NCBI GenBank assembly: GCA_017654855.1
Contig: CM030332.1
Coordinates: 2,108,001-2,172,000, forward strand
Source: Podospora anserina
Lineage: Eukaryota
DNA length: 64,000 nt
Direction: 5' to 3'
The translations under genes and the position numbers were made by a program. The notes under the pieces are model-generated. The model was not told the DNA's origin and made no database searches. It saw only the letters and a list, made by a program, of their open reading frames with translations. Each line of letters opens with the position of its first letter. Position 1 is the first letter of the stretch. Below are positions 1 to 64,000 of the stretch, piece by piece.

Positions 1-1591
1 TTCCGTTAGCGAGGCCAGCCTCCTTGATAGTTTGATCCAGGAGGTCGATCAGGTCCACACCACTGGGCGATGTCTTGAGCTCAAATGGTACCCCCTCCAT
101 GCCTGGAATGGGTGGCTCAGCCTTGATCCATTCGTAAATTCTGGACACCGTATCGTCGAGGCGGAACCGCCTGATAGTGCGGCCAATGCTGTGCCTGATT
201 TGAATGCGCGTTGTGGTCTTGGGATCGGCGGCTGGCTCCGAGTGTGGCTGATTAGATGGAATTCTGTCAAAAGCCGACTCAACCTTTGGAGGTTCTGCTG
301 GTGGCTCCTCCGCCTTCCCCTTGCCCTTGTCGTCCGCAGCCAGGTTGCCAGTTGAACGGGTTAGCGCATCGGGGTCGTCGATGTTTGGCGGCGAACCACC
401 CGTGGCAGCCGCCAGACTGTTCTGAAGTGCGAGCTCAAGCTGCTGCTCCTCCGTCAATCGATCGAAGTCGATAACGCGCTCTGGCCTCTTGGCCTTGGTA
501 ACGGGGTTTTTGCTGTTGGCTGCGAGGCTGTACCTATCAAGGAACTCGACAAGCTGAGCGTGAAACTCCGAGGGCGATGGAAATGGGATGCCGCTCCAGA
601 CCTTGACCTGTTCACCAGTGCGGGGGTCGACAACCGACACATGAGGATAGTTGTTGGGGTTCTCATGGGTCCGGTTGGGAAAGTAGAAGTTGATGTACCG
701 CTCGGCAGAAGGATCCAACTTGTCGTACTGCAGGAAAATGAAGTTCTCCTTGATGAGGGAGACAATGGCTTGGTCCTTCCACACATCGCGGTTGAGCATC
801 TGGCATTGAAAGTCTGAGGAGTCTTGCAGGTTGACCAACAGCCACTTCTTCTCCTCCTTGCCTTCGTCGCGGGCCTCCTCCCAAGAGAAGTCGGAAATGA
901 TGTCGTATGGTGGCCTGAAGAGCTCAGCCAGGCGATCTGCCCTACTAACCGCAGCACCGGCTGGTCTAGAGGCTGCTGCCGGAGCACCCGCCGACCAAGC
1001 TGATGGTTGTGCGAACGGGTTGTTGGCTCCAGCACGCCTACGGGCTGCAGCGGCAGCTTGTCCGTGTTCCCTTCTAGCACGAATCTGAGCAAGTACCGAC
1101 TCATGATCGTCGTCGTCAAAACCGCCACCAGGGGCCACGAGCACCTCAGTTGTACGTGCCATGGGAGCCCTAACGCCATCGTCGTCGAGGCCTGCGCCGC
1201 CACCCCCAGCCCCAGACGCTGAAGGATTGTAGAACTGCTCTTGCAACTCCCTAGCCAAGGCAGCATCTTCGTCTTCTTGAGCCGCACGGGCAATGCCGGC
1301 AACATCGTCGGTATCGGAGTCGAAACCCGGGTCCTGCATGTCGTCGTCGCTATCGTCAATATGGATGACGCCTTGGGCATCTTCTCTGCCTTGGGAAGGA
1401 CGGGGACGGTTCGAAGCTGTGGTCAACGCAGGGGTTTGCAAACTTTGCTCGATATTTCTCTGAAGGTCGAGGTCTGAATACCACATGCTGATGGCCTGGG
1501 TGGAATCGCCGCACATGTCGATCATACGTTTGGCCACGGCGTGAGACGTTGCCGTGACCGTCATGAATTCTTGGATCTGCTCCTCGTCCAT
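1..1591 (-). CDS. UBX5: UBX domain-containing Cdc48/p97 adaptor (Ubx5/UBXN7-like: UBA-like, UAS, UBX); 3' end truncated by window edge
   Basis: Not in the ORF track because no stop falls in the window. Manual translation from ATG at 1591 gives MDEEQIQEFMTVTATSHAVAKRMIDMC (UBA-like), then the UAS domain ELFRPPYDII...WEEARDEGKEEKKWLLVNLQDSSDFQCQMLNRDVWKD...ENFIFLQY, ending ...DLIDLLDQTIKEAGLANG at the edge, typical of a UBX C-terminus. Confidence 0.88.
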   Translation of the reverse strand, partial: MDEEQIQEFMTVTATSHAVAKRMIDMCGDSTQAISMWYSDLDLQRNIEQSLQTPALTTASNRPRPSQGREDAQGVIHIDDSDDDMQDPGFDSDTDDVAGIARAAQEDEDAALARELQEQFYNPSASGAGGGGAGLDDDGVRAPMARTTEVLVAPGGGFDDDDHESVLAQIRARREHGQAAAAARRRAGANNPFAQPSAWSAGAPAAASRPAGAAVSRADRLAELFRPPYDIISDFSWEEARDEGKEEKKWLLVNLQDSSDFQCQMLNRDVWKDQAIVSLIKENFIFLQYDKLDPSAERYINFYFPNRTHENPNNYPHVSVVDPRTGEQVKVWSGIPFPSPSEFHAQLVEFLDRYSLAANSKNPVTKAKRPERVIDFDRLTEEQQLELALQNSLAAATGGSPPNIDDPDALTRSTGNLAADDKGKGKAEEPPAEPPKVESAFDRIPSNQPHSEPAADPKTTTRIQIRHSIGRTIRRFRLDDTVSRIYEWIKAEPPIPGMEGVPFELKTSPSGVDLIDLLDQTIKEAGLANG

Positions 1592-2774
1592 GGTTGCTGA
1601 TGTCTAGCTGAGTCAAGCTAAGTTAAGTGATAAGAGCTGTCGTATGTCAAGATATGCGGGAAGTAGTATGCCCTGTGATGTCCGGCTGGAAGAGAAGAGT
1701 CGAAGGGAGTCAGTCGGTCGAAAGGTTTGTGGTAAAAGCCCACAGAGCTCGGAAGGAAATCTTGAGCGCACGCTGCGAGGAAGCAAGCGGCGGGAAGGGA
1801 ACGGTTGATCCCAAAAGTCGGTCGCAGTGGCTCTCCGGAGGAAGGTCTTGGGGAAAAGTCGGGCGGAGGAGAGAGTCCAGTGTCGATCGGTTTGCTCAAT
1901 CGCTCTCGTGGGTTGGTCGAGAGTGTGTCGGAGCAGGAAGAGTTGGGCTGCAGCTGCAGAAGGAAAAAAGGTTTTCGGCACGAGGCGTCGTAGCTCGGGG
2001 CTTTGCGGGCGGGAACTGTGGGTTATGGTTTGCGAGGCAAGCAAGAGTGAGGTGAAGTGGAAGAAAGCTCCAGCTGTGATCGAGAGTGGGATGGGTGGGT
2101 GGATGGAGATTGAGCCCCGCGTTGCTCTTGCTTCCAGGTTTCGGCTTCGGCTGGGTTCTTGTTCTGGTGGGTGCGGAGAAAGAGAGCAAGCAGGTTGGGG
2201 AGTGGTGCTTTGAAATAATTCACTGAGCGATAAGATAAGATTTGTTGAGTGAACGCGTATCTCAGCTGGGTGCCTGTCAAGAGCAGAGCTTCGATGGGGG
2301 AGGAGTTCGTTTGGCTGCCCGGCGGTTGCTGGTTTGGAGGGGACGGGACCTGTGACGCAAGACCGACGGCGGATCCCGATCTCTTGGCACCTAGCAGGGT
2401 TAGGGTTGCTTCACTTGTGACATTCAACAACTTGTTCCCTGAGGGACTATTGTTCTTGATGGGATTATCAGCGGTTATTTGACCAGTTCTATGCCATTGT
2501 ATGTGTCTTGTAGCCAGGTATATATCTAAAACATCCTTATACAAATATCCACTCCTCGAAATATCTCAAGATATTCCCTGTTCCTTCCTAAGCAGAGCAA
2601 TGATGTCCTCCCTCCTCAATGACATCAACAAGATGTGCTCTTGTCTTTCCTCTTCTTCCTCATTTCCAAGCAATTGCATGTTTGCCATAAGCCGAAAGAC
2701 CCTCATCGGCCCTGCATAACCTCATGGCTTCCCAACGTCGTGATGAGAAGCAATGGTGTGATATCATGATGCCC

Positions 2775-5700
2775 CTACCCAAGCAGCTTGAGGGACTCCT
2801 TCCACTCCTTCTGCACGTCCAGGGACCTCTCCTTCTCGATGGAACCCGTAACCAACCCCTCAACCTCCTTGCCCAGCTCCGTCGTCTTGAACTCCACACC
2901 CTCAGCCGTGATCTTGCCCAGCTGAATGGCGCCCTTGACCGCCTTGGCTCTCGCGATCCGCTGTGACTCCAACCCCGTGTCTTCCGCATCGAGGTCCAAC
3001 GTCGACAGGAACCATCGGATGATCGGGACAGCATCACTCCCAGCCGCGCCTGCCACGGCGGCAGCTTCCAGAATATCCTTGGCGCACTCGTACCAGTACG
3101 TCTTGCGGATGACGTCGAACTCGGGTCGGGTGATGTACGGCTTCGCGGTGAATACCTGGGCAGGCTTAAACTTGGGATCGATCGACTCGATGGCAGTGAT
3201 GACTTCCTTCAGAGTTGAGAGGGGATCCTTGCTCATATTGGCCCGGTTGTATCCCTTCGACAGAGTCTCCAGCGCTTTCCACTTGGTCACAGTCTTCAGA
3301 TCCAGTCCACGACTGCCCTTGGACGTGGAAGCAGGTGTGTCGACGTCCATAGCGTCGCCGTCCTTGTCCTCCTCCTCGACATCCAGGTAAGGCGCGACGA
3401 TGGTCTTGATGTCGGGAAGCATGTCACCGAATCCATCCCAAGCAGCAGCAACGCGCCGGAGGCACTCGAAGGCGTGGGGGCGATAGACATCATTGTTGCG
3501 CTTGGCCTCCCGAATGGCAACCTTCTTGTAGGCAGCCACCAACTTGTCATCCTTCTCCAGTAGCTCCTTGCTGAGCTCAACAAACTTCGGGAACGGCTCG
3601 AGAAGCTTCTCCTTTCCAGGGAAGGTCTTGAGAATGAGAGCCTTATCGTAGACCGGCCAGAGGGTCTTGACGTGCTCAACATTGACGTGGTGCGTGATGG
3701 TCTTGGCACCCGCCACGGACTCGGCAGCATCAGCCACCGTAAGGGCACCTCCATGCTTGAGTGCCCACTGAGCAGTGGACAAGGTCTTCTCCGCGAGAGA
3801 GACAATCTCTTTGAGGTACTTGGTCACGCTCAGATGCGTGCCAGCGTGCGTGTCCCACACCTCCTTGAACGCCTTTTGCGTGTACTCATCTGTGTCATGT
3901 TTGCCGAGAAAGCTGAAAGGGACGAGCAAAGTCTCCAGCGCGTTGAAGTGATCAGGTGAGATCTTGGAAAGGGCCAACACAACATCGGCAACCTTTTGCC
4001 TGCGAGCGTCGGTGTCTGACTCTAGGTAAAGGTTGATGAACTTTTCGATGAAGCGCTGCTTGGCAGCGTCAGGGGCGACGCGGAGTAGGTAGGCGGTAGC
4101 GCGAGCGTAACCCTGGCTGACTTCGTCATTGCGATCCAGAGTGTGTTTCTCCATCAAGTTCAAGAACGTCGGAGCATGCTTCTCGAAGTTGATGCCATGT
4201 TTGGTGGACAAGGTCCAGATCGCACGGCCACAACCAATCTTGGTTGGCATTCCTATCGCAGTCTTGATCGTCTCGGACAGTTTGGGCACCAGTTGGTCCA
4301 TGACCTCTGCGTCGACATTGCGCAGGCAGTCCTCGATGGCCTCGCCAAGAGGGCCTTGCGAAACGGCATTGGCACGAAGCTTGTCAAGCTTGTCTCTGTT
4401 GGCTTCACCAACCCGCTGGTAGTAGTAATTGATGGCCTCCGGTTCAATCGTGCTCAAGAGACCAAGAAGATGAACCATCAAGGTGGGAATGTAGGGCTTG
4501 AGTGCGCTTCCGCCTCTCTTGCAAATCTTGACGACCGTGCTGACACAGAAGTACTTGACATCGTCGGCTGAGCTCTCGATGCCCTTGTCTGAGAGCAAGA
4601 ATGGTAAGGCCTCGTTCATCATGCTCTTGGCTGTGGCAGAAGATCCAGAGTCTTCGAGCTGACGGACCAATGTTGTCGAGAGAGTCATGCAAAGCTTTCC
4701 AGCTGCGTTGCGAACAGTTGCCTTGACGTCATCCGCCACCTTGACGGCGGCTGCCCAGATGTCCTTGTAGTACTTCTCGTATTTGGGGAAAGGTCGACCA
4801 GAGATCAGTTCGGCAATGGCGGAACAGCTGGCCTCGCGAACACGCCACTCCCTACCCAGGATGCTCTTGAGGAGGTCGTTCATGATGTTGTCGAACTGGG
4901 TCTCCAGCACAACATTCGGATCCTTGATGAGGGCCTTCCAAATGTCGTTCATTGACCGTTGCACATTGGTGTTTGGGTCGAAGCGGTAGCGATACAGCTT
5001 CGGGTAGAGTTTGGGATCCACTTCCGAGCTCGAGAGGATGTTGCTGAGGCCAAATCTACCAAAGGCTGATCTGGTCGACCAGGTGGCCGCGTTGGTGGCC
5101 AAGGACATGAACTTGTAGACCAGGCTGGGATCTCCAACCTCGTTGGCGAGACTGACAATGTCCTTGTAGGACGTGATAGACTTGCCATCCCCAGTCGGCA
5201 AGGCGCCAGCATCAAACAGCTCCGTCTCCTCCTCCACCTTGATCTGAGGTCCAGATCCAGTGAACGAGGCGACCAAATCCTTGGTCAGGTCGCTCTTCAA
5301 CCCGGCGTCGCCCTTCTCGTACACCAAGGCCAGACCCCGCGATGCCGTCTCCTGAACCAGCTCGTCCCTCGCGCTGAGCAGGCGCATGAACGCAACCTGG
5401 CACAGCCGCAAGCGCGACTGCACCTCCTCCAGGTGCGAACACCGCTGGATCAGGCAAAAGAGCCAGATCCCCGACGCCTTCAGCAGCGACGGCTTGGTTG
5501 TCTTGCAGTCCGCAAGCAACTTCTCCAAGACCGCCACCAGCTGAGCGGCGCGCCTCGGAGCCCAGTACTCACGGCCGGCAGACTCGACGTCGACCGTGAG
5601 CTGGACCACCTCGGCGTCCCAGCGCGCGACTGCAGCCGCGATTGCCTCGCCCACCGCGAAGTGGACCTCCACCTGCTTCAGCTCGTACAGTGCGTACAGC

Positions 5701-8700
5701 TGCGCGAGCATCTTCTCCAGGGTCTCATCCCAGCTTCCGTCTGACGGGAGAGACAAAGCCAGTCTGCCCAGGGCAGCAATGGCCTTCTCGTTGCCTTTCT
5801 TTGCGTGGACAACGAGGGGGTCGACAAAAGATTGGATCAGGCTACCCTGATCCTTCTCTCCAAGCCCAGCAGTCCAAAGCTGGGACCAGGCTTCGAACAA
5901 CGTCTCCTGCGTCGAGACGACGGATGCGGCTGACGCCACCTCCTCCAACGTCGGGAAGACGGAGGCGATCTTGGCTGCGCGGTCTGCAGCGCCGGTCTTG
6001 GAGTAGTACACCAGCCGCGAAGCCAGGTGTGCCAATGCGAGGAACGCGCCCTCCACTGCGTTCAACTCCGCCCCCACAGCCGTCTTCAAGTTCTTGGTGA
6101 TGTCAATCAGGCTGGCTGTGACATCGTCAAGTTCTTTGGCGGGGTGTGACGGGTGGGCAGCGAGAATGCCCAGAGCCTTTGCCCCGAGGGCACGCAACTC
6201 CTTTTTGTTGGACTTGATGAGAGGCAGTAGCTCTCTCGAGCGCGGAGCGAGAAATGCCAAGATCACCTTGGATGAAAACGAGGCGAGGTCGACAAATGAA
6301 CGAGCACAGGGCTCGATGATCTTCGGGGCGTCATCTCTTAGCATGCCCTCGAAGGCGGCAGTCAGCAAGTCAGTGAATAGCAGCGCGTCGTCGCGCGTGA
6401 ATTGGACGTGATAATTCCGGATAGCTTGGCGGGTTTCCAGGTCGGACTGGACCAGGGCTTCTAATCTCTGCTGCCACCCGGCGTCGAAAACAAAGCTATC
6501 CGCCAGGGCGGTCAAGAAGAAGATCTTCTTGCAGTAATCGACGGCAGTGGGGAAAGCCTGGATCATGTCGCCGGGGTAGTTCCGAAATAGCGGATGGGCA
6601 TCGATATCCATGCCACTCTCTTCCGTGGACTTGCGCGTGGCTCGCCCTGCCTTAAAAAACACGTCCACCATCGCCGGCCATTCCTATGATGAGTATGTTA
6701 GTACAACGAGATCTTACTTAGCACGAGTAAACAGATTCAGACAAAAGGAAATGTTCCACTTACGGGTAGGTCTTTCGACTTGTCCTCGTCATCATTCACG
6801 TGATATGTCCACGGATCAAGGCCCTTGTATCCCTCTTCCACGACATCATTTCTCTCGTCCAGTCGGCCCGCAACAGCAATAATGTTGATCCACCGTGCTG
6901 TGACGTCCGAGAAAGGCAGACAGTTGTTGGCCCATTTAGCAACAGCGTGCCTAGTGCTGCGTACTACGTTTTCGTCTGTCTCATTGCCGAGCAGCATGTA
7001 CGAGATCAGGATCGACTGGAGCTCGAGTTCCACCCTAAAGTCGTTGTGTGGAGGCTTGAACAAGGTCGATACGCTGGACAGCGCCGAGTCAATGTTCACC
7101 ACCACGTCCGGGGTTGGGTCCTCGGAGAGTGACTGGAACAGCCAAGCAGCAAGGCCCGAACGGCGGTGGTCGTCCATTTTTGTACCCTTCGCCAGGATAC
7201 CAATCGTCTCGTACGCTCGTGAGCGCAGAACACTGTCGTCGAGTGACTGCTGGTGAGGTCTGGGCCAGCCTTGGGAGTGGATGAACTGTCTGAGCATGTC
7301 AATCAGGTTCACCCCGATGCTGTTGAAATCCGTCTTGCTTGGACCAATTCGGGCTACCCAGTTGATGAACTCAAAGAGGGCTCGGTGTAGTTTGGTTTGC
7401 TCCAAACCGGAAGATTTTGGACCCGTGGGACGTTGGTCAATGTCCATGAAGGTGGGATCTTGGCTCTCAACCTTCTTTTCGAGATCCACATTCCGCTTGA
7501 ACACTGCAAGAACCTCATTCGTGAAGGTGGTTGCAATCTCTGACTTGCTGAGCATCCCCAGGATCCGGATCCGATAGGGGGGTTGTAGTTTGGAGTGAGC
7601 GTCGTAGAGCTTGCTCACAAGAGTCTTGTCCTCCAAGGAGACAGAAGTTCTCTTCAGCAGATCCTCTCCGATTCCAGAGATGCGGTAATCCGTGCTGGAG
7701 GCTGCATAGAGAGCGGGAATAAAGCGCTCGAGGTCGGTGAAAGCACCACTGGCCAGAAAGTTGGCAGCAAGAATGCGCGTCTCGGGCAAGTTCAAACCTC
7801 CAGCAGACGGGTTCCAGGTGTCCTTTTTACCTGCAAGTGTCAGAAAGCTGATGTCTGCTTCTGTTAGGCCGGGTGCCGGCTTGTCAGCCGAGGCATTGGC
7901 GGGTAACAACAGGAGCTTGCCGAGCCATTCAGCAACGTATTTGGCGTCTTCGGGGTGGGACAACCCCATGGCCTCTCGAAAGGTAGCATCTTCTTTGCTT
8001 CCTCTTGAAGGAATCTTGATGGTAGGGAGCATACGCAGAACGACGTTGAACAGCTGACTGAGCGAAGCCGAAGACCCAGTTCTAATGTTTTTCAGCGCCT
8101 TGGGCACGAGCTGCTGTTGCTCATAACGTTCAAGCCTGCCAACACTGTGTTGGATGTAGATCAAGTCAAAGTGCTTGATCAGGGGAGAATCAGTCTCCTT
8201 GAACTGATCCAGTAGAGAAGCAACTGGGAGCACGATTCTATAAAGTTGTCAGTTCCGATTCTTTGCCAGAATAGTGAGAAGGGTAGAAGGAGACGCGAGC
8301 CATGAAGGGTAGACGTCAGTGGCTATCAAGTCATGTTGGGTTGACAAGCCCCAGCAGCCACTAGCCTGCTTGTGAGCTGCCTCGTTTCTCCACTCAAGCA
8401 AAGGACCACCTCTGCTCAAGTTGAGGACCTCTTCTCTGCTCAAACAAGGTGTAGAGGTGCAGAAAAAGGAGGCCAGGGAGTATGACTTACGTTGGAGATT
8501 GGATAAGCTTGTTGATGTTTCCGCATACCGAGATGACCTTGTTGCGGACCCGAATATGTGGGCTTCCGGCTTTGAGAAGGATTGGGCAGAGATAAACATT
8601 GATTCTCTCCTGAAGCTTCTTCTCGTTGGAAGAGGCGCTCAGAAGCGTCCACTCTGCTCCATCGAGCAAAGAGATGTCTTTCTTTTCTTCCTCGGCAGAG

Positions 8701-8708
8701 GAAGCCAT
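2775..8708 (-). CDS. ECM29: Proteasome adaptor/component Ecm29 (HEAT-repeat protein), 3 exons: 8708-8491, 8237-6764, 6683-2775
   Basis: ORFs 8487-8708, 6737-8233 and 2775-6671 join through GTAAGT...TAG introns (8490-8238, 6763-6684). Recognisable Ecm29 motifs: YLCPILLKAGSPH, SYKDIVSLANEVGDPSLVYKFMSLA, AFGRFGL, LYPKLYRYRFDPN, WRVREASC. Confidence 0.93.
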
Positions 8709-11700
8709 CTTGCGAGAGGGTTATGGGATAAGAACCAGTGGCTGGCCTTGATCAGAATAGGCCTATACGAAGTCGTTAGATCCCATCTCGGGTGGTTCCA
8801 TAGTCATCTAGCGGGTCGGACAGGCAAACCTTGGACAACTCTGTGCCTCTTTTCGAGTGGAAGAGGTCTCTCTGGGAACCTCGCGGCGGTCTACCACTGA
8901 AGCGGGTCGAGAAAACGATGCAATAAATCGATGAAACGATAGAGCAGATGAATTCGAGTCGACTGAAGGCTTCGAATGGCAGATGGTGATGATGGAAGCG
9001 TGGTGCCCCGATGGTGATGGGTAGCCTCGCGAGAAAGAAACTCGAAAAAGGAGGAGATAAGTAAGGTAGGTAGGATTGTATCCGGAGTATTAGGCAGATA
9101 GCCAAAACACGCGGAGTTGTTCTTCAGATGTGGGCGGGAGCAAGTTGAGATGACAGTTTGGTTTCTGCTCCTCGAGTGCTATCCAAGCAGACAGCCTAAC
9201 AAAGCAGGCCCAGTTGGAACTCTGATAGATGCAAAAGTATTGTCAATGGGTAGCAATAGGGGTCGTCCGAGGCTCTCTCTCCGTTTGTCCTAAGGCTTCT
9301 CGACGAGATATAGAGTCCCAGAGGTGTTTGACGAGGACTACTCAAGCCAAAGAATAGGCCCACTGCTACAGTCAAAGCAATATCGGAACTGAGCACCCAA
9401 GGACCGTCACCGGAATGGCCGTGTCTCCTCCAAGAACACGCTGAAGAACTGCTCCAACTCGATGTTAGACGGTCACAATATTCAGGAGGTAGGAGGTCAG
9501 GGGCCCACGGGAATTGGAGGCAAAGATACCAAGACCAGACACTCCTCAGCTACCGGTTACCGGAACCGTTAGTTCCCCTGAGATGTGGAAATGAAGGGCC
9601 CCAACACTTCGAGCTGCTCAAACGTCAAAGCAGCCACAAAATTGCGATGGGAAACTCTTCTTGAGGCTAGATACCTATAGGAGGTTCAGCCCCTCGATAG
9701 GCCGCCAACGCAGTACGACTCGTGGTCGCAACAGCTTCCTAGGGTATAGAAGAGAAGGGGATGCTGGTATTCCTTTTCGAATAGCTTGGCGATGAACCGG
9801 GTATCTTAACAGAAAACGAAGAGACGTGCCTCTAATAAACCAGACGCCGTTAGAAAGACAGCTGCTGGGCAGAAAAGGAGCGCTGAGGAGACGGGATGTT
9901 GGTGTCCCCAAGTTAAGCCGGCGCTTGTCCAAGAGTCAAACCCAAGGAAGAGGCACAAGAGAATGGAACGAGAGTAGTCCAATGTCTAAACTGGATCAGC
10001 TTCCAGGTATATAACAAAGAGGACGTCGTCGCAAGCCCAGTTGCCTGTGTAGGGGGGAGGCGACGTTGTCGAAGGGTTGATGTTTCCTATGTTCCCTTCA
10101 GGCTTCTTGAGGTCTACGACAGCACCTCCCAAACACAAGTGCCAGGTGCTGTGGAGGGGCACAAGAGCCCACAATGAAATGACTAAGCAGATAAGAACAG
10201 ATGAACCGTTGTTCTGTTTGCTTCTTTGCCCAACGTCCAAGGTATGTTACTGGCAAGCAAATGCATCTGCGCTATGGAATTGAGATTGCCCAAAATGCCT
10301 CCATAAATAAACCCGCATTTGAACGTAGCTGCTTTTGAAGTAGTCATTCCCCGTGTAGCATTGAGGTACTGGAGGGCTCAAGCACAAGGAGATCCTGTCA
10401 GCCTCAAATGCGTCAGCCACATGGGCGGGGTTGGGAGTATCTGGGCTCATGTACCATGCTTGGCAAACGGCTCTCGGCGCTGTGACCAATTCTGTCTTGG
10501 TCACCGAGGTGAAGGGGCCCCACTCGCGAATAACCTCACTTCGTTGCGGCTTCGATCTTGTAGATCAACGCGATTGAAATTGGATTCTCTGAAACAGTGT
10601 GGTTAATATTTCACCTAAGCAGTCAATGATAGTTCGTCTTAGGCCTGAAAGCTTGCTCCTCGAGACTATGTCCTGGCCTGCCTTTGCTTAGAAGCAACTC
10701 CTATGACAGACAGATTATACGCCCAATGACTACTTCTACACGATTCCACCCGCTTCCTGTCCTATAGAGGCAACGAACTTCGATATAGACGTCTCGGACA
10801 CCCTGTCCATGTCGTCACGAAACAACAGTGCGCCGATACCATGATGCGTCCAAACCCCATCACCCTTATGCTGAATGTACCGAAGAGGAACCCGATCAAC
10901 CAGGATATATCGAGCCGCATACTGAGATCCCGCCAGCGCTCCCCTCTCCCGACATACAGGCAAAAGACGGTAAGAAGCCTTCTAGGGAGATCCAATATGC
11001 CATGGGGGGCTGTTATACCACCAACTCTGAATATCCCAGCTTCTTGTTTCCTACCACTTCTGAAGAGCGATGATGTCGAAGCCGGCAGTCCAAAGGCGGC
11101 ACATCAATGTCTGGGCATAATCCTCGAAATAAGGCGGGACATGCCTGGGTGATGCCGGCACAGACTGTCTGCCGTGGTCTCTTTGCCCTGTTCCGGGTCA
11201 GTCAGAACAAAAACTTTGCCGGCGTGGGTTATGCTGTGGGAAAATGGGAAGATGGCATGGCTGATACTCAAATCACAGCAGTGGAGCTATTGGATCGACC
11301 CATCGATGTGCCCATGGTGTGGTGCGACGCACGGCAGCTTGTTTACAGAGCAAGATCGATCGTGTCTCGAGCAAATCTGGTTCACAATTCCACAGCAGCC
11401 AGCCTGTCTCTACAAGACCTTGGATACCGACCTGCCGGGTAAGTCACTCTTCCCTCTCCGTCCTTCAGAAGGCAAGTACTAGCCACGACGGCGATCTCAA
11501 CAACGTGTCCCCACGATACGCCCCAGAGGAGATATTTATCTTTCCTGCTGACCAGGCCGGTGGTGCTTCACAGTAGCCATCGGAGTCATCAGCTGTTGAG
11601 AGATAGGCGTTTACGCCATCTTCTCGTGTTCTTTGAGCAAACTCAGACGACCATGTTTCAGTTACGCCTTCGTTCAGCCACGCCGAAGGTTACCACAACA

Positions 11701-14700
11701 CGCCCCAGAGTAGGCCGAGCCCAAAGGTTCCATCGATAGGTGCCGTATGGGGCTCGAAAATAGATCAGATGCCCAGCATGAAGCTGAAAGTCCCAAGGCG
11801 CCTTCACAACTTGTTCTGGCCGGCCACGGTTGACCTGGAGTCCTGTCCCGCCCGAAATACCAAGTAGAGCCGGCAGGCAAGATCCCCAGCAGACAAGACC
11901 CACGGCAAACAACACCGCAAAGCAAGAAAACTGCATACCATTGGGGAGACGGCCGGACCGAACGATCCAGATCGAACCAAGAACGGGTGGCGTCCTGGAA
12001 TCACGGAGAGGAGATCAGCCTGAACAAGCCCCCTCGTATACAGCAAGATCAAACCGGTTCAGTTGGCAGCACTTCCTGAAGAGAGGTGGGTATACACAGG
12101 GAGCACAGCAAACTGGAAGCTTTGGAAGCTGGTCCTCTGCATGACTTACATCTGCATGACTTACCGCTGACCCAACACTGACATAACCTAGGGACAGAGA
12201 AAACAGGCTCTCGGCAATCCAAAATCTACTAACACAATGCCCATAGATTTCGCCAGCCAGTTCATGGTGCCATGTCGATCCCTTTTGAGTCCGTACCGCC
12301 GTCGAGCACGTCACGACAAACACTATTCACGGTACTCTCCTCGTGGACCAAGGACCGCTTCGCCACCCGTTCGCGAGACGATCTCGCGGGGAAAGCTAGG
12401 CAAGATACCAGAGGTTCACATCATGCTGAGCAGGTCTAATCTTGACGTTGAGACTCGGCGTTGTTGCTCCAAACGATTTGGTCCTCAAGGTTTGGCCAGC
12501 CTGGTTCTCCGTAGTCAGTTACGCTTATGTTAGTTCGAGACCGCTGGGACGTTTAACATTGTGCCTCGTGAGGAAAGCATGGCGTATACAAGTACTGCAT
12601 GCTGGCTCCAGAAATATCCGGTCCGGGGTCAGGAATAAGGTTGGAGCTGTCTTCCTGGTTATGGTCTCGGCGAACTGTCGAGGTCTCTGGTAGGGCAGGT
12701 TAGTAAGGATCATCGTACTGAGGGTGTAATTGTCTTGATAAACTGTAGTTTTCGAAAGACTTTGAGCAAGTAATCATCTAGAGAATGACTGATTCGTTTA
12801 GGTATTGCTCTGGTTGCTCTTTGCCCCATATATTACTATGGACCTGCTCCAAGTCCTGCTCTGCACATTGCTCCTGGTGGGGAATAGGAGCAAGCAGAGC
12901 GTATGTACCAGTGAAACTAATAATACTAGTTCAAATACCATAGACAGACGTCAGACGTATGTGGTCAGCAAAGAGCAGCACAGGTTGGATAATATAACTG
13001 CGATCTGTCTTGTGAAACAAATGCCTTCAAGGGGTTGCAAACTTATGCGGTAAGAGTGCACCATAGAACCTTAACTCCTCAACATGGAGGCGTGCCATGG
13101 ATCTCACGCCTGTGTATCAAGACATCAACCATTTATAAGTCGGGCACACCAGCTAAAACTAGAACGACAGCATGATATCTAATCCAGAGGATGAGTCACG
13201 CAAAAGATGGAGACAATCCCACATGTTGAGGCTGGTATTGAACAAACACCTCAAGGTGGTCCGCTATGAAGCCCCCGGGATCAACTCGAGAGGTGGCTGT
13301 GAAGCCATATCCCCACCGACTTGCCAAGAGCTGAAGATAGTGGAGAACATCTGCCGAAGAGGCTTGACGGCTGCCGGTGATCCCGGCGATGGCGCACAGA
13401 AGAGGCCAACTACGGAGTTGATAGCAGAGCCAAGTACCAAAATTGATCTTGGGTCGGGAGTCAGGCCGTTGGAAATGCCATGGGGTGACAGTCTGTGATC
13501 TAGGGGCACACAACCATGGATGACAACACCACCTCAGGAGAGCTTGTCCAGATGTCCAGAGATAGACAGCCCAGTAACCGGGACATGACTCTTCCCAGAG
13601 GCGCTGCTCACATGCAGGCGCAAGGCTTGCGTAAACGGGCGGGGGCACGGCTCCTCGATGCGACCTCGGGCTTGCTGTGGAAGCCGAGCACTGGGCGATG
13701 GACGGCAAACCTATTGACGGGTCTTGATTCGTTGATCCAGCAATGCAGGTGATCGCAAAGGGGGCGTTTTCTGTCTTGCAGGTTTGTCACCCGCCAGGGC
13801 TTAACCCGACGAGGAAAGGTATGGGATAGTATATACATACAACTCGTCAGACCAGACACTCGGGCCCAGTATCGTCGTCAGAGTCGAGCCCCGAGTCCTA
13901 CGGATGTCTCGTGATGAGGTGTTTCTGGGACGGGGGGCGAGGGCCAGTGATGGTTGGGTGACGTTGACAAAGAAAACCGAGCTTTGTGCGCAAAAAAGGG
14001 CTTGTGGGCTGGCGGGCTGGCTGACGAGAGAGAGCTCTCGGGCTTTTGCAGGGAGGCCCCCTAAAAATGGAAGAATTCCACGGCTTCCAGTCCGTGCGGT
14101 CCCGGAAGCGCATCCCTGTCGAGAAGGCGGACCACCGGATCGACAAGAAGGACGATATGTATGAGAGCTGTTACGTACCTGCATACAGCTCAAGGTCGGT
14201 AGATGACCCAGCTGGCTGTAGGAAGGAGTGAACTGCTGAGACGCCTCTTCTGCCACATGTGTTCCTTGTGACGGCGGCTGCCACTGTCTTCTTTTTATGG
14301 CCGCCTAGGGCTGCGGCGCAGAGACCAGATGCGCGCTACTGAGATCTGGGGAAGGTTGCAGCGCCGACGATCGCCTTCAGTGGTGGGCAGAAGTGGCAGG
14401 CAGCGTGGAAATTCCCGTTTGGAAAAAAAAAAAAAACACAGCAGGCGGGGCCAGTCAGGGTTTCAGGGCAGTCCTTGTCCTTCTGCTGTCATCAACAAGA
14501 CGAGCCATGGAAGCTGATCCTTGTCGAGCGTACAAGAAGCTGGGAAACTTCACAATGTTACACTTGTGCCTCTTTGAAACCCAACCCTCGCACCGCGTCT
14601 AGAATTCCTAACTTGTCCCCATATGTTTCGATCATCAACGGAAGCTCTTGGTATATGGGCTGCGCTGGGCAAACCGTTTGGGCTGGCGATACCTTAGTCA

Positions 14701-17700
14701 CACGCCCCCCGGCGGGCTGGCGGGCTGCATGCAAACATCCTCGCATCTTGGGGGCATCGTCGTGGTTGTTGGGGAATGTAGGTAGGCTTGCGGTAGTGTA
14801 GGGGGTGGTTCCGTCACCGGTGTTTGCCTGCCCACTCAGTTTTAGCTATGGGCAAAGCGAGTCAACTTTAGTCTTCGTTCCATCGGATGCTGTTGCTAGG
14901 TGCTGCCCGCCCCAGTGAAGTCTGTCTTGGAATACGGGGTGGGTGTTATCTGCCGAGGGGCGGGGTGGCTTGTTGAGAGTTTTCACCGTCAAGACGCTAT
15001 CTTTACGGAGACAATGAATTGTTTGTTGAGGAAGCATCCATTTGATATCGATGAGGCAGAGAGAGGCCGACGGAGGTGCGGGTTAGTGGTGGTGATGGCT
15101 GTTCGGCAGGGGAGTGGCTGGCAGGGCAAGCGGGAACTGACGCGGGCATTGCGCCTGGTGTGGGTGCTTCGTCGGTGCTTGGGTGGTGCTTGGGTCGGCC
15201 GTTTTTGGCTTTTCCCCACCAGTCCACTGAAATTCTCTCTCTTCAAGCTCCTCAAGCCCTCCACTCTGGCGTTTCCCAGTTTTTTTGCTTTCCTTTTGCT
15301 TCGCACACGGTCCACATCTTCTGGCTTTCCTTCTTCTTACTTTACGCTCTGCTTCGCCGCCGCGTGTGATTGCTTCTTACCCTTTTCCTTCTCCTTGCTC
15401 TCGGTCCCGCTATCAGAAACAGTAACGACACACTCCGTCGAAACATATTTCGCTGCTTTTGTTGGCTTTGCCCTTTTTGTTATCAGTCACCGTACAGTAC
15501 GATCCTAGCTCTGCCCTCTCCCTTCCCTTGCCTCCCGAACGCTGTCACGTCCGATATCGACTCGATACGACTTACGCCGTCCTCCTTGACTGCTTCACTG
15601 CGAGTTAAGAGCCTTGTTCAATTCTCCTTGTTGCCTGGTGCCGCTCCTCGAGTAAGTTGTGACTTTTTTTTCATTCTTGGCGTTGGTGTTCTTTTTGCAT
15701 GCGCGGGCCTTCCCTCTTTTTTTGGTGACTCTTGCGTGGACTGGACGGGACAATGGACTGGAATTGCGTGGATGGGCGATGTGTGTGTGAATTGGACATG
15801 GACTGGAAGATGGGAGAAGATGGACGCCGAACCGTCGATATCCCTTATTTAACCTCGACTACCCCTCGATTGCCCCTCTTGACGTCGCCGCGCCTTCGAC
15901 CCCCACTCCCGCCGACGATGACTTTTTGAACCACTCCCGACACCGCGAGCCGTAAACATCCTCCCGAGCCTGGAAACTCCATGCCCTTCGCCCTTCTCCG
16001 TTGTGTGATTGACCGGTCCAATTTTATGGTCTATCCCAATGGAAGCATGCGTGCGTCTCCCCACATAGGTTGTGGCGGGGTATTGTAGAAGGAAAGGGTT
16101 CGGCGCACCGCTCGCTTGCTTTGTCTAGTCTGGTTCAGTCGATTGTCATGATGCTCTATGCCCCACGTTCAGTTATGGCCCATACTATGTATGGCCTGCC
16201 AATTGGGAGTTGGAGCGTTGTGGACGGCTGCGAAATTCAAGACTACAGGCTGGTAGGGTGGTGTCAGCCATGGGTCCCATACGCGCCACCTTGGAAAAAG
16301 CCGGAGAAGTTAGATTTCCGAGTTCACTGTCTGGATGGTGTTTGACTCAGTCTAGTGCTGGAACTCTGTCCTGGTCTGCGGCGGTCGATTGGGGATCTGT
16401 TTGCTGGGGAGCGCAGCAGTTAAAGCTTTCGGGCTCCCGCGCAAGCTTCAGCAAGACTGTAAACTGCGTTATACGTATTGATGGCTAACAGAACAACAAG
16501 GTTTTTATCTTTCGGAGTCTTTCCGGTAGTCTCAATTCTCGACTTTCTGTCCTGGCGTGAGGAGTCTTCGCAAACATTTCATAGGTATGCTGACTATTCC
16601 CTTGTGCTTGTTATTTCTCCCTTTTATGCTTGTGGTGGTTTGGGCTTGGTAAAGATACGCTGTGGATCTCGTTTGCTGTCTTCTGGTACGCGCTGTGGTT
16701 CTGCGTGATCTTCTTTGGTATGGTTTTCAGGGGTCCGCTGGACAAGTGAAAGGTGTTTAGGAACGCTTGGTTTGGGGATTTGGTGTGGGCAAACTCGGGC
16801 GAAATTCATCTGCTTCATGATTCTTCGATGTCTACCACCGCCATAAATCATCTTGGAGGGAAAAGGCAATACCGGCCAGCACGGAGCACTCCCCCGCGAC
16901 GGCTGCTATTCGACAACTGCTACCTTCTCACCCGGCTTCCCGATCGTGTCTATCGCTTCCTCTCGCACTGCCATCTCGTTATGTGGAGGTTGGACTCGGT
17001 GTTGAGGCAGCTTCGGTGTGACGGTTTAGTGTTGGGACGAGGTCAGCAAAATATCATGTTTGCAATCAGCGGCATGCCAATAGGGGCCCCAACCTACTGT
17101 TTAGTGGTTGCATGGACTGGGTGGTTTTCCATGACCAGGAAACAGAGAGTTGGTGTCAAGTTGTCCGGTTTTGCGGTGGACGAAGAGTTTTGAATCCGGC
17201 GAGGCTTCGATCAACTTACGAATCAACACCATCTCAGCGCTGAGAGCTTCATGCTACCCTTTCACTGCCAACGAAATCAGCATCGGTGGATTTCAAGACG
17301 TCCTACAATTCGTTTCGACATGTTGACTCCGGATGCTTGGTTACCAGCCTCATAGCTATACTCTCATATGCCCGAGGATCGCTTCTCCCCGGTCGTTTGA
17401 TCCTGGTTCTGGTAACGCTCTCTCACGTTGGCCTCCGGCACCATCTGCTATGGTCGAGAAACAAAAGCCTGTCTTCTGTCGCACTCGCCGAGCTTTGGTA
17501 TGCTTACGCTCGATGGTTCATTCGGCTACTCGCAACCTGCCTCCGTGAATCACCTATTCCAGGAACTTGGACTTCTCACCTCGACCACATTCTAGTTGCT
17601 TTTGGCTCTGGTTCTCGGTCTAGTTGCCCTCGCTCTAGTTGTGGCTAGTGGTGGTCGCTCATATCACTAGTTACAGCCACTATTCGGTTTTGGTGTCCAG

Positions 17701-18249
17701 TCTTGACCCGCATAGTGCTGGCACTATGCGTTGCACGAGCGAATCTCTTACCGCGGCTTTGCGATCTCCAAAGTCTGGGAAAGTGCACCCGGCATTGGGC
17801 CTCTCTTCTTCTGATGCGGTGCTGAATTTGGGACAACCCTGGCTCTCGGAGGGATTCAAGATCTAATTTCGGCATCTGTCAGCGTCGAAGATCTGGTTTT
17901 CCGAATAGCTCAAGCCAGACCTCGTCTTATGGCGAATGGTCAGGGAGCTGTGACGGCGAGGAATGGGCTGAGGTTATGACGGGCTGCACAAGATGCGTAC
18001 CTCGGAGCTTGAGCTGGGAGGGAGCTGGAGCCATATGGTGGTTTAGCTAGGACCAGCAACTGTTTCCAGGGAACGCGGTAGTAGGGGCAGTCGATATATG
18101 GAATACCTGGAACGAGAGCGAGAGGGGTTATTGCTGAGCTGTGCGAGAATAGCTTCCTGAAGCACCAAGACTTGGGGAGCTGTTCTTCAATGCTTTTGCT
18201 GTACGGCTATAACCTTGGTGTGGCTAGCTGAAGTCAAGGAAGGTGTCCT

Positions 18250-19650
18250 TCAGGGGTAAGATCTTTCGCGGCTCACCGGCAACCGTTTCATGGTCCGCAC
18301 ATCATCGCCGTCGCTCTCGTCGCCTTCGTCGGTCTCGTCCACTTGCCCAATGTCGTCACAAATCTGACAGTCGTCATCATCGTCACCGTTGTCACTGTCG
18401 TTGGCATCGAGACAAGCATCGCACGCCACTCTTCAGGTCGTCTCTTCGCCGTCTTCGCGGTGTGGACGTTTCTCGCCGTTTCGGTGGTTTCCGCGGTGCT
18501 GGTGGTCTCACTGTACTTGGTGGTCTCGGTGGTGTTATGGTCATCCACGAGTCCTCGTGGTCTTGCTTCTTGTGGCCTCACCCTTCGTGGTTCTGGCACT
18601 AGTGGTTCTGGCACTTGGCTATGGCTCTCACGCTTCTGGCTCTCGTGGATCTGGCTCTCCTGGTCTTGGTTGTTATGGCCTGGAGTCTTGTCGAGCCTGT
18701 TCTGGTCTTGGTCCTTGCTGAAGGCGTTGCTGTGGCCGTTTGTGGAGCTGCTTTGTGTTGGTGGTACTCGCGGTGCTCTCGTGGTCGTCGTGGTGGTCTT
18801 TGAGTTCATCGTCGGACCGAGTCTCATGGTGCCGGTTCTCTTGGTTGAGGCTATTATGCTGGCACCTCTCATGCGACCCTTGTGGTGGTGATGATGCACC
18901 ACGCTGCCGTCGTCGCTACTGCTACAGCCTCTGTGGCTGTTGTTCGGCATCGTCGTCACAGTAACAACTGCCTCAAGGCAGCCTGGACGTCAAATTTCCT
19001 CGGTAGGACTTCATCTCCGATTTGGATCAAGGTCAGGGGTACACATCACCGCCACGGTCGTCGTCCTCTAGTTATGCCTCTAGGACTACACCATCGTCGG
19101 CTACAAGTCATACTCTTTCCTCCATGGCCTTCTGAGTCCTCCTAGCAAGGAGTCTCTTCGTCGCTCTCGATCTCCTCACTGCTAGACACCATGGGTCAGG
19201 CTGATCATCTTGTCTTCGATTTCTTGGAGCCCATCTGCCTTACTCATGTCTGTCCATTGTATTGCTGGATTTTCGAGTCTGTTCCAGCCTAGCCGATGTC
19301 GTCAGCTGCCCTAGAGATATCCGCCCATTCCTCTTTCAGTCTCGCTTCTTACTATCAGCGTTCCTGCGGGAGCTGCCCGGCTACGACCTCCGGTCCCTCT
19401 CTGCTCTGTCCGAGAACCTGTACAGGTCCTTGATGGATACTTGTTGGCTTCGGTTTCGGCTTCTGGTGGGTTCGGGATGCTTCGCATGGACACAGAAGGG
19501 CGCGACAAAGCGAGACAAACTCTCTGTTGGCTGGGCACTCAGGAGACTGTCTAGAGAGTTTTTGGGCATACTGTCCAGGGGGTAGATGGACGTGGTGGTG
19601 GTTGACGTTGAGCGGACACACCTTTGGAGGATCAAGGCTATCATGAAGGC
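18250..19650 (-). pseudogene. Decayed low-complexity coding relic (acidic tract with two CxxC motifs, Thr/Gln/Arg-rich repeats)
   Basis: One minus frame reads VACDACLDANDSDNGDDDDDCQICDDIGQVDETDEGDESDGDD but is interrupted by stops. Flanking sequence has strong triplet periodicity with stops or frame changes in all frames. Boundaries approximate. Confidence 0.4.
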
Positions 19651-20273
19651 ATCAGCGTAGCACCACAGCTTGTATATGGGAGGGGTGTAACATCTTGGGA
19701 GGCACGGCCAAAGGCATATGCTAACATAAGGCTCAACAGGGTTGTCTGATCATCTTCAGGGTCTTTCGTACCTTCAGCGGCTTTTCTAATCTTCCTTCGA
19801 CTACAGTCCTAGGTAGGTCAACGCTCTCCTGGCTTCGTATTGCCAGTTCTCCGGTCCCTCTACGTCACCTCCCTCGCCTGGACTACCCGCCTAGCAAGCG
19901 GTCACAGTCCGTAACCTTCGACCACACCGTGTTCTGCCAGTAGCCACCCCCAGACCTGACCACACCGCCCACCTCTCACCTTCTGCCCTTATTCATCTTG
20001 TTTATTCTTTCGTTCTTTCCTCCCAGCCTGCCTTTTCCTCGTCCGAGATTGGCTACTGGTGTGAGGGCCCACCTGCTTTATGCTTTGAATCTTCCGTCCT
20101 TAAATATCCCCCTTCGCTTCAACCTTTCTCTCAAACTTCCCTCTCTTACCGACCTCTCTCACCAACCTCGCTCGCCCTGTTTTCTTCTGCTCTTTTCTCC
20201 CCCAGCTGGGCCTCAAATCATCTAACACTTCGCGTGTTTGCAACAGGAATCGCTTCGACTCACAACCACTTTA

Positions 20274-20815
20274 GTAAGTCTATTTGTTTTGTTTTCGTAC
20301 CTCACTGTCATCCACCCCGGTGAGCCGCAATAGGTTTGCCTGCCCACACTTCTTTCACGACTTCCTCTCCCATTCTCAGGTGTCCTACTCGTTTTTCTTT
20401 GGTTCATCATCAGGTGTCAGACAGGACCTCGAATCTTTGGCAAGTTAGTCGCGGACTGGAGTCGTGGTTTGTTTACTCATCTCACCCCCATCATATTACA
20501 CCACAGCAAATATTCCCACATTTACGACGCTGAGTTGCCATTTTGTGCTCATTCAACGAGGACTTATCTCGCGAACTAGTGGTTCTGGCGAGACTTTGGC
20601 TCTTAACCTTGAACGCTCTCATTCTATTCACTTTCACTCCAACTTCGCTCTCGGTTTGAGTTTTTTTCTCACTGGAACGTGGAGTCGACACGTGACAGGA
20701 GTTCCACTTTGTTTTTTCTTGCTCCTAAACCTCTCGCTTTTACCTACCGCCTAACAGCCAGTCTTGCCTTCGCCTTTCTCGTCTCTACCCGTTTGCTAAC
20801 GATCTTTGGATGCAG
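20274..20815 (+). other. Probable 5'-UTR intron of the NAM8/NGR1-like gene
   Basis: GTAAGT donor at 20274 after a pyrimidine-rich leader; GCTAAC branch at about 20795 and TGCAG acceptor ending at 20815, 18 nt before the ATG. Confidence 0.6.
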
Positions 20816-20833
20816 CCTTCGCCTACAATCAAA

Positions 20834-22308
20834 ATGGCCGACTACCCTGCCGCTGGTGTTACCGGTGCGCCCGGCAACGGGCCCAACGTCAACGGCTCTG
20901 GTGACCCTGGGTTCGCGTCTCCCTCCCAGATGCCCGCCCCCAGCGAGGCGGCGAAGACTCTGTGGTAGGTTACCTCTCTTCGATCTCGCGGACGTAACTA
21001 ACTTGCTGGCCAGGATGGGTGAGATGGAGCCCTGGATGGATGAAAACTTCATCAAGAATGTTTTTAGCAACACCTCGGCCGAGAATGTCCAGGTGAAGGT
21101 CATTCGTGACCGCAACTCTGGGTAAGTTGCAATGTCCTTTGTGTGTGATTTTACTGTGTGCTAACTGTCTTAGCAATGCTGGCTACTGCTTTGTGGAGTT
21201 CTCGACCCCTGAGGCTGCCCAGAAGGCCCTCGCCTTGAATGGCACTCCCGTTCCCAACAGCCAACGGGTTTTTAAGCTCAACTGGGCTAGTGGTGGTGGC
21301 TTGGTCGATCGTCGGTATGTTGACATCTCTCCATCTCACGTTTAACCATGCTGACACAACTTAGTGATGACCGCGGACCTGAGTACTCTATTTTCGTCGG
21401 TGACCTTGGCCCTGAGGTCAACGAGTTCGTCTTGGTTTCTCTTTTCCAGAGCCGCTTCCCCTCTTGCAAGTCCGCCAAGATCATGACCGACGCCATGACC
21501 GGCCAGTCGCGCGGTTACGGCTTCGTTCGCTTCAGCGACGAGAGCGACCAGCAGCGTGCCTTGGTCGAGATGCAGGGTGTTTACTGTGGCAACCGTCCCA
21601 TGCGCATCTCTACTGCCACCCCCAAGACTCGGTATGTAACATGTTCTCTTCTCCAGTCTTTCCAGTCTCTAACTGACTTGTAGCAGCTCTAACCAGTACG
21701 GTCATGCCCAGGGTGGCAACCAGATGATGCCCCCTGTCCCCGGCGCCCAGGCCCCTATGTGGGGTGGTGTCCCTCCCTACGGCTACGCCCAACCCGCTGC
21801 CCCTTTTAATCCTATGCAGCCCATGAATCAGTTCACCGACCCGAACAACACCACCGTCTTCGTCGGTGGTCTCTCCGGCTACGTCACTGAAGACGAGCTT
21901 CGCTCGTTCTTCCAAGGCTTTGGTGAAATCACCTACGTCAAGATCCCTCCTGGAAAGGGCTGCGGTTTTGTCCAATTCGTCCATCGCCACGCCGCGGAGA
22001 TGGCAATTAATCAGATGCAAGGTTACCCGATCGGTAATTCTCGCGTCCGCCTCTCTTGGGGCCGTTCTCAGAACAACTCTGGTGTAGGCACTCCTTATCG
22101 CCCTGCCCCGCCCCCTCCTCACTATCTTGCTGCCGCTGGCATGCCTCCCCACGCCGGTCCTGGTGGCGCTTACGGCGGACCTGCTGGTCCCTACGGTGGC
22201 AACCCTCCCCAGGGTCCTCCTCCCTCTGGTGGTCCCATGCAGGTATGTCTTATGGCTGTCTGAACAATATCCTTCCATTTGAGTCTTTGCTAACACTTTT
22301 GACAGTAA
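20834..22308 (+). CDS. NAM8: Three-RRM RNA-binding protein, NAM8/NGR1 (TRNAU1AP/RBP45-47) family; exons 20834-20964, 21014-21121, 21174-21314, 21365-21631, 21684-22242, 22306-22308
   Basis: RRM1 KTLWMGEMEPWMDENFI...NAGYCFVEF...FKLNWASGG; RRM2 EYSIFVGDLGPEV...SRGYGFVRF...GNRPMRISTA; RRM3 FTDPNNTTVFVGGL...KIPPGKGCGFVQF...RVRLSWGR. All introns are GT-AG with CTAAC/CTGAC branches. NAM8 versus NGR1 orthology cannot be resolved by eye. Confidence 0.9.
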
Positions 22309-25094
22309 CTTTTCTCTGAATCCGCTTACTCAGTCCTTCATCGCGTGGCGTTTTGGGTGGCGTACGGGAGACGAAAAGCACAAAGAAGGTTGATATTCTG
22401 CAAGTTGATCGCAATTCTTCTTCACGCCTCCACTTCGGTTGATCTGTTCGGCATTGCTCGGCGTTCTGGTCTCTACTGTCGTTTGCTTTGCTTTGATCGC
22501 GTTTCTGGGCATGCTTATGACACATGGGGCGCGTGAGCGGAAGGGAAATGAAATGGAAATGGCTTCTTTCGAGTCTGTTTTCTCTTTTCGTTCTGAGTTG
22601 TCTCTTTTCTGTTTTTCTTTTACTCTCTTTCTGCGAAGTCTTTCAGCGGCTATCCAGCAGTTTAGCCCAAGGTGGAAGGGGGGAAGGGCGGTATTTCTTC
22701 AGAACTCTCTTTGGAGATTTATCATCTTCATTAGGATTTCATTCTAGGGTGATATTCCCCCACCACAGCCTCTTTGTTTTTTCTTTCAACTCATGGATAT
22801 GGGAAAAAGATGGACTGGTATACTCTTTTACTGGTTTTCTTTCTTTGCTCTTTTCTGCGAGGGGAACTGGAGAGAAAAAAGTTGAGGGGGGACTTGGGTC
22901 GATTGATTTGGGGCATCTTTGTCCTTGACTGGCTGCTTATGGATTCCGTTTTATTAGCAAGAGAGACTCTGATAACTTTTTGTTTTTTCTGCAATTGACA
23001 TTCGGTCATAAGCTGCTTTTGATATTTTGCTTGCGTGTTTTGTGAGTGCTTTTGCTTGATGCTTGTGTGCACGTGCCTTTGCGTTGTGTCTTAGGATGTT
23101 TGCGTCCTTTGCGGAGGGTTGGATATCGTCTCGAGAGCATAGCGTGACGGTGTTGGGCGTCTAATGGGATGTCTTGGATTGGGGGAGCTGGAGTCTTGGA
23201 GTGATGGTGTTTTGGTTGATTGCTAGGCCAGGGGGCATTGGCGCCTGTGTTGGAACGACTTTGAAGACTTTGGATAGGGGTGAAGAGCTTTGAAGAGTTT
23301 GGCTGTGACGGGTTGCTCTTCAGCCCTTTGACCCACCGATGACCTCTCAACAAGTTTGGACGAAAGATGATGAACAATCATGGACGAAAACCTCGGTGAT
23401 GAACAGCTTTCGACGAAACCTCATGACGCCTTACGTCTCTCTTTTGGCTTATAATGAAACATGAGCAACACGGAAAAACAGAAGGAACACAACAAAACAA
23501 CAGCAGAACAAAGGTGGATTTAAGCCGGGAGCAGAGAGAGCGTACCAACAAGCAGCAACAACCCGACGTTATTCTGGAAGCAACCGTGCCAAGGAGTGGT
23601 CGACAACCTGGAATATAAGCACGTTGACGATAGGAGTCACCGGGTATCTTGGCAGCAAGTTTGAGCGTGGAGGGTTCAAGATTCGTCTGATCTCGTCGCG
23701 GCTTTTCTTGTCAGGATACCCCCCCATCAGACGACTGGCGTTGTTGGGCTTGCATACTCCCTACCTGTACCCCGTTTGCTGGTAGCATCCTGGTGGATCG
23801 TGGTGCCTGGGAGCCTTTTGGTGATGGCTTCAGCTTCGTTGGTTGATTGGCCTGTTTGGTCTCTTCATGCGGCTATGTTTGTTTTTAGCAAAGGTACTTT
23901 GGATTGCTGGGTGGCTGGATCGGCTTGGTGTTGGTGTTGGTGGTTGTCTGCTAGGGCTGTCATTGATACCACGACCGGAGTGGCTTGGTGGAATTGTGAT
24001 CAACTTGTGGAAGGATTTAGAGTAGATGCACAATAGAAAATATAGAAAGCTCTCTTGCGTGTTTTGACAGATCAGCATGGATTGGATGGTGTTGCTTGGC
24101 TCTGAGACGGGACTGGGACGGGACTGCCGGTCTGGCTGTGTGTCACTGTTGGCATTCCTGGGTTTGATGAGTAACTGGGCCTAATGGCTTTGCTTACCGG
24201 ACCTGATATAGCAACCTTCATTCACGTTGGTGACCGGTAAAGGTAACCGGATGGCAGGGGCAAGAGGGTAGTTCGGGTACACACCAGAAACACGTGGTCG
24301 GTTGTCATGAAGAATATTTGACGGCCATGCTGGGGTCCTAGCTGACTCAAAACGTTGAGGCTATGTGATGACTGACCCAGCTAGGTACCTCTTATTGCAT
24401 CGACATGGAGGGCAAGCTGACACGCCTTGGATAGACCCCAACTGGAGTCGTCCTGTGTCTGTGAAGGACGAAGTCGCTGGGTTGGAGTACATAAGGTATG
24501 GAAGAAACACCTTGTTGCTGATATGCCGCACCATACGATGATCAAGCAGTTGGATACTCGCATTTGCTTGTGTTCTTTCATGTGCTAGCATGTGGACAGG
24601 TAGCCCGGGGGCTGTATCCGTGTTATAAGCAGCCATGAACGCCATTGGCATCCATTCCTTTTCGTACCTCCGGCGGTTAGTATAAGACTTGGAAGTCCCA
24701 TACACTTGAGGTCGGCGAGATGAAACAACTCTGCGTCACTGTTAGCTTTAGACTGACTGGTTACAGGGAGTCTGGCCTGGGTGAACAGAGGCAAAATGAA
24801 AAGACGGGAAAGCAAAGAGGCAAATGAAAACGGCGTGCAACGAAGGCAGAGGCTGTAGGCAACAGGTACGACAATAATGTGATTACGTGTCGGTACATGG
24901 TGCAATCAGACAGGCTTCACGGGTGAGTTGCTACCTGGTATCTAGATAGCCTACGTGGAGAGAATTGTTGGCCTAATAAGAGCGTGGGAAAGAGAATTGG
25001 TGCATGCAATGGTCGTGCCTTTGACAATCAAGGTTGACAAGGTGTTTATAAGTGAGATTCAAGCTATCAACATACTCTAACCCCAGACTCTGCA

Positions 25095-25200
25095 TCAAAA
25101 CCAAGCCGTTTAGAGGAGAGGTAAAAGTCGTAACAAGGTCTCCATTGGGGAACCAGGAAAGGGACCATTAAAGAGTTGCAAGACTCCCCCAAAACCATCT
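25095..25200 (+). pseudogene. Dispersed, degenerate rDNA fragment: 18S rRNA 3' end plus start of ITS1
   Basis: TTTAGAGGAGAGGTAAAAGTCGTAACAAGGTCTCCATTGGGGAACCAGGAAAGGGACCATTAAAGAGTTGCAAGACTCCC closely follows the conserved fungal TTTAGAGGAAGTAAAAGTCGTAACAAGGTCTCCGTTGGTGAACCAGCGGAGGGATCATTACAGAGTTGCAAAACTCCC, with several substitutions and indels. No other rDNA flanks it. Confidence 0.85.
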
Positions 25201-28200
25201 AACATCAACCCACCGACAGCGTGTCATGGGCAGCAGAAGGTGAAAATGCCATCGTATTCTGCGACACTGCCGCCATATTGTCACCTCCGAAGGCAACTCA
25301 ACCGACGGTTGGCGACGGCGACAAACAAGTCGACGACCGGGTCATGTGGCACCAAAAGGACATCTTACTCAAGGGTGGGCCGGGCTAGGACAACCTGTTG
25401 AAGAGTGCAGTTGACGGCTGCGCGGGTGTAATGGGCGCCGAGTGTGTCACCGCGCATAGGCCGTGTTATCGTGGGCGTCCTGATGCATCGAGTTTCGGAA
25501 GATCTCATTGTCCCGCCTGAAGATATCCAAAAATTGCTGGCTTGTCTGAGATCTTCGTGGTACTGAACATGGGGCTTTGGAGCCATCGGGGCACTCGCGG
25601 AGAAAATCAGATTTCCAACGCCGCCTGGGCAGACCACGCCTGCGAGGCTCTCAGACCCGTAGGCAACCAAGACGCTAACATGTGGGAAGAATACTGGCTG
25701 CTGTCCCCAACACAAGCCCGGGGCTTGATGGCTGAATGACGCTCGGACAGGCATGGCCCGTTGATCATGGCCTGCTTCTTTTTATATTCAGGCGCATCCG
25801 GCCTGTCCTCGGGGCGCACAGGTGTGACACCACCAGGCGCAATGCCCGCCCCCCAACACCTGCCGCTGTTTTGCTTGAGCCGAAAGTGCTTTACCCCTTT
25901 GGGTCTTTTGGATTAGGCTGTACCGGTTCTCGTATTGTTGTCATGTATGCCGTTAAATTGGGAGGGGGCAAGCAAAGGATGACTGACGACATTTGCTCGA
26001 GGAGGACCTGGGAATGAACCATGCGATCAGCTGTGTACGAAGAATGATAACAGAGCACAAGTGACAAAATGACATACGGGAGCCCTCATCAAAATCGGAC
26101 CATTCACGATTCAAGCCTCCGGCAAGCGAAGGATACACACTGTCTTGCAACCAAGTCACTTCCCGTCTCCGCAACTCCATATCCCTAATGGGATATTTGC
26201 TGTGAGTGAGCCGACATCCACAGATGTCCATCAGAGGCTGTAAAGGCGACTTCCGCATATGTTGAAGTGTCATGTTCAGGAGCCATGACGACCAGTCTCG
26301 AAATATTGACAGTGACGGAACTAAGAGCCAACAGGACGACGAATATGGCGATATTGGAAGTTTCCTCGGCCCCGCAGCTCGGATCGAGATCCCTACGACA
26401 GGTGTTCACACCCACGTTACCGGAATATCTTTGCGGTGGTTCGTGAGACCGATCGGTTGGCTGGCATGGTGCGATGGTCCCAGGTTGTTTGCATGTTGAG
26501 TAGCCAATAGCACGACAATCTTGAAAGAGTCGTCAAGCGAAGCATGTGCTCAATGTTGATAACACACCGGAAGTGGCTTTTTTGACCAGGATGTCCAGCC
26601 TCAAGTCACCGAGACATGGCTCATGGGAAGCTTCTCAGTGGGCATGGCGAGCTTTGTGAGGCGCTAACTGTAAAGCATGTGCATCTCCTACACTTCTGCG
26701 GTTTCGAGAAACCCGGGACTCACTGCTCACGACTCCCATCAATCCACCTGCCCAAGGCCCTCTCAACGGCTCTTACACCACCGTTTGCGACAGCTATCAA
26801 TCAATCCACCCGCCCAGGGCCCTCCTGACTGCCCTCCCAACTGGAAGCTGTGAGCAAAGGTGGCGCTATTGATGATGTGTGGAAGAGAAGGTAGGGAATG
26901 ATGGTGGCTCAGACTGCAAGATGAAGAAGATTAAGACAGTGAGCCTGTGCCCACGCCTCAGAAGAGGCACCGTGATGCTCTGAAAAGGCTGGTGGTGCTT
27001 TGGCGGGTAGGTCTCCTGGGAGATGGGCCAAGTGGTTGGCTAAGAATGTATATGTAGTCCCTTTCGTTTGACCACGGTGCCTTTCTCCCCCATCGTATGC
27101 TTATGGGCGGACCTGGGTCGGATCGCACACCAGGAAAGGACAGATGGATAGCAACTTGTCCAGATATGGAACGCCGGAGGATGATGTCCAGAGCAAGGTC
27201 ATTTGGCCTGTAGAGTGGCTGGGCTCATAGGTTGCTAGCGGGAAGCAACGTTGGTTTTTCCCTGCTGCTTTTGCCTGTATATCAAACAGGACCAGGCCCC
27301 GGCTATCGTGTTTGAAGCCCTCACTTCGAAAGTTGCCTTCTGAGAGACGAACTGAAGAACTGACGTATGAAAAAGCGAGCCATGTCGTATTGTCCAAATC
27401 TTGGAGCCCCTGGTCGCCCCCCAACATGCCAGACTGTAAGGTTTTGTGGTGATTGGCAAGCTGGTATCTGTATGGAACTATGAAGTGCGGTTAATAAGGA
27501 GTCTGCACCACTGCATGATGGTATGAAGAAGATGGGGAGATGATGAATTCTGCAACCAACGTGAGGCCGAAAATGTCCAAGCCATATACGAAGCAATCAA
27601 ATCAAGCGATGAAGAAAGACAAGAGAAAGAAGAGAAAGAAATGCAATGACCAAAGAGAAGGCCAGTAGTAGAAAAGCAAAGGCTAGAGCCTAGAATGTGA
27701 GGAGAGATACTTACTCGAGTAGGGCCTACATTGGGACGCCATGATCTCGGTGCTCTGTTGTTTGATGAACAGGAAGGCTTGACAGGCCGTGGGTGGGAGA
27801 TGGCTGGCCCAACCTCTTAGGCAGATGCTAAATCGATAGGAAGGCGTGCTGGGGGGTGTATTGATAGTCCCCACCACTGCTCGCAATGTGTGACAGTGTG
27901 TTGTGAGTGTGGGAAAAATGATTGAACAACATCGTTCTACTTGCAGTCTTCTCAGAGACCACGATGATGTCTGTCGTGCTTGTGTGATGGTCTCAGCCAA
28001 CCGAGGTAGCTCGAAGGCACCCTATCAAAAACTGGTTATGATGGGATGAAGGCTATGAAGACCATGAGTCGGGGGACACAGTATCTGCTGCATACTGGCT
28101 GAACGCCTTCAAGTCGGAGTAGATGCCTGACCTTTGTGATGTCTTCTCCGTCGTTTACCCCGTATCTCAGGGAACGGCTCCTTGTCGGTCGAAGACCCGA

Positions 28201-28604
28201 AGTGTGATTATGGTAGTCCAGTAACTGAAGTTCTTGTAACCTGCGAAAACTTGTCCCACCGTTGAGCCTTTCCCACAGTCTAAGTCCACGGAGCTTGACA
28301 CGGTTGACAACGCTGGTTGAAGTTGGACCCTCATTGTCAACAAGAGTGGCGCGGAATGTAAAGACACGGACAACTTATTCGACGCAGGTACTTTGAGTGG
28401 CCAGCGCATCCTTCTTACTCGAATCTTCCTGATGAGACATCGTCTCTCGAGGGGGCTTTGATGTAATATATCAGGATCTGGAGTGAGAATAGAACGTTAG
28501 AAGGCGTGGTCGGCGATGGAGATAAGGGGGAAGACCAACCTTCTTGGTGGGTCGTCGAGCCTTCTTAGGTAACCTTGAGTCCCGCAAAACTCACCAGTGT
28601 AAAT

Positions 28605-29061
28605 CCTCCTCTTTAGTTATTACCCCTTCCTGGGCCTTTTTGAGTCGGTTGGCGTCCATGAAGAAAACACATCCTCCTCTTGAGGTATTACCCCTTCTTG
28701 GGCCTTCTTGAATCGGGTTGAGTCCATGAACATAGAGACCCTCCTCTTGAAATATTACCCCTTCCTGGGCCTCCTTGGATCGGTAATACGGTCGTGGCCC
28801 ATGAATGCACACCCTCCTCTTGAGTTGTTACCCCGTCATGGGCCTCCTTGGATTGGTAGCTCGGTTCGAGTCCATGAAAGATCATCCATCTTTTGAAGTA
28901 TTACCCCTTCTTGGGCCTCCTTGAATCGGTCGAATGCTCGTGGCCCATGTTACATGTCCTCCTCTTGAGTTATCACCCCTTCCTGGGCCTCCTTGAATCG
29001 GTTTGTATGTCCGAGCAAGCACCCTCCTCTTGAGTTATTACCCCTTCCTGGGCCTCCTTGA
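28605..29061. repeat. Seven-unit tandem array: conserved core CCTCCTCTTGAGTTATTACCCCTTCCTGGGCCTCCTTGAATCGG separated by variable 21-29-nt linkers
   Basis: Core starts at 28605, 28673, 28740, 28813, 28886, 28958 and 29023 (periods 68, 67, 73, 73, 72, 65 nt). Confidence 0.92.
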
Positions 29062-31648
29062 TTCCCATGAGGTCTTCGGGGATCTCATGGTCGACTTGGC
29101 CTGGATCGGGCCTCAGAGACAGGCAAATGGAGGGATGTCTTGGAGGTAATGCTACAGGTGGCATGTCAGTGGATGTACTTGTGTGGGTGACTTTCAGCAT
29201 CTGATGGGCGAGGAGACTGACGATCAGGGAGTGGGTTGCAACGCCAACAACCTGGGCTTGATCATTGACAGGATGATGAAAATAGGCAGAACACTCAACG
29301 CAAGATGAGCCAAAGATTGGAAGAAGACGAAGAAGAACACGAACATTTGTGGCCACAGAAAAGTGATTTACCAAAAAAGTCAGAATATCTCGGCAGAAGT
29401 GGCTCAACAAACAAAGTTTCGACAGGTGTTAGAGTCAAAACACAAGAAAGATCCGCAGTCCTGCGGTAGGACAACCTCGCAGCCTCCAACTCCCCCCTCG
29501 TCTCGGCATCTCCAAGCTTTCCTCACTGAATCTTGCTCGGCTCCGCCCTCCCAGAGTGACCAGAAGCGGGTACAAGTGACAAGATCGAGCATAGTTCAAT
29601 GGAAGGCGGGTACGTTCTGTTCAGCATTACACACGCTCCTTCCCCATCCATCCCCTCGCTGCCTTGGACACCGTTCCCTCACAACGTATTAACTCACTCT
29701 GCCTAGCTCTGGACCCCTGAGGGACTCCACTCTAAGAAGCTGAAGGTCTAAAAGGCGGGTACGTTGCGTCCCTTGATGACCAACCTATCCGCTTTCCTCT
29801 TTCAGTTTCAAAATCCCCGCCTGGCCTTCACTTATTCGATGCAGGGGTAAGTTGTTGGGAGAGCCAGGCGGTCAAAGCTTAAGTAAGGGAGCGGAATGGT
29901 CCGGAGACAGGCGCATACCTCCTTGTGCAGTTGAAATTTATGCCGAGAGAAAGAGGGCAGCGAAGAAGGAACAGTCATGCCCGTCAAGGACTTGGTGGGC
30001 ATCTGGCATGTGAACCTGCATATATCACAATATCCAAGGCAAGAAATGGCAAGCAACATGTCACAAGTTGATTTTGAAAGAAAGCTGCAGACAAGGGCTG
30101 CTTTTTTCTTTGATTTTCTGGCTCGAGTGACGGTTCCAATGGTCAAACTGGCCCGGGGGCAGGATGGAGCTGGACGGGACGAATAGATTAATGTCCGAAT
30201 TTAGTCATCACGGGAATTCTGTGATGTGTAATGTAACAAAATATGAGGAGCCTCTGTCAAAGTGCTTTTTTTTTTTTTTGGAAATCAGTGTTTGGAGGAC
30301 GCTCAAGTGCTCTTTGTTGTGAAGCGGGAACCCACGGAGCTCACCACCTTGCAGATTGAATTCATGAAGCAGCCCTAGGCCCACCTCATGCGAGAGTGCT
30401 TCAGGTCATGACGGTCGGTAGCCGTTTGTTCGGTTACTTGCGTTCTAAGGAGTCTATTTCTCTAAGGTCACGTTCGTTGCCAAACCGAGGTAATGTGTTG
30501 TGATTCCTTTCATATCGTGTAAAAGAGTTCGGTCAGCTGGAAAGTCCTTCACCACTTTCTCATACATGCAACCACACCCACAGCTAGACATGTCTCATTA
30601 ACACTCCTAGCACTTATAATGTAAATGGGTTTTAAGAACAGATGACATCTGCAATGTGGTTTTGTACATAGGTATCAAATGAGAAGTTGATGAAGAGCAG
30701 TTAATTCATGATTCAATAGGGTTAGGGTTAGACATGGGAAAGACCAGTGCACAGGAAATCGTCAAACTTTTGAAGCATATCTTCTTCCAAATCCGTAGTA
30801 TGGATTTTTGTCTTGTTAATGTTTGTACGAACAGGCCATCAGGACATCGATCCATTCATCGGTTTTTATCTTGGCATCTGAAGTACCAAGACCTGATCGT
30901 GATGAACTTCGATGACGTCGGATGCAACATCAAGCCAGAAAAAATGGTTCCATGGTTGAGCCACTATTATTCCCGGGTGGCATATTCGATTTGGGATGCC
31001 GATGAAGAATCCTATATCTCGCACTCTCTGGGTATCATTATTCCGAGACCGATATTGTTGTCACGCACACATCAACGTGTTGTTATCCCCGGAATTCTGA
31101 ACGGTAGCTGCTGGAGCATGCCGTCACGGGTGTCTCATTTGATTCTTGAACTCCATCCACATCTCTGAGATAAGAAAAAAGCTTGTCATCTAAGGTATGG
31201 AATATCAGGCCTCCATCGGTCTTCTATCACTGAAATATTATTCCGAGCCAACAAGCATCATGCGCTGGCTATGTGTCATACTCCAATCCGGGGCCTGGCG
31301 GGTTTCAAGGCCGAATCCTTTGATGCCAAGCCACTTATGGAAGCCTGGCGCCAACAGATCAGGTGAGGTCATTGGTGACCAGTGACAAGTTGGTGCTGTG
31401 CCCCATATCCCCTCGCCAAAGCACCACACTGCCCATCAGGAACCCGATGTACTGAAATCCGCCTTTGCCGGACCTATCCCATGACATAGCATCTCCCAGA
31501 CTCCAAGCCAGCGAAAAACAAAACCTCTCCCCTTTCCTTTCTTCAATGCCAGTTGCTGGCATCTGTTTCTGCCAATTACTCAAGTCTATTTTGCTGGCCC
31601 CGCTTTCTTCAAACATTTCGTCAGATATATCTAGGCAGGTTTGGTGGT

Positions 31649-32458
31649 ATGACGGTCGATGAGGAGGGAAGGCGTTCGCGGCGGCCAAGGGTACGGGCTA
31701 TCGGTGCTCTGGGCGTGCCTTTCAACTTCCTCCAAGTTGCCCTGAGGTTCGCGACGTGTCTCTATGAGGTGGGATTGATTGCTTTTTTCGCGTGGCTGTA
31801 TGATCACTGGAGACGGGAAGAAACTGCGAGGGTCGATTTCCTCTTTCCGTCGTTCTTCCCGGTAAGTTCTGCTCTGGTTGGAATGGTCATTGAGACAAAT
31901 GTCTGAAGGAGACACTAACATGCCGAGGCAAGCTTGGTGTTGGTATTTTGGTCGATGTATACGAATTTGTGTCGTTGCTTTGGTTCGATCGGAGACGGGC
32001 TATTAATCCCGTTGCTGTTGGATTCGACGTTGCTCTAACAGGAACGGGTGTCTTTTGTTTCTCGATCTTGAATATGGTGGACGATAGGCCGAAGTGGAAC
32101 TTCAACGGGCCTGACCGCCGCCACCAAGCTTGGGTTTTGGACATGAGAAATGCAATGATATTCATGGTAGTCTATTCGTGAGTTGCAAATGCGTTTGATT
32201 TAACGATATGGAATTGCTGACAGTTGAAATAGAATTCTGCATGCCACCTTTGTGGTCCTGGCAGCAGCGGGCGTTGTCAAAATGTACATGGATATTGGAA
32301 ACACACGGAAGGCGAGACGACTGGCGGAAGCCCAGTTGCAGATGCTGCAGTTCAGCCAAGTGGCAAGGCCTGACAAACGGACAGATGCTGCAGCTGTTAC
32401 AGAGGTACCGATAGATCCTCCAACAGCTGTTCACTTGGATACATCAAGGGACCCATAG
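31649..32458 (+). CDS. Small integral membrane protein with about 4 TM helices (MARVEL-like topology); exons 31649-31861, 31933-32177, 32233-32458
   Basis: ORF pieces 31553-31906, 31948-32181 and 32252-32458 join in frame via GTAAGT...CTAAC...AAG and GTGAGT...CTGAC...TAG introns. Four hydrophobic segments are followed by a polar C-tail. Confidence 0.75.
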
Positions 32459-34084
32459 TTTGAGATTCCTCATATTCACATGAATCAAATGGCATTGGTC
32501 TGGCGTATGATATTCAGGCATGACCAAACTGTGTACGTAGGCTGTCAACGGACACCACAGGCGAGGCGGACTGCAACCAAGGGAGCGGATACCACACATG
32601 TCCCCTCCAGGGCCAAAGCAGCTGGAAGGGGGAAGGAGGGTACGAGGGAGGACCTTCTTGAGCACCTCGTCCTTGGGGAGTTCGCGGCGTAGGTCGGCAA
32701 GTGGTGGAAGTACCTTGGTACCAGACCTGAGCCTTGTCTTAGGGTAATGAAGGTCCTCGCAGGCAACAGCCCCTGCACTGTTTTGTGGACTGGGACGCAT
32801 TCGAAATTCTTCCACCTTTCAGTCTTCTGCCTCGATTTCGCCTCTCACCACCCACCTCCTCATCATCCACATTCCACTTGGCAGCGATTCCACCATGTCA
32901 TTCCGTCACCCCATCACTCCATCATTCCAGCTAAAGTTCATTGGTGTCTCGCCTTTGGCTTGAGTCTGTAGGTTGCCCTGTACTTAAATCCCTGGCTTGT
33001 TTGTCGCTAACGATTCAGGTGGTGGTTCAAGTGGTGGTTAAAGCATGGGCTGCGTCGACAACGGGGACACATGTACCAGCTTGATTTTGTCCCCAGCCCA
33101 GCCCGATTTCATCCCCAGAGCTCACACTGAGTTCGCATTGCCAAGGTACGATCGAATCCTCAGCTTCCACTCTATTGTCCCACTTGTCTAACTGATCTTC
33201 AGACAGGGTTGACCTCCGGAGGGGATGGTCCCAGTGGCAGCAACGGACCCCGAGCCTGAGTCCACATCAGTCTTGCTCAATGTTATGAGTCCACATCGGT
33301 CTTCACTCCAGTGTCATGACCTTTCTGTCTATCGAGAGGCGTCCACACCCAAGCTCAGGGTCAACAAGCAGCCCTGATGACGAGGTTGACAACAGGGAGT
33401 TTGCTGGGTAATTGGCCAGCATCAAGCAGGGCACCAACCTGAATGCCACCGAGAAGGCCGACGAGAAGAGACAAAAATCGGTGAAGCAGTCTCGTACTCA
33501 GGTTATCGACGAGAAGCCCAAGGAGCCCAAGGGCAGAAGATTGTCATGGTGGTGTATCATAATTCATGTACATAGCATCTTTTGTATCTATACAGGGAAA
33601 GCAAGAAAAAAAAACATCTTTGGAATTCGTCGTTGTCATGCTGTGACACCTTCATGACGCTGTTAGCTTGTAAAGCCGCCATCAAACCGGTGGATGACTA
33701 ACCTGTGCTGAGCGCGGGGTCAAGGCTATCCCCTCCAGGCCGGTTTGGTCATCAAACCAACCTTCATTACTCAGCGAGGGGTCAAAGTTGTCCCCTTCAG
33801 TGAGGACAACACTGCGATTGTGTCTCCAACATCCAAGACTAGAACATGGGAAGGGAAATACTTTAAGTCCCATATCCCCTTTCCATTGTTTCCAAACCGC
33901 ACGTATAAGTAGGTACAATAAAGCCGCTCGACAGTGTGCGTCTTTCCTCCTCCTCATTCTATCTCTACCCTACGCTTGAATCACTCTGGGCTACTCAATT
34001 TACGTTTGTTTTCGTCTTGCCGACACCACACCGGCATTCGCAAAATAAAAATCCACATATACAGATCCAGCGCCACACAACAAG

Positions 34085-34692
34085 ATGGCCTCTGGTACCG
34101 CTGACAAGTCGAAGCCCTACGTCCCGCTTGCCGGCCTCGCCGGGGACGGTTGGTACAAGGACGGCAAGGCGACAGCCACCTGCTACTGTGGCACGGTGCA
34201 GCTCATTGTAGTGAGTCCAACACTCTAGCCCAGCCGGAAAATCAAAGCCGACGTGTATGATCCCACAAACAGTCCCTCGACGGCGTCGTCAACACCTTTG
34301 TCTGCAACTGCGCCGACTGCCGCAAGATCACCGCGTCCATGTTCGCCAGCAACTTCACCGTCAAGAACTCCCACTTTGAGTACGCGCGCGGGAAGGACCG
34401 TCTCAAGACGTTTAGCCAGTCCCAGACGATCGCTTCGGGCAAGGCGATGACCAACTACTTCTGCGAGAACTGCGGTACGCTCATGTACCGTGTTGGCGAG
34501 CGCTTTCCTGGAGTGAGCATCCTGCGCATTGGCACTGTTGACGACTTTTCGTTGCATGAGACCAGGCTTCGGCCACGACAGGAGCATTGGACTAAGGACC
34601 GTGTCTGCTGGTTTACGGGAGTCCAGGGGATAGAGGAGACTTTTGAGGTTCAGGGGCGAGGGGGAAGAAACGGAGGCATCAGCAATCTTTAA
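34085..34692 (+). CDS. GFA/Mss4-like (CENP-V/GFA, DUF636-type) Zn-binding protein; exons 34085-34210, 34273-34692
   Basis: Spliced product has ATCYCGTVQL...FVCNCADCRKITASMF...NYFCENCGTLM, the CxC / CxCxxC / FCxxCG pattern of the GFA family. Intron GTGAGT...CAG. Confidence 0.88.
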
Positions 34693-35867
34693 TGATTTCC
34701 AACGGGGAATAGATATTGGATCATGTCCTGGAGGGTGTTCAGGACTCATTAACGGGTAATGTACATTATCAGAACAAGTTTTAGCTGAATGGGAAGAAAT
34801 GGGTGAATCTCGGTTAAGGTACCCTGTGAGTTCGGATCAAGTTGGTACCTGAAGACACTGAAGATACAAAGACAGGTTTTGTCCACACTCAGACAAGGCA
34901 GATACATCTATTGAACAACAGAGAATAACAGAAGGCCCTTAGAGGAAAATACGATATGTAGTGATGGAGTGGAGGGTACGGTGGTTACAGTCGTGCGGCG
35001 TACGAATTCCCAGGGCCAGACAATAGCTTGGCGTTTTCAAACGGGGAAATCAAAATGTCGAGATATAGACTGTAGCTGTCCTGGCCGAATGCCTAAGACA
35101 TGAGTAGTTAAATATATACTTCAAACCTATCGGAAAGATCTATCACTACTGTCGCGTTGACTTGACAATACATCCAACCACTGTATGCACTTTGAAAGTA
35201 ATCCAGTCAAGACATCGTCACCGTCATACCCTAACCCTACCCCATGTCATGCCGCCATGAGCCCAGCATGACCGAAGAAGCTGAGCACAGTGAGTGAGCT
35301 ATATGCCGTAGAGCTGTTCTGGGGTGGCATATGCTAGGCTCAACAACCGGTGCGGTCTCTGTGTTGGCCGGTGCGTCCTTCTTGTGGCATAGGATGACTG
35401 ACGGGGTTGAATCGGTTGATGGCAGAGTGCTGGACCGGGGACGAGAACAGGGCGATAGACAAGTGTCAAGAAGACTGGGTGTGTATGAATGATATTGATG
35501 GGCTGGCTCTGCCATCAGGAGAAATCAAAACATGGAAGCCCTGTCCAAACTTCAGGGGGTGTGCATGTGGAGAGTCTGTCTTCTGAACTGAAAACCTTCC
35601 AACCCTTGGCCAACAACGTCACTCTTGGGAACACGGCGGTCGACTAAACTTTGGCCTCGAGGATGGAGCTTGTTATTGACCTATGGTAGGCCGGTTTCCT
35701 GTGGCTATGCGGGTGTCAGGGTGGGTGGGACAGACGGCGGTTGTGTTCATGGGTCGGAGAATATGACGTAGTGCGGGGCGGCGTCGAAGCCAAGGCAAGG
35801 GTGCAGCAACGGTTTGGTCTGTGGGCGGCGAGAGCGGTAAGTCAAATAACCAGGAGAGATTTGGAGA

Positions 35868-35873
35868 TATAAA
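35868..35873 (+). promoter_or_regulatory. Candidate TATA box of the small Gly-rich gene
   Basis: TATAAA about 145 nt upstream of ATG 36016, followed by a CA-rich leader. Confidence 0.45.
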
Positions 35874-36015
35874 GCGGTGGCTCGCCAGGGGAGAAACACT
35901 GAAGCCCATGTCCATCAAATTCCAACTCCAAATCCATACAAAAGCCTCAAGCCAACATACTCCAGTTGGAGAATTGCAACATCTTTCTGCCCATTCTTGA
36001 ACCAACACTCTCACA

Positions 36016-36291
36016 ATGCTCGAAGACAAGAACAAGAGCTCAGGCGTCACTGGTGCCGGAAAGGTCGTCACCTCCACACTCGGGAACACAGTCGGCGGCT
36101 TGACAAACACGGTTGGAGGCGTTGTAGGTGCAGCGTCTCGTGGCATTGGGGAGACGGTGACAGGGGCCACAGGTGGGCTCGGGAGACCTCTTGGGGATGG
36201 CATTGCCAACATTGGGACTGGTGTCGAAGGGGGAGCTGCTACTGTCGCCAAGGGGGTAAAGGATGCTGGCGAGTGGAAGACAAGCCGATAA
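36016..36291 (+). CDS. Small Gly/Thr/Val-rich amphipathic-repeat protein (91 aa; LEA/hydrophilin-like)
   Basis: Good start context (CACAATG), upstream TATA, and repeated GNTVGG/TNTVGG/GETVTG units typical of small fungal stress or spore proteins. Confidence 0.75.
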   Translation: MLEDKNKSSGVTGAGKVVTSTLGNTVGGLTNTVGGVVGAASRGIGETVTGATGGLGRPLGDGIANIGTGVEGGAATVAKGVKDAGEWKTSR

Positions 36292-36749
36292 GGGTGGTGC
36301 AAGGGGATGGGCGAGTGGTGGTCGCTGATAATTCTGTACTGGAGCCTACCCGCCTGGTATTCAGATTCAGCGGTCGAAATAGGGTGGAGGCCCAGAGTCA
36401 AGTGCCTTCTCTCTCTGATACTGAGGATGTAGAACTCTAGGTATTTGATTGTGTTATGCATTTCAAAATGCCAGAATTATTGCATACGGTTTTCTGCTGA
36501 AGCAGGCCCTACAGCATAGTTGGAATAAAGTGATGGATCTGAGGGCTTGGTTGAGCGATTGGCCGGGAAAGTTCTTTCCATCTCGTACAGAAACAAATCG
36601 GCAGGTGCAAAAAGTAGTAGACATTCTGCCCCAAGGTTTTCAAGCTCGACTCCAACCTGGAACCTACTGAGAAACTCCAACACCAGCTCAATCACACACT
36701 CAGCATCTCCTCCTCACCCATACACTCGCATCCATTACAAACTGACACA

Positions 36750-37139
36750 ATGGAACCTAAGAATCATCCCCAGGTCCCTTCGCGCCCTGTTACACCGCCC
36801 TCTCTTCCTCCCTGGCCCACCACCCCCCCTCCCAAATCACCCCCTGGCCCGAAGACTCCTCTCCCACCGTTGCCTCCTTCGCCGAGGCGTACCCCCCACT
36901 ACGGACTTTCTCGTCCTTGTTATGTTCTACCTCGGCCGGACACCCCGCCGGAAAGGCTCATCCCCAATTTGGGCCCTCTGCCGTATCAACTTCCCTATCG
37001 CCTTCCACCTTGCCCCGGACCGCCTCCTAATCGTCCCTTGCCTCCTACCCCCAAGAGGAGGGTCCCAGAAGATCAAGCGAGCGAGTCGAACGGCACCGAG
37101 TCGAAGGTTACCGAGTCGAAGACAAGCGACGCGAACTAG
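36750..37139 (+). CDS. Small proline-rich protein (129 aa), unknown function
   Basis: ACACAATGG start context after a CA-rich leader; repeated PxxPLPPxP motifs (PPGPKTPLPPLP, PPPNRPLPPTP) and a TESK-repeat tail. Confidence 0.5.
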   Translation: MEPKNHPQVPSRPVTPPSLPPWPTTPPPKSPPGPKTPLPPLPPSPRRTPHYGLSRPCYVLPRPDTPPERLIPNLGPLPYQLPYRLPPCPGPPPNRPLPPTPKRRVPEDQASESNGTESKVTESKTSDAN

Positions 37140-39156
37140 TTAAGAGTTGCTCACATGGACCTTACCTCGTGATTTCAGCCATATCTTCTGTACCTGACAG
37201 GCATGCCCTTTGGCCAACACTGTCGGGGTAGATTACCTTACCTGCTCATTTTGATGCTTCAGCACTATCATGTCCAAGTAAGTGAAGAGCCTAGGTGCTC
37301 TGACAATCCGCCTCGGGTACTGGGACGTTACTGACAGCAGTTTACTGGCTTCGTTAGACTTTTTGCAATGTTTCGACAAATCTTATGCACATCCTTGTGG
37401 TACAACCACGAGTCGAGAACTTTTCCCTTTCGATGCTGTATTTGACACCAAATCCAAGTACGTTTGTATCCTATTCTTCGGTCCGTTTTCTGTGCCTTGG
37501 ACGTGCTTTTGGGACCTTGCTGACAGCTCCTTACTTTGGTTGTTAGGTAGATTCTTTGCAATGTCTCAACATATCGAATATCCCTTCTCGAGTCGATACT
37601 GTCGTCTTTTACTTTGCCAAACGCCAAGGAACTGATATTTCCCCAAACATCGTCACCCGTCTTTGAGGAGCCAGCCATGCTAGGCGTCATGGTGTAACCC
37701 AGGTGCATGCACGCCAAGGCTTTGTCGGATGTGGTGGAAGTTCTTTTTGGCCAGCTCTGGAGTCTGTAAATCAGATGTAGTCGACATGGTCGAGGCTAGA
37801 GACTTGACCACACATAATCAAATTTTCCTCTCTCTGTCTCTCTCTCCTGGGCTCAAGCTTTCTATGCAGTGTCAAAAGGCGGAACAGGGGGTGCCTGGCA
37901 CCGGTTGCTGTCACGAGGATACCCCCCTCTTCATCCCCACCTGTGACCTGTCAGGACCCGTCAAGCTGGCTAGTCTGTTAGCGATCGGCCTGTCTAATGT
38001 AGGCTTCCCGAATACTACGTTTGGTCGGCACTTGAGATGTCGACAGTCGCCGTCCACAAAGATGGCGAACCGTATTGGCGTACCACCCATGGCTCAACTT
38101 GGCAGCAGATAACACCGGGCCCCGCGACTGGCCGATGCCACTCAAGAAACCATCCACAAACACTAGGGCAATCCCAAGGTTCTAGAACACTCGGAGGATT
38201 TGTGATGATCCTCCAATTGTCGGGTAGAGATCCCGGTGCGTTACCTTGTTGTACCCCAGGTTCTGTTACTGAGAAGTCCCTGCTGTTCTTTGTAACACAT
38301 TTGAAGAATATGAAGAGGCCGGGAAGCCTTCGAGTGTCTATCCTCATTCGAAGTTTCTTGATGTTCGACATCTACTATTGTTATCGACCATATGCATGCA
38401 GAGCGCTGCTGTGTGCGGGCCGAGAACCTTTGGGTTTGGAGGAAGAGCTAACCCAATTCAAAAGCCGACATATGCGGTCAATATCCGATGCCTCCCAAGA
38501 GAAGCAACTTTCCCCGGTCAATGATCCTTTCAACTTTGAAGGACCAATAGTTGACATTACAATATCGAGACAGTCACTGTTCCTCCTATCATGCCTGTAT
38601 TGGTATCCCGCAGCCAAGGTGCGCAGGTCCTGCATCAAGCATCGAGCAAGCGGCACCCACTTCAACGAGATCCAGACCTGGAGCCAGACCGGTGTATGCC
38701 AGCCCGTCCTCAGAATGCCCAACCGCTGTGCCGATTTTGGCAGCTTTGTACATACTGCAGAAACGGCTGTTGCAGTGACCACTCAGACATCGGATGGAGG
38801 AGGTGCAGGGCCGACCGACCACAGCCGGATTATGCATACCAGCAGATGTGGCTGCGACCTAGCCTAACGTCATGAGAGGTTGATTACCAATCGCGTCGTT
38901 CCCCGGTGGACGTTCAAGTACAGAGATTGAGAATCGACGTGACACACTTGGTGACGGATCGATGCCCTTCGGCTTGACAACGCACGCTGGGACCGGGGAA
39001 GCTGTTTTGGTGCCACTTGAAAGGACGAGGACAGATCGGATGGATTACAAAACGGGCGTGCTGGAAACATTGTCGGACGAGACCGTGGTGCTCCCTTTCT
39101 TGAGGAACATTCTGGATTTTGGAGTCTGGTGAGGGAGCTTGTTCCAAACCAGAACA

Positions 39157-41044
39157 ATGGCTTCCAAGAGTGCAGAGAAGTCCGGCCACACCAATGCACT
39201 TCAGGGGTCTATGGTCGTTGTTCGAGAAAATGTGTCGCCTTTGACGTCCTCGAGTGACGATGTCACGATGGATGAGGCCGACAGGAAGCTGGAAGCCATG
39301 GGGTACACACCGGTAAGCAAGAGCCCTGGTCTGTTGACGATACAACAAAAAAGCTGACTGTTCTCAGGTCTTCAAACGAGAGTTCTCCACCTGGTCCAGC
39401 TTCAGCTTTGCCATGAGCATATCCGGCGTCTACGGCTCCCTCATGTCCACTTGGATATACGGACTACAAGCCGGTGGAGCTGCCGCCATCATGTGGAGTT
39501 GGGTCATAGGGGGTGCCGGGGCTTGGGCATTGGCACTTAGTCTGGCTGAGCTATCGTCAGCATATCCAAGTTCAGGGGCTATGTACTTCACTCTGAAGTT
39601 TCTTGCGCCGGAGGAGCAAGTGCCCATCTTGTGCTGGATTTCGGGTTCGTACTCTTTCTTGGCAAGGGAGTGTACTCTGCTAATACGAAAGCAGGCTACA
39701 TCAATCTTGTTGGAACCGTCACCGGCAGTGCCGCCACCGAATATGCATCCAGTCAGATGCTGCTCGCAGCTGTGTCCATCACCTCCAACTTCTCTTACAT
39801 GCCGACCAACAATCATGTTGTGGCTTGTATGGCCGTCTTGACCGTCATTCATGCCTCGATCAACACACTGCCAACACTATGGCTGACACGATTGACCAGT
39901 GGCTATGTAGTATTCCACATCAGTGTTCTGGTTGGCGCCTGCGTGTGCCTGCTCGTTCAGACAAAGGAAAAGCATAGCATTGCATATGCCTTCACTGACT
40001 TCCAGCCCTCATCCGGCTGGAATCCCCCTGGCTTTGCCTTTCTCTTTGGCTGTCTGACACCAGCCTGGATCATGACAAGCGCTGATAGCACAGCCCGGTA
40101 TGCCCTCATGTTCTCTCACACAGAGGACGTCGCTGACAAGCCTCCTACAGCATCGCCGAAGAAGCCAAAGACCCCGCCCGCATAGTCCCCAAAGCAATCG
40201 CCAACGCCACAACCTTCACGTACATCATCGGCTTCCTCTTCAACCTCGTACTAGTGATCTGCATGGGCGACCCCCTCGAACTAGTCCAAAGCCTCAGCGG
40301 CCAACCAGTAAACCCCCACTCCCCTTGACTAATCCTATACAACCTCTAACCCTTCTTAACCCAACAGGTAGCCCAACTCTTCTTCAATGCCATGGGCCGC
40401 ACCCCAGCAATACTGTTCACCCTCTGCGGCTTCGTAGTAATGAACCTAGTCGCCATCCCAGGCATCCAAGCTGGCTCCCGCACCATCTTCGCCTTTGCTC
40501 GCGACGACCTACTCCCCTTTTCCCACCACTGGCGTCGGGTCTCCAAGCGCTCCCAGACACCCATTGCCGCGGTGTGGTTATATGCCGCCCTCGAGATTAT
40601 TGTTAATCTCCTCGGGTTAATGTCCGACACGGCAATCAGTGCCGTGTTCAACGTCTGCACTGTTGCCTTGAATATCTCTTATCTGGTCCCCATCGTCTGC
40701 AAGATGCTGTACGGGAGATTTGAAAAAGGGCCGTGGAATCTGGGGAGGTGGAGCTTTGTGATGAATGTGGTTGCTGTGGGGTGGAACACGCTCATGGCAG
40801 TTATTTTCTTTTTTCCTACCAGGTTGCCGGTTGCGGCGGAGAATGTGAGTTTTTCTGTCTGCTTTCCCGGGCTGGGAAGTGGGAGAGATGCTGACTTCTG
40901 AAACAGATGAACTATGCTATTGTCGTGTTTGTGTTTGTTCTGATGTTTTCTGTTGGGTTTTGGTATACCCGTGGACGACATTTTTATACCGGTCCTGGGA
41001 CGAGGAGGCCGTTGGCAGCCACGGTTGTTGAGACGTTGGGTTGA
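39157..41044 (+). CDS. Amino acid/GABA/polyamine permease (APC superfamily, ACT family, UGA4-like); exons 39157-39312, 39368-39644, 39695-40097, 40151-40307, 40368-40844, 40907-41044
   Basis: LEAMGYTPVFKREFSTWSSFSFA, SLAELSSAYPSSGAMYF, IAEEAKDPARIVPKAI, SRTIFAFARDDLLPFS, FEKGPWNLG and NMNYAIVV; five canonical introns restore the frame. Confidence 0.92.
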
Positions 41045-41949
41045 GGATGGGGGCTATGTTAACTTGACTAGGCGGAGGGCGAAGATAGTAGGGCGATTCG
41101 ATGTGAGATTGGTACATATATGTTTGTTTTTGGAGCTGGTGATAATAATGGGGTCCCATAGTAAAGACACAGGAAAAGAATAACGAGGACAAAAGACACC
41201 AGCCAAGGGGCTTTCTTGGCGTGACAGTGAAAAGTGTCGTGGAGTGCTTTATTTGGTTTCAGGGCCCTGAAGTGTGTATCATTAGTGTCGAACAGTCCAG
41301 TCACGACCCCCCACTGCAGTACACCTTTCTCCGATCTACAAGTTGTATTCATAATCGTAGTCGTGGTATCTTAAGGGGAACTGGTCCGTGCGCTGGCCAT
41401 CAGCAATTCAGGGGTTTACAACTCTTGGCTTTGATCTTGAGATTGAGGTTATCACCAATATTTTCGTCCCAACTTTGGACAACAAAGGTCTTTGTTAGAA
41501 GGGGGGGCAATTTCCAGTGGCCTAGATATCTAATTTCCGAGTCCTCTGTTATAAATGGATGGAGACACAAAATGTCAACATGAGAACCTGGCGTCTCAAA
41601 AGGTCATTGGATGATGGAAGAGCAAGTAGATAGACAACAAGATACATGATAATACATTATGACCCGAATCCCAAGAGTAATATCTAAACAAGGTACTCCA
41701 ACAATCCTTCTTCTATATGCTCAGTCTTGCCATACATTCCTCAATAACGCAACATCGGCGCCTGCAGGTCTCCAATCCAATCTGAGTTCACCACCCCGGC
41801 CCGGCCATGCTTTGAGACAAGTTGATTCCAGCCTGCGCGGGCTAGCATAAGTGCCCTAGTTGTCGTGGGAGTTCAACTCTTCCTAGAAAGGTGTTAGCGT
41901 CTGACAAAACCAGTGGCCTTTTTGGAGAAACAGAACTTACCCACATTCT

Positions 41950-42384
41950 TGCCACGGATTCTCATCACCAGCACTTGGTGAGGAAGAACTGGCGAACAGA
42001 GCGGTACCACGGAAGCTTCTTGAGCGTGGAGATCATCGACTCGAAAGGTCGCTGAGGACAGTCCTTTGAGTTGAAATAGGGTGTTGCCACCGAAAAATCT
42101 TTGAAGGCAGCCAGTGTTGAATCAGACGTCACTGATGTGCCTCCTTCATGTCTCACTCCTTCTGACTGGACATCGTCATCTCGATAGGGCGGTCGCCCAA
42201 GCAAGGTTGACGATGCTTACGAATCGCCTCGTAGTGGCGTTCGATGGTGCGAGTGGCAGCATGAATGCTGCTAAACTCCACAAAGGCGTCCCCAGTCTTC
42301 GAAGTAACACGTTCCATGATGATGTGAACGCCCTCTTGGGCTTCACTGACGTCCCATCAGGGTTGGTGATGAGAATCCGTGGCA
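41950..42384. repeat. Perfect 21-bp inverted repeat pair (41950-41970 and 42364-42384)
   Basis: TGCCACGGATTCTCATCACCA at 41950 and its exact reverse complement TGGTGATGAGAATCCGTGGCA at 42364. Confidence 0.85.
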
Positions 42385-43234
42385 GCTCCGGTGCGCTGAC
42401 AGTCGAGGCCGAGGCCGAGGCGAGGATCTACGGACATATTAGCGTTGACTGTTGTGGGAAATCTGTCGTAGTGTTGAAGCGGACTCGCAATCTGCCTCTG
42501 TTCACAGATCTTGAGGCATAGATGATGAGCAAAAGGTGGTGATGGATGGATCGCAGCTGAAGTAGATGGAGAGTAAAGTGTCCCACAAGACAGGAATTTT
42601 CACTGGCATATATTCCACACAACCTCCCCACAGAACGACATCATAGCCCTAAGGCAAGGCAGCGACAATGTCACAGGCCCTCCAGCCTCTCGCTCTTCTG
42701 TTGGCCATCAAGGTCGTCCATCAAGGTCTCTCATCGAGGCAGCGAGGCAGCAGAGGAACCGCCTTCCCCCCAGTCAACTACTCACATACAAGGCAACGGC
42801 CACAACGACATCATCCTCCCCGTCTCCCTCCTTCCCCCCTAGCCAACGGAAGCCTCCAGACCCCCCATCGCATCGTTGTCTGACCACACCCCCAGATTTG
42901 CATTCCCTCCCAAATCGTCAAGCGTGCATTGACCGCCCCCCAGACCACCTATAAAAACTCCCCTCCCCTCCCAACTCTCCCTCCTTTCCTTTCTTCTTTT
43001 TCCTCAGTGTGGCTCTCTAGTCTTCGAGAGTTCACTCCAATTTTCATGTGCATGAAATTGCATTGCAAAAAACAGTTCAGCCTGCTTCTCCATGGCTGAG
43101 CTGGAAACCACAATGCAGACATCAAAATTCCATTTACGAGAACTGGTTCAGTCCTTCCCTTGAGGATCCCTCCATAGGCTGATCTGGCAAAACACAATGG
43201 AAACATTTTTTTCTTTTCTTTTTCCTTTTTGCTT

Positions 43235-43357
43235 GGTGGTCTCTTCCCTCTCCCATGGAAGAGCATCATCAAAGCCTGTTGTTCTGGTGCCTCTTCTTCC
43301 CATAAGAGATCACCAGCTGTCGATTCTGGTGTCTCTTCTTCCCACAAGGGATCACCA
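43235..43357. repeat. Short tandem duplication, 42-nt period (two good copies plus one degenerate)
   Basis: TTCTGGTGCCTCTTCTTCCCATAAGAGATCACCA at 43282 and TTCTGGTGTCTCTTCTTCCCACAAGGGATCACCA at 43324; weaker copy from about 43235. Confidence 0.75.
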
Positions 43358-44241
43358 ACCCAGGTGCATTATTTTCAAATTCCAGTGCTTGAGACTGACG
43401 GATCGGTTGGGTTGTTCACCATCGGGATGAAAGTTTCTCAGCACACACTTGTTCCACTTTGTGAAGTGTGTTTGCACCCATGCTTTTACGGTGTTGTCAG
43501 ATCACTTGTTCCGCCATGTGCTTAGGTCTGCGCCCGTTGACTGTCTGTTGGGTTGCTTTCAACATCAATGAAAGCTGGCCAACAAAAAGATGTGTGACAA
43601 TCATTGACGTCTGCTGGAAAGTTTGGAGAGTGGAAATGATGAACAGAGGTAGGCTTTATCTTACGATATTGAATGTTACAATTGATGTCGTGTCAAAGCG
43701 ACTATGCCTCACCAATGCCCTTTCCTCCTGCAAGGTAATGCCGGAACTCCAGAGACAAGCTCCCTCACCTACAGGGGTCCACAGGTATCCTCGCCCGAGA
43801 TGGAATGATCTCGAGCCTGCCGCGGCGATTACTGATGACCGAGGCCCGTTCACCAGCTCTACCCAGCCGATAGCGGCCGCTCTAGATACTCTTGAGTGGG
43901 AAAGTGTGCTACGGCAGAAGAAGACTGGAGATCGATTGAGGCAACTGTGTAGTTTCCAGGTTGTTGATGACAAAAGCTTACTGGGCACCTGATCATTCTG
44001 AGACATGCCTGCCTCGTAGTATGAAACCACCAGTGACGAATGACCGAAATATCATTGCTTCCAGGACCTCTCAACAAGTGAGAACTGGGGATCTCGGCAG
44101 AATGAAAGCATTTGGACATGTACAAGTGGATCCAGGGCTAACTTGTGCTCGTTCCCTTTGGGAGAGCTATGTACATGCTGGTTATTCTGTTTGAGTTTTG
44201 TACATACGATCTGATGCTGGCACCATTCAACTGCCTCCACG

Positions 44242-45758
44242 CTACAAAAACAACGCAAGCACCCACAAAACAAAGGCAGCTGGCACAATGATCCAGCACA
44301 TTGGGATAGATGCAAATAGATGGTGACCGGAGTGACACTGTCCGGTCAGATTGAGGGCCGCTCCAACTTCTCCTGACAGTATTTGCTCGTTTGTGCCGCA
44401 GTCGTGGTAGCTCGCCATATACAGATGCTGGTTGGTCTGATCAAAAATGACTATCATGGTGTAAGCACGTACTTGATGCCACGACTAAATAACTGCAATG
44501 ATTTCGACTGACCATAGGCTGATCGCAGAAACGAGTCTCCCAGGACCGCTCGATCATACGACCCCTTCCTCGGCAGGACACCCAACGCACAATATCCTGG
44601 TTCCAGCTGGGAGATGAACTCCGAATATGGCACTTGAATGGTCAGGTCCCCGAATGTGAAGTCGACAGTGCCGGGCTGGTCAACGATGGAGCATGGCACT
44701 TCAAGGCTACCATCCTCAGAAAGAGTGGCGTTAAAGTCGTCTTGCAGACTATCGAAGATGTGCTGGGGCAGGTAGCTCCATGTTGATCCGGTGTCGAGAA
44801 GAGCGGGCATCGTCGAATATTCGTAAGTCGCGACAACTTTGTTTGGGGTTGTTATTCCGACTGACTTCATTTGCACCCAGTACCGCCATGGGCCTTCCTT
44901 GCTCCCTTCGATTTGTGGAGGCATATTGTCGAACTTGTGCAACTTTCCGCCGAACTTCTTTGTGTCAACTCCCCCGAAGATGATAGCCCCTCCGGTCTCC
45001 GAGTACTGGCCTCCAAGAGCTATGCTAAAGGCCTTGGACTGTGTTATTCCTTGGGCATGGAGCTCGTCGATCAGGTTGTTGTAGTGGAGGTTGAAACCAT
45101 TGCCGTGTCCGATGCCGCCAACACCCCAAGCAAGCTCGGTCGTGTTCACTCCGACACCAAACACGACATTTCGCAGTGGCTGAGAATCTGCAGACACAGT
45201 CAGTAAGGGATCACCAATGTACCAAACTTTCAAGGGCGAGTGAAAATGCACTGACTACTTCCGGGCACTAGGATACTGTCAGCCGCATAGCTGATCTCGG
45301 CACCGCCCTTCCCGTACCCAATATGCTGTTTAGCGCCCTTGTCGACGTAGGTGGAGGACTGGCCTGGTATATATCTTCCAGAGGCGTTGCATTTCTCCTC
45401 TTGGCCCTGGGTAGCGGCCGTTGCGCACGTTGGGTCTACCCAGAGCTCAAAAGATCCGGTGTCAAGCACAACCTCAACTGGTTGTGGAGGAGTGCCAATT
45501 TCAACTGGTATGGGTGTGTCAGCTTGTGGGTATTACGGGGATGTACGAGGGAGAGGGCCCACGTCGAATGAGGTATGTCAACGTCGAGACATTGCCCAAG
45601 GTCACCACATTGTCTCGTTTCCTAAGATTCACAGACTGACTCCGTTTTTGCAAAACAGGGAACGATAACAGTCCCTTTTTGGTTTCGATGGTGGGCAAGG
45701 TTAGCGCTGTCCCAAGAAGCGCAAACGCTAGCTGGAAACCTGCCAATGCTAGCATCAT
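44242..45758 (-). CDS. Secreted aspartic protease, pepsin family A1 (yapsin/Sap-like, probably GPI-anchored), 4 exons
   Basis: Signal peptide MMLALAGFQLAFALLG, KR pro-region site, both catalytic motifs (VVLDTGSFELWV and ALLDTGSTWSYLP), IIFGGVDTKKF, LGDSFLRSAYVIFD and a hydrophobic C-tail. Three GT-AG introns at about 45.56-45.50, 45.26-45.19 and 44.51-44.45 kb. Confidence 0.9.
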
Positions 45759-47513
45759 CACCAATGTCCACTACGGGACACGCAACGAGTCTTGAGGTCG
45801 GTGGATGATGCCTGACATGGACACGACGTGCGATATACTACGGCAACATCCTCCAGTCCGGCCTCGGAGTTCTGGAACACACAGGTCGGGAGCCGAATAA
45901 CAAAGACATAACAGAGGTTGGCAGCTGTGGAAGTGGTCCGGAACAACGCCAAAGCTTCTCCCGTCGGCGTGGCACAACAATGATTTGGGCGTCAAAGAAA
46001 TTTTTTGAGGCGGGTGGACTTCCAGAATAGGCATCAATAAACAGATTACACGACCGTCTGCCCGAGAGCTGCATGAAATACAGGCGGCTGAAGACAATGT
46101 TTTTTTTTTCAGTGCTCTGTTGCAACAGTGATGTATTCGCCAGGATGCCTTGTGAAACTGTGGCTATCAATGAATGGTAAGGATCAATCTGCTGTCCCAC
46201 CCAGCTATGATTACTTTGATGCCTGACCCAGGGTGTAAACACCGAGACCCGTGAACAGGTATCCATCGTCATGTGGTCGCGTTGGTAGTTTGTAACAGCT
46301 GTTGTTTTCCTCGCAACATAGCTCGAACATTGAAAGTCAAGGGTTCCTGGAATACTCGAATTGTGATCCTGGAACAGAATGTTGGAGGAGTATTGGAGAT
46401 TGCAGTTAGCAGCAAGAATGCTGACATCATGCCGACTGCAGGTCCGGACGCTAAAGCCATTGACTGCTTTTCGCCTTTGAATCGTTGCAGATACTAAGGT
46501 ACACCAGCCGGAACCCTACAGAGGCAATCCCCCACGACGAATTCATCAAGCATCAGGACTAATTAATAGAACCTGCGAATGCCTAAGTAGAACAACAATC
46601 ACCACCTTTGACGCCCTCCATCTTTGGTACTGCCGTCCTCAAAAGAAGGCATAGGTGACAAAAGGTAAGGAATAGAAGAAACAATCACGCCATGCTTCAA
46701 CCATCGTTGCTTACAATGAGCCTAAGGTACGGGGTAGTTTTGCCTCACCTTTCGAAGATCCGACCTCGCAAGTCTGTCCAAGATGAAAACTTTATTTGCT
46801 TTAGGAGTCAACATGCTTCGCTGAACAGACCAGGCAACCAAGCACATTCCCGTGGCTCGACTCCACTATTGACCTTCGTCCACCGGCTACTGTCCATGAC
46901 CCATGGTTGAGCGACGTCTCCGGCCTCACCTATGACGCCTTGCCGCAACACCAACCAGAGTTTCGGACTTAGATCTCAACTGAAGTTTGGAGATTGCAAG
47001 AGGGCGGAAATGTCGATCCGGACTCGGCGCAGACGCCGGCGACCATTCCGCCCTCCTTTTCTTCCACCCACCGAACCAACCCCGAGTTAGCCTGTTATCT
47101 AGCCGGCCAAAACTGCACGATAACCGTCCACGAATCGTCACCAGAGAAAAGGAATGGAATAACACACAGGTCGAAGCAATGACTGGCACACCTGCTGGGA
47201 AGATACCAGCATGGAATGGCCAAGTTCTTAGTGATCTAGAGCAAGGCGTCGAACACTACCGGCCAGACTAGCACATGGTTACGATCCCAAGCGCTGTGAA
47301 CGGTGGCCATGACACAGTCGATACCCCTTGATGAGTTTGGGATATGATATATCTACGTCGGCGGGGTCCAAGGCTGAAGAGTCTCGATATTCGGTTTCTT
47401 CGCCATACACCCACAGCTGTCACTCGTTTCAGTCTTGCAGGTCCGCCCCCCCTTCTTTCAGTTGCGTCTGCCCTTGGTACAGAAAGACACTCTCTCGTCT
47501 CCAGCCAGCCACC

Positions 47514-48734
47514 ATGAAGGCCTCTTCTATCGCTACGGCCTTGGCCGGTGGCATAACCATGCTCTCAGCGGCGGTGCAAGCCGATCCGGGGATGATGAAC
47601 TCGTCTGTTCTGGAAGCCCTCCACGAGGCAGACCGGAGGCCACAAGAGCTCATCGGTGACCTTCAATGGCTTCAACCTCGCCAGATGAGCCCCGTTTCCC
47701 ACTTGGTCAGATCAATTCTGGTCGATGGCTTCGATGCTCAATCGAATGAGCATTACCAATACGTACCTCCCTTGCGTTCGGCAGCTTGTGCTCGAGACAC
47801 TTGCTGCGTCTGGTGGTACATTGCCAAAGAAATGTCACAACTCTTCCGTGGCACTGATGGGCAATGTACAGATGCCGCCCGAGGTGCCATCCGCACCGGA
47901 TTTCACGATGCCGGCGCGTGGTCCAAGACTACGGGCGATTTCGGGGGTGCTGACGGGTCCATCGTCCATGCACCCGAGGAGATGCTTCGCCGACCAAACA
48001 AGGGGCTTCAAGAGATTGTTCAACAGTACAAGTTTTGGTACGATCGCTGGAGCCATTTCGGTGTTAGCATGGCCGATTTGATCCAGATGGGCGCCAATGT
48101 CGCTACTGTTGTTTGCCCTCTGTAAGTCAATTACATCTTTTGCCTCGTTCTCTACTCCGTCTCACCGGTTGCTGACTCTGCCATCTCAACAGTGGCCCCC
48201 GCATCCGCTCCTTTGTTGGCCGCCGAGACAACTTCAAGCCTGCTCCAGACGGGCTTCTCCCCAGCCCTTTCGACCCTCCCGACAAGGTCATCGCCATGTT
48301 CCGTGCCAAGACTATCCAACCGCTCAGCCTTGCCGCCCTGCTCGGTGCTCACTCCACCAGCCGCCAACGTTTCTTCAATCCTGCGCGTGCTGGCGCCCCC
48401 CAGGACAGCACCCCAGGTGTTTGCGATGTGCTGTTCTACCGCCAGACTCTGGCTGCCCGCTCCCCTCCTGATGTCTTCCGCCTCCCCAGCGATGTTGTCT
48501 TGGCTGAGCACCCCCTCCTGTTCCCGGCTTTCAAGGCTTTTGCCGGACCTGGTGGCCAGGCTCTTTGGGCTCATGTAAGCCTTGTCCTCAGCCTTGTTGT
48601 GAAGTCCCGCTAACAGGAGTGTGTAATAGGAATACGCCCGCGCGTACCTCCGGCTTAGTCTTCTCGGTGTTTTCAACATCAACAACCTGACCGACTGCAC
48701 CCGGGTGCTACCGCCGAGAACGCTCAAGTGGTGA
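47514..48734 (+). CDS. Secreted fungal class II heme peroxidase (AA2-like, ascomycete generic type); exons 47514-48121, 48193-48574, 48630-48734
   Basis: Signal peptide; CC pair; distal motif CTDAARGAIRTGFHDAG; GGADGSI; ADLIQM...VVCPLGPRIRSFVGR; proximal LLGAHST; QDSTPG; SD-containing C-terminal motif. Confidence 0.9.
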
Positions 48735-49234
48735 GGTAGGCACGGCGATACTTGCCGTGGTTGATCGATGGGAAATGGGACGCGCAAGAACATGGCATGG
48801 CCTGAGACTATAAAAAAACATCACGGGACTGGACTTGGCTTGAAAAAGGGCTGGAAAAGAAGGAAGGAAAACGGCACAAAATAAGTAAATAAATACGGGG
48901 AGCAAGTACTTGGACTGAATGGACATACCGTAGTTGGAAGTAGATCGATTTGCATACCACTACCATAATTTGTTTCACATACTGGATTTTCACTGTTGTT
49001 TGTGGAGCAATATCATTGGAAAGTAGCACAAGGTCGACAACATCAGCATGCGGCTTTCGAGCCCTGAGTTCTTGGCACCCCCTTTTCACGCCAAGACTTT
49101 CACAGATCCGAAAGCAAAATCCAGGATCTATTCTCAACAAAACAAGCCAACCTAGCAAAGTCTCTTTTCCATATATCACCCAACATCTTCGCCTACCAAC
49201 ATATCATATTGCCTCGCTCTTCTTGACTCCACAA

Positions 49235-52200
49235 TCACATCACACCACCAGTACGCCCAGCATCATCAGCACCACCACCACTACTAGACCCTCTCCTCCT
49301 GATCCTCGCGATAATCGCCGGCCTCCTCACCCGCGGACGACCAACAACCGCATCAGCCATCGCAGCAACAACACCAGACTGCGCACCACCAGCAACACCA
49401 CCACGAGGAGGCGGAGACCGACCAACACCACCACCACCACCCCTCCTCTCATCAATAACAACCACCGCCCCCTCCCTCTCCCACCGCCTCCGCACCCCCC
49501 CAGGCGCAGCCCACCGAGCCTGCACCGATGGCCCCAGCGGCGGTTCCTTTCCCCCATCCTTGAACCAATCCACCGGTTGTTTGTTCTTCGTAGACTTCTT
49601 CTCCGGAGTCCCCAGCCTCATCTTACTCATTACCTTCCTCAACCCATCCAAACTGTCCTGGTCGGGGGTGTATAATGCTTGCTGAGGTGGAACTACAAGC
49701 TCGTACCTCTGTCTCTGTCTGGGACCAACCGGTGTGAGGACCCGCCGGGTAGTTCTCCTTCCTGCTGGCTGCAACGGGGCAGGGGTGGAGGGGGGGACAG
49801 GGGTGAGGTGGAGGCCTGCTACTTTTGGGGTGAGGACTTTGATGATATAGTCGTCGGTAGGGCCTGGGCGGGAAGGGGTGGATGGGGGAGGGGCAGGGGG
49901 GGCGATGACTGCTCCTGGGGGGAGGATGTTGCTTTGGAAGTGGAAGACTGGGGGGGGAGGGGGGGCGTCGTCGTCGGTTGCTGCTGCTGCTGCGGCGACG
50001 GCGGCGATGTAGGAGGGGGGTGGTTGCTGGGGGGCTGGGGAGGGGAGGTTTGGGTTTGTTGAGGGGAGGGGGGCCGCGGGGATGTGGGCTTGCGGGGTGC
50101 GGGAGGATTCGCCTTGGGTTTCGGGTTTGCGGCGGAGGAGTTTGGCTCGTGGTTGGGTTGGGTCTATGGGGTTGTGGCGGCGGACGAGTCTGGTTGTTTG
50201 GCGCCCGGGGCGGCGGGTGGGTGTGCTGGCAAAGGGTTGTTGGGGTTGTTGGGGTGCTTGGGGGGTTGTCAGGTCGGGAGCAAGCGGAAGTGGCGGAGGT
50301 GGCGGAGGAGCAGGAGGAGCAGGAGGAGCAGTAGGTGTTGGTGGTGGTGGTGGTGGTGGAGGAGGAGGCTGTTGCGGTTGCTGAGCCGACTCGGCTGCTG
50401 GTTCAGGTTCTGGAGGTACTGGAACCGGTGCCGGGTTTGCAACCGGGACAATGGGGACAACGGGCGCTTCGCCAGCTGGCTCGTTAAAGAACTGCTCGCA
50501 CCACTTACGCACATCGGCGTTCCTCTGCCATTCCCATTCCGACTTCACCTCACGATCAATCGCTTGTTTTAACTCGTGAAATGCTGGTCGTTGTTCAGGC
50601 TCTTCTAGCATGCAGGCGACAACGAGGTCGAGCAGCACACGGTCATAGATCCCGTCCCATATTTTGCCTTGGAGATAACCACCATAGCCCCAGAGCTTCC
50701 TCATTTTGGGTTGACCGGTTTTGGGGTCCAAAACAGGGTTGCCAGTATCCGGATCGGTGACCTCCTTCTCAAAGCACTCATATGGTACTGGAGAAAAGGG
50801 CAGTTTGCGAAGTGTTATCAGCCCCCACATAACCAGACCAACATGATAGAGGTTGGTTTTGTACGAGTATTTGCCGGCAATACTAGACTTCTTTTCCGGG
50901 TCTGTTTCTTCAGCGGGTAGGAATCCCGTGATGTAGTCCCACTCCTCGGTAAACTGCTCTGGTAACAGCCATCCCAACCAATATTTACCTCTTGGCCGGG
51001 ATATGTGCATCAGCTTGGGATCGTTCCGCATTGCATTCCTCATGAAAGTTGTCATTCCAAAGTCTGCGAGCTTTATGATGGGCACCATCGTGTGAGTGAT
51101 ATCCGAGTCATTGTCCGCAAAGTCGCCAACAAACAGATTTGTCGCATCGAGGTCGAAATGAACCAAGTCTGGGCTCATTTCGTACTCGCTGGGGGGGAGG
51201 ATTTCGTTGATGGGATACTTTCCCAGGTGGCGATGAGTGCTATTATATAGCTCCTCTTGGAACCGTGGGGGGTAGGCCAGAGCGAGAGCGGCCTTCAACA
51301 AGCAGTCGAATATCAGCCATAGTACCTTTTCTGGTAACGCTTGTCCGAGCAGGCTCATCCGGCCAATCCAGCTTTCGAGACCGCCCCTCCGCATCATTTC
51401 CAGGATGAGAGTCGGACCATTGTCGTCCACTTTCCCAATGTTGCTCCTCTCGACCGTCCTGTCCTGAGGATAGTTCCAGTGATGAAAGGCCTGTACAGGA
51501 TAGCCTTTAGCCCCCGTGCCATCGTCTGTATCGGTGCTGCCATCCGGATCATCGTCCGGGGGCGGCGCCGGTGGTGGGGCAGGTGTCGGTGTGATGGTCC
51601 TTCTCGATGGTCCAGCTTTCGACACGAGTCCTCCAGCCTTTGATACGAGTCCTCCTCCGGCCTTTGACACAAGTCCTCCAGCCACGACCCGCGGATCAAC
51701 ACCTGGTAATGGTGCCGTGTTTTTCTTTCTTTCCGGAGGGCGCAAGTAAACCCTTTGTGTGATATGTCGTGCCCGTGCCAGATATCGGTGCATCTGCTTC
51801 TCATTTTCCAGCTCATTGCCCGATATAGCATTCAACGCGTACTTGAAGACCACGTCTCTGGTCCGGCCCTTCAAGTCCTGGATCGTGTACATGGCAGCGA
51901 GCCCGTTCCCACCAAACCCAAGGAACTTTCTGAAGCCAATTTGCGCCTGCGGCGAGACGATGTACAAGGGAATGTTTTCGAGTTCCTTCTGGATCTCCTC
52001 GGGTAAATTGGACACACCTTTGTCTCCCAGGTCAAACTTGGGAAGACTCTGAATGTTTATCATTGAGTTTTTCTGCTTGTCATTTTCGTGGCCGGGAGCC
52101 TTGCCCGGCAGGGGAAGGTCGTAGTTTCTCCATAGCTCAGGTTGATCGCACTCCTCTTCCCACAGCCTTTGTTTTCCAAGGCGGTAGTAGACGAGGGAGG

Positions 52201-52318
52201 TTGCATTGCGCTGACGATAGAGGTGGAGCTTTCTCATATAATCGGGGTCGCGGTCCCTATATCTACGGTCGATGAGGTACCCGGGCTGACCGGCTTCTTT
52301 GCTGACTGCTGGCGGCAT
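49235..52318 (-). CDS. Protein kinase-like protein with long Pro/Gln-rich C-terminal region (about 1030 aa, single ORF)
   Basis: Gly loop FLGFGGNGLA, VVFK lysine, ELENEK helix C, catalytic loop VHFDLDATNLFV, KLADFG, LPEQF, EEPEQRP. First ATG at 52318; the ORF track begins at TTG 52327. Confidence 0.85.
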   Translation of the reverse strand: MPPAVSKEAGQPGYLIDRRYRDRDPDYMRKLHLYRQRNATSLVYYRLGKQRLWEEECDQPELWRNYDLPLPGKAPGHENDKQKNSMINIQSLPKFDLGDKGVSNLPEEIQKELENIPLYIVSPQAQIGFRKFLGFGGNGLAAMYTIQDLKGRTRDVVFKYALNAISGNELENEKQMHRYLARARHITQRVYLRPPERKKNTAPLPGVDPRVVAGGLVSKAGGGLVSKAGGLVSKAGPSRRTITPTPAPPPAPPPDDDPDGSTDTDDGTGAKGYPVQAFHHWNYPQDRTVERSNIGKVDDNGPTLILEMMRRGGLESWIGRMSLLGQALPEKVLWLIFDCLLKAALALAYPPRFQEELYNSTHRHLGKYPINEILPPSEYEMSPDLVHFDLDATNLFVGDFADNDSDITHTMVPIIKLADFGMTTFMRNAMRNDPKLMHISRPRGKYWLGWLLPEQFTEEWDYITGFLPAEETDPEKKSSIAGKYSYKTNLYHVGLVMWGLITLRKLPFSPVPYECFEKEVTDPDTGNPVLDPKTGQPKMRKLWGYGGYLQGKIWDGIYDRVLLDLVVACMLEEPEQRPAFHELKQAIDREVKSEWEWQRNADVRKWCEQFFNEPAGEAPVVPIVPVANPAPVPVPPEPEPAAESAQQPQQPPPPPPPPPPTPTAPPAPPAPPPPPPLPLAPDLTTPQAPQQPQQPFASTPTRRPGRQTTRLVRRHNPIDPTQPRAKLLRRKPETQGESSRTPQAHIPAAPLPSTNPNLPSPAPQQPPPSYIAAVAAAAAATDDDAPPPPPVFHFQSNILPPGAVIAPPAPPPSTPSRPGPTDDYIIKVLTPKVAGLHLTPVPPSTPAPLQPAGRRTTRRVLTPVGPRQRQRYELVVPPQQALYTPDQDSLDGLRKVMSKMRLGTPEKKSTKNKQPVDWFKDGGKEPPLGPSVQARWAAPGGVRRRWEREGAVVVIDERRGGGGGVGRSPPPRGGVAGGAQSGVVAAMADAVVGRPRVRRPAIIARIRRRGSSSGGGADDAGRTGGVM

Positions 52319-52923
52319 CTTGTTCAATATTGGTGATCAGACTGGTGATGGCGCTGTTGGGAGATATATGGCCTTGCGATTAGCCCGCGCCACATCTATG
52401 GAGGCGGGCGAAGAATGCAGCAGACTGTTGATTTTCTTATGGAGTGGTTAATGTCATCAAGCATGTTTGTGTCTGAGATTTGCTGTAAGATAGGTGCCAA
52501 GGCCGTTTGAACAAAGACAACATCGGGACAAACCTTTACAATGAATTCGCGTCAATCATGCCGCATCCGGATGTCGGATGTTGAGGCTACCACAACAAAG
52601 ACAATCACTGTCGTCTTAATTAGGCACGCCTTCATGTATAGTCCAGTGCTCACCTGCCGAGGCACCGGACAATGAAACTGACCTGATGAGAACAAGCCCG
52701 AGGTTGTCCTAGTACCTTAGCTTATCGTCACACGACATCCAAAAATAGCAAGCTGTGTCACTCCTCTATCCCAGTAGCAAAGTGACAACAAATATACGCA
52801 ATGGAAGACTTACTCAAAGCAATACATTTACTCAAAGCTCACAAAGAGCAACATATACACAACTTCCCATCCCACCCCCTCCCAACCACCACACCTATGC
52901 CCCCAAATTCCACCTCCCACAAC

Positions 52924-54148
52924 CTAAATATACTCCCTCAAGATATTATTATAATTCACATACCCCGTCCCACTAGGCGGCTCAAAGCTAAACATGTAAT
53001 CCCCCCACCACGGACCCCCAGCCCACCACAACGCCCCCTGCCAAACATCACTATTCGCCTTCAAGTGATCCAGCAGTCCCCTAACGGCCTGCTTGCAAAC
53101 ATCGTTCGGCCCACCAGCAAACTCGCCCAAGATCCCCTTCTTGTTGTTCGCCCTCAACCAGGCAGTAGCGCCCACCACCCTCTGTGCCCCAATCTGCGCA
53201 TTCACACACGCCGGCGCTGTCCCCGACCCGTCAGAGTCCAGGTACTGATGCATCTGGTAGATAATCTTGTTCTCCGGGTCCGTCAGCGCGACGAGGTTGG
53301 TGTTGGTGACGTTCCAAGTCCAGGCTCCGGACCAAGAGTTGCCCTCGACCCAGATGTACTGCTCCTTTGCGCCCGCTGCACGGATGCCGTTGATGGCGGC
53401 TTGGTTGAGCTGGAGGACCAGGTCCTGGGACATGGTGTGGTACTCGTTGTTGGTGTCAAAAATAACACGGGGGTTGTTCACGAACTGAGTGGCGAGGTTG
53501 CGCCAGAAGGTCTGGAAGTCGGCCGTGTTGGTGATGATGTTGCCGAAGTAGCGGCCGTAGTTGTGGGGGTCGAGCACGGCGTAGGCGCCGGCGTTGGTGA
53601 TGAAGTTGATGGAGTCGGTGAAGTTGCGGAGGTAACCCGCGTCGAACGAGTTGGTCAGGCCGTTTTGGGCGAGACGCTCCATGGCGAAGCCGACGCGGAA
53701 GGTGTTGTAGCCTTGGTTAATCAGTGTCTATACCGCTTGTCAGCCACATCTCCTTTCCATCATGTGTCCAAGAGCTTCCTACCCTGATGGCATTATTGTC
53801 CGGAAAGATAAAATGCGTCCCCCAAACACCAGGATACGTCTTCTCTCCAAACTCGCCACCAGCCTGGTTGGTACCGAACCACTTGAACTTGCCCGGGGCC
53901 AAGGTAGGGGTAGCAGCCGCCGAGGTCGTCGCAGCACGGGTGGTCGATGTCACGAGGGTCGTTGGCTGAGGGGCAGCACCGGGTTGGCACTGGCTGTACC
54001 ACTGGTTGACAAAGACACAAGTGTGCCCAGAGACACAGGTCGTCGCGCCAGACCAGTTCTGACCGCCGCACTGGGCCCAGGCACCGGCTTGAGCAGCCGC
54101 GCCAGCCGCCAGAGTGGCGACGGCACCGGCAATGATGGAGCCCTTCAT
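52924..54148 (-). CDS. Endo-beta-1,4-glucanase, GH5 (subfamily 5-like) with N-terminal CBM1; exons 54148-53783, 53727-52924
   Basis: Signal peptide, CBM1 [33 protein letters not shown], Thr-rich linker, [12 protein letters not shown], acid/base [19 protein letters not shown], nucleophile [20 protein letters not shown]. Confidence 0.96.
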
Positions 54149-54227
54149 CTTGTCGTGGAGTTCACTGGGAGCAAGACAGGTTGGTCAACAAAACATCTTC
54201 CTGGCAGACGGGGGAACATACTCGCGC

Positions 54228-54234
54228 TTTTATA
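54228..54234 (-). promoter_or_regulatory. Candidate TATA box of the GH5 gene
   Basis: TATAAAA on the minus strand about 80 nt upstream of the ATG at 54148. Confidence 0.55.
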
Positions 54235-54965
54235 CCCTTCCTCTCCCCCCCCCCAACAACCTTCCATCTCTTCAACCGCCCTTGTCGGAGTGGAGATGGG
54301 ACCGTTAGCGATGCGGCTCTCGCCATCTCGGCATCACGGTCCCCTTCGATTTGGCAGGGGAGAAGCCGTTGAAGCATGGTGATTTCCGGGGAAGTCGCCT
54401 TGTTCAGTGGAGCGACGTTGCATCGTGCATTGCTAGACGCAACTCGAGGCGGTCCCTGACATCCCGGAGGGCGGTAGAGGCGAACCCGGATACCGGAACG
54501 GGAATGAATCACCTCACCTTCAAGGGAATTCTGCTGTCTTCTTCCGCGTTGATTGAATGACGAATGACGCGTGCGGAAGAATGGCTTGCGTTGCGCTGTC
54601 CTGTGGTGAGTTGGGCCCGCGGTCCGGAAACGCCCAGCAGTTTTCACCACGGACGAAGGTCTTCCGTTTGTCGTCTTTGGCACAAACGTCCGTGCCAAGA
54701 CCCACGATCAAGATTTGCCCAGGACACTGACAAATGCTTGTCATGGTCGGTTAACATGTGCCGCGGATTCAGGGGCAAGACAACGAGAAGATCGACTGGA
54801 TGTGCATATCAACTACTCTCTCTTCATCAAGAAGATGAAGACAGCAAATGTCCCGAATATCTACTCTGATTAGCAGTACAGGATTACAGGGTGTATGCCA
54901 CAGACATAGATACTGCGATACAACCCATTTCTTCCTCCTGACGTCTCAAGACTCTCACTGTTCCA

Positions 54966-56746
54966 TCACCATCCGGTCCATCCACTTCCAACCCGTCTTG
55001 AATATATCTTGTCGAACAAAAGCGTGCATCTCCTCGCAAGTTCACTGCCGACATACTCCATCTCAGTCTTTCCTCCCGTGTCAAACCGCAGCCGACTAAG
55101 CTTCTTGCTGTCAAACTTCTCCCATCGAGCCGTTCCTTGGGCCCGCTCTGTGTTGGGATCAAATGTCTTGATAAAGCTGATCCAGTATTTCTGAATTACA
55201 TCAACGGCGTTTTCGTTGAGCTCTCCCTCTCTATACGTTCTTGGTGCATTGATGTACGGCTCTAGAACATACTCTGGTCCAAACAACGCAGATATCTCGC
55301 TGACATGAGGGACGCCGAGTCCTGCTGCAATCTGGTCGGGATCCTCGACGTTCCAACGATAGTTCCACGCGTTGTTGAAGCCATGGTCTGGGAAAGCAGA
55401 GCTCATGTAGATGCTAGGGCACATGTAGCGCATGTCACCGTATACTTGGCTGAGTTGCTCTCTCCAACAGTCTCTTGCGGGGCATCTGTCTTGCTCCTTC
55501 ACCGTGTTCTTCCACGCCTTGTTGAGCAACCACAACTTTCTGAGTGTCAAAAAGGGGTATTGGGTCCTCATCCATCGATTGCTGTGGGCGACAGTCGAGG
55601 TGAAGGGAGAAGTGAAGATGCTGCCACCATTGGTATCGTCACCCCAGATGACTGGCACCTTGATAAACCTTCCTTGCTTGAACGCTTCGATGAGAGGTAG
55701 GCTGAACATGTCGTAGTCGATCACGGGTCCCCACATAAACAAGGGGTTGAGTGATTGGCCAGGGTATGGTGTGCCAGAGCCATGCATCTGAATCTCTCGG
55801 TACGGCTTCTTGCGTAGACAGGTGAGTACAGCCTCCGAGCTGTTGCTGACGCAGCCGATGCGGACGACAAGATCTTGGAACTGGTAACGGGCTTCTTTGG
55901 CGGTGATAACATGACCCCAAGCCGCTGACTCGCCGGCGCCAGCGTGGAAAAGGTCTTGATCACGGCCGCCATATGCGGTGAGGTGCCAGGCGATACTTGA
56001 GGCGCCGGCGGATGCACCACCGAGGACAACATGGTCTGGGTCACCACCAAACTGGGCAATGTTCTTCTTGACCCTGCATAGATGAAGAGGGTCAGTACAT
56101 GGGCACACATGACCATCAGTGTCAGACATACCACTTCAAGGCTTGTCGTTGGTCTCGCAATCCATTGTTGGGAGTTAGCTTGTCGCCGTCCACGAGGAAT
56201 CCCCAAGGGCCGACTCGGTAATTCAAAGTGACGACAACGATGCCCATCTCGCTCTTCTTGACCAGGCCGGTGCCGTTCAGGCGAGGATGGGAGTTCGCAT
56301 TAAACCCTCCACCTTGAATGTAGACGAAGACAGGCAGCTTAGACACCGGGTGTGCTCTGCTGGGAGCATAAACATCGAGGAAGAGACAGTCCTCGGAGTA
56401 ATTGGCCTCATTATTTTGGCTGGGAAGAACCCCAGTTGGGAGGCAGATTGGACCATGCTTGGAGAAGCATCAGTATCAATGCCCAGAAAACAAAGACCAA
56501 CAGGAAGATATATACCTCGTAGGCATATTGCGTGCCGTTCTCTGGGAGAGGGTCAACTGGGGGCTGGAACCGAAGTTCCCCAAGAGGAGGGGCAGCGTAT
56601 CGGATTCCCAACCAGTGGGAGACACCACAATCGAGAACCCGGCCGATGTGGTCCCCATTGCTGAGCTTGACGCGGGGACTAAGGCCCCAGGTCTCGAGAG
56701 GAGAAAGCAACAGGAGGAGGCAGGCGACGGCAATGGTGGCGAACAT
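54966..56746 (-). CDS. Secreted type-B carboxylesterase/lipase (alpha/beta hydrolase); exons 56746-56516, 56457-56132, 56073-54966
   Basis: Signal peptide; WLGIRYAAPPLGELRF; SEDCLFLDVYAP; VYIQGGGF oxyanion hole; LNYRVGPWGF; FGGDPDHVVLGGASAG nucleophile elbow; GVPHVSE catalytic His region. Confidence 0.92.
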
Positions 56747-59667
56747 CGCGAGGAACCAATTAATGTTTTTGGCCCGGCGAGGATCTCGTTGGGCGGTGGT
56801 GGTGGTGTTGGGGGAGAGAAGATGACGGGCCCCCCAGCCCCCAAGTCTAAGAACAAGTCCCAGGAGAACGCTTGCAAACAGGTTTATCTTGCTGGTTGTG
56901 CGCGAGCAGACGCAAAATCAATTGGGCGGCAGGAGGAATCACTTACTTGTAGCACCGCGGGCACGCGCGTCAGCCAGCGTGTGGGTACGGCAGGCAGCAC
57001 AATGTTCCGGACGCAGTGGACCATGGGGAAGCCATGAGGAAGCAGTTGTACGTAAGTTCCTTTCATACTAGAGTACACACCGCATATTCAAGTGATCACG
57101 GCCTCGAGGTTCATATTCAGGTAGGCAGGCACGACAGTCTTTGTGCAACTTGGCACTGGGTCATGGAGCACAAGGTCCTCGATGGTCCCCATGGTCAAGC
57201 TGGTCGAGTATGGCGAGGCCTATCGTGGCACCATCTACTGAACAGATCTCTGATAGAGGTAGGTATCTAAAGGGCAGCACAGCCTCCTCATGATATTCAA
57301 ATCTGGAAGCTGGAGGATAAGTGATGCCAGTGTTTGTAATATTATATGCTACCTCCTATAAATAGGCACTCAACAAATAAATATCTATTCCCGACAACAG
57401 CCAGATCTCTGAGTATCACTACCTTCAATACTTCTGCTTCACAATCACTTGAGCATGTTCCATGACGGAAACATGACTGCGTTTCAGTCAGTCGACGTGT
57501 TGAGAAGGTGCGGATGGATGGTTGATGCATGACCCAACCGGAGCAAGTAGTGGCAGTCCTATCCTATCTTCCGGTGCCGTTCATATGTCAGAACAATCCG
57601 CTCAGGCCTGACCCAATACCTGCTAACAAGGCAAGCTTCGGCCTAATGAGCTTGAATCCATATCAATTCGTGTACCTACCGGTACCTATGAGGTTCAGCC
57701 ACAGTTGCTTCAGCCGATGGGCAGGGCAGGCTACAAAGAAATGGATGCTGGACAGGATAGACCTGCCCTCATTCATGACAGGGAAAGGGACATTGCTCGG
57801 AGAAATTGATGATGTGAGTTTTGAAGTGAAAGAGCAAGCCTAATTGCCTGATCAGTTCCGATGTGGGCCAGCCTTGAATACAAAGAAGGAAAGACATGAC
57901 TGTTTGGGAAGGCTGTCTCTTTGGATTCATTGAGAACAGTGGGTCCCACAAATGTCGCCTATGTTCCTCGTGACTTATGGTGTGGGACAGTGGAAATGGT
58001 CACTGGCGCGCAAAGGGAGGCAAAACAGATGGTGAGAAAGTAATGATGTGGAAAAGAAAGCTACAAAAGTATGCGAAATACAAGCCCTAACCAGAGTAAC
58101 CAACGTGTGGGCTTGACATAAAAGGTGGGACCAGGTGAACTGGGAGCAACCACAAATGGTTTTAAGTGAGGTGGTCGCCGAGGCTCCTTTCATCGCTCAT
58201 CAAGGTAGAGTACACAGTTAATATCGATTCAAAGTAAAGTCCATAGAGGCCACTATTCGTGGAAGCGAAGGGGCAGGAGCTCTGGATAGGCTGTCTCCAA
58301 CGTGTCTGTTTGAGTTGGGCCGAAGTCTGAATGAGGCTCTACCACTCGACTTTGGCATATTTTTCATATCATGAATTATATCATCACGAAGTTCATATTA
58401 TAATCTTTATTCCTGTCTCAGAATCGTCTCATCATCCAGACCCTAAAGGCTACCCAATCACTAGATGTTGGAACAAGCTCAGCATTTGTTTCACACACCA
58501 CGCAATCTCGGAACTTGACGAGTACGCTAGAAGAACACAAGTGTGGTGCGTGGCCGCGGCTGAACATCAAATACCGGTGATATCGACATGGCTACTGCAT
58601 ATCGTGGCAAGTAGAGGATTAGATAGGGTAAGACTTAGCGAATGATCCAAAGTGCTGACCCGAGGGAGTGGTTGGGCGGGCGGGTACACTAGACAACAGC
58701 GCCATCCAGGGGTACCACGAGGCCGGAAGGGAGCGCCGAACGGGAGTGGCATTCATCACCCACCAAGATCACTCATCATCATGGGCCCATCAGAAAGCCG
58801 CTGACCGACAATTCATCAATTCATCGTACCATCCGATGACCTTCGGAGCGTAACCCGGCAGCAAATATTGGTGATGGGAATTTTTGTTGTCCCAGCGGAG
58901 AAGGGGGAAGTCGTCGACCGATCTAGAACGCCTCCTTGCAGCACGCTTGCATGTGGTGTGCATGAGACACCCTTGACTGTCGCCAATCTGGTCAGGGCAA
59001 ATGCCAACCGGAGCTCTGGCCGATGCGGGGAAGCAACAGAAGCAGCAGAGACCAGATGACAGCTGAACGAACCCCTTGGCGCGCGTGCCATTCCCCGTCG
59101 CATGTCCGCGAGGTCCCAGTCCCGCGGAATTCAGCGCCACCAGCAACGACAAGCAACGACAAGCAACGGCATGACCGCCAGCGCCAAGTCCAGGGCTGGC
59201 CAATCGTATCGCTGACACCTTACGGAGATGTAGGTTTCGGTACTGCATCGAAGACAGGAACAGGTACCTCCTCCGCCTGCATCCCTGACAGCCCTTCGCC
59301 ATCAGAACCGACATCTACTACCATCAATATGGCACTTTTCGGCTCGGTCTGTGGGGGGGGGGGAGAATGGAACATGTTTGTTGATGTCCTTTCTCAGTTT
59401 TCATCTTTAAAAGGGAGGGGGGCTCCCCACTTTGTTGGATCCCCTCTTATCATTGATGCCGGTTGACGATCTTCACCAATCCTCTGCAACACTGCGTCAT
59501 AAGCCAGGGGTGAATTGTACCACCGACGTACCTCTGGCCCCCTTCTACGTCACGGTCCCTTAAGCGATATCAACAACACCAGCACCACACAAATAGTGGT
59601 GATGGAACACAACGAGCTTTCAACTTCATCTTCCACTTCATCAAACAACAGACAGCTGGCCGCAAAC

Positions 59668-60713
59668 ATGGAGGTAATTTGCTCCCGCGGGCTCTTTTAG
59701 CCAGCGAATGGGTTGGCAGGGCTATTCGCCGTGTTTTGGGAACAGAGTCTGACTTGTCTCGTAACCAGGCTCCAATGTATCAAACATATCCCCAGGACGC
59801 CTTTGCCTGTGGCCAGTGGTCCAACAGGCCAAGCTTCCCCCCGACGTTTCCAGCATCGAATCCCGCCGCACAGTTCGACGGCATGTGGCACGATGAACTA
59901 CAGCACCCGATGACAACCTACGACATGCCAACAATGTTCCAAACATCCGATGACGTCGTCTGGCCCATGCAAGAGCAGCCTGCTGGAGGCTTCTCCCAGC
60001 CGTCATCCGCATCTCCCGTTGGATATCAAGGACAAGACGCAGAGTGGAGCTCGATACCATCACAAGACACCGGCTACGCTTCAGGAACCTGGATGTCAAA
60101 CGAACAGATCCAACCGGTGCCGTCTCCCCTGTCAGAAGCCCCGTCATTTAACAACTACACCTTCAACCACAAGACACCCAGCGACTACGAACCTCACTCG
60201 GCCACCTCCACCGCCCCTTTGACATCCCAGAGCTCCTTTGACACTCGGGAGTCGGCCTCGCCCGCCGCTAGCACCGCAGCCCCAGTTTCAAAACCTAAAG
60301 GCAAAGGCAAAGGAAAGGCCGCCGTCACCAAACCCTCCAAGAAAGGCACAGAAGCCTCCTCCAAATCCCGGGGAACAAAGAGAAAATCTCCCGCTCCGTC
60401 CACGAAATCCACCTCAAGTTACAACAGCAAGCCACCACCACCATTTCTGGGCATCTTTCCTCCCGATGTCGACCCCCGGGAGGCTTCAGCCAAGGTGCAA
60501 CGCGAAGCATGGGAGAGGTGCAAGAACGAGGCCATGGTCATGTCGCAAAGACGGCTCCTGCTATTGGACCACGAGCGTGGTGCATTAGAGCGGGAGACAC
60601 AGAAATTGCAAGACAACCTTGCCTTGATGAGAGAAGCAGCTGCGAGGGAACACGGGCAACTGAAGGAAGCTGTGAAGAAGGCCGAGAGGTTGAATGCGAG
60701 GGGGTATTACTGA
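59668..60713 (+). CDS. Uncharacterised protein: S/P/Q-rich N-terminus, Lys-rich segment and C-terminal coiled coil; exons 59668-59673, 59769-60713
   Basis: CAAACATGGAG|GTAATT donor, CTGAC branch and CAG acceptor at 59768 join in frame to ORF 59679-60713. C-terminal heptads (LLLLDHERGALERETQKLQDNLALMRE). An in-frame upstream ATG near 59602 is possible. Confidence 0.75.
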
Positions 60714-62740
60714 GGGCCTCTTTGTGTTCGAACACTGTATTACTATATAATTATCACGGAACACCAGTAACGAGGACATGAATGATGATCAGACATGAAA
60801 GAATAACGAGCCACCTTTGGACACCGGAATAAGTATTGCAAACTTGTAGTGACAACACCAAGACCAGAGACAGCCAAACAGAAAGTGATGATGTAACCAC
60901 TTGTGCCAAGACAAAACGTCAAGAAGATCGGCAGCAGGGGTCATCCGTGTAAGTGACCAGCAGTCTACCGAGTGACCCAGCGTTCTGGGTCGAGCTGGGA
61001 CCTGGGAGCTGTTCCCGGTCGACGCTGTCGTGATGGGGTGGGCGTCTTCCGCCAGGAGTTTGGTCTTGGCAGGGGAGCGAGAGGCATGCCTTCGGGCGTG
61101 GCGTCGAGGGCTGTACATACACTACCACTGCCGTTCAGCTGCCGGGCTTCCCCACGTGGGAACAGGTTCTGAGGAATTGGTCTATGCTTTCCAGCTGTGT
61201 GGCGGTGGTAGCTAGGAGTTGAGGATAGGATCGGATGGTAACTATAGAGTAGGTCAGGGGTATCGAGATATTCGCGATGGCGTGGTCTTGACGTGGCTCA
61301 CAATCATGGACTTTTACCTACCTTAGTTGTTGGCAAGGAGCTCATCATGACAGCCTCATTTCCCCCACGAGCCATCAGGCTTAACCAGTCACGCCAGTTA
61401 TCCGCGCCATGTCCCAGTTGTTCGGTACGGGTGACTGTCCGTGCTGCCATCATGTATAGACTTTTGCGGAATGCCGCCAGAACCACGCGCGATCCCATAG
61501 CTCCATGCATCCATGTCCCCCCAGCACGAGGTGGCTTGCAACCCCTTCCCCCAGATCTCGTACGCAGACCAATAACCATCCCTCCCTTCTCCCCAATTCC
61601 CACGAGACAGGTGAAGAAGCAGCGCGACATCCCCAAATGTACTGTACCTCCCCCCGGGTTTCCCCTTCGGGTTTTTGGTCCCCCACATCTCTGCGAGACA
61701 CTGTCTCTGCAACTCCGGGTCGTCCAATGAACCGCAGCCCGTAGGAATCGGACATCTGCCCGATAGTGGGGCAGTAAACATGCCTGCGGCAGGGCTATCC
61801 GGGGCCCCGAACGGTCCCGACACTCTGTGCGCATGCAGCCCAGTGGCTCAGGTGGCTGGTTGGGGATCTTGGCTTCGTTTTTTCGCGATAGGTGCTGCGA
61901 TTATGCTGCGGCTGCATCGATAACATGAGCAGGATATTCCCCATCGGCAAGGGGATATTGAAGTTTTGGGCGGAAAAGTGTCGATGTCTCACTTTGCGTG
62001 TCGTAGTAAGTAGTATACACTGCAGGCTGTCAGTCTATTTCGGAACTTCATGATCTTCCTGATGGCGCCTGCAATAGGAATTCGCGATGCCCCCTTGAAT
62101 GAAGGGTTGGGGTTAATGATGACCGGAATCAGCCCGACCGGCAATGAACGACATGTTAGGTATCCATGAGATAGAAATCATACCTACCTACCTACGCTGC
62201 TTGAGATGTAGGGCGTGTCTTGAACATTCAAAGCGTTGGGGAGGGACATTTCAATTATCTCTTTGTTGCCAACCAAGCACGGGACTCAAACAAATCAGGA
62301 CTGGAAACAGACGGGGCATGGAGATGTGGATCGGAAGTTGTAGGGGCGTTAGAAAACTGAAGATAGGTAAGGTAGATAATGCCGAGAAGGCCATTTCATG
62401 GCAATGTTCGGGGTATAGAAGTGATGGCCCGCTGAGTTGATAGTGCTCGCAGAGCAAGCTTGCTCCTACCTAGCCGGTCAACGCTCACCCGCAACAAAAA
62501 CGTAGCGCTCCAGTGGGTATCGACCTTCGTGCTTTCAAGTTTTTGCCTGGCCCACCAATAATTCCGCTTTCTTCGGTCCACACTTTCCCTCTACTTACCT
62601 ACCCACTCCATCATCTTCCTGCAGTCGGCCAAGTCTTGTTTGCCCGTTGCTCTACCTCACATTTCCCCGTCGACCTTCCACCTCTGACCCCCAAACATCG
62701 ACCTATTACAACCTTTATTGCTTTACAAAAGAGGTCGAGA

Positions 62741-63983
62741 TGTCGGGGAGAACTGCTGAAACCCCTCTCAGCGAGTTTGGAAGTCGGAGTGACCGCCACC
62801 GCAACGACATGGACCAGTCGAATGGACAGAGTCCAGAGCCACTGGAGTGAACAATTCAAATCTTCCCTGGCTCCACGACCAGTTTTCCCATTCCCGAAGT
62901 CGGCATCCAAGTTCAGATGCCCCCTCTGGTAAATAATATGACTTCATCGGCTGTTGGCCGTGGTCGGGTCCCGCCAACAGTGAAGATCATTGCCTTTCCA
63001 TCGCCACTACTGCCGCACCTCGCCCACCCCAAGAAGAATGGAGAAGCGCTCCACAAGTCCAACTCCCCACTCTCGCCAGGGGAGATTCGTCCCAAGCCAG
63101 ATATACAGTCGCCAACCCAGGCGACCAGGGGTTGACCGGTATCACTCGTGTCACGAAACGCGGAGTGAGGGGTGGTTTTCGCATCAATCAAGCTCGGTGC
63201 CCGTCTCCACAGGAAGGCCCGCAGGTGTTGAGAGTATGGGCCGTCACCAGCAACCATCACGATCGAGAGAGCGGAGCCCAGCTCATGGTGGTTTTCGGGA
63301 TGATCGCGCTCCGCACCACAGCCAGAGTCCCTATGAACCTGTCATGTCGAAAGAGCCTCCTTATGGTGATTCGTATGGAGCAGGCTTTCTTGAGCAAAGA
63401 ATTGCCAGCAAGCAGAGGACAGTTGGGAACGAGGAACGTCGATCTCAACAACCTCGAAAGCACCGCCAAGGCTCTACCATGGAGCGTCCTCACCGCCAAA
63501 AAGCCCGAATCTCGCACCAGGCTTCGGTTTGCTAGGCTCGCGTTAAAAGAGCTCGAGTTTCAAGCTGATAAGTTGTCCGGGGCCCAACCAGGCTCTACCA
63601 AGGAATGGGGACCGGTTATATCTGATGCTCAGCCGCCAATACCTCCGCCCCACCACTATACCACCCAAGGGCCGCCTCCGAGGGGTATACCAGTCGGGCC
63701 CCGCAGGCAGGATCGATCGAGGGGAGCTACCAGAGCTCAGAGATATAGGTTCTTCACTGAGCAGAGTCGGGATGCTGGGCAGGCTGAGGTCATGCCTTCT
63801 GTCGAGGGCAGAGAGGAGTCCACATTTGAGCAGTTGGAAAAGAATGATATGTTGCTTCAGGCGAGAAACAAGCAGGACATGGTTTTGTTTGGGGCGCATG
63901 ACATGAGAAATGTTTTTGATATGGATCGTGAGAAGAGAAGACCGGAAAATTGGGAGGAGGATATCAATGATTTGCCATACTAG
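62741..63983 (+). pseudogene. Broken or unresolved coding region for an R/S/P-rich disordered protein
   Basis: Protein-like segments lie in different frames: 62990-63535 (RSRERSP...) and the distal part of 63132-63983 (PPPRGIPVGPR...EEDINDLPY). I found no convincing intron to join them. Confidence 0.4.
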
Positions 63984-64000
63984 AAGGGTTTGGTGCCATG

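Follow-up and report, generated by a model that had tools for sequence, protein, structure and literature searches.

The array reported here can be compared with several described systems. The closest systems are minisatellites; for satellites in general, repeats are known to turn over through conversion and unequal crossing-over (PMC5615363, PMC8122249). Like these, the array is confined to a single locus, where units of 65-73 nt follow each other head to tail, and has signs of a higher-order step of two units, reshuffled variants and a decayed edge. It differs from them in that its divergence is unusually block-wise: a 44-nt core free of indels and an island of 8-9 nt stand against two saturated patches. 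In Podospora anserina itself, concerted evolution of repeats via conversion and unequal crossing-over has been documented for the HNWD WD40 repeats (PMC2873952), which, like the array, have homogenised units with few hypervariable positions. However, the HNWD repeats are in frame, coding and under diversifying selection, whereas the array is out of frame and without a coding signal.

Spliced non-coding transcripts are common in P. anserina, for which 1732 nTARs, 55.8% of them with introns (PMC9801653), and 668 non-coding EST regions (PMC2441463) are described. The transcript that hosts the array agrees with the nTARs in being intergenic and spliced and in having neither an annotated CDS nor a convincing ORF, but differs from them in that it carries a repeat array. 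A likeness in layout only exists to Xist repeat A, which belongs to a spliced lncRNA with 7.5-8.5 conserved cores, separated by variable linkers, in its 5' part (PMC5742192). Repeat A, with its 26-nt cores and U-rich linkers, is conserved across mammals and its function has been tested (PMC5742192); the Podospora array, in contrast, has no sequence likeness to it and is expressed at a very low level.

CRISPR arrays resemble the array in the lengths of repeats and spacers and in the decayed terminal repeat. They differ in that the linkers of the array are homologous to each other, that cas genes and matches to mobile elements are absent and that the host is a eukaryote. Our literature search found no paper on this locus or on any repeat-spacer array in Podospora.

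Organisation of the array

The initial annotation of the window, which is the whole 64-kb stretch of DNA analysed here, had claimed seven cores, six linkers and core-to-core periods of 68/67/73/73/72/65 nt. All of this was confirmed, the linkers being identical letter for letter (Table 1). The seven 44-nt cores differ from the majority consensus at 1-6 of 44 positions and contain no indel; their pairwise identity is 85% on average (range 77-91%), and the periods range from 65 to 73 nt. With a TRF score of 303 this is the strongest tandem array in the window. The words CCCCT and TCAAG occur in it six and ten times, respectively, and CCATG, which had been ascribed to most linkers, is present in five of the six.

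The count of seven units holds in so far as all seven are present, but a decayed eighth core (unit 0) also lies in register, 65 nt before unit 1. Without gaps it matches the consensus at 25 of 44 positions, a value reached by 16 of 1,413,894 background positions, and its local alignment to the consensus has a p of 0.002. One other stretch of the 64 kb reaches 25 matches, at 29796, and is out of register. Decayed edge copies are a signature of tandem-array turnover.

Table 1. Positions of the repeat units and of the features around them in the 64-kb window
Feature	Position	Strand	Remarks
Patchwork of copied pieces (rDNA and three further loci)	25094-26015		about 2.6 kb from the array
Orphan frame P0019 across the 237-nt intron	27101-28000	-	220 aa from TTG; 134 aa from first ATG
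237-nt GT..AG intron	27478-27714	-	one contig of one of four runs
Middle exon of low-level transcript	27715-28477	-	codon use not coding-like
62-nt GT..AG intron	28478-28539	-	closely follows the array on the transcribed strand; depth 3, short side of the joint 22 nt
Unit 0, decayed core	28540-28583		low end is a minus-strand splice donor in use
Core, unit 1	28605-28648		4 differences from consensus; within a spliced contig
Linker 1	28649-28672		24 nt, short type
Core, unit 2	28673-28716		3 differences from consensus
Linker 2	28717-28739		23 nt, short type; 11-nt word common to linker 4
Core, unit 3	28740-28783		3 differences from consensus
Linker 3	28784-28812		29 nt, with 8-nt insertion; 12-nt word common to linker 5
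Core, unit 4	28813-28856		5 differences from consensus
Linker 4	28857-28885		29 nt, with 8-nt insertion
Core, unit 5	28886-28929		6 differences from consensus
Linker 5	28930-28957		28 nt, with 8-nt insertion
Core, unit 6	28958-29001		1 difference from consensus
Linker 6	29002-29022		21 nt; CCATG island decayed
Core, unit 7	29023-29066		equals consensus apart from last five bases
Pyrimidine-rich stretch	29250-29450	-	candidate 5' end of the transcript; pyrimidine fraction 0.60-0.74

Kinship of linkers and cores

Comparing the linkers with each other shows that they are related. The words common to linkers 3 and 5 (12 nt) and to linkers 2 and 4 (11 nt) each have a p of 0.0005, and in 8 of 15 linker pairs the common word is longer than in shuffled sequences (p<0.05). 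One 8-nt insertion is common to linkers 3-5, and along the array the linkers alternate between two types. Therefore they are not acquired spacers, and the earlier statement that they are homologous is borne out. The alternation points to a two-unit duplication after the frame-breaking insertion. The cores do not track this pairing, as units 2 and 4 and units 3 and 5 are no closer to each other than other pairs, and of the ten pairs that shared core variants form, five do not fit a single tree. This incompatibility fits an exchange among cores, which may have taken place, but with so few sites recurrent mutation is equally able to produce it.

Divergence within the unit

The most variable 20 columns of the alignment hold 37 changes in 119 cells, versus 22 in 270 elsewhere. 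This contrast, with a statistic of 31, was reached by none of 300 uniform-rate star-phylogeny simulations and by one of 350 and none of 350 duplication-tree simulations, with the boundary between core and linker chosen freely in data and null alike. The contrast between core and linker is therefore stronger than expected from uniform drift. That a conserved core is set against a drifting linker, as first proposed, is nevertheless only half of the picture: the contrast is real, but the linker is not uniformly variable. The unit consists of four blocks, namely the core, a variable patch, a conserved island of 8-9 nt around CCATG and a second variable patch. Every indel of the array falls in the linkers, and linkers 3 and 5 keep a perfect 12-mer while most of the flanking positions differ.

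The cores have drifted from their consensus at 22 of 280 sites (7.9%), which is within the range of the copied fragments nearby (5-13%). If the array and the patchwork are of equal or similar age, as we assume, it is not the cores that are unusually conserved but the linker patches that are unusually variable. A binding platform maintained by selection on the core may exist but is not needed to account for the contrast; the cores drifted like nearby fragments, their variants do not fit one tree and the edge unit is decayed. The uneven conservation within the unit is still not fully explained.

In 71 background tiles of 10 kb (710 kb) no array like this was found by inspection. These tiles contain seven TRF arrays with a period of 25 or more, and a chain scan gave six loci, all without this block layout; therefore the feature is uncommon. 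Among the background tiles we noted a 40-nt tandem repeat with 4.4 copies and 97% matches at L110 9650-9823 (G000:C7, about 3.36 Mb).

Copy number, position and searches outside the genome

The array lies on contig C1 of the 35.96-Mb genome, and a DNA search of this genome finds the array alone. A gene at 59.8-60.7 kb of the window falls into one cluster with proteins called *_106010 or equivalent in five Podospora species, which puts the host into the P. anserina complex. Allowing three mismatches, all seven genome matches to a pattern of the second half of the core are inside the array. For the first half these are seven of ten, and the other three have 2-3 mismatches, compared with two matches for the control. 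Matching of CDS ends to Table S1 of PMC9801653, which gives an offset of about 2,082,095, would place the array between Pa_1_5920 and Pa_1_5927. The rows for Pa_1_59xx and Pa_1_60xx of that table contain no gene between these two (PMC9801653).

Metagenome, viral and prokaryote contigs gave no match to the array, phages and plasmids gave matches at chance level only (best E 2 and 0.5), and a lookup of seven ATG frames inside the array gave no variant from a relative. Orphan frames near the array do have such variants, with 5 differences in 108 residues and 14 in 144, and a Pa_1_6010-like gene differs at 5-12 of 312. Therefore the region exists in relatives and is comparable.

Two bacterial signals were rejected. 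A sigma-70 promoter scan gave no more than chance matches and has no relevance for a fungus. For a bacterial origin, considered on account of a ribosome-binding-site-like GAGGAGG followed after 9-13 nt by ATG on the minus strand, no source was found in the searched contigs, phages and plasmids.

Transcription and orphan frames

RNA cover was studied with contigs of four putative RNA runs (two studies), which were compared with the region 25.5-31.5 kb. Two minus-strand GT..AG joints (28540/28477 and 27715/27477) were found, each in one contig of one of the four runs and at a depth of 2-3. The contig with the first joint covers 28540-28670, so that in this contig units 0 and 1, together with 22 of the 24 nt of linker 1, form unspliced exon sequence. 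Contig cover of the array reaches units 0-1 only, at a contig depth of 2-5; none of the four runs covers 28716-29318, which speaks neither for nor against expression of units 2-7. The 62-nt intron has a branch-like word at 28500 and its acceptor at 28478. The joint of the 237-nt intron is independently confirmed by the Logan protein P0019 (four contigs), which is identical with the joined frame. One contig at 29398-29546, for which either strand is possible, overlaps the pyrimidine-rich stretch. One predicted intron, at 28095-28022, was discarded, as all three contigs crossing one end are unspliced there, and another, of 45 nt at 28418, is without contig support.

In a transcript modelled from 29400 the longest ATG frame has 134 aa, with 23 ATGs ahead of it. 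Codon scores of the exons range from -0.10 to -0.23; the mean of the desert is -0.21, and five held-out gene frames score between -0.02 and +0.17. Judged by this codon use, the minus-strand host transcript is probably non-coding. The gene desert of the initial annotation is not silent, as low-level spliced transcripts come from it.

Word-based searches (longer proteins only) at E<=10, E<=1 and E<=10 found no homologue of the downstream frames, which is weak evidence. A phmmer search of 1.84 billion proteins gave three matches, which were rejected as artefacts, being tandem-repeat ORFs with summed weak stretches. Results from Pfam, PHROGs and the Atlas were blank or low, and no relative was found in metagenome, prokaryote or viral contigs; one viral-contig match of 33 residues appeared, with an E of 2e-4 that refers to the candidates only. 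The single-sequence fold of P0019 is uninformative (pLDDT 34.6).

Some further observations were made in the same region. At 31192-31252 (+), upstream of the Pa_1_5927-like gene, one contig shows a 61-nt GT..AG joint, which belongs either to another low-level spliced transcript or to a long 5' leader. An orphan frame of 144 aa at 30734-31168 (+) is found in Logan contigs; variants in relatives are 89-99% identical and have different ends, and its codon use is non-coding-like. Just upstream of the candidate 5' end, in the stretch 29572-29765, a perfect 14-nt direct repeat occurs at 29603 and 29752, 149 nt apart; positions 29564-29572 hold a related word. Further away, at 49235-52318 (-), lies an intronless kinase-like frame of 1027 aa, which matches a Pfam kinase family weakly and ends in a long tail rich in proline; the protein collection does not contain this exact sequence.

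A patchwork of copied pieces near the array

The patchwork is made of interleaved pieces of 47-187 nt, which are 87-95% identical to their sources (5-13% diverged). Two come from rDNA, two from C3 (1801234, 1801468), one from C4:1033115 and two from a gene (C1:1428765, 1428959) which, from its translation, we take to be ubiquitin-protease-like. The rDNA pieces presumably correspond to 18S/ITS1 in forward and to the 5.8S/ITS2 region in reversed orientation. Two of the pieces overlap by 5 nt (25754-25758). The arrangement looks like the result of template switching or end-joining capture, and the patchwork may be worth a separate study. RIP was rejected: the dinucleotide (RIP) indices of the array are near those of the whole window, and the patchwork substitutions are balanced transitions.

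More copied pieces are found at 26.7-26.8 kb and 33.2-33.5 kb. The former region holds a two-copy repeat of about 62 nt (26716-26843), which is like short tandem repeats at C4:1028027 and C6:3513909; the frame just after the latter presumably resembles a fungal FunK1-type kinase. The latter region (33210-33532) contains two pieces, one of 49-58 nt from C1:1992113 and one of 163 nt that is 91% identical to its source, a coding exon at C1:4157967.

A minisatellite as the preferred explanation

We consider it rather likely that the locus is a neutral minisatellite, formed by unequal exchange and by gene conversion limited to the cores. It would belong to the 5' part of a weakly expressed, spliced and probably non-coding transcript, within an intergenic scrapyard of fragments copied from other loci. 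A diverged minisatellite, listed earlier as an alternative, is thus the best-supported reading, as the array has a single locus, homologous linkers, a decayed edge and reshuffled variants. As part of this reading, its eight units of 65-73 nt were in our judgement probably amplified locally and have no function of their own. Its homologous units follow each other head to tail at a single locus and are within the 10-100 nt of minisatellites, and it also has the marks of turnover, i.e. higher-order duplication, reshuffled variants and a decayed edge, the numbers being small (5 informative sites).

The array could have formed in four steps. A unit of about 65 nt would have been duplicated in tandem, leaving behind unit 0, whose decay is visible, as the edge. 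One copy would then have gained the 8-nt insertion and would have been amplified, by unequal exchange and partly as a two-unit block, to give the alternating linkers that are observed. Short tracts of conversion or exchange would keep the indel-free cores alike, and the length-variable linkers, which could not pair, would drift. Finally, transcription from the upstream pyrimidine-rich DNA would run through the array, as is seen for units 0-1 and presumed for the rest. We infer conversion as the cause of the contrast between core and linker. This explanation is weakest for the 12-nt island, which is intact with saturated patches on either side; such an island is short for conversion and poorly explained by it.

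Alternative explanations

The alternative that survives best, which we regard as unlikely, is a functional repeat module. This would be a platform of several sites, carried either by DNA or by a lncRNA in its 5' part, where a putative protein would recognise the CCATG island as well as the purine-rich core, with the patches that space them free to drift. The significant and sharply bounded conservation, the cores without indel, the exonic units 0-1 in spliced RNA and the recurring words CCCCT and TCAAG (6 and 10 times) are in line with it. So is a 4-bp mini-stem (8-base GCCC/GGGT on the minus, i.e. the transcribed strand) with a variable loop, which is invariant in all seven cores, with a chance of 0.02 for a feature chosen post hoc. 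However, compensatory changes were found in none of four and none of eight pairs when consensus folds were searched for covariation, the contig depth is only 2-5, the array is a single locus without a match outside the genome, the adjoining DNA is a scrapyard of copied pieces and the edge unit is decayed. In a more specific version of this idea, selection would act on a multivalent module for protein binding in a fungal lncRNA that is new to the literature. Such a module, with purine-rich cores, the invariant stem and a second island, would have arisen de novo in a region of captured fragments and be similar in layout to Xist repeat A; this we hold to be distinctly unlikely.

Folding was also of interest for another proposal of the initial annotation, a polycistronic small-RNA precursor. 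Twelve single-unit folds have z values of -1.67 to +0.95 versus shuffles, none of them below -2, and the fold of the whole array has a z of -0.02. Rfam gave no match in the array and one chance match elsewhere in 24-34 kb, and there is no tRNA in the 64-kb window. With folds no better than shuffles, no covariation and no Rfam match in the array, this proposal is not supported.

Could the array be the relic of a repeat-protein gene? In this case a repeat of 23-24 residues (the KEAQEG frame on the minus strand) with variable linker codons would have been frameshifted later. This frame is open in all seven cores and has an in-frame ATG in units 1, 2 and 7, spliced exons lie downstream, and the HNWD repeats are an example from P. 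anserina of homogenised units with few hypervariable codons (PMC2873952). However, the frame has a pN/pS of 1.04 and a codon score of -0.115, and a plus-strand frame is likewise open in all seven cores with a gene-like codon score of +0.054 and a pN/pS of 0.71 on 22 changes, values which would be too little to call selection. No coding selection was detected in any of the six frames (pN/pS 0.71-1.57 on 18-22 changes). One of the six periods is a multiple of three and the other five break the frame, which, together with the pN/pS values, upholds the initial view that the array is not an intact repeat protein. Moreover, the 8-nt insertion common to three units means that amplification continued after the frame was lost, and neither the word-based searches nor Pfam, PHROGs and the Atlas gave a homologue. 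A protein relic is therefore quite improbable.

An array of uORFs which throttles the downstream orphan frame, with selection keeping the ATG island and the stop in the core, appears very improbable. An ATG island is present in five of six linkers, units 3-5 each form a frame of 15 codons ending at a stop which is TAA or TGA in all seven cores, and an orphan frame does follow downstream. Against this, units 1, 2 and 7 have the ATG in another frame, CATG as a palindrome gives ATGs on both strands, a pyrimidine is at -3 in most cases, and the downstream frame has non-coding codon use and neither a homologue nor a fold.

It is highly improbable that the units are exons of a repeat-per-exon gene with the linkers as micro-introns. 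A conserved block next to an indel-rich block is the usual signature of exon and intron, and unit 0 ends exactly at the used donor. Nevertheless, the linkers have only 21-29 nt, no donor/acceptor pair is common to all units, no branch-site word occurs in the array, and in the spliced contig core 1 continues without a joint into linker 1, of which 22 of the 24 nt are covered (RNA cover being that of units 0-1).

Finally, a locus of the CRISPR kind with acquired spacers, or one for polycistronic small RNAs with units that are processed, is suggested by the 44-nt repeat, the linkers of 21-29 nt and the decayed terminal repeat, but is extremely improbable, and spacer acquisition is largely refuted: spacer independence, mobile-DNA targets and cas genes were not found, the linkers being homologous, a palindromic fold and an Rfam family being absent, matches to phages and plasmids being at chance (best E 2 and 0.5) with none in viral, metagenome or prokaryote contigs, and no cas-like family being detected with Pfam in 17 scanned frames, 11 of them in 25-33 kb.

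Implications

The array is real and probably ordinary, with one unexplained feature. If it is ordinary, it is a clear case of tandem-repeat turnover which mimics a repeat-spacer system. It then also marks an intergenic patch where, in fungi of the P. anserina complex, spliced orphan transcripts and fragments copied from elsewhere come together as raw material for new genes. If the cores should turn out to be conserved across species and bound by protein, the array would represent a modular element of a lncRNA, and this in a model fungus that is tractable and in which deletion and tagging are routine.
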